From positions 2,542,001-2,606,000 of the forward strand of contig CM030338.1 of NCBI GenBank assembly GCA_017654855.1: a stretch of DNA of 64,000 nucleotides. Reading direction: 5' to 3'. The position numbers and the translations under genes were made by a program. The notes under the pieces are model-generated. The model did no database searches and was not told the DNA's origin. It saw nothing but the letters and a program-made list of their open reading frames with translations. Within the stretch, counting starts at the first letter, position 1. The number at the start of each line of letters is the position of its first letter. Shown here one piece after another: positions 1 to 64,000 of the stretch. Source of the DNA: Podospora anserina (Eukaryota).

Positions 1-728
1 AGGTGGGTGGGTTGGTGAGGGAGTTGGCGGAGTTTTATGCGCAGGCGTATCGTTATGGTGGGTGTGGTGGTGAACGGAGAGGGAAGGTTGGGGGGAGTTT
101 GGAGGGGCGGTTGGTGATGTTGAGCGAGGGACTCCCTGCTCGTTTCCGACCGTTTGTGTCTCCTGTTCTTGGAGAGCTTTCTGGGATTGTTGAGCTTCCT
201 TGGGTGCTTACACATGGGGATTTTAGCGCGGATAATGTTATGGTGAGGTTGGAGAGCGCTGAGAAACGGAAGGAAAGGGGTAAAGGGAGGTCGAGGGGTG
301 GTGAGAAGTCGAAGCGGGAGTTGAGGTTGAAGGCTGTGATTGACTGGGCCGAGGCTGAGTTTTTGCCGTTTGGGACGGGGTTGTATGGGTTGGAGAGTAT
401 ACTGGGACATCTTGATCGGCTGAACACGTCTAATGTAGAAGAAGTAGGAGGGAGGTCTCGATTAAGAGAGATATTCTGGTCTGAGTTAGCAAGTCTGATA
501 CCCCAACTGAAGGCAGATGAGAAATTCTACGAGAGGGTGAAATTGGCCGGTTTGATGGGCGTGCTATTTTGGCATGGGATAGCATTCGACAACGGGGCAC
601 TTGACCGGGTTGTTGAGGAGGGGAGGGATGATGAGGAGATTGGGCTGTTGGATGAGATTTTGTTTGGTGAGGGGAGTGAAGACTTTGCCGAGTTAAAAAG
701 CAAAAGAGTCGAAAACTCCAAAAAATGA
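1..728 (+). CDS. Aminoglycoside phosphotransferase (APH)/choline-kinase-like protein, 3' part (5' end lies outside the window)
   Basis: ORF has the APH-family motifs 'LPWVLTHGDFSADNVMV' (Brenner HGDxxxxN) and 'AVIDWAEAEFLPFG'. Confidence 0.75.
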   Translation, partial: VGGLVRELAEFYAQAYRYGGCGGERRGKVGGSLEGRLVMLSEGLPARFRPFVSPVLGELSGIVELPWVLTHGDFSADNVMVRLESAEKRKERGKGRSRGGEKSKRELRLKAVIDWAEAEFLPFGTGLYGLESILGHLDRLNTSNVEEVGGRSRLREIFWSELASLIPQLKADEKFYERVKLAGLMGVLFWHGIAFDNGALDRVVEEGRDDEEIGLLDEILFGEGSEDFAELKSKRVENSKK

Positions 729-809
729 ACCCGCAACCTCAGTCCTCAGAGCAGGGAGGTACAGCACGAGCCACATTATATTGTGGTTAAAACCACTGCG
801 CCAACTCAC
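720..809 (-). ncRNA. Candidate ~90-nt Pol III-type small RNA or truncated tRNA-derived element
   Basis: Minus strand has a perfect A-box TGGCGCAGTGG (803-793), the tRNA-like tail GAGGTTGCGGGTTCA, then T6 (725-720). The 5' and 3' ends can pair. No canonical cloverleaf. Confidence 0.4.
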
Positions 810-1110
810 ATCCTATTGAATGTTGCGATACTTGGAGGGGCAGAAAGGGAGCCTATATGCTACTGATGAGAGTGATGGGTTGCTCTTGCCGATTTAGGGG
901 AGGCATGTGAAATGGGAAGGAGCGACCTGGGTGCTCCTCCCTTGACGGGACACAGGGTCACGCGGCTACCGAGGAATCCCCTCTTTTCCACCACCCCATC
1001 AGTTCTGTTTTTGTGGTAGTGGCCTCACCTCCTTCTATGCTTACTAGTACTTCAACATCCCTATACACCTAAAACCGACCGTTCTACCTAACTCTTTATG
1101 ATAATAGGCC

Positions 1111-3181
1111 ATGTCACCCGCTTCCCAACCAATTCAAATCACCAAAAAACGCCTGGTCATCTGCTGTGATGGCACGTGGATGAACAGTGACACGGGCTAC
1201 AGGAAATCATCCTACCGGAACCCTATTGGAAAAACGGCTGTTCCGTCCAATGTCACCCGTCTCTCCCGGTCTTTACGTCGGTCATGTACAGATGGAACTC
1301 TTCAGGTCATTGATTATCACTCCGGAATTGGCTTAAGTGGCAGTTTCGCAGATGTTTTATCCGGCGGTGCTTTTGGCTTGAGCATCTTTGAGGTGTGCCT
1401 CAGTCAAAGTACTGAAGCAGTCCGCACATGCTTACAGAGTTTCAGAATATCCGGTCAGCCTACTCCTTCATATGTGCCAACTATACCGATGGTGATGAGA
1501 TCATCCTTGTGGGCTTCTCACGGGGAGCCTTTACCGCAAGGTCAGCTGCGGCAATGGTCTCGGATCTAGGGCTCCTGACCCGCGAAGGCATGGAGTATTT
1601 CTACCCCATCTACAAGGACAGGCGGCATTGGCGGGATACCAAATATAAGGATCCTTTTCCGGATACACCGTTTAGTGATAAGCCCAAAGGGGATGATGCT
1701 TCACGGAAGTATCGAGAGATGCTTGTCGAGGTAGGCTTGTTCTCTCTATTTTTGTTCATGAGTGCTAAGTTACAATGATTAGAAGGGTCTCACACGCATC
1801 CATCAGAACCATGAGAACAGGTCACTGATCAAAGTGAGGGCTGTTGGTATGTATACTTGTCCCAATCATCAAAGGGTATAGTTTGTTGCGGTGGACGTGA
1901 TACTCACGCTCAAATAGCCGTGTAGGACACTATTGGAAGCTTGGGAATACCCCATTCAACCGCCGAATTTCGCTTACTTGACACTGACTTGTCAGATCGT
2001 ATCGAGTATGCCTTTCATGCACTTGCCCTCGATGAACACAGGTCCTCATTTATACCTACAGTGTGGGAGCGCACCGTTGATAACCTGGGTGCCACAGACT
2101 TACGCCAGGTTTGGTTTCCAGGCAATCATGGAAATGTAGGCGGGGCCTGGAAAGATGCCGGAATGTCCGACATTACTTTGGCTTGTGAGTGCGATTTCTT
2201 ACAACTATCAATCCTCACTAACATCCTCCAGGGATGATGGATCAGCTTGCGTCCATTGGCGTCGAGTTTGATGAGGCAGTCATCATGCGCCTTTTTGACC
2301 AGCTTGAACACTCTTACCGCGACATGGCTGAGAAAGACCCCAAGTGTACGCATGCACAGAAGCACCCGAGACCAAGCAGGCCGTTGATAGAAGTCGAACC
2401 ACCTCCAATAGAGTCGAACAATCTCCCAGAATGGGTGCGATTCCGACTGCGAAGTCTTTCAACGGCAACCGATACTGGGAAGAAGATCATCGGCGAGAAG
2501 CACTGGGCCATCAAGCCCATCTGCGCAAGAAATATCCCCCTTCGACCCTGGGCGCTCGGCGCAATTCGCGGTTCCAAGGCTGCCGGATCCAAAGTTCGCT
2601 CACCATGCGCCTATAAGAAGAGAGATCCTATCACCGGAAAAAAGACCAAAGACTTCCTCGAGGATACCAACGAGCGGATGCATAGCTCTGTGCGTGTCCG
2701 TCTCGCGTTAGAGGGGCTTGGGCTCAACGACAAAGGTGTCTGGGAAGCTCCGGCACTGAAAGGGAAATGGGCCTTGCGAAAGACCACTCGAGAATTTTTG
2801 GATCCCATCCCCAAAACTGTGACATCCTGGGAGAAAAGTACCGCATCAGCTGCAACAACATCCTGGAAGAAGAAGCTGGACCTGTCCAACAATCAGACTG
2901 CACACAAACAAGATGACGACGAGTCGCTGGCTGCTTCAAATGCCGCAACGTTAGTAGAGACGGCAGTTGAGCAGCAGCGCCCGTTGCAGGCGATGGATAA
3001 CAAGGGTTACAGGTGGGTTTGGGAGTATTGTGGCAATGCGAAGGATGCACCACCCCAGAAGGTGATGGTAGAGGAGCAGCTGGGGCCGTTTGAAAGACAG
3101 TTGCTGAGATTGTTAGGGGGTGTGCCAAATGTGTATGAGTTCGCCGAGACGGTGGAGCGGATGGATGGGAGGAAGGTGTAA
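1111..3181 (+). CDS. DUF2235 / Tle1-like alpha/beta hydrolase, 5 exons (1111-1392, 1446-1730, 1783-1846, 1918-2184, 2232-3181), with one in-frame TAG at 1923-1925
   Basis: Motifs KRLVICCDGTW, SNVTRL, GFSRGAFTAR, V*DTIGSLGIP, AFHALALDEHR, QVWFPGNHGNVGG and LAWMMDQL. All four GT-AG introns have branch sites and consistent phases. Confidence 0.88.
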
Positions 3182-3476
3182 ATGTGGGGCAGTAACGCCA
3201 AGCAAAGATAGGGGGTAGCCCTGGTTGCTGGGTGAAGGAAAAGGAATATGTCAACAAACATCACTTTGCTCAACGTGATGGATGTAAAGATAGAATGGCA
3301 ATGGGTGAGAGTGTGTAGCAAGGTATCGCTGCAGTAAAAACAAAGTTATGTGTATCATCCATCTATGCCCGCTGCGCGCCAAGAATGAGATGCAAAGATC
3401 CTCGGCTTTGGTTCACAGAAACTCTAGCTTTTCCTCTGCAAGTCTCTATAGTTACTTCATCCTCCTCTCAGCCCAT

Positions 3477-4110
3477 TCAAAGCGGTCTTGATCTGCATCT
3501 TGAAGAGCTTTTCTGGTCTGTCTCTTGATCAGACTTGGTTTGTACTTTTTTGGCTGCTTCGATATGAGCTACCAGACGGGTTTGCTTTGTCTGCGCCGAG
3601 CTTTGCTTGCACGGGCGACTGGCGTGAGTAACCTCGGAGTTTGAGTCTCTCTGGGGAGGAATCTTTGGCTGACAAGGCTGTGTAGGTGGGCTTGGGTCTG
3701 GCGAGGCTTGGGTGGTGTTGGCTGGTAGTGAGAGGGTACTGTAAGCTGGTGGTGAGAGGGTGCTGTAAGCTGGTGGTGGGGTCAATCGTGGGCCCAGTGG
3801 TGGACTTGGTGATGGGCTCAATGATGATGCGCTGTATGATGTGCTCGATGTTGATGTGCTCCATGATGCGCTGTATGATGCGCGCGATCGTGTGCTCGAT
3901 GATGTGGTCTGTGATGTACCCGATGGTATGCTCCGTGATGAGCTCGATGGTATGCTCGATGATGCGCTCAATGATGCGCTCGATAATGCGCTCGATGTCG
4001 TGGGCTCGGGATCATATGAATCCTCGATAGGCTGTACAACTCTTGGCAGGGAGTTGCAAGGAGATGTCCTTGTTGTATTTCTCCTGAACCGCCAGATCTG
4101 TCGGTTGATG
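3477..4110 (-). CDS. Possible Ser-rich orphan ORF with two PPAY motifs; start not resolved
   Basis: Open frame ...SASSSIPSSSSRS...PPPAYSTLSPPAYSTLS.... No in-frame ATG found and no recognisable domain. Confidence 0.25.
3815..3997. repeat. Degenerate 12-bp tandem repeat (consensus ~GATGATGCGCTC)
   Basis: Repeated units gatgatgcgctc / gatggtatgctc / gatgatgtggtc / aatgatgcgctc. A separate 24-bp duplication lies at about 3725-3777. Confidence 0.8.
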
Positions 4111-4734
4111 GCAGCATTACTCTATGAAGTCTACGACGGAAAAGCCCATTGGGAGACTTGGGACTGGGACGTGTGGAGGAGTTGAACAAAGGGATGTCCA
4201 TGGCAGTGGTTTATGATATTTCTACTGAGTTACACGTAGCTGGTAGCCTGGCATGGGGAAAATAAATGGTATAAAGACACTGGAAACTGACTGCCTTCTT
4301 AGGTCTCGTGGCTTTCAGGACATGAAGTTGGCAGCGGGAAATCAGGAAGCAAGTACTTTCCAGTCCTCTCTTATGGCAGTGACACGCTGTTGGCAAAAGT
4401 TCAGGCACATGAAGTAAGTGGGTAGCAAATCAAGACATTCTGTCATCAAGACCTTCTTCTATTTCGACATTATCATATACTTCACCTCACCTCACTAACA
4501 GAAACCATCAAATTCCCCAAACTACCAGGAACAAGAAATCTCGTCCTCAATCACAAGATTCAATCCCCATCACCTCTCAGGTCACAATTTAAGCTCCACG
4601 GAACTCCCGTCAAGACAACGCCTCTTTACGGCCCTACAGACCCAGCCAGCTGCCAACCCGAGCCACCGCCAGTACGTCAGGACCCAACACAGACAGAGAC
4701 TATTTGACTTGAAATTCGGGCGCACACATCCGTG

Positions 4735-4808
4735 GCGTGCGTAGTATAGCGGTATTACATTCTGCTCGCCGAGCGAAGGACTTAGGTTCGAATCCTGACC
4801 ACTCACCA
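4735..4808 (+). tRNA. Non-canonical tRNA-like gene or tRNA pseudogene (possible GCC anticodon, Gly)
   Basis: A-box TAGTATAGCGG (4742-4752), intact T-arm TTAGG-TTCGAAT-CCTGA (4782-4798) and a downstream T7 tract near 4838-4844. Acceptor and anticodon stems pair only with bulges. Confidence 0.6.
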
Positions 4809-6261
4809 GAATAGCGTATTTGGCTTCCAGCGTTTGCATTTTTTTGGACTTAGAATTGTCTGTGGCAATTATTTTTCTTTTCAGATAATAGACATCATTC
4901 ACCGCCAGGTTCCAATTTCTGTTGCAGTTACAATTGATCTATGGAGGTAATTGAGGGTTAGGAGCATGAAGAGACAGACATGTAGCGTTTCTTGACCAGG
5001 TACATAATGATGTTTAACATCAAAGGCACAGTGACTATATTACTGAATCCCAATGAATAGTTTCTTTCCTTGAATTTGAACTTTACACCAGACTCTCAGG
5101 AGGAGGCCATCATTGTGAGAATAACAAAGGGTTATTCACAAGACATTCACATTCATAATATATTACTGGCAGCGGTGTCAACCATCGAGAAAAACATCAC
5201 GATTAGCAAACACTTCAACAGAAGAAGACTTATCCTTCTATCTGAAGATTGCCAAGTTTGCCATCCTTTTATTTTTCAGTTCTTAAACAACCGTATATGC
5301 TACAGGAAAATAATCGCTCTACCCACGAGATACTTACACACGAAACCACCTGCCCGACATCAAGTCAGATAATTTTCCCAATCTCCTAGGTATTTACACG
5401 ATATAGAACCAAAACCTGTACTGTCTGTTCCTTTCCCTCACTGGACGACGACAAGTCTTCACCACCCTCTGGTCCATTTGCCTGAACTCTTCAGAAAGTT
5501 CGGACTTGCTTCACATCTACACCCGCATGTAGCGCTTGGGGGGTGATGGGGGAGGCTGGCCGTTTTGCAATGGACAATCCAGCGTCGGTGACTGGAAAGG
5601 TGGAGCGTTGTCGCGCTTTCTTGGGTGCTACCGAGGCAGAGTATGGTTGTAGGTGGCTTGAAGAACAGGTCGGGAGACATGCCTCAGTGTAGTCCTTGTG
5701 GTCGTCCTCATCTCCACTGGGTGATTCGCCGATGAAACTGGCTCGCTGAGTTTGCCACCAAACCGTCTTGGGTTTGCCATCGAGGTCTGTGAATAGAGTC
5801 CGGTTTGGGGGAAGTCCTCAAAGGCAATAAGGTTGGTAAGCAAGAGGCAGAAAGGGAAGACCTCTATTAGGATCGAATGTAAGCGCCCAAGCCACCTAAA
5901 AGGTATCATGAATAGGCGGGGATGGTATGCCCAGCGCCGTGGGCAGGACACTCTTGAACATGTACAGACGAGTAGTTTATCGCGAGGGCATGGGTGTTAT
6001 GTGAGGTAAGGTTGATTGAAATCTTTTTTCGTGTAGAGGTATTGTGGCATGAGTATATATAACATGGTGTCTTGCAGAAGATAGAGAGAAACATTGGAAG
6101 GATCCTTGATAGTTTTATACCCAAAGGTCGAAGAGCTTGCGCCACGTAACTTCTCGTCACGACACCATTCCTTCGCGATGACGATAATGAGGAGCCAGAA
6201 CGTGATAGAAATTGGCACAACAAGAATCATTGCTGTATTGGATTGAGTAACATCTTCCAGC

Positions 6262-7442
6262 CTATCCGCGACCCAGATACCCATCCTCAAATGCTGTGCC
6301 TTGTCAGTCACATTTTCATCATCGACACAGAGAACAAAAGACTCACCACCTGGGAGCCCAGCCGCAGCGTACATGACCAACGAAATTGGCTTCAAATCCT
6401 CATCTGTCGAACCCTCCAAGTATCGCTGCCAAAACTCCAGCACCCCCTTCACACTCTCCTTCAGCTCCGCATCAGCTCCGCACCCATAACACCTCAACCC
6501 CAAACAGGCTCCAAACTCCCGGAAAGCCAACCTCCTATTCGCGTCCCTGCTCGCGACCCCCCTCTTCCCATCCAGGAGTATCTTCCCCACCTCCAAACTC
6601 TGACTACCCAAAGTCCTGGCCCAATCCTCATCACGGAAGAAATGGCATATCCACAACCCCATCCCCAAGTCCAAACAGTCATTACTCACCCTCATCTTCC
6701 CCTCCCTCCCCATCAAAAGCCGGTAATCCGCAATCTCTGACACCAAATCCCCCGGTGGGCCATGCATGTACTCGGCCGTTCTCTGCAAAAGCCTATAAAC
6801 GACAAACCCCGTCGCGGCATCAAGATGTCCCTCCGTGGGAACCGACACCCGCGACAAATCAGTAGACATCTTCCACACCATCCTCTCTGCATGATGATTG
6901 TTCCTGTTCCTGACGATAAACTTGTTGTGCACCGCCTTGGCAAGCTGAACAGCCAGTAAACTCCACTGTTTATCCCCCGTCGCCAAGGCCAGCCTGTTGA
7001 GCGCAAACATCCATAATGTCAGGTAGTGGTGATACTGCCCGTCGCCATCACGTGGGTCTTCTTCCTCAGAGTGGAGTTTTCCTATCCGGAGACCGCCCTT
7101 TAGGGGTTCTGCGTCTGTAGCACCGGGGAGACGGGAGGATAGGTCCCGGGTGCGGCCTAGGGTTTCGTGGACGGTGGTGACGAGTCTTTTGGCAAGGGTT
7201 AGGTAAGGAGGACAAGAGAGCTCTTTGGATAAGGTGATGAAGTTGACTACGCCAAAGGCATCGGTCCAGAGGTAACGGCCTAGGTGACCGGCTGCGCCCG
7301 GGGAGGAGGGGGGCGTCCACGACAAGGCGGAAGCTTCTGGGTCCGGGGAGGAGAGGATGTTGTCAAAGGGGCCGTAGACTATGGAGAGGGCTTCTTTGAA
7401 GCGGCGGATGCGCTCATTGGGGGTTGGGATGGGCATTGTCAT
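6262..7442 (-). CDS. Conserved hypothetical protein, possibly alpha/alpha-barrel (six-hairpin glycosidase-like); exons 7442-6347 and 6293-6262
   Basis: Long ORF with conserved-looking blocks GRYLWTDAFGV, DGDGQYHHYLTLWMFALNRL and RLAFREFG. A GTGAGT..CTGAC..CAG intron (6346-6294) gives the C-terminus PGAFEDGYLGRG*. The fold assignment is inference. Confidence 0.75.
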
Positions 7443-8041
7443 GGTGGGCCTTTTGCTGTTGCGGTGATACTTGGAAATGTGATGGCTGGGAATGAGAATA
7501 TGGCGTTTGACACTGAGTTTGGTGGTGATAGTTCTAGAAATGGAAGAATAACGGTTCATCCACTTGGATTTCCAGATAGAGGGAACACAACGTCACAGTA
7601 TCTCTACCTAGAAAAAGTGTCTCGGAGAGGTCGGTTCAGACTGGGCCCTGGGACTCGAGTTAGATGACCAGTATACGATAATTGCACGGATAGAGCCGAG
7701 TGATCATCCTGTTGAAGAGGAAAATGGTGTGTTTGGAAGGGTTTGGTTGCTGTGAGGGCAGGGACCATCTTGCAGCCATCTCAACGGAAGCCAGAGCATT
7801 GTGAACGTCAACGGAGTCTGAGAGGTCTGCTTGTGCGCTGGATCGGACCCCCACATGTCGTCACTCATCTGTCGTTGTCGTTGAAGAAAGCGTTGACCCA
7901 AGCTTAAAGAGTGCCAAGGGAAAGCCAAGATGGGAGCTGAGTTGTGGATGGGACTAGTCTTTATTTGTACTAGTCATCAAAGTGGAGGTCTCATTGGTCG
8001 ATCGCTGCCCCACTACCAGGTGCTACCCCGCGCAGGATGCC

Positions 8042-8061
8042 TGAACATTCGAGGGGCTTCT
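8042..8061 (+). promoter_or_regulatory. Gap-type heat shock element with an embedded STRE, upstream of HSP104
   Basis: tGAAc aTTCg AGGGG cTTCt matches nGAAn nTTCn (5 bp) nTTCn, and the 5-bp gap is AGGGG. It lies about 400 bp upstream of the HSP104 ATG. Confidence 0.6.
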
Positions 8062-8448
8062 GGGGCCAGGATTCTCAAGAGCTCTGGCAGGCTCTCGCAG
8101 CTTCCTGTGCCATCATACCACATCTCGCTGCTTCGCCCTCGGGCACCAAGTGCTTACTTACACTTCTCCCAGTCTCTCCACTCGCTGCCCAAGATAAATT
8201 CTTCGCCTGTGGTGTTACCTCTCTTCTTTGTTCCCTCCATTGACTGAACCAAAACAAACAACAAACTGTTGACAACGATACCCATAACAACCAACAAAAT
8301 CATCTGCTACTATTTTCAGCAGCACAACGATTTGAAGCCTGACGTCACACTCCAAGCTTCACCACATCGTCTACCTCATATAATATCACCACTTCGAACA
8401 ACCACCACTCAGTTCCCGAGACGCTCTGTCTCAAAAGTCTAATTCACA

Positions 8449-11229
8449 ATGAACTCGAAAATGGAGTTTACCGACCGAGCCAAGAAGGCGTTGGAGGACG
8501 CCATGGCCCTCGCCGAACAGTACGCACACTCACAGCTGCTGCCAGTACACTTGGCAGTCGCCCTACTCGATCCCCTCCCCGACCAGAGCAAAGATCTTCA
8601 GAACGCACCACCAGGGACGACACAAACCCTCCTACGACAAGTCGTTGAGCGCGCCCATGGCGATCCCCAGCTCTTCGACCGTGCTCTCAAGAAGATGCTC
8701 GTCCGCCTGCCGAGCCAAGACCCCCCACCAGAGTCGGTCTCGATGGCGCCCTCGTTCAACAATGTCCTTCGCAAGGCCATGGAGCTGCAAAAGGTGCAGA
8801 AGGATACCTACATAGCGGTAGACCATCTCATCCAAGCCCTCTCAGAAGATGTGTCGATCCAGGGTGCCCTCAAGGAGGCCAACATCCCCAAGCCAAAACT
8901 AGTGCAGGAGGCTGTGCAGCAAATCCGCGGCACCAAGCGTGTCGATTCTCGCAATGCCGACACAGAGCAGGAGAACGAGAATCTCGCCAAATTCACCATC
9001 GACATGACCGCCATGGCCAGAGAGGGTAAGATTGATCCCGTCATTGGCCGTGAGGAAGAGATCCGCCGCGTCGTCCGCATTCTTTCTCGGCGCACAAAGA
9101 ACAACCCGGTGCTCATCGGTGAGCCCGGTGTGGGTAAGACGACCGTCGTCGAAGGTCTTGCCCAGCGGATTGTCAACAATGATGTCCCCGACAACCTTGC
9201 GGCCTGCAAGCTGCTCTCTCTGGATGTCGGTGCGCTGGTCGCAGGCAGCAAGTACAGAGGCGAGTTCGAGGAGCGTATGAAGGGTGTTTTGAAGGAAATT
9301 CAGGAGTCTAAGGAGATGATTGTCCTGTTTGTCGACGAGATCCACCTTCTCATGGGTGCTGGTTCATCTGGCGAGGGTGGCATGGATGCCGCCAACTTGC
9401 TCAAGCCCATGCTTGCCAGAGGCCAGCTTCACTGTATCGGCGCCACCACCTTGGCCGAGTACCGCAAGTACATTGAGAAGGATGCCGCTTTCGAGCGTCG
9501 TTTCCAGCAAGTCCTGGTCAAGGAGCCGACCATTCCCGAGACCATTTCCATTCTCCGTGGTCTCAAGGAGAAGTACGAAGTCCACCACGGTGTCAACATT
9601 GCCGATGCCGCCATCGTGGCCTCCGCCAACCTAGCTGCTCGGTACCTCACATCTCGCAGACTCCCCGATTCGGCCGTTGATCTGATCGACGAGGCTGCCG
9701 CTGCAGTTCGCGTAGCCCGCGAGTCTCAGCCGGAAATTATCGACTCCCTTGAGCGCCGGCTACGCCAACTCAAGATTGAAATTCACGCTTTGTCTCGTGA
9801 GAAGGACGAGGCTTCCAAGACCCGACTCGCTCAGGCCCGCCAGGATGCCGAGAACGTTGAGGAGGAGTTGAGACCACTTCGTGAGAAGTACGAGAGAGAG
9901 CGCCAGCGCGGTAAAGACATTCAGGAGGCCAAGTTGAAGTTGGAGGCTCTTCGTGTCAAGGCCGAGGATGCCAGCAGAGTGGGAGACCACAGCCGTGCTG
10001 CCGATCTTCAGTACTACGCCATCCCCGAGCAAGAGGCTGTCATCCGGCGCCTTGAGAAGGAGAAAGCTGCCGCTGACGCTGCCCTGAATGCCAACGGCGG
10101 TGACTCTGGTGGTTCCATGATCACGGATGTCGTCGGACCAGACCAAATCAACGAAATCGTCGCCCGCTGGACCGGTATTCCCGTCACCCGCCTCAAGACC
10201 ACCGAGCGGGAGAAGCTTCTGCACATGGAGAAGGCTCTCGGCAAGATTGTCGTCGGTCAAAAAGAAGCTGTCCAGTCCGTGTCCAACGCCATCCGTCTGC
10301 AGCGCTCAGGTCTGGCCAACCCCAACCAGCCTCCTAGCTTCCTGTTCTGCGGCCCCTCCGGTACCGGTAAGACGCTTCTCACCAAGGCGCTTGCCGAGTT
10401 CCTGTTCGACGATCCGAAGTCAATGATCCGCTTCGATATGTCCGAGTACCAGGAGCGTCACTCCCTGAGCCGCATGATTGGTGCTCCTCCCGGCTACGTT
10501 GGTCACGACTCTGGTGGCCAGCTGACCGAGGCCCTTCGTCGCAAGCCCTTCTCCATCCTCCTCTTTGACGAGGTTGAGAAGGCTGCCAAGGAAGTTTTGA
10601 CGGTTCTCCTTCAGCTCATGGACGATGGTCGCATCACCGACGGCCAAGGCCGTGTCGTTGATGCCAAGAACTGCATCGTTGTCATGACTTCTAACTTGGG
10701 TGCCGAGTACCTCGCTCGGCCCAACGGCAAGGACGGCAAGATTGATCCCACCACTCGAGAGCTCGTCATGAATGCTCTCCGCAACTACTTCCTTCCCGAG
10801 TTCCTCAACCGTATTAACTCGATTGTCATCTTCAACCGTCTCACCCGCAAGGAGATTCGCCGCATTGTCGACCTGCGGATTAGCGAAATCCAGAAGCGTC
10901 TCAGCGACAACGACCGCAACGTCATCATCAAGGTGTCGGAGGCAGCCAAAGACAAGCTGGGTGCCCAGGGCTACTCGCCAGCCTATGGTGCCAGACCGCT
11001 GCAACGCCTGCTTGAGAAGGAGGTGCTCAACCGCATGGCTATCCTAATCCTGCGCGGCAGCATTCGTGACGGCGAAGTCGCTCGTGTCGATCTGGTGGAC
11101 AACAAGGTTACGGTTCTTCCCAACCACCAAGAGAGCGAGGCTTCTGACGAGGAGATGATGATTGACTCGGATGATGCTCTGGATGAGATTGCCCCCGATT
11201 CGATGGATGAAGATCTCTACAATGACTAG
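8449..11229 (+). CDS. HSP104: Hsp104/ClpB AAA+ disaggregase
   Basis: 926 aa, intronless. Two Walker A motifs ([16 protein letters not shown]), Walker B motifs ([15 protein letters not shown]), pore loops GSKYRGEFE and PPGYVG, middle coiled-coil and acidic tail. Confidence 0.98.
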
Positions 11230-11907
11230 AGGTGTCGTTGAGATGCCAAGAAGAACGGGGACATTGAGAAGGAGAGTATTGATGACATCGATGTGGATGG
11301 AACAAAATTATGGCGATGATAATGACGGCGTTTTCGGAAGGGTTATTCATGGAACAGGGAATTGTATGGCCGGAGCAAAGGCCTAGGCTACGATAGGGAG
11401 GCATTTTGATGCATAGCATGTATTGCATAGCCTTATGGCACAACAACAGAAGTGTAGTTAGTGTAACTATTGATCAGAGATCAATAAACTGTTGATATTG
11501 TACTTTCTTTGGTTCTTTCCGTCATGTGTGACGTGTGTGTGTTTTGATGTGTATTTGACATGAAGTTTGGTCACGCCCCATTTACACGAGAATGTCGGAA
11601 AAAGCTCTACGGCGAATAATTTCTTGTCCGTATAAAATAGACACCCATTCAAAGTCATGAGGTTATTTCACTGAATGATGAACGACATGGCTCGGTGTGG
11701 GCCTCCTCTTCACCTTTCATACGAGCCGCTGATTGGTCACTCACCGCCCGCCGAATATTTTTGGAAGAACCTTGGAAGCTTGAACACCAAGTCCACCCAG
11801 ACAGATACCCAGCCATACCACCACCATCACCACCGCCACCTCTCTGACTTCCTCGATCTTTTTTTTTAATTTCTGAAAGAAGATCAGCAACTCAAACAAC
11901 CACCAAA

Positions 11908-12248
11908 ATGTCCTCCTCCCTCGCCCTCGACCAAGCCGACATCGAGAAGCTCAACGACAAGGACAAGGCCGAGCTCCGCCAGTTCTTCGCCAACGAGGAG
12001 CAAAAGAGCAAGATCCAGAGCCGTATGCATTACCTCCCCCGACAAATGAAGATAGTGTTGCTAACTGTATAGAATCCCACGCCCTCACCTCCCTCTGCTG
12101 GAAAAAGTGCATGGCCTCCTCCTCCACCTTCAAGTCGGGCGCCCTCGACGGCACGGAAAAGGCCTGCCTCGCCAACTGCGTTGAGAGGTTCATGGACGTC
12201 AACATGGCTACTGTTAGGCAGCTGGCTGGCATGGGGGGACGTCACTAG
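11908..12248 (+). CDS. TIM8: Mitochondrial small Tim chaperone Tim8; exons 11908-12022 and 12073-12248
   Basis: Spliced product ...[30 protein letters not shown]...[14 protein letters not shown] has the twin CX3C motif. Intron GTATGC..CTAAC..TAG. Confidence 0.93.
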
Positions 12249-12778
12249 AAACAGCAAGACTTCTTCTTTCGGAATGATTTGAAATCACCCAACCCCACCA
12301 CGATCATGAATGAGGATTCGACAATGTGGAGATGGAGGACATGTTATGGTACATGGGCAGACCAAGGGGTATAGAGTTTGAGACGTTGACTACGGGCAGC
12401 GTTGTATATCACATCTGGGCGAGAGGAAGCAGGGGAGCGGGCTGTACGATAGGAGATATTGTCCCCATATGGGAATGGGTGGTCACATATCATGGCAGAC
12501 CTGATTGGAAAAGACGGCACCACACCGTGGATTGTACACTACTTGGAACTCTACGTATCACATGGCAACTGACACAAATTTGACATCACAACAGGACACA
12601 ACCAAAGGACCAAAATGATATGCCCGTCATCAACGAGGAATGGTCAATTGTTTTCATTGCCGGGTATCTGACGCCAATTGAAAAATGCAATCCCAATTCC
12701 CTTCTTCGTTGACAACACCATTTTTGTTGATTTTTTTTTTCATTCCCAGTCCCGATCCATCATCACACGACCGAACGT

Positions 12779-13518
12779 TTAGACGAGGCCGAGCTTGGTG
12801 GCGGCAATGTCGAGGGCATCGACATCAGCGGTGAGGCGGGCAAAAGCCTTCTTGGAGCCGTCGGGGCGGATCAAGGTGTTGATCTTGACGGTGTCAATGT
12901 CGTAAAGCTTCTTAAGAGCCAGCTTAATCTGAGCCTTGTTGGCCTTGACATCGACGATGAAGACGAGGGTGTTCTGCTCCTCGATCTTCTTAAGGGCACC
13001 CTCGGTATTGAGGGGGTGGATGATGACCTTGTGCTCGTCGAGGCGGGGGGCGTGGGGGATCGACTTGCGGGGGTACTTGGGGGCGCGAGACAACTGGAGG
13101 GTCTTGGGGCGGTGGAAGGTGGTGCTGTGGCGGACCTTGGTCTTCTTGTGGGCGTGGACCTGGAGAGGGGATTAGACTTCTGATCGTGAGGCCAAAGTTG
13201 GAGAGAAGAAGTAACATACACCCTTGAGGGCAGCCTGAGCAGCCTTCTTCGCCTGAGCACCCTTGCCAGCCTTGGAGGCACCGCCTGTATCGTGGAAGAG
13301 TCGAGTCAGTATAAAGCATTCGCCTGAACAAGGGGAGGACCGTCTTGTTCAAACTCGCAAAATCTGCTGCTGCTTTGATGCTTCACCTCGCCGCCATCAT
13401 TTTGCGACATGGTCGGCGGCGAAGCTCCGCACTGAGCGACGGCCGAAATTGTTGTGTTTGTATCAATCCATTTCCTGGAGGATTCTCAAGTACCTTTCTT
13501 AACGTCCTTGGGAGCCAT
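12779..13518 (-). CDS. RPL25: 60S ribosomal protein L25 (uL23); exons 13518-13494, 13284-13220, 13159-12779
   Basis: MAPKDVKKG... then [37 protein letters not shown] and [17 protein letters not shown]. Two canonical introns. Confidence 0.97.
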
Positions 13519-13844
13519 TTTTGCTGTTTGTCGGCACTGGGCGAAGTTGTCGTCTAGTCGGTCGTGGATGGGGAAGGGAAAAAAAGTTGGCGGAATTTTG
13601 CTAAAACGATTTAACAGAATGTGTGTGCGGAGACCTGTGGCTGGTTGGTTGTGGCTCCTGCCCCGCTCTTTTGTGAGAGGAAGAATGTGTGATTGGCCAA
13701 GCCCCGGACTTGGAGCTCCCGATAAGATAAGCAGAATGATGAGCTTTGGGAGCTTTCGAAAAATTACCCACAAATCCACCTCGTCTTCCCAACTTTAGTT
13801 CCCTCGAGGAACGGTGCAACAACCATGCAGTCCGCTTGCATGCC

Positions 13845-14711
13845 ATGGCACTCAAGAAGAAACGTCCGCAAAAGAACTTAGCCGCTGGTCGGCCGCCCAT
13901 TCTTCAACGCCAACCAAAATCCATCACCAGAAAGTCGACAAAAGCTCTCATCAATAAGCACCATCTCCTCGAGAAGAGAAAGAAGCAGGCGCTTGCCAAG
14001 GGTGATGATGCAGGTGTCGCCGCGATCGATGCAGAGATTCAAGCTCTAGGTGGCCTCGAGGCATATCAGAAGGCCAGTCTTCAAGGCCAGAGGGAGGACC
14101 GCGGCGGTGACAGCTCGAGGGTTCTGATGGAATGGCTGCAGCCATGCCTCACGGCTCATAAAGAGGGATCGGGTCAGATGCTCAAGATGCTCGAGGTTGG
14201 CGCGCTCAGCACACAGAATGCTTGCTCTCAGAGCGGCTACTTTGACATTACTCGTATCGATTTGAACAGTCAAGGCGAAGGGATTCTGCAGCAGGATTTC
14301 ATGGAACGGCCTTTGCCCAAGGATGACACGGAGCGATTCGATATCATCAGCCTGTCGCTCGTTCTGAACTTTGTGCCGGATCCGAAAGGAAGAGGGGACA
14401 TGCTCAAGCGGACGACGGAGTTTTTGCGCGCAGCCGGCAGATATCTCGAGGCTCCTTCACTGACGACCAACTTTCCGAGTCTCTTCCTGGTGCTCCCCGC
14501 GCCATGTGTCACGAACTCGCGGTATCTGGATGAAGAGAGGTTGGTTGGGATTATGGCGTCGCTTGGGTACGCGAAGGTTGAGTCCAAGACGACTCAGCGG
14601 CTGGTCTACTATCTTTGGAGGAGAGAAGGCAAAGGCATCGCTCGACGTTTCCGAAAGGAAGAGATACGGGCTGGCTCGACACGGAACAACTTTGCTGTTG
14701 TTCTGGGGTGA
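13845..14711 (+). CDS. BMT2: 25S rRNA adenine-N1 methyltransferase Bmt2
   Basis: Motifs LGGLEAYQKASLQGQ..RGGDSS, MLEVGALS, IDLNSQ..ILQQDFMERPLP, SLSLVLNFVP, LPAPCVTNSRY and RNNF. Confidence 0.92.
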   Translation: MALKKKRPQKNLAAGRPPILQRQPKSITRKSTKALINKHHLLEKRKKQALAKGDDAGVAAIDAEIQALGGLEAYQKASLQGQREDRGGDSSRVLMEWLQPCLTAHKEGSGQMLKMLEVGALSTQNACSQSGYFDITRIDLNSQGEGILQQDFMERPLPKDDTERFDIISLSLVLNFVPDPKGRGDMLKRTTEFLRAAGRYLEAPSLTTNFPSLFLVLPAPCVTNSRYLDEERLVGIMASLGYAKVESKTTQRLVYYLWRREGKGIARRFRKEEIRAGSTRNNFAVVLG

Positions 14712-14881
14712 ATACTCTCCTGGTGTTGGTTTTGGCCAGTTCGCTGGGCGGGGTTGATCTTCCTCTTTGGAATGGGAGGTTGTGATGTCCCCATCATCCT
14801 CACCGTGGCAAGAGCCCAAGGCACTTGGCATCTGGGCAACTTGTGCATCAAGGTATGTTATGACTTGACATTTCACATGAC

Positions 14882-14967
14882 TGGCGATGATGCTTTGCAA
14901 CCTAAAGTATTTGCTACTTCAGAGCCTCCGGGCCATGAGACAAACTATTTCACCATGCACTGAGCCA
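14882..14967 (+). ncRNA. Box C/D snoRNA, U24 (snR24)-like, intronic
   Basis: TGGC/GCCA terminal stem, C-like box ATGATGC, D' CAGA preceded by guide AGTATTTGCTACT (antisense to LSU rRNA AGUAGCAAAUA, the U24 target region), D box CTGA at 14960-14963. Lies inside intron GTATGT(14853)..GCTGAC..TAG(15037). Confidence 0.85.
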
Positions 14968-15226
14968 CTTCAGTTTACTAGAAGCATTTCTCACAAGTCC
15001 TGTTGAAGGGTTGCCAGGCTGACAAATGCGATTCTAGGCTGCTCCATGAGATGGTTCTCGCTCTCTCCACCGCCGGTTGGCAGTTAGGGCCTTTGCCATC
15101 AGCACAATATGTTCGATTTTGCTCTTGTGTCGTCGTCCCAACAAAGAATACCTTGCCGGCAGTTTCTGAGACGAGATGGGCAGTCTTATGGTATGTGCGC
15201 ATCTCTTTTTACTCTCTCCCCTTACC

Positions 15227-15297
15227 ATGATGACCTAGACATTCTAAACAGTTATCCCTATCTGAAATTATGGTGTTGACTTGGTTCTAACTTCTGA
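15227..15297 (+). ncRNA. Box C/D snoRNA, snR38-like, copy 1, intronic
   Basis: C box ATGATGA, guide CAGTTATCCCTA (antisense to LSU AGGGAUAACUG, the yeast Gm2815 region) before D' CTGA, terminal D CTGA. Lies inside intron GTATGT(15191)..GCTCAC..AG(~15362-15366). Confidence 0.88.
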
Positions 15298-15487
15298 TTT
15301 TCGTTACTTTTCACCTCGATGTTTGGCCGTTCCTGCTGGAAGCCTGAGCTCACATCTTGAAGACAGTTCTCTACTAGTGGCACCTCAGTGACACAGCCGG
15401 CAATCGATATCAGACTCAAATTTCGGTACGTTTTACTTCTTCGTCGCATTGTGATTCCTTCATCTCCCCCCAATACCCGCATGTAAT

Positions 15488-15558
15488 ATGATGACCTAGG
15501 CATTCATAAACAGTTATCCCTATCTGAATAACAGTGTTGATCCGGTTCTAACTTCTGA
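15488..15558 (+). ncRNA. Box C/D snoRNA, snR38-like, copy 2, intronic
   Basis: ATGATGA..CAGTTATCCCTATCTGA..GGTTCTAACTTCTGA inside intron GTACGT(15426)..TAG(15635). Confidence 0.88.
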
Positions 15559-15731
15559 TTTCTTACTTTTTTTACCTCCCTTGTTGACTTCCATATCTTT
15601 GATCTGGCATAGACTTACAAGTCACCGTTTACTAGGCATTTGCAGCTATATTATGAATCTCATGTCGAGACGTGTGCGACAACGCAAGCAAGGGTAAGCT
15701 TTTAGCTTTATTTACTTCCACCCCCCTTTAC

Positions 15732-15804
15732 GTGATAACCGAGACATTTCAAAGAGTTATCCCTATCTCAAATAACACAATGTTGATCTGGTTCTAACTT
15801 CTGA
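15732..15804 (+). ncRNA. Box C/D snoRNA, snR38-like, copy 3 (degenerate C and D' boxes), intronic
   Basis: GTGATAA..GAGTTATCCCTATCTCA..GGTTCTAACTTCTGA inside intron GTAAGC(15694)..GCTAAC..AAG(15868). Confidence 0.75.
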
Positions 15805-18800
15805 TTGCCCTTACTTTCCTCAATACATGTTTGCTTGCTGTTTTTGGGCCCTGCTAACATCATGCAAGATCCTTGACATCTGGCAATCGTGTCCTGCCAC
15901 GACATCGCTTGAACAAGTAGCAGCTATCCGCTGTCTGCTCTACACATGCCGCTACCCCGAGATAGTTCCGCATAAGACCACCTCGAGCTGGACGACGGAT
16001 GACGGCGCGATGTTGTCGTTGTCTTCAAATCTTTACCAAACGTATCCAAAACGGTGTTCAGTTTTCTTCAGTTCAGCATTCATTCGCAAGCTAGCAAGCG
16101 GTGTGACAGCCAAGACGCAGCCAACGTGCCATTCAACGATTTTTCACTGCGCAGCAATGAGCTGATCATGCGGGTTGCCGGCGTCTACTTGCAAGGTCCG
16201 ATTACCCCACAACGCTGGGGAGGTGCGGGAAGGAAGGCTGTTGTGAGGGGGGACGGAGGCGACGCCGGGATGCTGCATCTGCGCTGCTGCTGTGTCAAGC
16301 AATGGATGGCAAGAGGGAGACAATTGATGTGGCAGAGCGCGCATGCGATCAACATGCAGTGGGATGGTTTGGTTCGGAGAGGATTTCCGACAGTATTGTT
16401 GGGCGTGATTGGGTTGTTGTTTCGTGAGGGGTTGAAAGAGGTCACCTGGACAGAATGAGTTTTGGAGACAGGGAAGGGGAGGGTCGATCGGATGGTTGTG
16501 ATGGAGACATTTTGTGTGTTTATCACTGGGTTATGATGGTTCACATATTGGGGGAGATGAATGAGACAGCCAATTGATGGGGTTGACAGTTCACTTTGCA
16601 GGTTTTGTGTGTGCGGTGTTCACTCCGGTCCGCGATGGGTGATGTTGGCGGTGGTGGTGGACGACTAAGATGCAGTGCAGGAGGCACTACACCCTCTTTG
16701 TGTGGATAACGAACAGCTTTTTGGGTGCCAGGGTCTTGCGTTTGGTTAATGTTTGACAGGAGAGTTGGGTAGCAAATGTGTCTGTGCTGTATTCAATGTC
16801 TCAAATTGAAGCCTTTTCTCACGAGTAAGCTATGGGCGATACCGGACAGACTATCACGACTCCCTTTCTCCTCGTCGCCGTCGTCAGTGACGGGTTTAGA
16901 ACAAAGAAGTACGGATCCTGGCCATCGCGATATCGGAAGTTTCTTGGCGAGGGTCGCGATCTACGGTTGTTCTGAAGGTTGGCAGTAGATAGAGGCGGAT
17001 AACTGGTTTCTACAGTTGTATGTATGGGATGTTATCACTTGGGAATTGCCACTTATCAATCTTGGCCTTTTGGTGCAATCGCTATGGTACCAGGTATGAT
17101 GGAAAGTTGAGGTTCCCTCACCCCATCAATTGTTCTAGATTTCTGGTGGGAACAAAGAAAGTTTGGTGGTGGTGGTGGTGGTGGGTGGTGGTGATGGTGA
17201 ATTCTCCGAGGGGGAGGCGAGAAATGATCGTCGGTGTCACTTGAGCCACCGTTAGGAAGTGTGTGTGCTAGGATTGTGTAGCCGCGGGAGGCGCTTTCGC
17301 TCTCAACAACTTTTCTCTTTCAGAGTTTCGGTAGATCCCGTGATGGTACCAGGTTGGGATGGACCGGGGTAGGATAAGGGGGAGGGGTGAATGGAAGCGA
17401 TTGGGTTATTGAGTAAAATAGCCGGGGATAATCGTAGAGGGGCGCGCTGGCTGATGATCATATGATGACGATTATATTCTCAGAGCAGCTCAATGGGTTT
17501 GCCTTTCTTTGGCTTGGGGGGAGATGGCGGGGCTGGGCGGTTCCAAGCAGCAATGAAGCTGGGCAGATATTATTCATTGGATCTTTGAGAGAGGGCAAAG
17601 AAAGCTACCTAGCTCACTCCCAGTAAAGCGGCAACGGCGGGGAAACCCGCAGTATGGACGACGGGCTGTTGCAGCATTCATTGCCTCCTGCGTACCATAA
17701 CCTCCTCTTTTGTGAGCAAGGAGAGAGCTGGCGGTTTGACCGCCGAGAGCTGACCACCTACCTACCCTTGAGGTGGCGCATTTGTTAGCATCAATCTTGC
17801 CCAAGTCAAGCCCAAGCGCATGCAACTTCCCCGGATTTTTGGTGGAGTTTCTCCCCCTCGCAAGCTAGACTGAACGGGGAAAGCCGGCCTGGCCTGCTTG
17901 AGGTAGTTTGGTTGTGCCCGAACAGGATTAGAATGAACATCTATAAGACTGAATTGGTCTCACGCGGGCAAAAACATGTCTCGATTTGATAAGGGGGGAG
18001 GGGGAGGGGGAAACTGTATCTGTATCAGGAAGAGGGGTTGTTGTGGGGAGAGATCAGCAGGAGTTTCCTTTGAGAGATCGATAACAGTGTGGTGTTGATA
18101 CAGAAAAAGGGGGGGGGAGCTAAAAAGCGATAAGGATTTTGCTCTCCGTTGCCGGCCGAGAGAAAGTTGACGACATCCTGATGAAATATGAGATAGCGAT
18201 TTTGAGATAAACTGATAGCTACATACAACGTACCTAGGTACACCTACCTACCTTCTTGTCCTGGCTTGGGGTTTTTTTTTTAGTAGCGATAGTAAAAAGG
18301 TAAATTCAGGGGCTAAACAACGCACACATGTCCGTCTGGTAGCGAGGTTGCAACCGATGAGGTCAGGAGGGAGGGGAGCCAAAAGATTGCGATATGGGTT
18401 AGGTGTTTACTGTCTGGTCGGGTCGGGTAAAACCGTTATCACGTTCCTCTTGGTTTTGGGCAACAGGAGAACCAAATTTATCGGATGGTGCTATTCTTGG
18501 GGTAGATAGCGTCGAGTGTAAAATAAGGGGCTAGTAGGGGTGGTTTCTGTTTAGATGGTAACCCAACCTCGACGGCTTGTGACAGTGGCATGCGTGGACA
18601 AAGACAAAACGTCACCCCCGTGATGATGACGATAAGCGGGTGCCGGCTTTTGACTACCGCCAGGCCCAGCGGGGTGGTAGATAACATAGTTTGAGACCAC
18701 GACATGAGAGACTGAGTCCTGACTGTTGGTGATGCCTTGAAATAATCTGAATCGAAGAGTGCGATTCATCTAATCGAGAGATCAGAAATCCGATCAGCCG

Positions 18801-18890
18801 GTTCAATTTTGAGCCAACAACCGAAGTAACCACCCTTCTTCTCCGCGTTCAAGCTCAATCCGACATCTCAACTCCCGGCTAGCGGCAGAG

Positions 18891-20152
18891 CTAAATCTCA
18901 GCAAATGTCTTGATGACCCGGTGCTTCTCTCTGTCCTCAGCCGACAACTCGGCATTGCCCGGCCGCTCGACAACAAAGCTCTGCATGCCAGCTTGCTTGG
19001 CAGCCTCCACCTCCTTGACATTGTCGCTCAGGAAGAGCCAGCTGTTCGCCTCTGGGAATTCCGGATGAGCTGCCAGGATGGTCTGGTAGGACGACGCCTC
19101 TTGCTTTGGCCCGGCATTGACTGTGTCAAAAAAGTCGGAAATCTCGGGAATCAGATCGGCCGGGTGACCGTTGGTGTGCTTGAACAGCAGCTTTTGCGCC
19201 GCCACCGATCCGGAAGAGTAGATCATGATCTCTTCTCCGGCCTTCTTCCACTGGACAAACTTGGGAGCGACATCGTCGAAGAGCGGGGCCTTGAGCTCGC
19301 CGGACTTGTAGCCGGACTCCCAGAGATAACCCTGGAGGCTCTTGAGGTAGGCGATCTTGACATCACGGCTCATGAGGTCCTTGACATGAGCTGTCAAGGC
19401 TTCTTGTGAGCTGGCATGCTCTGCCGGAAAGGCGTCCCTGTACTGTGAGAACTCTGGCTTGTCCCATTGGGCTTCAAGGGTTGCTGGGAGCGCTGAGAGA
19501 GCGTAGGGAAACTATCCATAGTAAAGCAGGAATATGATTATTAGCATAAGTTCTAAGTTGTAGATCCTGCCGGCCAACCGGATAACAGCCCTGGTCTTCC
19601 TGCGTTTCTGATATGTGTGTGGCTGGAGAGAGGGAGAGAAGGGTCCTTTCAGAACTTTCTGACAGCACATCGCATCCCATCTCCCTTCCCGTGCTTGGAG
19701 AGTGTGAGGTTAAGGCCCTGCAGTGACACACCACACAGAGACACCCGCCACGGTGAATTGACCAACGACCAGTTAGGGGCAGCAGGAGAAGGGAGGGGCT
19801 GGTCCGGTCATGAGTGGCTCGACCGCATTGTGATGGCCGGAGGGTCGAACCACAGCGGACACGGTCACGGAGTTTGCCATGGAAAAAAGTGTTGGGAGTG
19901 GTGAGAGGGGAGGCACTCACAAGCACATCCTTGACGAATGAGATGGGACATACTGTGCCCTCTGTGGCAGCCAAGTTGGTATTAGCCAATTCGCCCGTTC
20001 CAAGTCATTCAGTGATCATCTGGCTGCCCCTCCATCCGACCACGAGGGGCTGAAGAAGCTGGCTAATGCAGAGGTGGGACGCGAGGGATGTGTGAGGGGT
20101 GGCTGGTACCAATGTCAAGGAGCACGACCTTGGGCTGGCCGGACGACGCCAT
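18891..20152 (-). CDS. UTR4: Enolase-phosphatase E1 (methionine salvage, HAD family); exons 20152-20110, 19961-19921, 19511-18891
   Basis: Spliced [24 protein letters not shown], plus LKSLQGYLW, IYSSGSVAAQKLLF and LFLSDNVKEVEAA. Confidence 0.95.
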
Positions 20153-23100
20153 TGCGCAAAGCTGGACCCCGCGAGTTGTGTTAGCGCACTCGGCGCGGGT
20201 TCGGGGATGATGGAAGGGCTGGCGTGGGAGGAGGGATCTTTTCGGAGCGGAGGATGGGGGCCGAGAATGAAAATGGTCCGGTTGGAGATGCCGTGGACTG
20301 CGAACTGTCAGGCGGTGAGCAGTTCGTGAGAAGCTGTTTGGCCTGTGAGGTGATGCAGTGCAGAGAGATGGGAGCAACGTCGTGATGTGAGTGGATCGTG
20401 ATAAAGATGGCCATTAAAGCCCAAGAAAATTTTTATGCTCTACAACAGACAACAGATTGACGGTGAGGGATAAATTTTTACCGTTGTCGACCTGCTATTC
20501 GACGAAAAACTCTATGGCTAACATCATCGCCATGTGTATTATCACGTCTGGTATTACTTTACTGCATAACGAGCCGTCCGAATAGCACACCGTCCTTTCG
20601 GGGTTGGGGTTCGGGTTATTGTAGAAAGGGCGGTCAGCAGCTCAGGAACAACAGAGCCCAATCTCGTGCTGCAAGTCCTGCACCGCAACACCACACACAC
20701 ACACACACCTGCAGTAGTCGATGCGCATGAGTCCTGCATGTCTGGCGATGTGCCTTTGTGGGGAGGTGGGAACTGAGTAGTGATAATCGATAAACGATAA
20801 TCGATAACTCTAGCGCCTGGACCTCATGATGCCCTTCGTCAGCTGGGTGGGCTGGGGTAAACGGGGGCAGAAGGAGGGGAAACGTGGGTGCTAGGGAACG
20901 GATATCGGCCTTGGCCTTGGTCTTCGCGACAATGACATCGACGACAACGAAGCAGGCGAGCACCGATGGACTCCCATTTCTCGCGCTCCCGAGGCCCGTC
21001 TCCGTGGATAGCATCAGGCGACTGAATCCCTTTTTTTCGGCTTCCCGAGCGGCAGGATCAAAGCGCCGGTGCGGTTGCATCTGTGCTGCTGCAAGACGGC
21101 AGGAAAGGGGATAGCAGGTGCAGCGGCAAAATTATTTATTGCATTTCAGTTCATGCGGCAACATGAGATGAAAACAAAGCATGACAACAAAATGCCAGCG
21201 CTGGCTGGTTGCCCGGGTATATCATCAGCTGGAATTGAAGATGTCGATGAAATACGAACAAGTCCCAATCAACTAGAGACAACACCCCCACCGCAGATCT
21301 GTGTAGAGTGTCTCAATGCGCTCAATGCCGTATTCCTAGGGATCTCCAAAGGACCCTGAAGATTGACGTTCTGGAATGAAAACTGAGACTTGTAAACACT
21401 ATGGGCTATCTTGCTCGGTCAGCGCCGTGGAAACAACTCTGATATCATATCTGTATCCGCAACTAGGAACAGGACACGGGCGCGAGCGAGCACTTGGGAA
21501 ACAAGTGTGCAGCAAGAATGCAACCTTGCTGCATCATAAGGTCGTGTCCAATGGCTGCCAGATAAATCTAGCTCGCCCATTTCTACAAGGCCAATGAAAT
21601 CAGACGCGGTATTCGTCTTGACGCGCCCTAGATTAAACGTGTGGGTGACAATGGCGGCCACCTCCCACACCACCTTTGACAAGCAAGCTCACCAACTGCG
21701 GGCGGTTTCAACTGGCCCAGCCGAAACAGGCAGCATGCACCAAGGACCCGAATGGTTGGGGGAACACGACTGGCGGGGAGAACAAGGAGACACCCGTTTT
21801 CTAGACGGCCGATAACTGCGCCTGGCGGTCACACGACGTCAGAAACGAGAAAGAAAGTGGCATCACCAGTCGCCCGATTCTCTCGGCGGGGTTATCTCTT
21901 GTACACCTTTTCCCCAGACGCTCTTTGCGCTTCGGCAGTTGTGACAAGGTCGACCGGCGCATAAGCCGGAGCAGCGACGGGGGGCGAACGGGGGTGCCGG
22001 AAGCGTCAAAGCTGCGTCAACCGCGTCAACTTGTCGAGTGTTGGTGGATTGCGTGCTGGATGTTCATGGAGGCTTCAACCTTGTTGCCAAAACGGCCACG
22101 GCGCGGCGATATGGGGCAGAAGGGGCGCCCGTTGCCGGGTCTTGGCGGCCATGATATCCCGCCCCGCGGAGGCTTGAACGTTTGTTCGTCCAACCTTTTT
22201 GACGGCGTTTGCCGTCATCATCTTCCTTTCCTCCGTTCGCTCGTTCGAAGTAAAAGTTCTTAGTATCCTGGCGGTCTCCAACGCTTACACAGAGCAGACA
22301 TTGACACACTTGTACAGGAAATCCGGGGTCACGGTTGCTTATTTTAGCGGGCAGCCTGTACGATTGGGCAATTGCAAGAGAGAAACCGCGTGGCCGCGTT
22401 GCGATGGATTATGCAGGGAGAGGATTACGGAGGAAGGGGACCAGATGCATCAAAAAAGGAGTGCATATCGAGCGGGTGACCAATCGAGGGTTGGGACGTG
22501 GTGTCCAAGGTGAAACAGAAGCTACTGGAACCGCGCTTTGCCGTTCAGTCAGCAGGTGGTCTTGGTCTTCTCCTTTGTGTGACACATCCTTCTGAGAATT
22601 GAATGCCTGAGGCAGCAACCAGTGGGGCTCCGTTCTGTCCGTCAAGGTGCTCCCTATCACGAGCATGATGCAGCCGTTTTGCTCATCCATTGCATCAATT
22701 GAATCGTGTCCACAACGAGCAAGATTCCCATCAGCTGGACATTGGGAATTGCGTACACCCGTGGAGCTGCTGTTTGAAGAAACTCGAGGGGAGAGACTAC
22801 GCAATTGAATTATTGCACACTTGGCTCGAACAGGGCAGAGCAGTAGGTAACGTGGCTTCTCCAGCAGCCAGGGCTTTGTTCTCGCAGTCATACTTGGCGT
22901 CGTGGCCGCAATTCGACGAAGCGAGATGCCAGATGCAATGGTACCCGACCCGCAAGTCGCTCCCAGTCACGAGCTCGCCGTGAGGATACAGGGCAAGGCA
23001 GCGATAGCTGTGTACTGACCAAACGGTGACGAGCCCTCCTTTGATTGGAAAGCCGTGCCCAAATCAAACTCTCCGACCGGCCGACAGCGCGCCCCGCGAT

Positions 23101-24826
23101 AAAAGAGCGAGGTCGCAGAGGCCTATGCTGCCCCAAGCGGTTAGGCCGGGATGTGTTGCGCTGTTCTCTTGCCATTCGTCGTCATCTCCCAGCGCTGGTC
23201 CAAGACAGTGCCGAGAGCGGTCGCTGGCACGTTGGAGGTTGCCCATGTTGCCGGCCAACCACCCAGTGCTCGTCCACCCATTCCGGACTTGACGATCACG
23301 GCACACCCTTGTCTCCCCCTTGTCACTTCTCGCCGTGGCAGGCACTTGTTGCTCAGCCCACTTTTGATGACAAGTCTGGCCAGTCCCGTTCCAGCGTTCC
23401 GTTGCCTTCCAGTCACTGCTTGCATCTTCTATCCCCCAGTCCCCAGTCCCCCAGCGTCCCAGTGCCCCCCCGTCCCCCCATACAACTCGCTGCCTCCCGC
23501 TTTTGTTTGCTTTCCAAACGCTCCCTCTCCACCGCCTCTTTCCACCTCCTACCATCATCATCATCACTCACCCTCCAACGAGTTGTCGTATAATTCTGCA
23601 CGCCGACGCTGTCGCCCGCTCCCGCACTCGCACTCGCACTCTCACTCGCCGCGCAGTCAATCAGTCTCTTTGAATAGAGCGCTCCCCATCGACTCCGACT
23701 AATTGCGACTGCCTCTGCGCTGCAGAATCATCGATTGGCTTTGAGCCCGCTTGAGCTACTCCGTCTCGCGATAACATCACCGCTCACCCGCGACCGCTCA
23801 CTGTCTCTCGAAGACGACCAACTCCTGTGCTGTTGATAACACGGCAATTTTGTTTGCAAGCCAGCGACCACCGAGCACGCAATTCAATTACGGAAGCACT
23901 CGCTCTCTCTGCTCTGCTCTGCTCTGCTCTCCTGACCTGACTTTTGCCCCGGACCCGGTCACCCCCCGAATCCGCCCGCTGCCGAGAGCACCTGCCCAGT
24001 CCTCCGATCGGACTCCACCGGTTGTGAATTCACACACCTCAGTTCGTTGAACAAGGGGGCCGAAGAGTCATCTCTTCGTCCACCTGTTCCCCATAGGCAC
24101 CTCAGCTCCCGCATGTTATCAACGACGTCCCGCCAGGTGTTTCCATAGCTGCAACTTCCTCTCCGGTTTGCTGTCTGCCACCTGGTCTCACTAGCCCATC
24201 GCCAACAACCTACCCGGGCTACCCCCTTCGCCGACAATAGCTGTGTGCTAGTCACCCGCTGCCCAGCTTCATCAGCTCTCCCTCTCCAACCATAGCGCCG
24301 TCCTCCTACCTCGCCGCCGGCCTATAGTCATTGGTTGCCTGGACCGCACTTCCAACCCTTGACTTCCATCACCACCAACCTCAAACCAAACAACAACAAC
24401 CACACACCTCGCCTTTCATTTTTGTATCGATGTTATAACGACCTTTTCCTTTTACTGCATTCTGGACCGTTAGTCCGTCATTTTCTCCGACATCCTTTGA
24501 CCGCTTGTTTCCTTTATTTCGACACTTCAACCATCAACAAATACCCGCACATATGAGCTTAAGCCAGTGAACGACTCAACTACCTTTGTTTTCTTTTCGC
24601 TCCCCGCCCCTGTACATCTCTCCTTTCCCGCCTCTCTTCCCCCTCGCGAACCTCTCTCGACAATCGACTGGTTGTGCTTGTTTTCTCCGCAGTACAAATC
24701 GAAAAGTTGTCTCGATAGGAACAGGGTGCGATCAGCATTAGACCAGGGGGTGAGGGAAAAAGCTCCGTCGGAACTTGTACCACCAACAACGCTTCATACC
24801 TTTTACAGCTATTTCTCTAATCAAAA

Positions 24827-26893
24827 ATGGAATGCCTTCGCGACGACTTTCAGCGCGGCGTCATCCTCGGCGGCCGGTATCAGACCATCTCCCCACTCAA
24901 CCACGGCTCGTTCGGCCAGGTTTTGCTCGCCAAGGATCTTCGAACAAGTGAGACTGTGGCCATCAAGTGCATCACAAAGCAGTCTGCTGCCAATGACGCC
25001 GGCATCGAGTTCGCCATCGACGAGAAGTCGGAGGAAATCGCTGTGCACAAGCACTTGGGATCTCATCCGAGCATTGTCAACCATCTTGATGACTTTGAAA
25101 CTGAGCATCACAAGTACCTGGTCCTCGAGTTCTGCGAGCGCGGTGACCTGTACGAGGCCATCCGCATCGATCATGGCCCCCTCGAGACGGAACACGTGAG
25201 ACGCTTCATGTTGCAGCTCGTCGACGCCGTGGAATACTGCCATGCCAAGGGTGTCTTCCACCGTGACATCAAGCCCGAGAACATCTTCTTGACCCAAGAC
25301 GGCTCCATGAAGCTTGGTGACTTTGGACTTGCTACCAGGGATGAGTGGACCACCGAGGTCATGGTCGGAAGCGACCGCTATATGTCCCCAGAACAGTATG
25401 AGAATGATGGTGACGGATACTCGCCTGCTCAAGCCGACATCTGGGCCATTGGTATCTGCCTGCTGAACATCCTGTTCTCTCGGAACCCCTTCGCCACGCC
25501 GACCCCCGCCGATCCCCTGTTCTTGGACTTCACCAGAGACAAGCAGTCGTTGTTTGACGTGTTCCCCATGATGTCAGCAGATACCTTCGAGGTTATCGAC
25601 CACTGCATGAACTTGGACCCCGCCAAGCGCTCTCTTGCCGCCACCCGTCAAGCGCTCCTCCGTGTCAAGAGCTTCACCACCCAGGATGAGGATCTCGTGG
25701 ATGCCTTCTGCTCCGCCGACCGCCGTGTTGTCGCCAGCGCCAACCGTGAGCCCCTTCGCACACCGTCCGTGCAGAGCCCCATGGTGGACACTGGTGCCTT
25801 CCCTTGGGCCAAGGCCCTCCAGGCCACCCCTCCCAAGCCCATCCGCCAACTCAGCATCATCCACGACTACGACGAGGGTTACGACGAGGACTTGTTCTCG
25901 AGGTCCGGCGGCACCGACTGGTTCTCCAAGCCAACGCAAACACCCATGTCATCCTTTGTGGACTCGAGCTTGGGAGCTTCCATCCAGTCCTCCAACCTCT
26001 ACAACTTCCAGCCCAGACTTCCAGCAAAGGCTTTGGCCAAGGTGTCACCCATGGCTGGGTCTCTTCCCATCAACATGTCCAAGAACCGAAACCAATCTGC
26101 CATGTCATGGGCCTTCAGCCGCGAGAACAACCAGGTCTCTAAGAGCTGGAGTGATCTTTGGGACGACGAGGAGGAGGAGCAGCAGCAGGAGCAGGCTAGG
26201 CAACTGCAGGCTCTGAAGGAGATGAACTCGAGGACTTGGAGCCACGAGAGTCAGACCAAGACTCCCGTTGCTGACAACGACGACACCCCTCGTCTTGGCC
26301 TGTCACCCATCACCAAGACGGCCAGCGTTGTCAACCTCAACGACAAGGAGAACGAGATCCCGTCCATTGACGCCGCCCTGGGCTCCGCCATCGACGATGA
26401 CGACTTTGATTCGGATGGTCTCTTCCTCTACGAAGCTCCGCCTGTCAAGGAGGAACCTCAGCGCCCCAGTCGCGCTTCTCCCAAACGCAGCGGTGTGGAC
26501 AAGTGGTCGGTTCTGGGAGAGCGCCGACGGGCTTGCAACGGCACTACACCTTCCAAGGCCCCAGAGGTCACCCTTCGGACAGGGCATCATATGGGGGCTG
26601 GCTTCCCTAGCAACACACCATCGAAGGCGCATGGCGTTCATGATTTCTTCAGCGGCGTTGATCACCACACTCCCGTTTCCACATTCAACCTCTCTACTCA
26701 CAACAAGAACAACAACAATCATCATTACACCCCACACCGCAGGGGTAGCAACCATGGGAAGGAGCGCATCAAGGAGTGCCCATGGAGCAAGGGACGCGAT
26801 CGAGACTGGAATTTTGATTGGCGCAAGGATAAGCGCAACGCCTTTGGCGATCTCGAGTGGGTTGGTGGCTGGCCAGCAGCGGCTCGCTCATAA
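24827..26893 (+). CDS. KSP1: Ran1-family Ser/Thr protein kinase, Ksp1-like
   Basis: Kinase motifs LNHGSFGQV, VAIKC, ERGDLYEAI, FHRDIKPENI, KLGDFGLA, GSDRYMSPE, DIWAIGI and RNPF. C-terminal SKSWSDLWDDEEE motif. Confidence 0.88.
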   Translation: MECLRDDFQRGVILGGRYQTISPLNHGSFGQVLLAKDLRTSETVAIKCITKQSAANDAGIEFAIDEKSEEIAVHKHLGSHPSIVNHLDDFETEHHKYLVLEFCERGDLYEAIRIDHGPLETEHVRRFMLQLVDAVEYCHAKGVFHRDIKPENIFLTQDGSMKLGDFGLATRDEWTTEVMVGSDRYMSPEQYENDGDGYSPAQADIWAIGICLLNILFSRNPFATPTPADPLFLDFTRDKQSLFDVFPMMSADTFEVIDHCMNLDPAKRSLAATRQALLRVKSFTTQDEDLVDAFCSADRRVVASANREPLRTPSVQSPMVDTGAFPWAKALQATPPKPIRQLSIIHDYDEGYDEDLFSRSGGTDWFSKPTQTPMSSFVDSSLGASIQSSNLYNFQPRLPAKALAKVSPMAGSLPINMSKNRNQSAMSWAFSRENNQVSKSWSDLWDDEEEEQQQEQARQLQALKEMNSRTWSHESQTKTPVADNDDTPRLGLSPITKTASVVNLNDKENEIPSIDAALGSAIDDDDFDSDGLFLYEAPPVKEEPQRPSRASPKRSGVDKWSVLGERRRACNGTTPSKAPEVTLRTGHHMGAGFPSNTPSKAHGVHDFFSGVDHHTPVSTFNLSTHNKNNNNHHYTPHRRGSNHGKERIKECPWSKGRDRDWNFDWRKDKRNAFGDLEWVGGWPAAARS

Positions 26894-27936
26894 AGAGCTG
26901 GGTTGATCTGGGTGCCGGTCACCAATCGTGGTTGGGCCATTTTACCATCCTACCCTCACTCTCCAATACCCTTCCATCGATCGGACATCGATGTTTACTA
27001 TTTTCTTCTTTCGGTGTATGGAAAGACTTTTTTGCTGACTCTTGCTGGTGTTTGTTTTCTCCTTCTTTTTGTTTTCTTTGTTTATTAATTTTTCCGGTTT
27101 CTGGTGTTTTCGCCTGTCATGGCTGAAGGAGTTTTTGGGTTTCAACATCATCATCAAACAACCTACAATCGCAGGTTGAACCACATCTACATAGGGGGCT
27201 TTTTTTTTCGGGCGACAGCATAGCATGGGTTTTTTTCTCTTTTAGAATCCGAAATGAGACAAATGGCAAACTGGAGGGCGTCTGTTAGGAGGTTTTTCTT
27301 TTTTCAAAGGGTGTGGCAATCACACAGAAACTGGACATTGGGTTGGATCACTTTATTACTCTACTCTTTATTGACATTCATCATGGGAGGGGACGGCGAA
27401 CAGCAACACCAGCAAGCAAGTTTGTTTTTTCTCAAAAGCAAAGGAGGAGTCAGCAAATCATTTTCTTTCGAAAAAAGTCTTTTTTTTCATTCATCGAGAG
27501 TTGGGAGGGGAAAATGCGAAAAATTGGAGAGGCATGGCTATCCAGGAAGGGTACACTTTTTTGGATGGATAAAATCGTTGGCATTCAACTCGCTTTCTGA
27601 GTATGAAAGATATATTTGGTCTTGAGGGATTGATTATTAGTCTAGAAATACCAGAAGTTACCCACTCGAACACTCTTTGACTCCTTTGCATTGTGACTTG
27701 ACTTGATGCCTTGATGACTGATTACTTGATTGAGTTGATTCATTTCTCGTGAGTCTTGTGTGTATGACACGATAGGTAAATGGGGGCCTGATGTGTTGAT
27801 TTTGGTGGTCTGAGACTTGGTCTCTCAGCCCACGGGCCTGTCAAGGCCGTCTGGGCTGATTATCTCCGTTCTTTGTGAGACCTGTCACGTTGCTGTTGAC
27901 GGGACGGTTAGTAGAGGAGTGGTGGGTGGGACAGGG

Positions 27937-27939
<3 letters not shown>

Positions 27940-27987
<48 letters not shown>
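27940..27987. repeat. (TG)24 microsatellite
   Basis: Perfect dinucleotide run. Confidence 0.97.
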
Positions 27988-27988
<1 letters not shown>

Positions 27989-28109
27989 TGACGGGGTATA
28001 AGACAGGGAGCGGATGGGATGGATACAGGACTAAGACAGGCAGATGTTGTGGAACGAAGATCGAGTGAGGCGTTGGGTGAGGGTTATCCATACCTGCCTA
28101 CCTATACCT

Positions 28110-28143
28110 CTTTTCTTTTTTTTTTTTTTTTTTTTTTTTTTTT
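28110..28143. repeat. Poly(T) tract
   Basis: T run with a single C interruption. Confidence 0.95.
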
Positions 28144-28297
28144 GGTAAGTCCGAAGAGGCTTCATGTTAGTATTATAACCCTTGCTTTTTAAACTCTTGG
28201 GTTAATAGGCGGGTTCTTGGACGCTTTGTAGTTTGATGGCTGCTCTCTACGCTAATTTCTCAACATAATGCATCCCTACCCACCCACCCACACACAA

Positions 28298-28486
<189 letters not shown>

Positions 28487-29387
28487 CTCGGGGCGGAACA
28501 AACTTTAAGCTGATTTTAGACGGCGAGAGCTGGCATGTGTGTGAGTGTGTGTGTGTGTATGTGGTGTGTCTGAGGGGACATTTCAGTCATGAGAGAGATT
28601 TGTCCCCGAGGAAAGTATTCAAACCGGTGAGAGAGGTATCACAGGCAAGGCAGTCAGGTACCACACCCGCCCGTGAGTGGGAAAAAGCATGCGAGACAAC
28701 TCGTGTGTTTAACACAATGACTGTTGTACCAGGTAACGCATACCACCGTTATCCCGTTCTTGCAAAAAGTCACATGGCGTGACTGGCCGTGGTGAGCGAA
28801 TCTAGGTGGGATAAATAGTCAGTAATACGCTTGACATGATTGTAACACCACCGCCATATTGAAGATATCAGTGGAGACACAAAGTTATAGTGTCCAAATG
28901 ATGCCTTCAATGACTCCAAAACGGAAATATAGTCCACGGCTTGTCAAAGCATTGTAGCCTCCCTGAGAGAATAGAGCACATTACATCTACGATCAACAGC
29001 TTTGAGGATTCAATTACTGCCAATATATGCTCATTGCCATGTTCCTCCGTGTATGCATACATGTATATGCTCACAGCAAACCGCAAGAATAAAATAACAA
29101 GAACGCTATGTGACGAATGAAAAACCAACAGTACACAATGATGATACAAAACAGGCGTCAGTAAACAACAAGACAAGAAAAAGACGACCGCAGCTCATCC
29201 CATCATGCACCACATATGTCATGGCGCGCGTGTGTTGCATGTCCCAACGATTCATTAAATCGTGCCTCAGCCAGCATCAACTTCATTGTCCATCTTTTTC
29301 GCAACCTCTCCATCCATTCCTCAACCTGGGTATAAATCCATGCACCACAACCTTCAACCATCAAACACCAATATACATCATGACCCA

Positions 29388-31879
29388 TCACTGAAAGTAG
29401 GTGGGGTCAGCAGCAACCTTCTCGGCACCAATCCAGCTCTTGGGCAAAAAGGCCCAGATAGTTCCGATGACACTTAGAATCGTCGACAGAATCATCATGC
29501 TCATGACTGCGATTCTCTCCTTGCTCTGAATCTCACTCGCGAAGAGCTTCAGGTAAAAGGCCAATGGCAAGCTGGAGAATGGTCAGTGTGATACCAGAAA
29601 GCCGTAGGTGATAGTGAAACTTACGTCACGCAAATGGTAAAACACAAAGCGCTCCCCATGAAGGCCATGATGCTATCAAAGGCCGGGAAGAGAATCGCAA
29701 TGACCAAGAACACAATGATGACCACGACACGGACGACCACCTTCATCACCCCACGGAAATACATCGACCTCCCAATGAAACCAGCATTGTCGGCAACGGT
29801 CTGAGTGTTCAGGCCGAACAGGACCTCGATCGTCGACACGATAGGGCGAGCATTCAGGGGAATCTTGGTGAGAGGGATGATGGCCACGAAGAAGGTCATG
29901 AACACGGTGAGCACTCGCGGGTAGCTGGCTTCCATCAAGAGATTGGAAGTGATCTCGTCGCGGACGTCGTCGCCAAACATCAGGAGACCGGCAACGGCAG
30001 TGACGGCGTCAAGAATGTACTAAGCTAATGTTAGCAACCACTGGTTATGGAAGGGCATTCACACGACACTTACGGTGAATGAGAAGGAATACTTGAGCGC
30101 CTTGGCGTACTTGTAGGGATGTCTCATGTCACGATAGATCTCGTCTTGTCAGTTTTTTCTTCCCACGAAAAACCTGTCGATATGTCGATCGCTTACATTT
30201 GGAAACACACTGTGCCCGCCCCTATGATCAGTTAGCAATGTGTGGTTCTGAGCGGGAGTCGATGTTGGCTCACCAAGGAGACATGAGCAGCCCGAAAGAC
30301 AGCGGCAAAGTCAACCAGTTCTCAGGGAGAAGGTAGGTCTTTGCCGGCTCAATGAGGGAACCAGGTGTAGTTGGCTTCAAGAACCCGTCGAGCAGCAAGA
30401 TGAGCACAACTAAACGACCATGTCAGCATCTAATGCCCACGCGAACCAACATTTCACAAGACTTACTGCTGAGGCAGGAAAAGATACCAAGAATACTCGT
30501 AAAACTCAGCAGCCGCAGTGGCATGAAGTTCAGAGGTATCAGTATCGCGGCGCAAAACACTTTCCACCCATTTACAGACAAGAACCCGGGGAACAGCAGA
30601 TCAAGAGAGTCAGCAAACAACACAATCAGCGCAACACATGCAGCAAGAAGCTCGAGCGTAAAAAGCACACTGGTCGCTATTCGCGCATTGCGTCCGAAAG
30701 AGATGAAGGCCAGGTCGGAAAAGGTGATCAGGCTGGGGTCCAGATCCATACACTTTGCGAGGAGTTTGGCCGTATAAGCCGTTACTGCAGCGCATAGGAA
30801 CAAGGCCACCATGCCTATGATCCAACCGGCATACTTGATACCCATGGGCAAGCTCAGGAGACCAACGCCGATCAAGACGCTTCGGAACGTCAGTACACTC
30901 ACCAGACTGAACACGGAAAGCAGACAGTGGCACTTACTTGGTCGAGTTGAACACAGTCTGGGGCAGCGTAGACTGACCCTCGACAGCCAGCACAATCTTG
31001 CCATCCTGCTCCACCTCCTTGACCAAAATAGGGGCAATTTCGTCATCTGGAACATTGGCACCGCTCTCCTGCTGCTGCTGCCAGAGCGCAGCCGCCTCGG
31101 CCATGGACGCCCTGCTGACACTGGACCGTATTGTGCCATAGTCGATGTTAGATCCGTAGCTTCCCACAATCGAGGGCGTCGCTAGATGAGGAGGAATGGC
31201 AAAGATCGAAGTGCCCGACATCGACTGATGACTGCCAGTCCGGAACAATGGTCCTCCTAGTTCCTGCTCGAGGGCCTTCGCCTCCCGTTCACGGTAGTCA
31301 GCGGCAGCGACCTGGCGGCCTGGAGAGAAGCTAGCGCCTGGCTCAGGGCTTTCCCTTTCCTCCCTGATGGGCTGGTCGGCGAGACTTTGTTGGTGGGCAG
31401 CGGCCTGGAAGTGCTCGTGGAGCAGGGAGGTCCTCTCGGCGGAGCCTTGTTCGGCCGTGTCGATGGGACTTCGGCCATACTGAATCGGCTGGTGGGTTTG
31501 GTCTGGCGCAAAGACGAACGAGGGTCGTTGGGGGATAACTTCACTGAAACCAGCCGCACGCTGCCAACTGCGGGTGAAGGAACGGATACTGTTGACACCG
31601 CCGATGTCTGTCAGGGCAGTCAGGCGGTTGGTGATGGAGGATCTGTGATTGCCAAGTCAATATTTCAGCCGTAGGTAGCTCGCGTGATCGTGCAACGCAC
31701 CTCCTCCGTCTCAGGTGTGGCCACTCGCCATCGTCCTGGTTGGAGTCCACACTCCTTCCTAGGAGAGACTCGTTTTCAAACTGTACACTCCTGTTCCCTA
31801 TCGAAGAAACACTGCCGGTTCGTGACATTCCGCCGCGCTCATACTGGTCCCAGGTGGTGGGGTTATTTCTCGAGGCCAT
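29388..31879 (-). CDS. AVT1: Vacuolar amino acid transporter (Aa_trans family), Avt1-like, multi-exon
   Basis: Motifs GQSTLPQTVFNS, VLIGVGLLSLP, LFTLELLAACVALIVLFADSL, GGHSVFPN/IYRDMRHP, IIPLTKIPLNARPI and FDSIMAFMGS. Several short canonical introns; internal boundaries not fully resolved. Confidence 0.9.
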
Positions 31880-33472
31880 CTGGTCTTGCGGGAGGCGCTC
31901 GAGGCTCCAGACTCAGGTATGCCTTGGTCTTTGGACAGCCTTCAGTTGGGACGTCACAACAAAGGAAAGGAAAAAGAGATTTCAGAGACACACAGAGAGA
32001 AACAGACAAGTCAAGCAAGCAAAAAACTCGTGGGCTGGTGGTGTGTGTGTGTTTTCGCAAGCCGTCGCGGGGGATGTCACCAACGCGCCCGCAAAGCAGG
32101 GTCTGGCCCGGGGACGATTCAGTTTACAGGTGGGCTCGGTGGAGATGGTGGGGTGTGGTGATGGATGCTAGGGCGTAGCGACGAGACCGTGGACGATCGG
32201 GCAACGTTGGAGGCTCAACGATCACAAACGGCTTTGGCAGGACTGGGAGGAGAGAATAAACGGTTGTGCGACCTGCTGCTGGGAGGAATTCGAGAGTGTT
32301 CCAGGGCGGCTATGGCACATGGGCTGGAGACGACATCATCGACAAGCTTGCTTGCATGACAAAAGGCAACTCCCAGTTCTGCAAGTGCTGTGTTAGTGCT
32401 GTTCCCACTGTGGAGCATCCGGTCCTTCAAGGCGGCAGATCACCCAACTCTCAGCGAGACTCCAACCTGGGATCCCATGGCGGTCAATCTCTTTCCAACC
32501 TCTTCCCCGCCCATCCTCCTCTCTCTTGTGCTGGTGTCTCTGAAGCACCAAGCTATGACGCGAAGTTTGACAAAGCTCGGCTTATCATCTTATCGAGCGA
32601 GGTCGGCCAAGAGGACAGTTACCACTTTGCTTGTGCTGTCATTGGCCAATGACCCCGAGTGATAGCGGCTGCGGCACATGCTCCTGCCGAACAAGGACGA
32701 CATACATAATACAGGAGATATTCCACCGCCTTCGAGATGTCTCCTCCTGAGAATAACTGCCCTGCCTGGCCCGGGCTCTGGGGACAATTGCAACTCTACA
32801 ATCTTTTGATTTTCACCTCTTGTACTCGTTATTACCGTTGCAAACACAGCTGGCTATGCTGCCATTCATCCCGCTGCTGGACAACGCTAGTCTGTTCACC
32901 TGGCCCAGCATGCCCCCCCACAATATGCATGCAACCTTAGCCATGTTCACCGGCTCCGGCCAGTCACACGTTATCAGCTCCCTCAGCCGTCCGTTTACTA
33001 AGATAACATGCAAGCCTCCAACGTTGGGAAACCGCCAGGTGATGGTTGGAGATCGGTTGCAGTTTGTAACCAGATCTTCAACCAAGTCTTGCACGATTTT
33101 ACCCCGCACCTTCACGAGGGACGCAGGCCTCGGCGAGTGCCAAGTGGCGAGGTGAACATTTTGAAGTCAGGTGAAGCAGAGCATATGGAACCACCAGAAA
33201 TTCATGAAGAGGAATCAAAGAGAAACCATCTCTTCCGCGATTGCCTGAACTGGGACAGTGTAAATATTGAGAAGATGGGGGTAATTCTCAAAGTCCGGCG
33301 TCTGGCGTTAAACACAGACGCCAGACGCGCGCTAGCGGCAACCAGGGACAGGGGTGAGAGCGGTAGAAAATGGCAGAATCAGTGCGATCCAGCATTCGTC
33401 CCAAATTTTTGGGCAATGTGAGAGTAGGACCCTGCAGCAAACCAGCATTTTGTGACCGCAGTTTTTTCGACA

Positions 33473-35338
33473 ATGTGGAAGAGAGCACGGGAATCCGTCT
33501 GCCTGATCTGCCGGTCGGCGTCAACACCTACCAGAGCTCTTTTGGAGCCAGCCCAGCCATGGCTGGGCCAGAGAACCTTTGCGACAAGGCGACCGGAGCG
33601 GCCGTCCCGCATGGTGCTCTCCGACAGAGTCGCCCGTGGCCCCTCATCACCGCCTGGGAAAGGTGGTGATGCCCCCAAAAAACCTCGAAACAAACCAGAC
33701 GGCCCTTGGGCCGGCATGAACCGAACAGTAGCCAACGTCGACCGCACTCGATCCCCTGCGAAGTTTGCCTCAACTCGTGGCCGCGACGATGGGAACGGCA
33801 AGGATGACAGGAGGGGCGGCAAGGAGCGAGATTTCAAGGCGTTGAAGATGCAGCGCGCCCTATCTACCGTACCCTATTCTCTACGGCAGGCCGTCAAAGC
33901 ACGACTTACCGAGATCGAATCGTTTGACCAGTTTGACCTCAGGCAAGACGTGAAGGATGCCGTCACAAACGAGGTTTTGAAGGGCATGACGGATATCAAG
34001 CCAACACCAGTGCAAAAGCTGGCCATCTCAGCCATGTTGGGGAACCCACTGAAAGAGCTCAGAATAAGGAGGAGGTCCAAGGATGCTTTACAGAGGGAGG
34101 AGTTCTTGTTGGCCGCCGAGACCGGTTCTGGCAAAACGCTGGCGTATCTTTTGCCAACAATTCACCACCTTCGGAAACAGGAGGCCGAGGATGAGAACGT
34201 CGCTAGGTACAACGAACGTCTCCAAGTTGAAAGAGAACACCGCAACGGTGCGCCGGTATCCGAGTGGATCGAGAAGTTTGAACCGCATCCTAATACTGCT
34301 CGCCCCCGCGCCATCGTACTGGTGCCGACAGCCGAGCTGGTTGAGCAAGTCTACAAGGTTGCGAAGTCCATCTCCCACGTGGCCAAGTTCAAGGTCCGCC
34401 CTCTTTCGGCCAACTACAATCCCGCCAAGATCCAACGCAACTTGTACAGCCATGGCGGGATCGATATGATCATCTCTACTCCTCACATTCTCGCCAAGAT
34501 CGCGGAAAGGGACCCCAACATCCTTTCTCGGGTTCACCACCTCGTCATTGACGAGGCTGACTCTCTGTTTGATCGGTCTTTCTCCCCCGAGACCGGAAAG
34601 ATTGTGGATCGCTCGCTGCCTTCGCTCAAGCAAATGGTTCTCTGCTCGGCCACCATCCCTCGTCGCCTCGACAACTACTTGGATGCCCATTTCCCCAACA
34701 TCCAACGCATTGTCACCCCTAACCTCCATGCTATCCCCCGTCGTGTCCAACTCGGTGTGATTGATGTGTCCAAAGACCCATACAGAAACAACAAGCTTCT
34801 CGCCTGCGCCGATGCCATCTGGTCCATCGGCAAGGACGCCGCCTCTCACGACGGCCCTGGTGGTCCAGGTGAAATCGACGTCAAGCGCATCATGGTCTTT
34901 GTCAACGAGCGTGACAGCACACAAGAGGTCACGGACTACCTCATCAGCAAGGGTATCGATGCGGTAGCGCTGCACAGAGACACGTCTGACCAGCGCCAGG
35001 CGGAGGCCCTCGCCACATTCACCAGCAACGAGCCCCTCAGGATTACCAAGGAGGAATCAGAGAAGAGGGCTCAGCTTGTCAAGAGCAGGAGACATTTGCC
35101 CAACACCAAGGTGATTGTCGCCACGGATCTGGCGTCGAGAGGTATCGACACCCTGGCGGTGAGGCATGTGGTGCTGTATGATGTGCCGCACACCACGATC
35201 GATTTCATCCATCGCTTGGGCAGAGCGGGCAGAATGGGGAGGAGAGGAAGGGGTATCGTGCTGGTGGGGAAGAATGACAGGAGAGACGTAGTGGCGGAGG
35301 TGAAGGAGAGCATGTATATGGGACAGGCCCTGATTTAG
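33473..35338 (+). CDS. MRH4: Mitochondrial DEAD-box RNA helicase Mrh4
   Basis: Q motif [31 protein letters not shown] and HRLGRAGR. Arg-rich N-terminal presequence. Confidence 0.9.
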
Positions 35339-35588
35339 AAGGGTGTTTGTATGATGGAGACGTCGGAATGTACTTTGAAGTGTATTATAGAGATACCTGC
35401 TGCATTAGATGGCGCTTTTATTTTGAGCATATCTTTCGGTCCTCTTTTGAACCAACGGTGCTGTCCAGCCAGCAAAATCCGAATGGTCTCCAACTTTTTT
35501 TCTTCTTCATCAATCTCGTATACGGTCGTGATCGTAAATCATACCAAGTCATGATTTTTCGTCCATCATGAGCAACCACTTCCTCCTC

Positions 35589-37328
35589 CTAAAACTTCCC
35601 GACCTCCCACGTCCTAACCTTGCTCAGCGTCCTCTTCCTCATGGCCGTCATGATCTGCTGCTCCATTGCCTCGATCCCCTTCTCGATGTCTGCGTCTTCG
35701 GCTTCGTACTTTTTGTCTCGGCGCTTGTCCCATATCCTCCAGATCAGGACAATCAGCAGCGTCAATGGAACAGTAATGACGAAATAAATCCATAAATCCG
35801 GGGACACGACCTGGTTCTCTCTTTCTTCGCCACCGCCACCGCTGGAGACGGGCCCGTTGTTGCGGGAGTGATTGTTGTTGTCGTTGAAGTCAAAGAATGT
35901 CATGCTGAACACCGAAGCGAGGTAGGTTGCCGGGAGGAATATCGCGCCAAGCAGGGAGAGGGTCTTCATCGAGGAGGAATCGCGTTTGGCGTTGTGGGCG
36001 AGACGGCGCTGTTCCCCGGCCATCTTGAGGGAGAGCTTTGACTCTTTCTGGGCGATGATGTTGTAGAGCTGTTTGCAACATCTCAGTCAGCAAAACCCCC
36101 CGAAACCACATCGCGATAAAACAGGGTGGTAACGAACCGCCGCCCTCTGAATCCCCAACCTCTCCAGCGTAGTATGAGCGTAGTTCTCGATCCCATTCAG
36201 CTTTGCCCGATAAAACTCCAACCTCGCCAGCATACTCCTGTGCACCTTTCCCGTCTCCCCTCCCACCCTATACCTACTCCCCCCTCCATCACTGTCCATC
36301 ATCCCATCCACAATCGCCCAAAACTCGCCCATCCCCTCCTTCATAACCCTCACAATCTCCAAATACGCCTGCGGCCTCTTCCACAGCACCTGCGAGTGAC
36401 ACTCGACCAGATCCCGGTTGATCTGGTCCAGATCAACCATGTTATCCTTTATATACTGCGCCTCCTCCTCCAAGACCTCATTCCTCATGCTAACCGCGTG
36501 CTCCAGCTTCCTCAACCACTCTCTCGCATCCCTCTGCTTCTGATCATTCTTTGCGCTCAAGTCATGAGACAGAACAATGATCGGGAGCAGGAAAGGATGC
36601 AAAACCTGCCCGGCGCACTCCTTCAGATGCCTGATGGCAGTGACCATGTCGCTGCTCGGCGTTCCTTTGGCAAAACCGGTCGTGATGCCCGTGGAAAAGT
36701 CGTGCGACAGCATCAGCTCCCAGCCGCGGGTCAGGCCCTTTTTTCGGACGTCGCTTTTGCGGAAGATGAGCTGCAGGTTTGGCGGGGTGGAGGAAGAAGA
36801 AGGGTCGACGTCGGGGTCGAGGGCGCACCAGAAGAAGGGTCCCACGACCGAGGTCGATTCGATTCCTCGAAAGGGGAGCTTGAGGGCCCGGACCATGAGG
36901 GTGTAGTTTGAGTGTGAGAGGGAGATGTAGGAGGGGGTGAAGGTCTCGGGGTGTTTGGCGTTTTGCTGGAGGATGAGGCGGATACCGGAGAGGAGGGAGA
37001 CGCCGGGTTTTAGTTTGGGGGGTGCGAATGCGCCCTGGGTTTTATGGGGGTTAGTTAAGATCACGGCGGTGGTGATGGGGGCGAAGAGAAAAATTACCCG
37101 GCGATGGCAAAAGTTCCCAAATTCATCTGGTAGCTCGTCTAGTCGGAAGCGGTGTTCTTCTACCGTGCTGAGGGTTGGGTCCTGGTTTTCACATATCAGC
37201 TTTCAACCGGCCCTTCATGAGAGATTGAGAGGAAAGCATACCGAGTAGTTGAAAATCTCCAGATAACTCGTCGCCTCCTGCGCAACCTTGCAGTCGGCGA
37301 CATAGCTCTTGAACATGTAATCATCCAT
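35589..37328 (-). CDS. Fungal CorA-like membrane protein, 4 exons (~37328-37242, 37181-37098, 37035-36139, 36068-35589)
   Basis: C-terminal 'AKRDSSSMKTLSLLGAIFLPATYLASVFSMTFF...WIYFVITVPLT' two-TM signature. The spliced exons stay in frame. Confidence 0.8.
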
Positions 37329-37841
37329 ATCTCGTCTTGTTTTTTTTTCCTTTTCCTCTTCCTCACTTGCCGTCCTCCGTCCCCGTTTGTCCTCTATCGC
37401 TGTGTGTAGTAATGTTGACCGCTCTTCGTCATATCCACTTCTTTTTTTTTCCCCCTCAACCAAAAAAACAACGTCAAAGTCCAAAAGAAAGTCGTGTCAG
37501 TCGTTCAAAAATTTATTACAAGTAAAAGTTCAGATAATCATTTTGATTAAAAAAAATAAAATAAACAAAAAGGTCGGGATAAGCACTTCTCCACCCCCCA
37601 GCAGCCACTCGACCCCCATGTAATACCGACGGTGGCAGGCAAGCCAGGCCGCCAATATGCACCTCGAAGCACCTCACATAACCAAGCTCAAGCTGCATCC
37701 AAGACAGACCGAACACTCTATCTGGGCAGCCAATCGGTAAACTGCCCAATCACCCCCTCTCACCTTTTCACCTCAATAGTTTGTACTCCTCCCGATTCAG
37801 TGATGAGTGATGAGCTGTCCAACAACCCCCCCCTTGCTCCT

Positions 37842-37876
37842 CCCATCCCCATCCCCATCCCCATCCCCATCCCCAT
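37842..37876. repeat. (CCCCAT)n hexamer repeat
   Basis: About six tandem units, intergenic. Confidence 0.85.
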
Positions 37877-38988
37877 CCGCATCCCCTGCCCTACCTATCT
37901 ACTGTTTCACAGACAAGCAACTCCAAGAGAGGCTTCATGTTGTGTCCGATGCGGGGCCGCAAACCACCAAAAATCGGAGGTGGCTGAGGTGGTGGATTGG
38001 TCCGAAAAGGCAACACTATACCTTTTTCAATTCAATCTTATCAAACCGTACATGCACCGGCATCTGTTATGCATCATCTTCTCGACGCCGCTGCGTTCCA
38101 TGATGATGTAGGCGATCGTTGGGAGGGGGCACACCTCCTTCTCTTTCGCTGGGTTTCTGTTTCCTCTCAAGGTGTGAACATCTTCACTTTTGAAGTAGAA
38201 AGAAGCTTCCCCAACCCCCGCACCCCATAATCAACCCCAAACCGTTTAGCTCCCGCTTTCATGACTTAACAGGGGTCATATTCCTTCCTTCAACCATCAA
38301 ACCCTCTCGGTTTACAATTGTCGGAGGCTGGCATCACCCTCTCACCCTCGCACTCCAATCTCACTCTCACTCTCACTTCCGACTTCACATAACACACTTC
38401 AAATAATTTGATTCAACCCTCGATTCAACCCTCAGCCTTTCAAAACAGGCCGTGATCTCCCTCCCCCCACTACAACATCCCTAACACTATCCAGGAAAAC
38501 CTTTTTTTTTGTTTTTTTTGCATAACCATCCTTCCCTCCCTACCCCCCAAACTGAAATACACTTATAACCCTACCCTCATTCTTACAAACCATCCATCCC
38601 ATTCTCAATTATTACCTTTTTCACACACAGCCGCCCACCCCCGCCACTTCCCGTAGTAAAAACAACCCCCTCCCATCCCCTTCCACATTTTCCTTGTATC
38701 AAAACAACAACAACCACCCCCCCTCTCACCCTAATCCATCTCAAATGCAACCCAAATCCACAAAGCCCAAATCGCTCCGGTCGACAAAAAGAAAAAAGAA
38801 AAAGAAACCAGTAGATCTTTCCGTTTCGCCCTACTCTGCGTATGCATGTCCATCTCATACAGCCGCCTGCACCTCTTTTGTGTCCCGTGTGTGTGTGTGT
38901 GTGTGCGCGCGCGCTATTTGTGTACCAAGTATACAAAAATCCCACTTCCACCATTTAAACCATTCCCAAAAAAAAATCTAGAACACAT

Positions 38989-40702
38989 CTAGAAATCCGG
39001 GAACAAAGACCCATGTCTACATCATCATCATCATCATCATCATCATCATTAGCACTCATCTCTCTCACTCAAGACGAAAAACTTACGGATCAGGCCCCGT
39101 CTGCCCATACTTCTCCTGCTCCTCCGCATACCGATCAAACTGGCTCGCATCCCCCGCCCCCGGCTTCACCGGAGGCGAGTACGGCGCGTCAATGTCCTTC
39201 CTGGCCAGCCTGTCCCACGTCACCTCTTGAAACCAAATGTGGTTCTTCACGTCCTGCGACCCCTGGTACAAGTTACCCAGCCGCTTGCTAAGGTCCGGCG
39301 TGATCAGCCGTTCCAAGAGGTCCTGCGCGTCCGGGTTCAGGTAGGCCGGGTACTTGATCCTGCCCTTGAGGATGTTTTCGTATATCTTCATGGGAGAGCC
39401 GCTGTCCCAAAATGGAGTATACCCGCAGAGCATCTCGTAAATCAAGATCCCCAGCGACCACCAGTCAACAGACTTGTTGTACCCCTTGTTGCTGACAACC
39501 TCGGGAGCAAGGTAGTCGGGCGTCCCGCACAACGTCCACGTCTTGTCCGGCACGCGCTTGGCAAATCCAAAGTCTGTAATCTTGATGTGCCCATGGCGGT
39601 CCAGCAAAAGGTTTTCGGGCTTCAAATCCCGGTAGATGATGTTGCGAGCGTGCAGGTACTCGAGTGCCAGCGTCACTTCGGCCGCATAAAACTTCGCCAC
39701 GGGGTTTGGGAAACGCTGCCAACAGTCAACATCCAAACCAGCCTCAACCCCCTTTTCAGCTCAAAAACTTACCCCTGATTTTCTCAGCAGAGAAAATAAC
39801 TCTCCTCCTTCCACAAAGTCCATCACCATGTACAGATTCTTTGAATCTTGAAAAGTACCCCAAAGCGTGATCAAGAACGGGTGCTTGACCTCGGCCAGCA
39901 TTTTTCTTTCGTCATTGGTGTGCTCGATTTGCTTCATCTTGACCACTTGCTGCTTCTTCAGCACCTTGACAGCATAAAACCGTTGGTTGTGGCGTGACTG
40001 CACCAGGTGGACTCGGCCGAAACTGCCAGTTCCCAGGGTCCGCCTAAAATCAAAGTCGTTCAAAGAATACTTTCCCTTGGTGACGCGTGGTTGTTCTGCC
40101 GTGTTTTGTTGCGCTTGTTGTACTTGTTGTTGTGGTTGCTGCTGGGGCAGTGGCTGGTGTGGCTGTTGTTGGTGAAGCATACCATGCTGCTGCTGTTGCT
40201 GCGGATATTGTTGTTGTTGTTGAGGTTGCTGTGGCAATGGCAACTGCTGCTGCCCGGGCATTCCTGTGCTGGGTGGATGTGTGGTGTACTGAGGAGCGGG
40301 AGCTCCCATATGCTGTTGGTACCCACCAGCCGGTCCATCATGCTGTTGTGGGTAGTGTATGAGATTCGAGATGCGTGGGATGTTTTGATGGTTCTCGGTC
40401 CCTGGTGAAGGTGTATGCTGGGGAGCAGAGAAGCCCTGTGTGTGTGGGTTGTTGGTGTTCATGGTGACTGGCGGTTCGGCCGACGCTTCGGCCGGCCCTG
40501 GGTGTGCGGTGGCAGTGGAAGCAGGTTGTGATGACGCAGCCACTGGTTGCGAAGGCGCAAGCGGCAGGGTAGGGTGCTCGAGGCTCTTGGCTGTGGTGGG
40601 TGTCACAGGGCTCGCGGGGTTGCTGTGCGTTGAAGAGTCCTGGTTGCCCTCTTTGGTCCGCTTCTTCTTGAGGAGGTTACCGATAGCCTCACCTAGAGGC
40701 AT
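38989..40702 (-). CDS. pkaC: cAMP-dependent protein kinase catalytic subunit (PKA-C); exons 40702-39773, 39715-39087, 39016-38989
   Basis: [46 protein letters not shown] and terminal FPDF* (FxxF). Gln-rich N-terminus. An (ATC)n repeat lies in the last intron. Confidence 0.96.
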
Positions 40703-43136
40703 CAAGGACGTTCTGCAACGAGGCCAGGCCAGCAGAGGCCTTTGGACTGTCTGATTGGGGCAGAGCAACGACGGGATGCCGGGAGAGAGCAAAACACCAA
40801 GAGGCTGTAGCTGCGAAGCAATCAAATGGCGAGCCAATAAGCAATCGGTGTTCGTTCGGAGGGGGTTTGTTCGGCGGTCGGTCGGCGACGTGACACCGAG
40901 TTTCAAGCAGGGAAACCGAAGAGTGGGAAGCTTGCTCCGATGCGGTCCGGGCAAACTGCAGAATCGGAATCGCGCGCCGTTTAAAAAGGGGAGCAGCCTG
41001 CACCAAAAAGCTTCAATTGTTAGTTCAAAATAGGAGAAGGCCCAAAATCAACAAACGGCCGAAATTGTAGGCCTAAGAAATTGTTGTGACGAAAGCTGGC
41101 TTTGGTGGGGACAGGAGATGGATCCGGACGGACACCCCGTGCAATGTGATGATATTGCGGCACCACCAACTATGTGCTCACAGCCAAGCATCGCAGCCCA
41201 GCACAAAGAAGAACGTCACTGGAACCGGGCCTTGTGTGGTTGAGATGTGGAGGAGGAGGAGGAGGAGGAGGAGGAGAAACTCACCTTACCCTTGACTAGA
41301 TCCCTTATGGGATTGCTTTTTATCCTTCGAGGCTTTTTGCTAACCAGACGATGGTGGGGGCCCGTCGACGGTTTATTTGAAGCTGTCACTCGAGCGGCGG
41401 CAGCTCTGCTTCTCGTCTAGTTGCAATGGCCTAGCAGCGCACGGTGTAGAGTGAGCGACTCAACAATTGCAGCCGTTCAATTCCGGAAACAGATGCCACA
41501 CAGAGCTAGGGACTCGAGCAACAGGCCGAGCGACGCCTTCAATGGGGGGGTAGAGGAGGGGGCGGCTGATGTTGGAAGGGAGGAGAGGGGGGAGAGAGGC
41601 GAAGGAGGGGGAGCTGCTTAAAAAAGAAGCCAACAAATAACGGCTACGTGTGTAGTATCTGAATCCGTGTCTGTGCGCGGATATAGGAAGTTGATATCTC
41701 CAAAGAGTGTAGAACTATATGGTCGATAGGTGTCGGACTGGAAGAGAAGAGGAGAGTCCAGGATTCTAGGATTCTAGGTGTGTGGTGAGGGACGGGAGGA
41801 GAATTCCATCATTGAGTGATTGTCCATTCTGTCTGCTCCTGGCTGTCTGTCTGTCTGTCTGTTGGAGGGATGAGTGGACCCACGCACCACATCGCTCGTT
41901 CCTCCTTGTCCCTCTGGGCAGCCCGGTAAGGAGCTGGCACCTGGGGTTTGAAAGGCTGCTGAGTGGTTCTTGCAAAAAGACTGCGCCGTCGCTTGCTGAG
42001 AACGTCACGGTAGCGTGTGGTGTCCAGTGTAAGGTACGGGGCAGCCAAGTGGTAGCCGAGCCCTCTTTTTCTTTGTCCCAGTTCCCAACACGGCCATGCT
42101 ATAGGAGAAAGACAATTTACCACCCCTACCCCCCCCCTCCCTTTCTCTCTGGTGGGAGGTTATACCTAACCCCGCGCCTGAACCAAAGCCCCATGTCAAT
42201 TTCTCTCACAGTAGCTTTTATATCTTGGCACTTGGTACGGTACCTTGTCCCCCCATTCTGCACTAGGTATTCAACGTGAAGCTGAAGTGAAGCATCTCCT
42301 TTTGCAGCTTGACGTGTCTCGCCCTGTGATGGCGGGGCACAGCAAGCACAGGGATTGGCCTGGTTGGCGTCTTCAGCTGCTCCCTGTCAAAGCATCGTCA
42401 TCGCGCAATTAACACCACATCCCCGCTCTTATCCTAGCTTCGGGCCTGAATTCGTGGGTGTGTCGTCGCTGGTGTCTAAACTTGTTAAGTATCCGCGGTG
42501 GGGCTTCAGCGAGCGAGCCGTATGAAAACACGGGTTAAATGGTCCGATGGAGTTGATATGAATACGGAGTTCACCCCCTGTTTAAAGTTCTGCTTCCTCT
42601 CTCAAGGGAATGCACATGTCAAGAAATACACATGGAAACCTATGCGCCTTCCCGCCCCAGTCAAGTCCTACAGCGACTTGCTCGACTTCACCGGCGCACC
42701 AAGTATATGAGCACCTAGTCCGAGGGTCTTGAAAAAGGGGCATCCCGTCTTTGACTCGAACCTCCGTAACTGTCTGTGGTTTAAGCACCGAAAAACTGTT
42801 GTGTTCGCTGGACATCCATTGAAACCCTATTAAAAAAAAAAAAAAACAAAGACATGACCCATACACATGGCAACCATCCCGCATCCGCTTTTGCCCTTTC
42901 CCGCCCACACCCAAGCAACACGTTCAGATCCAGTGTGTGGACACGACCATCTCGGCTTATCCCTACTTCACCCAATTCGGCGATAAATATGAGAAAGGAG
43001 CCACCCGCGCACTCCGTCCCTTCCGACGAGTTCGTCTTCTTCTGATACCCGTTTCAAGGTCGAGCTTCCCTGCATCACCATCTTCCCCATGCCGTTCCGT
43101 GGCTGCTGATGTCAATTGCTCTGCTCTACCCATCCA

Positions 43137-44298
43137 CTAAAACCGGTGGCTCCTCTGGTTCTTGGCCCTGTACGCAGTAAACCCAACATACGCACCACCC
43201 AGCACCGCAAAGAAGAAGAAAATCTTCATAAAGAACCAAGTCCAGCTGCTACCCCCCTCCTGTCCGCCATAAGACTTCTTGCCCCCCTTGTTGCTCCCAG
43301 GAGTAGACTTGCCCGCGTTCGGCTGGGACGTATACAGATTCTTCGCATTGATCGAAATGATGTCGTGATTATCGCTCAGCTCGCCCGTCTCGGCGCTGAA
43401 GCCCAGGTACGCCACCTGGGGAATCGTGGGGGGAGTGTTCGTCTCAAAGCACATGGTCCACTCGCCCTCGCTCTTGTACTGCAGCTCCAGCTTGAGGTAC
43501 TTGTCCTGGAAGTACGTCAGGCGAAGCTTGGTGGGAACGGTGGCGTGCCTGATGCCCCTGGCCGAGCAGCCGGCAAACTCGGTGCTCTTTCCGTCGGTGT
43601 CCTTGTCGTACGAGGTGTGGCCGTCGCCAACCATGGCCATGACGTAGGGGAACACGACGCCGGGGCGGTTGTTCTTGTACGTGTCGAAAAAGATACCGAG
43701 ACCCTCAAACTTGTCGGCGGCGCCAAAGACGGGGCCCATCTTGCCGCGCTCTCGTGTGAGCCACATGGCGAACCCGTCGCCGTAGAGCTGGCCCTTGCCG
43801 TGGATCTTGAATTCCACCTCGATTTCCCAGTTTGTGGCGGTCAATGGCACTCTGCTAAAGAGCCATCCCATCTGCGAGGGGTGGTCCGAGGTCAGGCGGA
43901 TGTACCTGCGCATCAACGATCAGCATTTCTTCTTGGATAGCCTTCAAGACTCGAGGGGGGATTTACTGGTCGGTACGGATAATCGTGTCCCCTCCAAAGT
44001 CATACCACCGACTTTGCATGTCACTGTCAAGGTAGGGCTATCATGGTTCGTCGTCAGTCATATATTTTCCCATCGAACATGCGATCGGGCTTGAAATTCG
44101 AGCATGCGCACCTGCACGAGTGTGTGTGTCCTCAACTATAACACCTGTTAGCTCTAACTGATCCCTCGACGAAAGCAGCATCTCCCAGCAAGTGGCTCTG
44201 CATACCCCTATGCTCTTGACATCCCCTTCGTCATTCTGGCCGGCGGCCCAAGCAGACGCAGCCAGCCACAGGGCTGACAGGGTCGACTTAAACAGCAT
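43137..44298 (-). CDS. L-type lectin cargo receptor (VIP36/ERGIC-53/Emp46-47-like), type I membrane protein, 4 exons
   Basis: Signal peptide, then LRTHTL, PYLDSDMQSRWYDFGGDTIIR, YGDGFAMW, GIFFDTYKN and YLGFSAETGELSDNHDII. C-terminal TM helix and short tail RSHRF. Confidence 0.92.
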
Positions 44299-45145
44299 TG
44301 TGGTTGTCGCCAATGGGCAGGTCTGTGTTCGTAGAGTTGGTGTGCCGATCGGCAGCAGTGTGCGCGTCGTGTGTCAAGAATCGAGGTGCAGGCCGAGAAG
44401 GAAAATCGGGGTGGGTGATGTCAAGATTCGCAGTGTGGTGGTCGTGTGTGGCGTGGTAGAGTAGTTGTCGAAAAAAATAAGGGTAGCTTGACCGAGGCCA
44501 GGTGTACAGAAAGATGCAGTGGTGAGAAAAAAGAAAAGAGGCAGATAATGATTGTCGTGGTCGTTCGTTCGTCCGGTACAGCGCAACTTCAGCCGAGTGT
44601 TACTTCTTTGCCCCCGGCTGTCGTCGGATTGGATGTCTTCGACTCCCGTTGGAAACTGGCACCTGGTGTTTGGACTTCGTAGTGAGCTGGCCTTTTGGAC
44701 GCTGCGGGCTGCCTGGGTTCGGGTCTTTGGGGGCTGGGGAGCTACCCCTGTTGGGCGACGAGTGGAGCCGCTTCAGCTTCGAAATGCACGAGCCCTTGGG
44801 TCAGCTGGCCAATAAATCACGTTGATTATGCAGAAGATATGGCAATATTCTGTACAGACTCATCGCCTCAGATGCTACCTACGATAGGGGCTTGATAATA
44901 GAATGGACTTGAAATTGATATATGTACCTTCTACAAAATCGAGACGCCATAAAGGCTAGTCAAGAGACTGAGAAATTAGTCCAAATGTCTCGGGGAAATA
45001 ACAACACGGCCTTGTCCACTGTCCCTCAAAACGTTGATTGGTGATACAGCTCAAGTTCTGATTGATGCCATACCAGACCGTAGCATATATATATCCCTGA
45101 GCAGTCCCATCATCTCTCGACCCCATCCCACCCCCTATCTTCCCC

Positions 45146-48100
45146 CTACCCAAGCAACAACCTCCTCCTCTCTAACCCCTCCCCACCATCCGGTTGAGGC
45201 CCAATCCAACGACCTACCCACATCTCCGCAACCCCCATCCTCTCCCAGAGCCCACTCGCCTGTTGCTCAACAACCAAAACATGATTGCTCATCATCACCA
45301 CCGCCATCCACGTCTCCCTCAGCAACCTCTTACGAAACTCCCCTTCACCCCCCTCATCATCACATCTCTTGGTCAACAAAAAACCCCCATCCGTCCACGC
45401 ATCACCAACCTCCATAGTAGCAATAAACCCATCCAACCATTTATACCGCGTATCCTCCCGCAAAGTGACATACCCCACATAACCTTCCACTTCCAAAACA
45501 TGATGATGCCCAAACCGATACCTCTTCTCCCAATCACCAAGACCAAAATAACCCCCCCCCACGAAAGCAGCCCTTTCTTCCCCTCTTCCACAATCGACAC
45601 ATCAGCCAAACTATCCCACTGACGCCGTGGCCCTTCAAACTTTGCCGTGCCCGTCCACCCAGTCTACGACCAGCTGGGAAATCCCCCCCGTCGTGTCCCC
45701 GGCTGACGACAAGTCCACAGCAAACCATAAACAAACCCCGCCAGATTCGCCGCCACAGTATTAGGGTCAACATCCACGTACACAGACGGGCCACCCGGAG
45801 ACCAGTCATATCTATGCGTCTGTGGAACAATAAGAATGCCACAGAGGTGATAAGCCGGTTGCGGCAACGACAAATACAACTGAAGAACCCCCAGCATCGC
45901 ATTCAAAGCATCGAGCTCATACGTCAGTTGCCGTGGTGCGTACTCCGATAGTCGTTGATGCACCCCCAAGTCGTCTTCCTCCATGTTGGTGACACCACCC
46001 AAGGGGAAGAGCCATGAGCTGGGCTGGAGGCGATCCCTATTGTTTCGAGTGTTGCGTAGCCGAGTTGAGAACTTGCTTAGTATAGGGGGCACGGTGATGG
46101 CCTCTCTGGCAAGTATGCCACCGCACTCAAATGACACCTCGTACTGCGTAAAGAATAGACGGCGCCGAGAAAGCAATCCCTCCTGGTAGGTCCACCCCCG
46201 AGTGGCCCACTTAGACGACTTTATTTCACGGCTCGGCTCAGGAGGGATGGTAGTCAGGATGTGTCCCTGCACTTTTCTCGCCGGCGGCCGTTTTCGAAAT
46301 CGTTGGCTCACACCCGGTAGGCCAAAGGATGACTCTTCTCCTGCTGCATCGATGATGGTGACCTCCGCGCCATGGTATACAAAGTTCATGTGCCGTAGCT
46401 GCTCGTCTTTGACCGATCCGGGCGTCTGGTCAACGCAATATCGATCTACCCAGAGATACTCGTAGCCTAGAGCGAGAGTAACCTTGATCGCATCCTCCAC
46501 GACTGTTTCCATTTTGAGGCCGGCAAGACTATGCTGGTTCTGCGGACCATCTTGGACGGCACCCCAGACGTAACTCAAGGCGGTGTGTGGCGGCGGCGCT
46601 GTATCTATATGGACGATATCCCTCGTCGCGCAGTGAATAAGCCGAAAGTGTGGGATTTCATGAACCTGGGTTGGGTTGCAGACAGCGTCTGAATGGTTTC
46701 CAGTGCAATCTGCGATCCAGCTCTTGATCTGCCCGAAATCCACCTCATTAAATGGCACGTGTTTGACTGAGAGAGCCCGCCCTCTATAAGAGCAGTTTGA
46801 GCCAACGCGGGCTATAAACCCCGAACGTATCACGGGCTCAAAGGTTTCTGAGCCGTTGATGTCGCTCATATTTTGCATATCAGGGTAACCATCAGATTTC
46901 ATGCCGCTGCTGGTGACAACTGCAAGGAACAGGGTGTCGATCAAGTCTTCTGGCAAATTCGATTAAAAGTCTTCCGAGCCTTCGCACAGCCAAAATGAGG
47001 AGGCCAGAAAACGCTCGTAGTTCGAACTGGTCCTGCTCTTCTGCCGTATTGGAATCCGCAGAGGGGGCCGGGTGCACGCTGGCTATCAGCCTGCAGAGTC
47101 CACATAACTGCTGACTTTTCTCTGATGGCGGCTCGTCAAACTTCGCGATCAGATTGCCCCAGTATGAGCTCGATCGTCGAGAGAAGGCCTCATCGAGGTT
47201 GATGGTATCGCATCTCTTGCAGAGACTCCATTCCTCCGCGCGGTCGCCATCATAGTCAGCTTCGCGCTGTACTCCCAGCTCCAGTCGACAGCCAGTCAGA
47301 CCCCTGCCCCACTTCATTGCCATTATCACTCGGTCCTCGCCTTCGCTCGAGGTGTCTTCTGACGCGTGTGTGACAGGAGGATTGTCGAGAATTTCAAGAT
47401 CCTCAGAGCAAACACCAGGTATTCCACAGATCTTCCGTGACAGAACAGGCTCTCTTCGATCTAGAACCATCTTGAGAAAGTCCCGCCCTGCTTGTCCACG
47501 CGATTGAGGTTGACATCTTCTCTGGCCAGAAGCAATTCCATAATAACATCCCCACGAGAATCACCAATTGCTCGTTCCACCAGAGTATATCCTTCGGTAT
47601 CCTCGGCATTGAGATCAACCCGGCCAGTTTCGAGCAGTTCTTGCGCCACCTTTTTTCGACTAGCCGCCGTGTCTTGAGGCCTTAGGTTCCAAGATGGCGA
47701 GATAGTCCAGGACAGCGGGCTTCGACCGTCGTTATCTCTGGGATCAGGGTCGACTTGGTCAAAGCTGAGAAGCCGCCTGACGGTTTGTAGCAAACCTCGC
47801 TCCGCTGCCAAAGAAAGCGGCGTCCGTCCGTCAGGATTGCGTTTCTCTGGGTCAACCGACTTGTGTTTCAACAAGGTGTCTGCCATTTCTTCGGACAGGC
47901 CATTGATGGCGGCCATGAGGTCTGTTTCTCCAGCATGAGCAGTGATATTGGGATTCACACCCTCAATGCCGAGGATCCTGTCAACAATGCTCGCATGCCC
48001 ATATTCCGTTGCCAGCTTCAGCAACGTGTTACCATTTCTGTCTTGGGTGTTGACATCGATGTCATTTTCCATGAAGAGCCTCTCCCTGACACGTTCCGGC

Positions 48101-51100
48101 CCGTGTGCCATCGCCATGCTAAAGATTGTTTGCCCGCGGAGACGTAATTCGTGAGACGCTTCATCCGATATTTTGCAGTTCAAGTCAAGCCGGCCCAGCT
48201 CCAGCAATATTTCCACCCCCCTCCAGTTTTCCCCAATGCCGGCGTGTAGCAACACATTTGCCCTGTTCTCGTCTTCCGCTTCAAGTTCAATACCTGGCTG
48301 AGAAAGAAACAGCCGGAAATGGGCTTCAGTGGCAGTTTTTGCCACCATCATTACAGCCACTCTCCCTTCGCTGTCCCTTGCGTTAATGTTGACTCGACCA
48401 GAAGCAAGGAGCTGACGAATAACTGCTTCGTTTTCTGCTCCGCTATTCCAGTTGTCAAGGCTGGTGCATAATTCTAGGAGGGGCGTTTTCCCATTGACAT
48501 CCACGATGTCAGCATCAATGCTCTCCATCGCGAGCAGCCTTGCCAGTATCGATCGATGGCTTCTCAGTGCTGCCCAGGCCAGTGCTGTCCGCCCTGTTTG
48601 GTCTCGATGATTGGGATCCAGTGTCGGGTCTTCTAGGAGAATATCCACAGCCTTCTCGTTTTCAACCATTGCTGCAACAATTAGTGCTGTCCGGCCCTCT
48701 TTGTCCATGTAGCTCGGGACTACGCCTTCGATCTCCATCAACAGGCATACGGCTGATGCATCACCACTAGCCAAAAGTTCGGAAAAGCTAATAGGCTCAT
48801 GATTTGGGTCAGCACGATATTTTGACAGGAGCAATCGAAGAACTCGCGCATCCAGCCTTGGCAGCCCGAAGCAGAAGGTCCCGCACAGCGTTTTGGGAGG
48901 CTATCGGGTCTAAGAAACCCATCTCGGCCTGCCTGAATAGCAGTTCGGCGACTTCGTCACAGCGCCTTTGAATCGCGTAGGTCAACATGTCCATGTCTTG
49001 GCCATATTGGGGAAACCTGACAGCCTTGTCTATACCGTCCTGTGCGAGCAGAAACTGACAAGCTGCACATGTCCCTCTTCAACAGCGACCGATAGAAGAT
49101 TGGCGTATGGGTCATAAGTCGAAAGGCTCTCATGCCATAAAGATCCCGAGCGCCCGACCCTCAAGTTCAGACCACGGAGTTTACTGGTCAACAACAGCTT
49201 CACCAGTGCGGTATGTCCACCTTTTGCGGCATGCTCAAGGGCACCATTCAAGTTGCGGTTTGCACCGTGCAATTGAAGTTTCTCAACAGTTGTGACATGC
49301 CCTCGGCTTGCGGCGGGTGAAAGGCCGGTGTGGCCGGCGTGGCCGGCGTGATTTCGACGGTTAACAGCTATTTGATTATTGCTCAGCAACATGTCAACAA
49401 GGGCCTCATACCCTGCTTCAGCAGCCCAAGCAAGAGGTGCATTGCCGAGGCTGTCGGTGGTGTTGACATCCACGCCATGGTTCAAGAAGGCTGTGACATT
49501 GGTCTGGTTGTTTGTAGATACCGCCACAACCAGGCCACGAGTCTCTAATGTAGAGAGAGAGGAAGCCGGTTGACAAAGGAACGTGCTTGGGGGCACTGTA
49601 CCTGTCAGTACATCCAGATGTGTTTTGACTAATTGGAAACTATCAGATGACAACAGTTAGTTATGATCGATGATTGTGTGGATGATGACTACCACGACAT
49701 GGCACCTCACCACTATCCTCGTTACTCACCTCTGATCTGACCACAGAAGGAGCTCATTGATGACTCGATTCGTGAGTTCTCTGTCTCTCTGGCGGGTAAA
49801 CGACAAACGAAAAAGATTTGCTGTCACATATCGGGCAAGATCTTCATGTCTGGGTCGTATCTTCAGATGCAAGACGCCTTTCCGTCGCTTGAAAGCCTCG
49901 GGAATAGGCTCTGATGTGGTGAGTAACAGCTTGAGGCCGTGGTTTTCCTGGAGTTTAAGCATCTACTTGAATAATTCGCTTTGGATATCTGGCGGGCAAT
50001 GGTTGATGCCGTCCAAGATGATCCACAATCGTGAAAATCTTGCAACAACCCAATCCAGGCCTTGGAGGATGGCGGCGAGATCATCAGCGGCTGGTAAATG
50101 GGCATTTGTGGCAATCAATGGTGTGTGGACATCTGACAGGCTCTGCGCTAGTTGCTGGAATAAACACAAGATGAGATAGGTGGTAGACCTTGCTCGGTGG
50201 GAAGGTCACCCAAGTAGACGTACGCGACTCCTGTCGTGGTATCTTCGCGGAATCTGTCTTGTAGGGTTTGGATGATAGTCGATGCCATAATTGTTTTGCC
50301 AATCCCTTCTTTGCCTGTGCAAACTAAGATGTTGCGATTCGGACTGAGTAACCATGAACGATACGCTTCAGAGGATAGCACCGATAACCAGGTCCCGGGA
50401 AATCGTTGTTTGATATAGGCGGGATAGCGTGTAGTGAAATCACTTGCTGTAAGCCATCCAGATGCCCCTAAGTATAGAGTGTCTTCGATTCTCCTGTTGC
50501 AGCAACGACTAGGGAAGCTTGCAAAGCATCGGCATGAACTCACAAAACACAGGTGACGATGGGAACTAACGTTGGCAACAGTTGTTTTGAGGCAAATAGT
50601 TCAGTGATTATCTGCCTCACACAAGCTGCAACTGTGGCCGCAGGATAACCCAGTGAGTCGTCGGCCTTGCAGTTGTCCGTGACGCCTTGAATTAGAAGTG
50701 AGGGAAGGTGTCGAATCCCCACACCAACCCCTGAAGAGTGCCATCCCCAAATGGTGACATTCCGAAGCCTTTAGTGTTAGGGGTGATAATGACTTGCGGC
50801 CTAGGGTTGCCCGGCTCGCAACATGAGTTTTGATAGATACCAAACGGCTCAGCTTGAGTGTCGATTCTCCTAAGGGATTCATCCAATGGGCCTCCACGCA
50901 AGTATTCCAAACTGCCGTCGTCAGAGAGGTTGCTAACCACAACATCTCCCTTACGAATGCTCTGCCGAATATGAACTGCTGGATAACATCTTTAAGCTTT
51001 GAGCGCGAGCTTCGAACTGTGCCATGCTCCTCGTCGAACATAAGCAGAAGTGTTGTCTCAACAAGCTCATCGAAGCACATCCATGCCACTGTGTAGTCGT

Positions 51101-51122
51101 CATAATTAATGGCTTCACCCAT
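45146..51122 (-). pseudogene. Decayed NLR-like gene: PNP_UDP_1 remnant - NACHT - ankyrin repeats - HET domain
   Basis: Co-linear fragments: DYTVAWMC..MFDEEH / GDVVVS / PSLLIQGVTD (PNP); CTGKEGIGKTIMAS and IILDGINHC (NACHT Walker A/B); many G.T.L..AA ankyrins; HTALSYVWG, YLWVDRYCVDQ, WATRGWTYQEGLLSRR and FPSWS*TGW (HET). Roughly nine frame switches and one TAG. Confidence 0.85.
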
Positions 51123-51703
51123 ATCGAGTAGCTCTTGCCGGAGCTGGACTAATGTTCTGTCAAGGAGAACTGGTGAGATAGAGGAGCGATGTGGGCGTGG
51201 CAGGCCATTGGTTCAGGTTGCGATGATACTCCATATGTCAGCATTGGCTGTGGCTTTGCCAAGGAGTCGGCTTCTGATGGTGCTCAGCATGATAGCGATT
51301 GTGTCTTGCTGAAATGGGTTCACTTCAAGTCTGGCCGGATGAAAGGCAGTGCAAAAACAATGTCTTGATGAAGTAGTCGACGAGTGATGGTCAACAAGGT
51401 GTTTGATTGCTGAAAGGAAGCCCAGGATGGCTTGCCCAGAGGAACAGGAAAAGCACAGACCATATCAAATCGCTGCACCCACCAAAGATTCCTGGCAGGG
51501 TCAGCCACAACAGAGCTCCAGCATACGCCACACCTCACCTGCATGCTTGGACTTTTTCGAGGCCTTGGAAGTCGCATGCATCTCCAGTCCTAACCTCGAT
51601 CGACGTCCCCCAAATCCGGCCCATTTATTTGTTACCAACTGAATTCGAACCCTTCAAAACACAGAAACATCAATCCGCCAAAAAAAAAAAAAAACCTCTT
51701 ACA

Positions 51704-52016
51704 ATGGATTCCGAAGGTGTCAAGAAAGCCATCGTGCAGGCCACTCTCCAAGAGACCAACACAGCCAACGCCCGTGCTCTTATCGAGGTACCTCGCGCCT
51801 CTCTCACAATTGATCCCAGTCCCTAACATGTTTTGTTTTTTCCAGGGTATCACCGGCAGCTGTTTTGAGAAGTGCGTTCCCAAGCCCGGCACCTCCCTCT
51901 CCTCGAGCGAAAAGACCTGCATGTCCTACTGCGTCGAGAAGTACATTGCGTCCTGGAACGAGGTCAACGGCACCTACATCCGGAGGTTACGGCAAGGGGC
52001 TGAGGGAAACCACTAA
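51704..52016 (+). CDS. TIM13: Mitochondrial small Tim chaperone Tim13; exons 51704-51787 and 51846-52016
   Basis: ANARALIE|GITGSCFEKCVPKPGTSLSSSEKTCMSYCVEKYIASWN carries the twin CX3C motif in a Tim13-type context. Confidence 0.92.
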
Positions 52017-52188
52017 ATCATTGGCTTGGGACATGTAATGATACTATGTTGTACGATATTGGCATAGAGCAACGGGCAGGGATGGGCAGAGTTGTATATG
52101 AATACAGATACCCAAATGGCTGAGGTGCAACAGATGAATCTTATTTTTGCGGTCCGTCGTCCTCCACCCCAAAAGCCATGCAAGTATT

Positions 52189-53433
52189 TCATGGCTCTTT
52201 TTTCTTGGCTTCCTCCGCAGCTCTCTTTCTCGCAAGATACCTCTCCTTCGCGCTCGACACATCCGCCTCCGTCTTCCTGCTCTTTGTCGCAAGCTCAATC
52301 TTGGCCGTCTCCTCCGCCTCTTCCTGCCTCGACCGCTTGAGCGTCTCCTCAAGCTGCGCTTCCAGCATCCTCGTCTGCCTCTCCCGCATAGCTTGTTTCC
52401 CACCAGGTGCATAAACACCCCTACTTCCCTGGCTTGGGCCATTGCTCTTCGCCTTCTCCTGTTGCCTCGCCTTCTCCTGCTGTACCTCCGCCTTCTTCTT
52501 CGGCGCCACATTCAATCCCCCCTTCAGCAACTGCCTCTTATCCACCACCTCCCCATCATCATTAATCAACACATTCCCACCCTGCGCATTAATCTCCCTA
52601 GCCCTCTCAGTCGCGCTCTTTTCCTCCTCCTCTTTTGGCCCAGCTTCAGCTTCGCCATCTGGCTTCTTCGCCGCATTTTGCGCCGCCAAAACAATAGCCG
52701 CATGCTCCTGCTCCTTCTGCTCCAGCATCTTTTTATAAAAATCCGTCATCCCCTTCCCCTTATTCTTTTTGGCCTCTTCCTCCTCCCTCCTCTTCTCCTC
52801 CTCTTCCAACCGCCTATTCTCCTCCTGCTGCCGCTTATACGCCTCGGTGACGAACTTTTCTTTATCAGCAAACTCCTCCCCCTCTGCCTCCCGTTCTCGT
52901 TTTAGGCGCTTTTCCTCCGCTATTTGCCTATCCCTTTCTCTTTGCGAGGCAGCTTGTTGGAGAGCAGAGAAATACTTTGGTTTCTTCTCCGCGGCTGCCT
53001 CGTCTTCAGACTTGGGCTTTTTGGCAGCCTTGAAGGAGTCGTAGACGGCATCGTAGTCGTAGATGGAAGGGTCGGCGGACTCAGCTTCTTTGGCGTATTT
53101 TCGGGAGGCTAGAGCGCTGGAGAGGTCGGTGAATTCCCCTGTTGGTTGGAGGGTTTTGGATGATGGGATTTTGCTTGGGGGGGCGGAAGGGGGTTTGGAG
53201 AATTTTTTGTGTCTTTTTCGTGAGTCGGAGTCGTTGTGGTTATTTATTGATGAGGGGGTGTCGAAGCCGTCGATTTCGGTGATTGATACTGAGGTTTGGG
53301 GAGCTTCGTTGTCTTCGTCGTCGTCGTCGCCTAGGCCGCCGAAGGGGGCTGGCTTTTTGCGCGCGGGGAGGGAGGGTTTTTTAGAGGTGGGGCCGGATTT
53401 TTTGAGGCCGAAGGAGATAACTGGTTTGCTCAT
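52189..53433 (-). CDS. Nuclear speckle splicing regulatory protein 1-like (DUF2040/CCDC55) coiled-coil protein
   Basis: DPSIYDYDAVYD, KPKYF..L, EREAEGEEFADKEKFVTEAYK and C-terminal SAKERYLARK. Confidence 0.88.
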   Translation of the reverse strand: MSKPVISFGLKKSGPTSKKPSLPARKKPAPFGGLGDDDDEDNEAPQTSVSITEIDGFDTPSSINNHNDSDSRKRHKKFSKPPSAPPSKIPSSKTLQPTGEFTDLSSALASRKYAKEAESADPSIYDYDAVYDSFKAAKKPKSEDEAAAEKKPKYFSALQQAASQRERDRQIAEEKRLKREREAEGEEFADKEKFVTEAYKRQQEENRRLEEEEKRREEEEAKKNKGKGMTDFYKKMLEQKEQEHAAIVLAAQNAAKKPDGEAEAGPKEEEEKSATERAREINAQGGNVLINDDGEVVDKRQLLKGGLNVAPKKKAEVQQEKARQQEKAKSNGPSQGSRGVYAPGGKQAMRERQTRMLEAQLEETLKRSRQEEAEETAKIELATKSRKTEADVSSAKERYLARKRAAEEAKKKEP

Positions 53434-54595
53434 TGTGTCCTGTGGTGACGTGAAAAGGGACTGGAAGTGGAAGTTGGGTGGTGTTGTCGCATTGTCGCAA
53501 ACTGAGGACGCGCGAGAGATGTCAACCATCAATTAAAGTGGAACTTCACCAGCCACAACTGCTTATCGGCTGACGATAAGCTATCCCGGCAGGCAATGGG
53601 AGCCCTGACATCATCTTTCATAAGCCAAAACTCACTTCTCATTGAATCAAGAGAATTATTCGTTGTCTTCCTATATTCTTCGCCTGTATAGGAATGATAA
53701 CATGGTGAAGCCAAGTTTTGGGTGCCCATATCATATAAATCGAGCCGAGAGCATATTGATACATAGGTAATCAGACGTAAGACTTACCATATATTCAGCT
53801 AAAGATATCCGAGATTCATTTTCGTCCAAACTTTGTTCTCGGTGGTTGGCTCCTTCGTGGCGGCCTCATCTCCCTCCATCAAAGTCACCAGAGTAGACTT
53901 GGCGAACCGATATGCGGTAAATCAAAGCGAATCCAAATCATGGACTGCCAGGTTCAAACATTCAACAAGGCGTTGTTTAAACAGTGGAGGTTATAATTTA
54001 CGGATGGTGTGTAGACAGAAAAGGACGCCGTGTCATGACTCTTCATCAGAACTACTGGTAAGTTGACCTCGTACTCCCAACAACTTTGTTGTTGACCTTT
54101 ATTGAATGAATTGAACTCGTTCCACGTGCTCGATATGATTTTCCCGTCAATCAGAAAACACCCGATTGGGATCTTGACAGCCCGCCTTGGCCCTATACGG
54201 CCTTGAAGGTAACGGGAGCGGGAAGTAACGACAGCCTAATATATTCGGTGCTGCATTACAAGCGAAGACTTCGACTGCCGATGTACCCCACAAAGCATGC
54301 ACAGGGCACATATCCAATACCATGTCACTATTCTAAGTGCTTGTTATTAACGGAATGGTTGACTTGATGAGCAAATCTTGGAACGGGGTACATGGCTGGC
54401 TGACAAAAGGTCGGTACTTGATTTTTGCGAGGACGAGGTCTCGATCGACACTGTCAAAGTCGAGCTCGTTGTGTATTTAAATGGCAGAGGTTTCTGTGTC
54501 CTAGTCATATAGTCTCTTGCCTGGTCTGATCCATACTCAGGAGTATCGAGTGAGCCCAACGAGAGAGGAACGCCAGCGACCATACTTTACTCACC

Positions 54596-55598
54596 ATGCA
54601 CTGGACCAATGTTCTCACAGCGGCCATCGTGCCCTTGACAGGCGTACGGGCAGCCATGCTCCGATTCTCCTGCTCCCAGCTCGTCGTCGACCGTCTCGAC
54701 CCTCTCGTCAACCCCGGCCAAGTCCCGTCTCCCCATCTTCATCAAATCGTCGGTGGAAACTCATTCAACGTCACTATGGACCCCAATGTCAACGACATCT
54801 CCGAATCCTCAACCTGCACCTCCTGCCAGTTCACCGAAGACTTCTCCAACTACTGGACCGCCGTGCTCTTCTTCAAAGCCCGAAACGGCACCTATAAGCG
54901 TGTCAACACCATCGGCAACGGCCTGGGCTACTCGGCATCCAACGGAGGCCCAAACAGTCTACTACATCTCCAATGGCCCGGTCACAGCCTTCAAGCCCGG
55001 CTTCCGCATGGTAGTGGGCAACCCCGCCTTCCGCACCCAAGCCCAAGCCCGCACCAACCCAGCCCTGCAGTTCACCTGCCTCGCCTCCCCCATGACGCGC
55101 TCAGGATATCGATATGACTTCCCCACCGACACCTGCGCAGGAGGAATCATGGTCACCGTCCGCTTCCCTACCTGCTGGGACGGCAAAAACACCGACTCAC
55201 CCGACCACCAAAGCCACGTTGCCTACCCCGTCAACCGGAACTGCCCCTCTACCCACCCCATCAAGATCCCTGAGGTGTTTTATGAGACATACTGGGACAC
55301 CCGGCCGTTCAACAACAAGGCGCTCTGGCCAGCGGATGGGTCGCAGCCGTTTGTGTGGTCGTTTGGTGACAAGACTGGGTATGGCAACCACGGGGATTAC
55401 ATCTTTGGGTGGAAGGGGGATGCGCTGCAGCGGGCGATGGATGCGAACTGCAATAGTGATTTGATTCAGGACAGGCTGAACTGTCCGACGCTGAAGAGCC
55501 AGAGTATTGTCAATGCGAACAAGTGCTCGATTCAGAGGAAGGTGAAGGAGGATTTGGATGGATGGTTGGAGGAGTTGCCCGGGGGTGGGATGGAGTAG
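54596..55598 (+). CDS. Secreted DUF1996 protein with a single +1 frameshift at about 54949-54951
   Basis: Signal peptide then MLRFSCSQLVVDRLDPLVNPG..HLHQIVGGNSF and EDFSNYWTAVLFF in the first frame. TVYY, AFKPGFRMVVG, FPTCWDGKN and HGDYIFGWKGDALQRAMD are in a second frame. Confidence 0.88.
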
Positions 55599-56327
55599 AT
55601 AGTAGACAGTAGATCAAGAAAGAATGAAGTTGAGGCTGAAGGTCCAAGTCCTAGTCCACGTGGGATGGGTTGAGCCGAGCACCTTGAAGGTCACCCTCCC
55701 CCTACCCCCTGAATTGCATGTGGCCACACTTTTGACGACCATGTCATGCAGTCAACTTCCCCGATGGCCACAAGACGGCGGAAATGAGCAGAGATGACGC
55801 AGTCAGCAGTTAGCCGAAGGCAATGCTTTGTACTTTGTCTTTTTCACCTGTGATTTGTATCTCGGGATAAGCCATCCTGCAGGTTGCAGCATGATCCTTT
55901 CTCTCTATCTGAAAAAGCCCAGTTCACAGCTGAAAGCTGCAAGTGGAGCGGGGTCTTAGTGAAACGTAATGACCACATTGGCACACCCCACGGGGGAGCT
56001 TGCCAATGGCGGGGTTGTGCTTGGGAGCTGCCTCACTGTTGCTCCAAGGAGGCAGCTCGCTATTAATTTTGTGAGATATTTTAAGAGGTCAACACAGCTG
56101 TTGTTGGAGGCCTTATCGAGACCCGATTCTTGGCCTTTTGCTCTGCCTCTTGGCGGCTTCTCACTCACTTCAACTGCTCTGTTTCTTGGGTACCTCACTG
56201 AAAAAACATTTGCAAAACTTGTCTCTTGGGAACGAACCTAACCTGCTTGCTTTTCACCCCCTTTTACTTACTTACACACTTGCTTTCTATCGGCTGTTTG
56301 CTTGAGCTCTTTACAGAGTGACACAAT

Positions 56328-58445
56328 ATGGCGGCAGCATACGAACATCTTCCCGATGGTGCACACCAAGCCGGTGGTGGTGTCTCTGGCCGCGTGCACC
56401 GAGTGAGAGATCTCAAGCCTCATGTCCTTGATCATCTCAGAAAGGTCTACAGTGCCCACGGCAAGGACAGCTGGACCCCCGAACAGACGGCTGTTTTCCT
56501 GAAGACGGTTCAACACGATACACCCTCGGAACTTGCCCTGGAACTGGCTGACGATAAGGACTGGGAGTTGGGCACTTTTCTCAAGTACATGACTTCAGAA
56601 GTGACCAGTGCCGTTGCACCCCCTGAGGAAGTCGACCTTTCTTGGCCCCTATCTGCCTACTTCATCAGCTCCAGCCACAACACCTACTTGACCGGAAACC
56701 AGCTGTCGAGTGACTCCAGCGCCGATGCCTACAGGAACGTTTTGAAGAGAGGTTGCAGATGCATCGAGGTGGATGTCTGGGATGGAGATGAGCCGGATTC
56801 CGACAGCGATACCAGCATCAGTAGCAGTGACGAGGAAGGGGTCACGTCCAAGTCCAAGAAGAGACTGAGCTCGGTCAAGGACAAGCTTCCTAGCTCCCTG
56901 ACGAGCAAGTTGGAAAAGACGTCTTTGGGTAAGAAATTGGACAAACATATCAGCACTGCTTCCACCATCACCACCCCCCGATCCAGCACCATCACCAAAC
57001 CTGCCAGCAAATCGCCCACTCCCACATCACCTCCCTCTGCGAAGGACAAAAACAAGGAAAAGAAGACCGCAAACTCATCATCAAAAATAGGTTCCAGCAC
57101 AGACTCAGGCGCGCCCCTGACCAGGTCAACCTCGACCTCTTCCGGCCCAGCAGGCCCAACCATCCACCGCGCCCTCTCCCTCAAGGAACCTCGTGTTTAC
57201 CACGGCTACACCCTCACCAAAGAAGTCTCCTTCCGCGAAGTCTGCCTCGCAATCCGCGAAACAGCCTTCGAAACAACCGACTCCCCCCTCATCGTCTCCC
57301 TCGAGGTCCACTGCAGCCCCGAACAGCAACTCACCATGGTAGCCATCATGACCGAAACCTGGGGCGACCTCCTCCTCCCCGAACCAAAAGAAGACGCCAC
57401 ATACCTCCCCGCCCCCGGCGACTTGAAGGGTAAAATCCTCGTCAAGGTCAAATACACCCCTCCCCCATCCGCCTCCTCCACCTCCCCCTCCGGCAGCGAC
57501 ACCCCCCCCGAAAACATCGACCTCTCCACCACCAAACCAAAAAAACCCTCCAAGATCATCCACGCCCTCTCAAAACTGGGCATCTACACCCGCGGCGTCT
57601 CCTTCAAATCTCTAACCCAACCGGAAGCCTCAATGCCGACCCACATCTTCTCCCTCTCCGAGTCCGGCGTCTCCGAAGTCCACGCCAAATCAGCCCAGGA
57701 CCTGTTTGAGCACAACCGCCGCTACCTCATGCGGGCTTACCCATCAGGGTTAAGGATCCGATCGTCAAACCTCGACCCAGCAGTCTTTTGGCGCAAAGGG
57801 ATCCAAGTCGTCGCACTAAACTGGCAAAACTGGGACGAAGGCATGATGCTAAACGAGGGGATGTTTGCAGGCACAAACGGCTATGTTCTCAAGCCAGAAG
57901 GCTACCGCCCCCACAAACCCCTCCCCCCAACCCCTCCCTCCGCCGGTACCGCCCCCCAAGCAAACGCGGTGACGCACTACACAATGGACCTCGCCATCGC
58001 CGTCCTCGCGGCGCAGGACATACCCCTCCCCCTGGGCGACACCAAACCCTCGGGCTTCCGCCCTTACCTCAAGGTCGAGATCCACGTCGAGGAGCCCGGC
58101 GAGCGGCACGGCACAACCGCCGCCGCTTCTTCCTCGATCCCCGACGACGGCAAGGAAAAGGAGGGCGAGTACAAGGCAAAGACCAAGTCCCTCAAGGGCA
58201 CCGTCGACCCTGACTGGAAAGGGCAAGAACTGGTCTTCAAGGGCATCCCCGGCGTGGTGCCAGAGCTGAGCTTTGTCAGGTTCTTGGTGAGGGATGACGA
58301 AATTGGAAAGGACAGCTTGGCCGCGTGGGCGTGCGTGAGGTTGGATAGGTTGAGGGAGGGGTATAGGTTTGTGCATCTGATGGATGGGAGGGGGGTCGAG
58401 ACGGAGGGGGTGGTTTTGGTCAAGGTGGAGAGGAGGCTGTACTAG
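56328..58445 (+). CDS. Phosphoinositide-specific phospholipase C (X, Y and C2 domains)
   Basis: YFISSSHNTYLTGNQL, GCRCIEVDVWDG, VYHGYTLT, PLIVSLEVHCS, LMRAYPSGLRIRSSN, QVVALNWQ and C2-type ELSFVRFLV..LREGYRFVHL. Confidence 0.95.
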   Translation: MAAAYEHLPDGAHQAGGGVSGRVHRVRDLKPHVLDHLRKVYSAHGKDSWTPEQTAVFLKTVQHDTPSELALELADDKDWELGTFLKYMTSEVTSAVAPPEEVDLSWPLSAYFISSSHNTYLTGNQLSSDSSADAYRNVLKRGCRCIEVDVWDGDEPDSDSDTSISSSDEEGVTSKSKKRLSSVKDKLPSSLTSKLEKTSLGKKLDKHISTASTITTPRSSTITKPASKSPTPTSPPSAKDKNKEKKTANSSSKIGSSTDSGAPLTRSTSTSSGPAGPTIHRALSLKEPRVYHGYTLTKEVSFREVCLAIRETAFETTDSPLIVSLEVHCSPEQQLTMVAIMTETWGDLLLPEPKEDATYLPAPGDLKGKILVKVKYTPPPSASSTSPSGSDTPPENIDLSTTKPKKPSKIIHALSKLGIYTRGVSFKSLTQPEASMPTHIFSLSESGVSEVHAKSAQDLFEHNRRYLMRAYPSGLRIRSSNLDPAVFWRKGIQVVALNWQNWDEGMMLNEGMFAGTNGYVLKPEGYRPHKPLPPTPPSAGTAPQANAVTHYTMDLAIAVLAAQDIPLPLGDTKPSGFRPYLKVEIHVEEPGERHGTTAAASSSIPDDGKEKEGEYKAKTKSLKGTVDPDWKGQELVFKGIPGVVPELSFVRFLVRDDEIGKDSLAAWACVRLDRLREGYRFVHLMDGRGVETEGVVLVKVERRLY

Positions 58446-58761
58446 GTAGGTAGGGTAGCAGGGTGGTGATGATGTGAATGTGCCTTTCTTTTGGAAATAG
58501 CCATGCTATGTAACTTGGCTATCAAGATGTCGTTTTCTCGCTGGGGTTCTTGATGGTGGTTCTTGTGGTGTAACGGGAGGCTCAGCTCCAGTGGTGTGAA
58601 CTCCACCATTCCACGTCATCGTAGCAAGCAGAAAAACGAAATCATGTTCAGGTCATAACAAGTGCAAGCTAATCCTGCACTTCTTGCCAGAAGCATACAA
58701 GTAACTTTTCGCTAGTGTCTTCTTTTCCCAATCGCTCGTTGATATGATACCAAACCTCGCA

Positions 58762-59845
58762 TCATGCACATTTGATTCCAGCCATGAACCCAGCCTCTCT
58801 GAGATGCCATTGAAGGTCAAAAGCCTGCTGGACCCTTAGGACTTGTTCTCTCGGTACAGGCAGGCAATAGACATCCCCCGTCTTATATAGAGGCCGCAAC
58901 CCCTCAAACCCATCGTCCTCAAAACCATCCTCTTGATCAGGATATATAGGCTTCGACATCACCTCGAACCCATCCTTAGACCTAGACGTGTCTTCCTCGT
59001 AATGCTCCAGATTCATCATTTCCAGAATGTCTTCGTCAGCCAGGTTAATGACGGCGTCACTGGGCATAGAGCTGCCCTCCGGTAACCAGTGAAGCCGAAG
59101 CTTGACGAAAACGATGGCGGGATTCCGTGGACAGCGGGCAGTCTCACCAAGACACTCCAGCGCGAAACGATGGGTTTTCCACAGCGTCTGCATGTCTCGG
59201 GGCAGATCAAACAGGTTCCAGTCTTCGTGCAGGTGGAAGAACTCCCAATTCATCGTACTGGTGTTGAAATTGAGTTGTGCGTATTCTCTCAAAAGGCTAT
59301 ACCTGCCCGCAAACTGAGCGGGGAAAGCAGCCATTTGGAGGAGGTTAAGGAGCCCGGCCTGGAATTTTGGTGGTTGGTCATTGACGAAGTAGCTTGGCGG
59401 AATGATGTGTGTTCTCAGTAGATCGCTAGGGGACTCCGGAGTCGGGGGGAGCGCAGGATCGCCATGTGTGGCTTCTAGGTCTGTCTCTCAATCAGTTATT
59501 GGCCTATAGTGAGGGGACAAAAAACATACACTTCCTCACCGCAAGAGCGTAAAATTCAAGATATTGCACCACCTGGCTGAACTCGGATTCCTTGCTCACC
59601 ATGTTTGGGCAAGCTCTGATTCTATCCACATATTGGTGCAGGACACCGAGGTCTGTGTGTATCTAGCAAGCAAACCGCTCTCGGGTGAAAGACCAGTCCC
59701 GGAACTTGATGCTTTTTCGCAACTGGTCTTGAAAGAATCTGGCGGCTCGGATCTTGTCCCGGCGGAGAGCCCGGCAAGTTACCTTGTAACCATAAGGCAT
59801 GGGCCCAGAACTTTCCTCATCCCGGTTGTCAAAAAGAGATGGCAT
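58762..59845 (-). CDS. Hypothetical protein, 344 aa if read through; exons 59845-59530 and 59480-58762; in-frame TAG at codon 61 (59665-59663)
   Basis: The frame stays open after the TAG. A 49-nt GTATGT..CTGAT..CAG intron joins it in the correct phase (T|AC) to the frame of the 58762-59334 ORF. Confidence 0.65.
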
Positions 59846-61238
59846 GATTGTTGGACAGAACGATGTGGGCTGGTGATGGATGTTGGTTGATGGATGTTGG
59901 TTGATGAAAGTTGGTTGTACGAAGAAGAGGAGGGAAACGCAAAATATAGGGAAGACAAGATGAGCAGCCCACGCCGTGTGGCCCCTCCGGCGACGCCTGC
60001 CCAGCACCTTTCCCGGGTATCAGCTCGCCCGAGAGCAAGAAGGACATGGACCAGTTGGACCTGGACCTCCGGCTGTGTACTTGCCTTACTTGAGAACCAA
60101 GCTCCGGTCTCGTTCCTCCGGTCAGGTGATGGTTCGTTTCTCACTGAAACGTCATATCCTCGTGAACATCCACGCCGGGGACAGGATGACTAGCCGCACA
60201 AAAGGCACCCAACCATACTTTCTCCAAGGCGGGCCCTCCATCCATCATGTAGGTAGCAGCTCCTCGCCTTCCATATCTCTTCGTGCGCACTTGTCTGAAC
60301 ATAGACAGGCATGGAAGGGACCAACCAATCTACCCACGGCAACTCTGGTCCCCTCCCCTTCCAGTCCAGCCGGCGATGACGCGAGCAACGGGAGCAACAT
60401 CCACTCCGACACCGACTACCTTTGTGGGACCTTCCACCTCGGAGCCGTGCATCGCGTGACTACCTCACCCTCACTCCCCAGCAAAAAGCAAGACCTCGCC
60501 TCCTCACGACTACCACACGCGCCAGCAACTTCCCCAGCGAAGAATTCTTCCGCCCATGCCCGACGGCCGGCTGGATTACCCGCGGGAATGTGTAGGGACT
60601 GCTTTCCGATTGTCGTCTGGCGGATGGCGTCGTCAGGGTAGGTTTACTTCCTCGTTGCGCGAGCAGAAAGCACACAGGTAAGTGGCAGAGGGACGGGACG
60701 GAGGAGCCGGCAAGCGGTGAGCGACTTCTACTTCCCTCGAGTCAAGGTCATCATCAGTAGCGGGTCTGGTGGAACGGGAACGTCATCCCTTGGTGTTGTT
60801 TGGAAGGTGTGGATGGAGAGGAGAGGAGAGGAGAGGAAAGGAGGAATTTGTGGTTCATTGTCAGGGGAGTTCGTAGGAATCGGTGGGCTTTTGTGCGTCT
60901 GGCATCTCGTGATCACGAGGGTCCTTGTGAGGAGGTTGTGCGAGGAGGTTGTGTAAGTTTGGAGTATATTGATCGGTTAGGTCTGGTACACAATACGCCG
61001 GGATGTTGAAAGTCTTAGCTGTAGCCTGGGTGTGAATGTTTCTGGCTCATCACGGTAGCAAGCAACCAGCCTCACGACAAAACGCAGCAAACAGAACATC
61101 GCCATCAACTACCATTCAAATCATCATCATCATCATCAAATAGCACTTCCCTACCGCTCCTCTCATCAAACTATAAAAAAAATCCCATGTTAATACCTCC
61201 CCGATTTTTAAGCCTAAAAACTCCTTGTCCTATATCCC

Positions 61239-63621
61239 CTAATACTGCCAAAGCACCTTATGATAAACACACCTACTCCCCAGCACCTTATACTCTCCCC
61301 CCGTAATCCAACTATCATTCGTCGCCAGCTTGGCAAACACGCTCGCCCCCTTCCAAACAACAACCTGCTCGTCCATCTCCCTCGCGCTCCTGCTCACCAA
61401 AATCTTGTCCTGCAGATCCGGCCTCCTCGCCCTCAACCTCTCCTCCAAGAACGGGGCAAAATGCGGAATCTTGGCACCCCCGCCGACAACCATGATGCTC
61501 CCTAGCAACTCTCTCACCTTTTTCTCGTCCCCCTTGGCCGCGTTTTGGATTGATGTCATGATTGCGATGTCGAGGGGGGCGACGGGGAGGACAGAGTCCC
61601 GCTCTGTGGCGAGATCTTTGGCTGTTCGCTGGAGGGGTTGGTTTGAGGTTGGGTTGTTGTCGAAGGAGGTTGTTGGTAAGAGGAAGGAGCCGTTTGGTGC
61701 GGGGGTGCCGCCGTTGCGGGCGGAGGGGGCGGGGGAGCCGTTGAGATCACGGGAGGATGCGCCGAACATGTAAGGGGCGGGGACGGGGGTTGAGACACCA
61801 GCGTCCGGGGCTGGGGAGGGGGCTTTGGATGTGCCTGGGGTCGCGCTGGCATTGTGGTTGTGGCCGAGGAAGTTGAACGGGTTGGACCTTTCCTTACTTG
61901 GGGTTGCCATACCCATCTCGCCAGGGGCGCCGGTGAAGGAAGATGCCGGGATAGTGGTTTGGGTGACGGAGGGTTGGATATGTGCCAGGATGGCGAGCTG
62001 GGCGGCAGAGGTAGGGTCGTCAGGCATGTCAACATCATAAGCGTTGTAGGACCGGTCGATCAGATGTCGCCTCTTGTCCAGTTTGTGGCTGTTGTCGAAT
62101 ATCGATGGATCGTAGAAACCCATAGGGGCGAGAATAACCTCATCGTAGCACTTGAACATGTACTTCCGCGTCGGCTGGTTCGGAGCGCGTAGGTGGAAGT
62201 CGTAGTTTTGGACCGAGATGTTGGCTTGCGACAAAGTGCAATACTTGATCTTGAGTTCCTCGGCCAGCAGGAAATCATATCTCCTACGGAGGTTGATCTC
62301 TTGATATGGGAAATTATCATAGAGCATCATCTTGATGAAAGTCTCTGTGACATCCCAGCCGCCAAACTTGAGGTTGATGCGCGAGTCTTCGATACAGAGA
62401 CCGTCTTCCACGCAAGCGATGGAGGTCTTTTGCGCACCGCAGTCCACCACACAGGCCTGAGTGTAACCGGCACCGAAGGTCGCGGCCATGCTCTCCTGAA
62501 TGAACGCAACCCTGCTAAACTCGAACCATTCGATGCAAAGATGTAGAAGTTGTTCGACATACTTCTTGTCGTAAAGATCTGGGATAATGATGACACAGCT
62601 GTACTGCTTCCACTCTGTGCTCTTCTTCAGTCCCAGTTCCCACCGAAAGGCTCGGTCTAGTAATGTCTCAAGGTCGTTGAAAAGATGCGCCTGAGTAGGG
62701 TACTCGTTCTCGTTCAACCAGCCATTCTGAATCGGCCTCCACAGCTTGAACTTGGGATTTGAATCGTCTGGCACGCGCTGGGCTTGGTGGCCAATGAATA
62801 CTGCAGATTCTGAACCACCATCCTCCAGCGTGCTGACATCGGTCCATTCGACTTGGAGTGGGTCATTGTGCTGCGAGATGATCTCTGGTTCTGTTCTTCT
62901 GTTAAAGTTGACAACAAGGTCCTTGGAATTAGGCAGCACCTTCCGCTTGTTTTGGCGCATGTCCACCTTCAGGTCGTTGCACGCCTTCTGGTACTTCTTT
63001 GACCATTCCTCGCCGTGCTGTTGATCCATGCCCCGCTCCTCAAACTTGCGTCGCGGTAGCGCCTCGTACATCTCAGACTCGGTTTGCGGGTACTTGGTCG
63101 CAAGTACCATGGGAATGGTCTTGGGGAGGGCATCGCTCGCAAAGCCGAGTCGCAAGTTTTGACTTCCCGGGTGTATCACGATAATCTTTGACGGGTCCAT
63201 ATAAGACGACGAAGGACCACCATCCTCGCCCTGGAGGTCGTCGACGGGAAGCGTAACGTCGCCATTGGTGTTGTTGAGTGCGCGATCGCGGTCTTTGGCG
63301 TTTTGTACCAGTCGGTCTCGGTTCGCCTCTGCTTGAAGCCTCAGCGACAAGATCTGGTCATCGCGCTTCATGTAGTCCCTGCCCAGCCCATGTCAACAAC
63401 TTGATGCGCCCGGTTGTCCAGCACACTGGCTATTCCTTACGTGTAGTAATTCTTCTGATTAATTGGTGGCACGTCGGGCCAGCTCGTTTGCTTCATGCCA
63501 TTGTCGGTGCGCTCGAGTCCTGGTGATGGTGGTGAGCAATTGGCGGTTCTGCCCGTCTTTCATGTATCGACCGGTGCTTACCCTCCCTGGCGAGGACACG
63601 CTCGCTGACTTTGCCGACCAT
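61239..63621 (-). CDS. ARP8: Actin-related protein 8 (INO80 complex); exons ~63621-63582, 63519-63441, 63378-61239
   Basis: N-terminal INQKNYYT|DYMKRDDQ, IIVIHPGSQNLRLG, QACVVDCGAQKTSIACVEDG and VVWKGASVF. Confidence 0.95.
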
Positions 63622-64000
63622 CTTGGCTGGGGTATCTGGTGTTGCTGTTGGATCTATCGAAGCTGTTGTTGACAGGTCGAGCGTTGGAATCAAAACTTTA
63701 AGATCACTCGTTCGGTCGGAGGCGTTGCTTGGACACGGTGGAAGCAGGGTATTAATTCCGAACGCGCTTCTCGTCTCGGGAGGTACCTGGAGACGGTTGA
63801 CGGAGCAAGTAGAAGCCGATATGCGCGGGGAGGTATTGTGGTGGCTGGTCGAGACTATTCAGGCCCAAATTTTCATCCATGTGCGCTCCTGTTTGTGGGC
63901 AAGACGCTGGAGTTGCTCTTTTCTATTTTGTGCCGCCTCAAGCTGGCTGCTGCTGGAATTTGGCCGCCATTGGTTTGCGAGCTTCACAGCGCGCCGCTGG

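Follow-up and report, generated by a model that had tools for sequence, protein, structure and literature searches.

Genes with premature stops that are corrected by A-to-I mRNA editing (PSC genes) have been described in the Sordariomycetes, 71 of them in Fusarium graminearum (PMC10776026; PMC11156358). Their stops are reported to have been conserved, lost and re-acquired (PMC10776026), and a preprint puts the edited share of the UAG stop codons in edited genes of this fungus at 20.7% (10.1101/059725). CHE1 of F. graminearum has a conserved premature stop, for which editing is reported when vegetative hyphae undergo oxidative stress (PMC11169179). At the protein level, the Tle1 family is described by the motifs GXSXG, FXGXXD and PGXHXDIG (PMC10395195).

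The window analysed here, a stretch of 64,000 nucleotides, contains Pa_7_8780, a gene for a DUF2235/Tle1-like hydrolase on chromosome 7 of the dung saprobe Podospora anserina that is interrupted by an in-frame TAG. As in the Sordariomycete PSC genes, the UAG replaces a sense codon in an otherwise intact, transcribed open reading frame, the candidate base is preceded by U (−1) and has purines at +1 and +3, the stop is retained across related species and lost or regained in some lineages, and automatic annotation breaks or bends its models around it. Unlike in those genes, editing is here what we infer, DUF2235 has no entry in table S1, which lists the 71 PSC genes of F. graminearum, and the stop falls on the residue preceding the catalytic Asp and recurs in at least five lineages from several orders. 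With CHE1 the gene shares a conserved in-frame stop; its transcripts were found in four runs, and CHE1 is expressed outside the sexual stage. Like the bacterial T6SS effectors Tle1 and TleB (PMC10395195, PMC12421835), Pa_7_8780 has a PF09994 domain with Ser, Asp and His motifs; unlike them, it is fungal and intron-bearing, has a 300-residue fungus-specific C-terminal region devoid of any Pfam domain and lacks a secretion-system context, and its hydrolase activity is putative. We consider it probable (roughly 65%) that Pa_7_8780 is functional and that its full-length product is obtained by recoding a single codon, restorative A-to-I editing of UAG to UGG being the best explanation.

Scripted splicing of the gene yielded a five-exon CDS of 1848 nt, comprising 615 codons and the terminal stop, in which the only internal stop is the TAG at 1923–1925 (codon 213). 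All four introns (53, 52, 71 and 47 nt) have GT..AG borders. The features are as follows, in window coordinates:

1047..1107, forward strand: intron in the 5' UTR, 61 nt, GT..AG, directly 5' of the start codon; joint 1046->1108 in one contig, from run X11 only
1111..1392, forward strand: exon 1, ATG at 1111, residues 1–94; PF09994 at 53.1 bits; joint 1392/1446 in three of four runs
1446..1730, forward strand: exon 2, residues 95–189, with the nucleophile motif GFSRG at 1512–1526 (Ser119); PF09994 at 87.4 bits
1783..1846, forward strand: exon 3, KGLTRIHQNHENRSLIKVRAV, ending in phase 1; contig joints at both borders
1847..1917, forward strand: intron 3, 71 nt, GTATGT...TACTCAC...AG; joint skipping 71 nt with GT..AG borders in runs X1, X4 and X11
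1918..2184, forward strand: exon 4, with the TAG, DTIGSLG (1926–1946), ALDEHR and the His motif PGNHGNVGG (2118–2144); PF09994 at 89.3 bits with X at the stop
1923..1925, forward strand: in-frame TAG, codon 213, replacing the aromatic residue before the putative catalytic Asp214, with A1924 as the candidate edited base; from the sequence and the contigs
2232..3181, forward strand: exon 5, residues 301–615 and the stop TAA, a fungus-specific C-terminal region; from the spliced reading and the alignment with relatives

Exons 1, 2 and 4 each match the Pfam family PF09994 (DUF2235/T6SS Tle1-like catalytic domain) well above its curated cut-off of 27 bits, covering profile positions 1–77, 80–159 and 181–282 of 287, respectively. 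The GXSXG nucleophile motif is present as GFSRG (residues 117–121). By motif, in place of a structure, the FXGXXD-type sequence is AVAV[TAG]D, with the putative catalytic Asp214 at 1926–1928, and the PGXHXDIG-type sequence is PGNHGNVGG, with His281 at 2127–2129. Exon 5 gave no match in a Pfam search; its frame is open and, in the alignment with relatives, conserved up to the final residue. The W-bearing orthologue P0008, used as sequence query against the PDB, had no match at E<=0.01, and a tRNA scan of window positions 1–6000 returned no tRNA.

The first-pass annotation had proposed that removal of 1847–1917 gives KVRAVAV-stop-DTIGSLGIP and that the remaining exons, the splice sites and the motifs GFSRG, ALDEHR and PGNHGNVGG are intact. 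Scripted splicing reproduces both, and the intron is further supported by its joint in three of four runs. Its placement of the TAG on a conserved Trp needs to be widened: there is indeed a single in-frame TAG, but the residue column at codon 213 is aromatic, not strictly Trp, with W in 79, F in 28 and Y in 2 of the 120 best relatives, the motif being absent in 10 and the single A coming from a gene model that dodges the codon. A single defect in 615 codons, located at a conserved aromatic position beside an FXGXXD-type Asp, speaks for restorative editing.

Four probable RNA runs, each from a different study, supplied contigs that were aligned to positions 1000–3300. The runs belong to a set of 14 that were classed as probable RNA by word share and size, none being on record as RNA. 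Introns 2 and 4 are removed in all four runs and intron 1 in three; intron 3 is removed exactly in X1, X4 and X11 and retained in the X2 contig. In none of the four runs do the contigs differ from the window by a single letter, and the major letter at 1924, the only one that contigs preserve, a minor edited fraction being invisible in them, is A throughout. Pa_7_8780 is thus transcribed and spliced as predicted, and the TAG is present in its transcripts. In X2, one contig starts exactly at 1924, with a contig break at 1924/1940. Among Logan ORFs, P0133 and P0138 terminate at ...RAVAV, and P0132 begins right behind the codon.

Since the RNA-like contigs carry the predicted joints and an A at 1924, the TAG is neither an assembly error nor the product of a mis-called intron. 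Nothing was found in favour of an error of sequencing or assembly, or of a wrongly placed intron, as the account of the stop, although an assembly error had been named as a possible flaw from the outset. The probability of such an account is negligible: across four runs and four studies the contigs match in every letter and have their joints where predicted, and independent assemblies of five other species also require the codon to be avoided.

Another way around the stop would be a minor isoform that lacks 4 to 24 residues because the AG of the TAG serves as its acceptor, paired with the donor at 1843, at 1834 or at the end of exon 2, the last with exon 3 skipped. It had been supposed that this acceptor shifts the frame; this holds with the donor at 1847, but not with those at 1843, 1834 and 1731 (the exon 2 end), which keep the frame while deleting conserved residues. 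The donor at 1843 is also that of the public models, an in-frame downstream acceptor is used in the models of Apiosordaria backusii and D. grovesii, and a contig starting at 1924, as in X2, would fit exon 2 (...GAG) joined to 1926. Nevertheless, no joint of this type was found in the contigs of any of the four runs, whereas the acceptor at 1917, which is the first AG 3' of the branch-point-like CTCAC, is used in three of them. Each such isoform drops the strand preceding the catalytic Asp, and the A. backusii type drops the Asp itself, so that activity would be lost. The downstream AG of the A. backusii type is missing in P. anserina (ACT ATT GGA), and therefore no single bypass is conserved. 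Finally, the residues AV directly before the TAG are conserved. Splicing around the codon thus appears improbable as the explanation.

The stop extends beyond P. anserina. The MAKER models of P. pseudocomata, P. bellae-mahoneyi, P. pseudopauciseta and P. pseudoanserina read KVRA|DTIGSLG, which requires an AG immediately 5' of GAC. The P. comata model skips the codon, and a P. comata-like ORF (P0137) begins right behind it; among 15 of the 16 members of the P0005 cluster, none reads through the codon as W. In the gene tree, A. backusii, Triangularia verruculosa and Cercophora samala form one clade with the P. anserina complex, and the gene models avoid the codon throughout this clade. The C. 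samala model reads AVGTYDTVG, as expected when the TAG serves as acceptor and the loss of 8 nt (CC GTG TAG) that this causes is balanced by 8 nt gained at the donor. For A. backusii, T. verruculosa, C. samala and D. grovesii, the TAG is deduced from protein models and is to that extent probable. At this position Cladorrhinum and P. fimiseda, which are sister taxa, have W and F, respectively. The five further complex species whose models dodge the codon share the TAG, and these, with three farther species that avoid it, rule against a TAG private to one strain.

Sharing within the complex alone is little proof, because its species are reported to be more than 98% identical (PMC10936905). The farther relatives are more telling: identity between C. 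samala and Podospora is given as only about 86% in genic DNA (PMC10936905), so that, with a conserved downstream part, this is no case of recent decay. Judged from the aligned proteins, the part 3' of the TAG is about as conserved as the upstream part, with identities downstream and upstream of 86% and 79% for C. samala, 77% and 79% for T. verruculosa, and 76% and 83% for A. backusii. The ORF behind the TAG is open over 402 codons, all indels in the open exons 4 and 5 are in frame, and of the 164 family columns with a conservation of 90% or more, the window's protein keeps 156. On the other side, the P. anserina complex has its own changes at conserved places, namely an 11-residue deletion directly after DTIGSLGI, a 5-residue deletion and the substitutions GGGW>GGAW and HRP>HRS, and about seven derived residue changes distinguish P. 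anserina from its sister species. The complex-specific changes could reflect relaxed constraint.

These changes would fit a unitary pseudogene, or a gene of which only the N-terminal fragment of 212 residues is left, the ancestral TGG>TAG change having become fixed and the downstream part decaying slowly with its frame unrestored, while transcription continues. The A that stands alone as major letter at 1924 in the contigs fits such a loss, as does the weak information carried by a TAG shared among species that are more than 98% identical (PMC10936905). We nonetheless regard it as unlikely, though it is the foremost of the alternatives. The downstream frame is open and conserved relative to species about 14% diverged in genic DNA, with its indels in frame; the models of a whole clade avoid the codon; a stop at the identical codon in at least five lineages with direct evidence would not stem from random independent nonsense hits; and a fragment without Asp and His is not an active hydrolase. 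As to the origin of the stop, a RIP-type mutation was discarded as uninformative: TGG>TAG is the only such G>A transition, and no cluster of such changes is found in the gene.

Stops at the equivalent codon were found in further lineages. The ORF or model ends exactly there in Nemania (P0142), in Verticillium dahliae and V. longisporum (P0147, P0223) and V. albo-atrum (P0152), and in two further fungi (P0221/P0158; P0231), the nearest relatives of all these having W or F. In V. nonalfalfae (P0225) the codon is a sense Trp (...AIAYWDTVG). The model of Nemania serpens (P0218) contains the out-of-frame stretch RILLGLWVYR, which is the +1 reading of DTVGSLGIPD; the codon must therefore end in AG, and by this decoding the stop of N. 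serpens is TAG. P0231 was added by a profile of five truncated N-terminal forms, among the 120 matches listed of 669; P0246 and P0257, which a script had also flagged as ending at the site, were left out by eye for their out-of-frame tails. P0052 is possibly the downstream ORF belonging with P0231. Parsimony on a tree of 115 rows required six changes for the six rows with a direct stop, and seven when four dodging models were added. Direct evidence places a stop at the equivalent codon in at least five lineages, spread over several orders. Genes restored by editing are a known kind; what stands out here is that the stop recurs at one catalytic-site codon. For V. dahliae we know of no sexual stage, so that editing in the sexual stage is not a current explanation there.

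A conserved stop followed by a conserved frame would be explained equally well by translational read-through, or by another recoding of UAG that leaves the RNA unchanged. Known read-through contexts are of the UGA-CUA and UAG-CAR-YYA types, and to our knowledge UAG-GAC-ACU is not among them. Read-through also leaves unexplained why the stop is TAG in both lineages in which the codon can be deduced, Podospora and Nemania. It is accordingly a very improbable source of the full-length protein.

For restorative editing, the shared TAG, the in-frame downstream conservation and the recurrence match the signature of editing-corrected stops reported for Fusarium (PMC10776026), and to this extent the first-pass proposal of A-to-I stop repair has gained support; the A displayed by the contigs at 1924 speaks against it, although contigs keep the major letter only. 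Set against the proposed editing preference, the context of the site is mixed. The bases around A1924 are G (−2), U (−1), G (+1), G (+2), A (+3) and C (+4); compared with the reported nucleotide preferences (PMC9600606), four of the six positions (−1, +1, +2 and +3) have a preferred letter, including the U at −1 and the purines at +1 and +3, but G at −2 and C at +4 are depleted. Folding of the spliced mRNA predicted no stable hairpin loop around A1924: the base falls in a stem with flanks of 20, 50, 75 and 100 nt; flanks of 30 nt put it in an internal loop, and only those of 40 nt in a hairpin loop. A literature search found no published A-to-I editome for P. anserina, no article naming Pa_7_8780 and none joining DUF2235 with A-to-I editing. 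The word "editing" is absent from Lelandais 2022, and in the portion available of a P. anserina developmental preprint it is mentioned only as background. Messenger RNA editing in P. anserina is apparently unmapped so far.

If editing is the correct reading, the ancestral UGG (Trp) would have been replaced by UAG right before the Asp of the Tle1-like Ser-Asp-His triad. The unedited mRNA would yield a fragment of at most 212 residues that keeps the Ser and is devoid of Asp and His, and thus cannot act as a hydrolase. A1924 would be deaminated during sexual development by the A-to-I mRNA editing of ADAT type that is known in Sordariomycetes, and UIG would be decoded like UGG, so that the 615-residue enzyme would be produced only at the sexual stage; in the full-length Trp form, the peptide across codon 213 would read ...AVAVWDTIGSLG... 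The stop would then be an on-switch rather than a lesion. Both the editing of A1924 and its stage specificity, including its earlier description as confined to fruiting bodies, are what we infer.

A broader proposal, which we put forward tentatively and with somewhat less than even confidence, is that evolution has repeatedly turned the codon preceding the catalytic Asp of fungal Tle1-like hydrolases into an on-switch that depends on editing. The same Trp codon would have become UAG independently, or have persisted as UAG over a very long time, in Podosporaceae, Xylariales and Verticillium as well as in at least two more lineages. A potentially membrane-damaging lipase would be finished only where mRNA editing is active, one catalytic-site codon having been convergently recruited for stage-specific control; Pa_7_8780 would moreover be the first gene of Podospora described as restored by editing.

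If A1924 is edited, Pa_7_8780 would be the first documented editing-restored gene of P. anserina, a long-standing genetic model. The family offers a natural experiment, in which one catalytic-site codon reads as a stop in several independent lineages while neighbouring ones have Trp or Phe there, and the debate on whether restorative editing is adaptive or merely tolerated becomes directly testable with the DUF2235 stop lineages. At least 11 public gene models from ten species (P0005, P0125–P0129, P0006, P0007, P0021, P0071 and P0218) appear to be bent around the codon, and editing-aware annotation pipelines would get these DUF2235 models right.

Within its first 3.2 kb, the window contains one plus-strand gene, whose exons, obtained by splicing of the window sequence, and internal stop are as follows:

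1111–1392, plus strand: exon 1
1446–1730, plus strand: exon 2
1783–1846, plus strand: exon 3
1918–2184, plus strand: exon 4
2232–3181, plus strand: exon 5
1923–1925, plus strand: internal stop TAG at codon 213, reading ...LIKVRAVAV*DTIGSLGIP...

The five joined exons give 615 codons with this single internal stop, and all four introns (53, 52, 71 and 47 nt) have GT..AG borders. Exons 1, 2 and 4 separately pass the Pfam cut-off of 27 bits for PF09994 (DUF2235 / Tle1-like catalytic domain), with 53–89 bits, and the Pfam profile search found no domain in exon 5 (315 residues). The top protein matches, locus *_708780 / PODANS_7_8780 of the Podospora anserina species complex, together with agreement with P. 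anserina S mat+ at residues variable between the species of the complex, identify the gene by sequence as Pa_7_8780 of P. anserina chromosome 7.

The Tle1 family, bacterial effectors sharing PF09994, is described as carrying the motifs GXSXG (Ser), FXGXXD (triad Asp) and PGXHXDIG (His) (PMC10395195, PMC12421835). The counterparts in Pa_7_8780, assigned by motif match alone, are GFSRG (Ser119), AVAV[TAG]D (Asp214) and PGNHGNVGG (His281). As AVAV[TAG]D corresponds to FXGXXD, the TAG would replace the residue immediately N-terminal to the putative catalytic Asp214; a product terminated at the stop keeps the Ser and is without the Asp and His. Among the best 120 relatives, this column contains W in 79, F in 28 and Y in two; one sequence has A and ten do not have the motif, several of those 11 being bent gene models. 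Close relatives differ in this column, which alternates between W, F, Y and a stop; as a speculation, some Y and F states could derive from a TAG stage, TAG to TAY to TTY being single steps.

The stretch is contained in 20 sequencing runs, 14 of them RNA-like by word share (0.68–0.85) and by their 19–29 Mb of contigs, an RNA nature that is guessed and recorded for none of the 14. Contigs of four RNA-like runs, from four studies, were compared with window positions 1000–3300. Intron 3 (71 nt, GT..AG), as placed by the first-pass annotation, is precisely spliced out in three of them, the contig of the fourth run still containing it; all four runs show introns 2 and 4 spliced, and three show intron 1 spliced. 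No letter differs from the window in any of the four runs, so that the UAG is present in the spliced transcripts; contigs cannot reveal a minor edited fraction. Two Logan ORFs of the same protein cluster (P0133 and P0138) cross spliced exons and terminate at ...RAVAV, and a third (P0132) begins at the first start-like codon past the TAG, is spliced and reaches the normal C-terminus. A sequencing or assembly artefact is excluded by the TAG in contigs of four RNA-like runs, and a mis-set intron by contigs spliced at the predicted sites, in agreement with the Logan ORFs.

Bypass of the stop through alternative splicing is possible on paper, and a contig end at 1924 in run X2 would fit it, but we consider it improbable: the contigs of the four runs contain no such junction, every such isoform loses either the Asp or the strand that precedes it, and no one bypass is conserved across relatives. 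In X2, the contig retaining intron 3 ends at 1940 and a downstream contig begins exactly at 1924, the overlap of 17 nt being shorter than k-1. This break could reflect an additional transcript form that merges at 1923/1924, for instance exon 2 joined to 1926, for which the contig comparison has no junction row. A 5' UTR intron (1047–1107, 61 nt, GT..AG, 3 nt before the ATG) is seen in a single contig of run X11 only.

The genic DNA of Cercophora samala is reported to be ~86% identical to that of Podospora (PMC10936905). Protein identity upstream and downstream of the TAG is, respectively, 79% and 86% for C. samala, 79% and 77% for Triangularia verruculosa, and 83% and 76% for Apiosordaria backusii; the post-stop part is thus conserved to the same degree as the pre-stop part. 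In the window, exon 4 and exon 5 are both open, all indels relative to these relatives are in frame, the final 70 residues align with them without gaps, and the protein retains 156 of the 164 columns with conservation of at least 90% in 72 other full-length relatives. Equal identity, in-frame indels and retained columns are therefore unlike an untranslated frame. A plain pseudogene or truncated product, while consistent with the A at 1924 in the contigs, is at odds with this conserved frame and with the recurrence of the stop at one codon in other lineages, and we regard it as unlikely. Throughout the species of the P. anserina complex, 11 residues (PNTTLFAKLGL in relatives) are missing right after DTIGSLGI (window 1947–1949), as are 5 residues farther downstream; both deletions are in frame, the segments are present in all other aligned relatives, and the complex has several substitutions at conserved residues.

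Within the complex, the models of the five other annotated species all avoid the codon. Four of them, made by MAKER (P. pseudocomata, P. bellae-mahoneyi, P. pseudopauciseta and P. pseudoanserina), read KVRA/DTIGSLG, so that AG must directly precede GAC there; the P. comata model omits the codon outright, and in P. anserina itself the old model passes from intron 2 straight to LGIPHST. Because the complex is >98% identical in sequence (as given in PMC10936905), avoidance within it alone is weak evidence. The C. samala model reads AVGTYDTVG, apparently 8 nt of intron start (GT ACN TAY) added, offsetting 8 nt (CC GTG TAG) lost with the TAG as acceptor. The T. verruculosa model jumps from AIAV to EYRFYD, which fits a false donor GT/GTAG, and the A. 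backusii model reads RAV/GSLGIP via an in-frame acceptor 18 nt downstream, a type of dodge shared by Diplogelasinospora grovesii (P0071). From these protein models, not from DNA, the TAG is deduced in C. samala, T. verruculosa and A. backusii. With the complex, these three form one clade in a tree built from 74 full-length proteins, 73 relatives and that of the window, the sister taxa having W (Cladorrhinum) and F (P. fimiseda); the TAG at codon 213 is probably old. At least 11 deposited gene models from ten species (P0005, P0125–P0129, P0006, P0007, P0021, P0071, P0218) are apparently bent around the codon, whether through false splice sites (donor or acceptor), omission of the codon, an intron read through or a stretch out of frame, and those of Triangularia setosa (P0175) and Xylaria nigripes (P0149) look broken near it.

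Queries with the N-terminal fragment and with a profile built from five fragments of this kind yielded ORFs or annotated proteins ending exactly before the codon 213 column: P0142, whose N-terminus is identical to Nemania serpens P0218; Verticillium longisporum and V. dahliae (P0147, P0223) and V. albo-atrum (P0152); P0221 and P0158, from one fungus; and P0231, from another. The V. nonalfalfae model P0225 reads ...KAIAYWDTVGSLG. The contigs of P0231 and of P0052, a 407-residue ORF starting a few residues past the site, are both 2253 nt. Introns were ruled out as the cause of these ends because the first base of a codon that opens an intron is G and not T. In the N. serpens model, the stretch RILLGLWVYR is DTVGSLGIPD read in the +1 frame, which forces a codon ...AG; as P0142 stops there, this decoding gives TAG as the Nemania codon. 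The stop lineages belong to different orders, and the closest relatives of each have W or F. On a FastTree phylogeny of 115 rows, N-terminal columns only (44 of 159 rows were left out for other states, short N-termini or near-duplication), the six direct stop rows take 6 changes, or 7 with four dodging models added, a number made soft by branch supports of 17–94 near these rows. That at least five separate lineages have a stop at one putative catalytic-site codon may surprise the specialist.

A-to-I editing of mRNA by ADAT enzymes in the sexual stage is described in F. graminearum and N. crassa; it favours U at -1 with a purine at both +1 and +3, and turns the UAG of dozens of 'pseudogenes' into UGG (71 such genes in F. 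graminearum), the corrected stops being conserved, at times lost and at times regained (PMC11156358; PMC10776026). Preprints report editing of ~1/5 of UAG stop codons in edited genes (10.1101/059725) and up-regulation of P. anserina ADAT genes in perithecium development (10.1101/2024.12.09.627484). The first-pass annotation had proposed such repair at A1924; by the preferences given in PMC9600606, four of the six flanking nucleotides there are preferred (U at -1, G at both +1 and +2, A at +3) and two are depleted (G at -2, C at +4). Editing of A1924 would cause the UAG to be read as UGG and complete Pa_7_8780. On the evidence as a whole, this is the most likely explanation, with a probability of roughly 0.65; we give very little weight to translational read-through of the UAG. 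Counted against editing are the A at 1924 in the contigs, a minor edited fraction lying beyond their reach, a predicted RNA fold without a clear hairpin loop at A1924, the 11-residue deletion and changed conserved residues of the complex, and Verticillium dahliae, which is not known to have a sexual stage. Restorative editing is an established kind, which Pa_7_8780 would join. The F. graminearum list of edited-stop genes contains no DUF2235 gene; our literature search found no paper naming Pa_7_8780 or connecting DUF2235 with A-to-I editing, and no P. anserina editome.

The gene is flanked by the following features, the minus-strand ORF having no Pfam match:

3–728, plus strand: 3' end of the upstream gene, APH phosphotransferase family below threshold (17.5 bits, cut-off 23.2)
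3477–4121, minus strand: Ser/Thr-rich ORF of 214 residues
3710–3778: 24-nt tandem repeats inside this ORF
3823–3997: 12/36-nt tandem repeats inside the same ORF, ~14 copies of a GATGATGTGCTC-like unit

Follow-up and report, generated by a model that had tools for sequence, protein, structure and literature searches.

In the 64,000-nucleotide stretch of Podospora anserina DNA that we analyzed (the window; positions are counted from its first letter), the gene for the ribosomal protein RPL25 and the gene for the 25S rRNA methyltransferase BMT2 point away from each other. BMT2 is followed on its own strand by a spliced tail whose four introns each hold one box C/D snoRNA (Table 1).

Table 1. Features of the RPL25-BMT2 locus and of the tail behind BMT2
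Feature	Position	Strand	Details
RPL25 (uL23) gene	12779-13518	-	CDS exons 13493-13518, 13218-13283, 12779-13157
RPL25 introns	13158-13217 and 13284-13492	-	joints 13157/13218 and 13283/13493 present in RNA contigs
RPL25-BMT2 intergenic region	13519-13844	.	326 bp, start codon to start codon
BMT2 CDS	13845-14711	+	intronless, 288 aa, 25S rRNA adenine-N1 methyltransferase family
Exon 1, untranslated tail	14712-14852	+	141 nt, BMT2 stop to first 5' splice site
Intron 1	14853-15037	+	185 nt, GT..AG joint in 4/4 runs
Intron-1 box C/D snoRNA	~14883-14966	+	C ATGATGC 14887-14893, D' CAGA 14920-14923, D CTGA 14960-14963
Non-coding exon 2	15038-15190	+	153 nt
Intron 2	15191-15362	+	172 nt, joint in 4/4 runs
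Copy A, snR38/CD23-like, intron 2	~15222-15301	+	C 15227-15233, D' 15262-15265, C' TGTTGA 15274-15279, D 15294-15297
Non-coding exon 3	15363-15425	+	63 nt
Intron 3	15426-15635	+	210 nt, joint in 4/4 runs
Copy B, snR38/CD23-like, intron 3	~15483-15562	+	C 15488-15494, D' 15524-15527, C' 15535-15540, D 15555-15558
Non-coding exon 4	15636-15693	+	58 nt
Intron 4	15694-15868	+	175 nt, joint in 4/4 runs
Copy C, snR38/CD23-like, intron 4	~15727-15808	+	GTGATAA 15732-15738 at C, CTCA 15767-15770 at D'
Non-coding terminal exon	15869-16820	+	about 0.95-1.3 kb depending on contig end

BMT2, RPL25 and the spliced tail

The BMT2 ORF matches the Pfam Bmt2 profile (PF11968) with an E value of 1.8e-92 and 309.6 bits against a cut-off of 20. 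Judged by this full-length match above the Pfam cut-off, its product is a member of the BMT2 family. Since the profile is matched over positions 2-221 of 221, the stop codon at 14709-14711, where the first-pass annotation had also ended the gene, is the true end of BMT2. The search returned 2,680 homologues at E ≤ 0.001, and a Podospora pseudopauciseta protein named 25S rRNA (adenine2142-N1)-methyltransferase is 98% identical. On the other strand, the spliced RPL25 frame reads as a clean protein of 156 aa with the Pfam domains Ribosomal_L23eN (E 1.2e-15) and Ribosomal_L23 (E 2.9e-13). The divergent arrangement, noted earlier with a spacing of about 330 bp, is thus as described, and the intergenic region may hold a shared or bidirectional promoter. 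The motifs TGATGAGCT (13737) and AAAAATT (13759), which we take to be PAC-like and RRPE-like, lie 35-65 nt upstream of the 5' ends of the BMT2 contigs (13780, 13803, and 13806). This pair occurs a single time within 13500-17300, just ahead of the contig starts.

Introns were read from splice joints in assembled RNA contigs from four runs (X1, X3, X6, and X9), each of a different study. These contigs represent RNA, because both the RPL25 introns and the four tail introns are skipped in them. Every one of the four tail joints was found in all four runs, and since the introns are GT..AG on the + strand, the tail is transcribed in the direction of BMT2. The four same-strand introns called from the letters were exact for introns 1, 3, and 4; intron 2 ends 4 nt away from the ~15366 given there. 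The exons between them are short and apparently non-coding, as the first-pass annotation had described them. Upstream of the first intron, the contig that carries BMT2 coding sequence extends uninterrupted over 14712-14852 in 4/4 runs. Run X3 also holds an unspliced piece over intron 4 (15664-15897), with a depth of 8.11 compared to 10.3 for the joined form. The contigs end within the terminal exon at 16812 (X6), 16820 (X1), and 16847 (X3), and that of X9 extends to ~17190. In the spliced tail, the longest ATG ORF has 96 aa (16168-16458) and lies within a 151-aa stop-to-stop frame. Neither this frame nor five other tail frames matched Pfam at E ≤ 1, and 15800-18900 gave no Rfam match at E ≤ 1. 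Neither tblastx nor blastn detected similarity between the terminal exon and 80 BMT2 loci of relatives.

Four snoRNAs in the tail introns

We defined a box C/D snoRNA as having a C box RUGAUGA near the 5' end and a D box CUGA near the 3' end, 60-120 nt apart. The copies in introns 2 and 3, with C box ATGATGA and D box CTGA, are box C/D snoRNAs by this definition. The intron-1 snoRNA has a D box CTGA and ATGATGC at the C position, the same variant that is printed for Neurospora crassa CD51. In intron 4, GTGATAA departs from the C box definition; its D box CTGA (15801-15804) and its C' box (15781-15786) are intact. With its C and D' boxes off consensus, copy C may be weak or dying. In each of the four introns, 62-74 nt separate the D box from the 3' splice site. 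The earlier proposal of exactly one C/D snoRNA per intron, one U24-like and three snR38-like, stands, with damage to C and D' in the intron-4 copy.

The 18-nt D' guide word of the intron-1 snoRNA is identical by eye to the CD51 guide as given in supplementary files 1 and 4 of Liu et al. (2009, PMC2780460), and the guide words of the snoRNAs fully match those given there for N. crassa CD51 and CD23. The guide word AGTTATCCCTATCT has three occurrences in the 64 kb, one each in introns 2, 3, and 4; at least three matches were seen in 0/100 shuffles. Both guide regions are invariant among the three CD23 copies, and the snoRNA bodies are 79-88% identical (61/77 to 67/76), compared to 44-63% in the aligned flanks. 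Against RF00213 (snoR38, gathering score 45), copy B reached 39.8 bits (E 0.00025, 15480-15565) and copy A 33.2 bits (E 0.0087, 15219-15304), and copy C had no Rfam match at E ≤ 10. The intron-1 snoRNA scored 19.5 bits (E 9.4) against RF00069 (SNORD24), whose gathering score is 41 bits, and the whole window had no Rfam match at gathering thresholds. Copy A scores 92.7 bits with R1, a profile made in this analysis. Because all Rfam scores are below gathering, the identification rests on near-identity by eye to the published N. crassa CD23 and CD51. On this sequence comparison, the intron-1 snoRNA is an orthologue of Neurospora CD51 (U24b type), and those of introns 2-4 are three paralogues of CD23 (snR38), which would have arisen by tandem duplication of an intron-plus-exon unit.

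In box C/D snoRNAs generally, an antisense element of at least 10 nt that ends beside D or D' pairs with rRNA, and the methylated position lies opposite the 5th nucleotide upstream of the box. Table 1 of Liu et al. (2009, PMC2780460) lists an 11/0 match of CD23 to 26S Gm2773 and a 13/0 match of CD51 to Am1430. By orthology, the intron-1 snoRNA would guide 2'-O-methylation of 25S/26S Am1430 (Liu et al. numbering), and the CD23-like copies would guide Gm2773; no rDNA was found in the 64-kb window. A contig piece in run X3 covers exactly 14883-14966 between foreign flanks, which is only suggestive of a stable intron-1 snoRNA of about 70-100 nt.

Contig continuity of the tail with the BMT2 CDS

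In three of the four runs, from three studies, a contig covers the BMT2 CDS completely and continues over the four junctions into the last exon. These contigs span 13803-16820 in X1 (2,276 nt) and 13806-16812 in X6 (2,267 nt), and in X9 a contig of 2,673 nt runs from 13780 past 16900. A 491-nt contig in X3 starts at 14636, 75 nt inside the BMT2 CDS, and crosses junctions 1-3. Among the contigs listed, none starts between 14711 and 14853. The snoRNA introns are physically continuous with the BMT2 CDS in the RNA assemblies, which supports a composite gene in which the BMT2 mRNA carries a 3' extension hosting four snoRNA introns. We favor this reading with moderate confidence. That the continuity reflects single molecules is our inference: the assemblies are unstranded, overlapping transcripts can merge in them, and a contig over two genes proves no single transcript. 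Splicing, strand, and continuity with the CDS, as the first-pass annotation had them, hold up; the placement of CDS and snoRNAs on one molecule goes further than contigs that may be merged.

The locus could instead consist of two overlapping units, a BMT2 mRNA polyadenylated in or just past 14712-14852 and a separate UHG-like non-coding host with its own start in the BMT2 3' end or UTR. The assemblies would then have joined the two RNAs through an overlap of 31 nt or more; if, for example, the BMT2 mRNA stopped at ~14800 and the host RNA began at ~14700, one contig would result. Contigs are known to merge neighboring genes, and the prior favors a separate non-coding host, because such multi-intron hosts are the rule for the fungal snoRNA clusters described in the relevant parts of Liu et al. 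(2009, PMC2780460) and Luo et al. (2013). Like UHG/GAS5-type hosts, the tail is a multi-intron transcript with one snoRNA per intron. Their third property, exons without a conserved ORF, would apply if the tail has a separate start site; it does not apply if the contig is one molecule, because the contig carries the whole BMT2 frame. In run X3, the mean word depth climbs toward the 3' end, from 7.8 in the CDS to 13.3 (14636-15693, spliced) and 29 in the last exon, a rise compatible both with 3' bias and with an additional start downstream; such depths should not be ranked. Against two units, contigs of 4/4 runs connect the spliced exons with 75 nt or more of BMT2 CDS, those of 3/4 runs with the whole CDS from the BMT2 5' end on, and no start falls in 14711-14853 among the contigs listed. 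Furthermore, the first 5' splice site follows the BMT2 stop by only 141 nt, which leaves little room for a polyadenylation site, a separate promoter, and a first exon. That 13500-17300 holds no second TGATGAGCT/AAAAATT pair weakly favors one transcript from the BMT2 promoter. Two units therefore seem to us possible, though rather unlikely.

Alternative polyadenylation, already raised in the first-pass annotation, is a further account: most functional BMT2 mRNA would end soon past the stop, and the long spliced form would be a read-through fraction that serves only snoRNA delivery and is then degraded. This agrees with all contig data, since poly(A) tips are removed in assembly and a proximal site would escape notice. 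On the other hand, positive evidence for it is lacking, with no loose poly(A) end reported in 14712-14852, and the long form is the sole assembled form in three runs. We regard this account as improbable.

In the composite gene that we favor, RNA polymerase II would start about 40-65 nt upstream of the BMT2 start codon, transcribe the intronless frame, and continue without terminating across four short introns, separated by three tiny non-coding exons, to a non-coding last exon of 0.95-1.3 kb. The snoRNAs would presumably be released by trimming of the spliced, debranched introns. The spliced product would remain a BMT2 mRNA, with four exon junctions at least 141 nt past its stop codon. One promoter would then supply a 25S base methyltransferase together with 25S ribose-methylation guides.

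Lineage, predicted mRNA decay, and other snoRNA hosts

The four snoRNAs are absent from all 80 BMT2 loci of relatives (48-79% identity), and the divergent RPL25 neighbor is kept in 46 of 54. The generality that the first-pass annotation implied for BMT2 with a snoRNA tail is thus not borne out, and the linkage is young and lineage specific; the tail arose within the Podospora lineage. Because the arrangement is absent from 80/80 relatives' loci, conservation provides no argument for functional coupling. At a Coniochaeta-like locus (L019), where BMT2 is 87% identical to a Coniochaeta BMT2, a 179-nt GT..AG intron begins 93 nt past the BMT2 stop and contains a CD4-like C/D snoRNA 63 nt before the 3' splice site. 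This is a second, independent case of the same architecture with a different snoRNA. Only 2 of the 81 loci examined have a snoRNA tail behind BMT2, and the snoRNAs differ between the two.

A stop codon more than ~50-55 nt upstream of an exon-exon junction makes an mRNA a substrate of NMD under the exon junction complex (EJC) rule. The geometry of BMT2 fits this rule, because the stop, ending at 14711, lies 141 nt ahead of the first junction (14852/15038), with three further junctions downstream. Junction-dependent NMD of the tailed BMT2 mRNA is therefore predicted, and an effect on the Bmt2 level may follow from it. Lelandais et al. (2022, PMC9801653) count 344 P. anserina genes (about 3%) with one or more 3'-UTR introns, propose NMD regulation for them, and point out that this fungus has EJC and NMD factors; for N. 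crassa, that paper cites Zhang and Sachs (2015) on NMD through 3'-UTR introns. The word snoRNA appears 0 times in this text of Lelandais et al. (PMC9801653), in which the 3'-UTR-intron genes are treated.

The post-stop stretch of BMT2 might be a recurrent landing place for snoRNA introns in Sordariomycetes, reached independently in Podospora and the Coniochaeta-like fungus by different snoRNAs. In Podospora this would give a bifunctional RNA: a single ribosome-biogenesis promoter would set how much base methyltransferase and how many guides are supplied, and obligatory 3'-UTR splicing would lead to NMD, keeping snoRNA output high and Bmt2 low. As a whole, we consider this scenario improbable.

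Intron-encoded snoRNAs and non-coding hosts of several snoRNAs are textbook knowledge. Yeast snR38 lies in an intron of TEF4, and yeast U24 in an intron of ASC1/BEL1. Their introns hold one snoRNA each, as in the BMT2 tail, but belong to other host genes and lie in coding regions rather than past a stop codon. Going by the N. crassa orthologues in Table 1 of Liu et al. (snR38 with CD23, U24/U24b with CD51), the yeast snoRNAs and those of the BMT2 tail have the same guide functions. According to Luo et al. (2013), fungal cluster snoRNAs come from independent genes or non-protein-coding hosts. The N. crassa UHG-like hosts (clusters I-V) described by Liu et al. (2009, PMC2780460) resemble the BMT2 tail: a Pol II transcript has several short introns with canonical splice sites, each intron carries a single box C/D snoRNA, and the exons are very small and lack coding capacity. 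The ORFs of those hosts measure only 159-267 bp, whereas the assembled Podospora transcript begins with the entire, conserved BMT2 frame of 288 aa. In N. crassa, CD51 is listed on chromosome VII and CD23 on chromosome V, outside any common cluster, and most snoRNAs are single copy (PMC2780460); behind Podospora BMT2 the two are together and CD23 is triplicated, in contrast to the single-copy rule reported for Neurospora. Animal protein-coding snoRNA hosts are, like BMT2, often ribosome-biogenesis or translation genes, and their spliced RNA can be subject to NMD, so that snoRNA and protein output are uncoupled (Lykke-Andersen et al., 2014, PMC4233243; Fafard-Couture et al., 2024, PMC11028025). 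The snoRNA introns of animal hosts usually lie within the coding region, or NMD results from alternative splicing; with all four introns past the stop, every spliced BMT2 molecule would have NMD-type geometry. The wording "3 UTR" was not found in the accessible text of Lykke-Andersen et al. (PMC4233243), nor did the snoRNA-host papers covered here describe a fungal snoRNA cluster that follows the stop of a conserved enzyme gene.

The BMT2 snoRNA tail is a real, lineage-specific twist on familiar intron-hosted guides. The BMT2-RPL25 neighborhood is kept across many fungi and the tail is found at 2/81 loci, evidence of the speed at which snoRNAs move between hosts. Should the joined transcript prove real, every molecule that yields the snoRNAs is also an mRNA with four post-stop junctions, and the locus would provide a clean test case, in a fungus amenable to genetics, for how the balance of host protein and snoRNA is set by NMD.

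Spliced introns and open reading frames around BMT2

The stretch is contained in 22 sequencing runs, 17 with 0.52 to 0.58 of its sampled words and five with 0.99, none of them recorded as RNA. We used four runs of the 0.5 class (X1, X3, X6 and X9, one each from four studies) as contig assemblies and judged their RNA nature from splice joints. Since both RPL25 introns and four stretches 3′ of BMT2 are skipped, the contigs derive from RNA; an uncovered bin at 13608-13751, between RPL25 and BMT2, and low bins within introns were not counted as evidence. The four introns downstream of BMT2 that the first-pass annotation had predicted are all spliced, and its coordinates proved exact for three of them. 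For intron 2, the start at 15191 held, and the end is 15362, 4 nt from the earlier estimate of about 15366. Because the introns, after the stated shifts of the joints, are GT..AG on the plus strand, the spliced RNA runs in the direction of BMT2.

Features of the locus (window positions) and of the metagenome locus L019 (its own positions)
Feature	Position	Strand	Remarks
RPL25/uL23		-	Pfam Ribosomal_L23eN E 1.2e-15, Ribosomal_L23 E 2.9e-13
BMT2 ORF	13845-14711	+	288 aa; Pfam Bmt2 PF11968 E 1.8e-92, profile 2-221 of 221
Intron 1	14853-15037	+	GT..AG joint, 4/4 runs
Intron-1 snoRNA boxes	C 14887, D′ (CAGA) 14920, D 14960	+	
Intron 2	15191-15362	+	GT..AG joint, 4/4 runs
Intron-2 snoRNA (copy A) boxes	C 15227, D′ 15262, C′ 15274, D 15294	+	
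Intron 3	15426-15635	+	GT..AG joint, 4/4 runs
Intron-3 snoRNA (copy B) boxes	C 15488, D′ 15524, C′ 15535, D 15555	+	
Intron 4	15694-15868	+	GT..AG joint, 4/4 runs
Intron-4 snoRNA (copy C)	GTGATAA 15732, CTCA 15767, C′ 15781, D 15801	+	
Downstream convergent ORF	18891-19511	-	4180 nt from BMT2
L019 BMT2 stop	1533-1535	+	
L019 predicted intron	1629-1807	+	179 nt, GT..AG; starts GTGAGC, 93 nt after BMT2 stop; GCTAAC branch site

The stop codon at 14711 is the natural end of the protein, since the Pfam profile is covered almost completely and the product is 98% identical to a Podospora pseudopauciseta protein named by NCBI 25S rRNA (adenine2142-N1)-methyltransferase. The three CDS exons of the divergent RPL25 gene give a clean 156-aa frame once spliced, and the start codons of the two genes are 326 bp apart, an interval that is a candidate for the bidirectional promoter proposed in the first-pass annotation. 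Behind BMT2, the exons between the introns measure 153, 63 and 58 nt, and the spliced tail has ATG ORFs of up to 96 aa. A hidden coding gene was sought in the tail and last exon in six frames, with no Pfam match at E≤1; the last exon had no tblastx match at 1e-4 to 80 relatives' loci. For further RNA families, 15800-18900 gave no Rfam match at E≤1. Two unspliced pieces were assembled, 15664-15897 in X3, with intron 4 retained (depth 8.11 versus 10.3 for the joined form), and 15399-15608 in X1, with part of intron 3 retained (3.7 versus 49.5). Splicing may be less efficient for intron 4, which carries a degenerate snoRNA copy.

Between the ends of most contigs and the convergent ORF lie about 2 kb (16900-18890) with no notable ORF or Rfam match, a (GGT)n run near 17160-17195 and G-rich runs near 17990-18120. 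The convergent ORF has no Pfam match, and we take it to be enolase-phosphatase-like; its homologue lies convergent downstream of BMT2 in 14 of the 80 loci, at 850-5460 nt.

Four box C/D snoRNAs, three of them alike

At gathering thresholds Rfam gave no match anywhere in the 64-kb window, so the family names do not come from Rfam. In E-value mode, snoR38 matched at 15480-15565 (39.8 bits, E 2.5e-4; gathering score 45) and at 15219-15304 (33.2 bits), the intron-4 snoRNA had no match, and SNORD24 at 14882-14967 was at chance level (19.5 bits, E 9.4). We named the snoRNAs by eye against the available portion of the published Neurospora crassa set (Liu et al. 2009, PMC2780460). The intron-1 RNA resembles N. 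crassa CD51 over its full length, and both have the unusual C box AUGAUGC and the guide AGUAUUUGCUACUUCAGA, followed by a stem-like GCC(C/U)C(G/C)GGCCAUGAGAC. The RNAs of introns 2 to 4 resemble CD23, with ...ACAGUUAUCCCUAUCUGA... and ...GUGUUGA..GGUUCUAACUUCUGA in common. In that portion of the set, CD51 is the U24b homologue, with a D′ guide for 26S Am1430 (13/0 match), and CD23 the snR38 homologue, with a D′ guide for 26S Gm2773 (11/0 match). By their identity to CD51 and CD23, the snoRNAs of the window, which holds no rDNA, have these two sites as putative targets. We take the yeast equivalents of Am1430 and Gm2773 to be Am1449 and Gm2815. In all four introns the D box is 62-74 nt from the 3′ splice site. 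The earlier assignment of one U24-like and three snR38-like snoRNAs, one per intron, was thus confirmed, with the amendment that the U24-like RNA belongs to the U24b/CD51 type and that in the third snR38-like copy the C and D′ boxes are degenerate.

A separate 169-nt contig in X3 contains 14883-14966, 84 nt with one difference from the predicted mature U24b-like snoRNA. [quoted passage not shown] Either the genome has a second copy in a different host, or the contig is chimeric.

In the window, AGTTATCCCTATCT has three occurrences, one apiece in introns 2 to 4; none of 100 shuffles reached that number. The snoRNA bodies of the three CD23-like copies are 61/77 to 67/76 identical and both guide regions are invariant, whereas the aligned flanks have diverged (15/32 to 57/108). 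Conserved bodies and guides between diverged flanks suggest that a unit of intron plus exon was duplicated in tandem long ago and that selection has acted on the snoRNA bodies. Precisely the two boxes required for a functional 5′ guide are mutated in copy C, which may be decaying or serving through its D-box side only. For the invariant stretch preceding the D box, the available part of the Liu et al. list gives no target. In the accessible text of Van Nues et al. 2011 (PMC3116282), snR38 is listed among snoRNAs with extra complementarity adjoining the methylation site, and the invariant stretch is possibly such a complementarity.

Continuity of the snoRNA tail with BMT2

A 2276-nt contig in X1 consists exactly of 13803-14850, 15036-15189, 15362-15424, 15635-15692 and 15868-16820. 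The X6 contig (2267 nt, 13806 to 16812) has the same structure, and that of X9 (2673 nt) runs from 13780 via the same joints past 16900, about 290 nt further (to about 17190). X3 has lower depth and some strain differences, and there the locus is in pieces, one of which, a 491-nt contig, begins at 14636 inside the BMT2 coding sequence and spans joints 1 to 3. The spliced tail is therefore connected to the BMT2 coding sequence in all four runs, and in three of them the assembled RNA has its 5′ end at the expected start of BMT2 mRNA. Contig ends at 16812-16847 in three studies give a weak hint of a 3′ end.

On this evidence we lean towards BMT2 and the snoRNA tail being a single transcription unit. 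The first-pass annotation had proposed this continuity, and the assemblies, which come from four studies, support it at the level of contigs. The contigs are unstranded assemblies, in which one that spans two genes shows no single transcript and an overlap of 31 nt would fuse two. Separate but overlapping units, BMT2 and a snoRNA host RNA, could thus have been merged. Mean word depth in X3 climbs from 7.8 in the coding piece to 13.3 and then 29 in the last exon, a rise that could reflect a second start site, as this alternative would have it, or 3′ bias. However, only 141 nt separate the BMT2 stop from the first 5′ splice site, which leaves little room for a terminator, an independent promoter and a first exon; this and the junction of tail and coding sequence in every run make two units rather unlikely. 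That alternative polyadenylation yields a mixture of forms we regard as more doubtful still.

A second and independent case came from the relatives. A scan for splice sites plus boxes, which recovers two of the four window introns, gave one match in 163 kb of the relatives' downstream sequence versus 3 in 906 kb elsewhere. This single downstream match is in L019, a locus encoding a protein with 87% identity to BMT2 of a Coniochaeta species. Its predicted intron holds an ATGATGA ... CTGA ... CTGA snoRNA with the guide ACAUGCAUGGCUUUCUGA of N. crassa CD4 (18S Cm49) and a D box 63 nt upstream of the 3′ splice site; in Rfam this region had only weak C/D matches (E 0.49-6.9). Another Coniochaeta-like contig, L017, has no such snoRNA intron within its 270 nt downstream. 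The same architecture with a different snoRNA, so close behind the BMT2 stop, argues that snoRNA tails can ride on BMT2 transcription. A relaxed version of the scan gave 7 plus-strand versus 12 control-strand matches, which is no enrichment, and L019 alone was credible. A terminal-stem filter for C/D candidates was dropped because it was too strict, losing L019 and returning noise.

In a single unit, the snoRNAs would be released from debranched lariats, and the tail would be co-regulated with ribosome biogenesis through the BMT2 promoter. The latter proposal comes from a PAC/RRPE-like pair that precedes the contig starts: TGATGAGCT and AAAAATT lie 21 nt apart at 13737-13765 (+), 35-65 nt ahead of the 5′ ends of the BMT2 contigs, and 13500-17300 contains no second such pair. 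The two words resemble PAC and RRPE, motifs found in promoters of yeast ribosome-biogenesis genes; the 64-kb window has 13 occurrences of GATGAG[CA]T. With the tail, BMT2 has the arrangement of stop codon and junctions for junction-dependent NMD, and from this geometry we infer that its transcript would be NMD sensitive; NMD may limit Bmt2, as the first-pass annotation had suggested. The accessible text of Lelandais et al. 2022 (PMC9801653) gives 344 P. anserina genes with 3′-UTR introns and the presence of NMD and EJC factors, and cites Zhang and Sachs 2015 for N. crassa.

Conservation among relatives and comparison with known hosts

We built an alignment of 13 BMT2 proteins and collected 80 metagenome loci with BMT2 relatives (48-79% identity). 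Going by the best match to a named protein, the set includes Cladorrhinum samala (L003, 100%), Chaetomiaceae-like, Lasiosphaeriaceae-like and Coniochaeta-like contigs and more distant Sordariomycetes. At least 300 nt follow the BMT2 match in 73 of the 80 and at least 1200 nt in 55. Synteny of the snoRNA tail across Sordariomycetes, which had been suggested as a check, is not seen in these loci; what is kept is the divergent RPL25, present in 51/80 and in 46/54 of those with at least 1 kb of upstream flank. Neither AGTTATCCC nor TATTTGCTAC occurs in any of the 80 loci. GGTTCTAAC occurs once, in L030, 4.7 kb upstream of BMT2 and outside a snoRNA context, and the shorter words GTTATCCC and ATTTGCTA have 1 and 4 matches within 3 kb downstream of BMT2, again with no snoRNA context. 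A sequence profile of the three CD23 copies found only the window's own three (598 kb, E≤10), and blastn and tblastx of 14712-17200 and 14712-18890 against the 80 loci found nothing. An Rfam search of 14 loci (65.6 kb) with a cut-off of E≤1 returned no matches, a weak negative since it missed the CD4-like snoRNA of L019.

In C. samala, the closest relative sampled, the contig ends 314 nt after the BMT2 match. Just before this end, at about 1223 (+) and about 260 nt after the BMT2 stop, is a GTACGT with no snoRNA. In L006, another of the loci, about 305 nt separate the stop from a GTAAGT...GCTAAC...CAG stretch of 53 nt at 3494-3546 (+), also with no snoRNA. These Sordariales signals hint that introns in the BMT2 3′ UTR may predate the snoRNAs. 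In the available portion of Liu et al. 2009 (PMC2780460), N. crassa CD51 is on chromosome VII and CD23 on V, so the two are not together there. The snoRNA tail appears specific to one lineage.

A different element of the locus is shared more widely. The first RPL25 intron, 13284-13492 (-), 209 nt, contains a strongly conserved element at about 13303-13395, with the core AGCAGCAGCAGAT(T/A)TTGCGAGTT. By blastn, it is in the same place, the RPL25 intron adjoining BMT2, in 24/80 loci. Five Chaetomiaceae-like contigs match it at 92-94% over 83-86 nt, and distant loci retain the 23-nt core. We rejected this element as a C/D snoRNA (ATGATGG...CTGA) because the box-like words are not conserved in the alignment. 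RNAalifold gave 10 pairs and no covariation. Contigs that cover this intron unspliced are deep, 138.5 and 247.6 versus 572 and 399 for the spliced form. The element may be autoregulatory or control splicing; RPL25 has 0 occurrences among the structures of PMC8216456.

The published N. crassa hosts also have several introns with one snoRNA in each, but these hosts are non-coding and their ORFs measure 159-267 bp (Liu et al. 2009, PMC2780460, as far as available). The accessible text of Luo et al. 2013 (PMC3596301) places fungal cluster snoRNAs in independent genes or non-protein-coding hosts. In animals, host genes that encode proteins are well known, as are host isoforms sensitive to NMD (PMC4233243 and PMC11028025, both in part). 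The P. anserina genome paper mentions just 13-15 snoRNA genes, without loci. The literature searched on BMT2 and snoRNA hosting gave only reviews naming both, with no snoRNAs described behind BMT2, and that on Podospora snoRNAs and filamentous-fungal host genes held no description of this locus; the supplements of Lelandais et al. 2022 may list the gene. The accessible main text of the fungal snoRNAome paper has 0 occurrences of 'host gene', snR38 or U24, and its supplements may list these snoRNAs. If BMT2 and the tail are one unit, as seems somewhat the likelier case, a UHG-like snoRNA tail has been fused behind the gene for a conserved ribosome-biogenesis enzyme, a known type of host in a lineage-specific arrangement.
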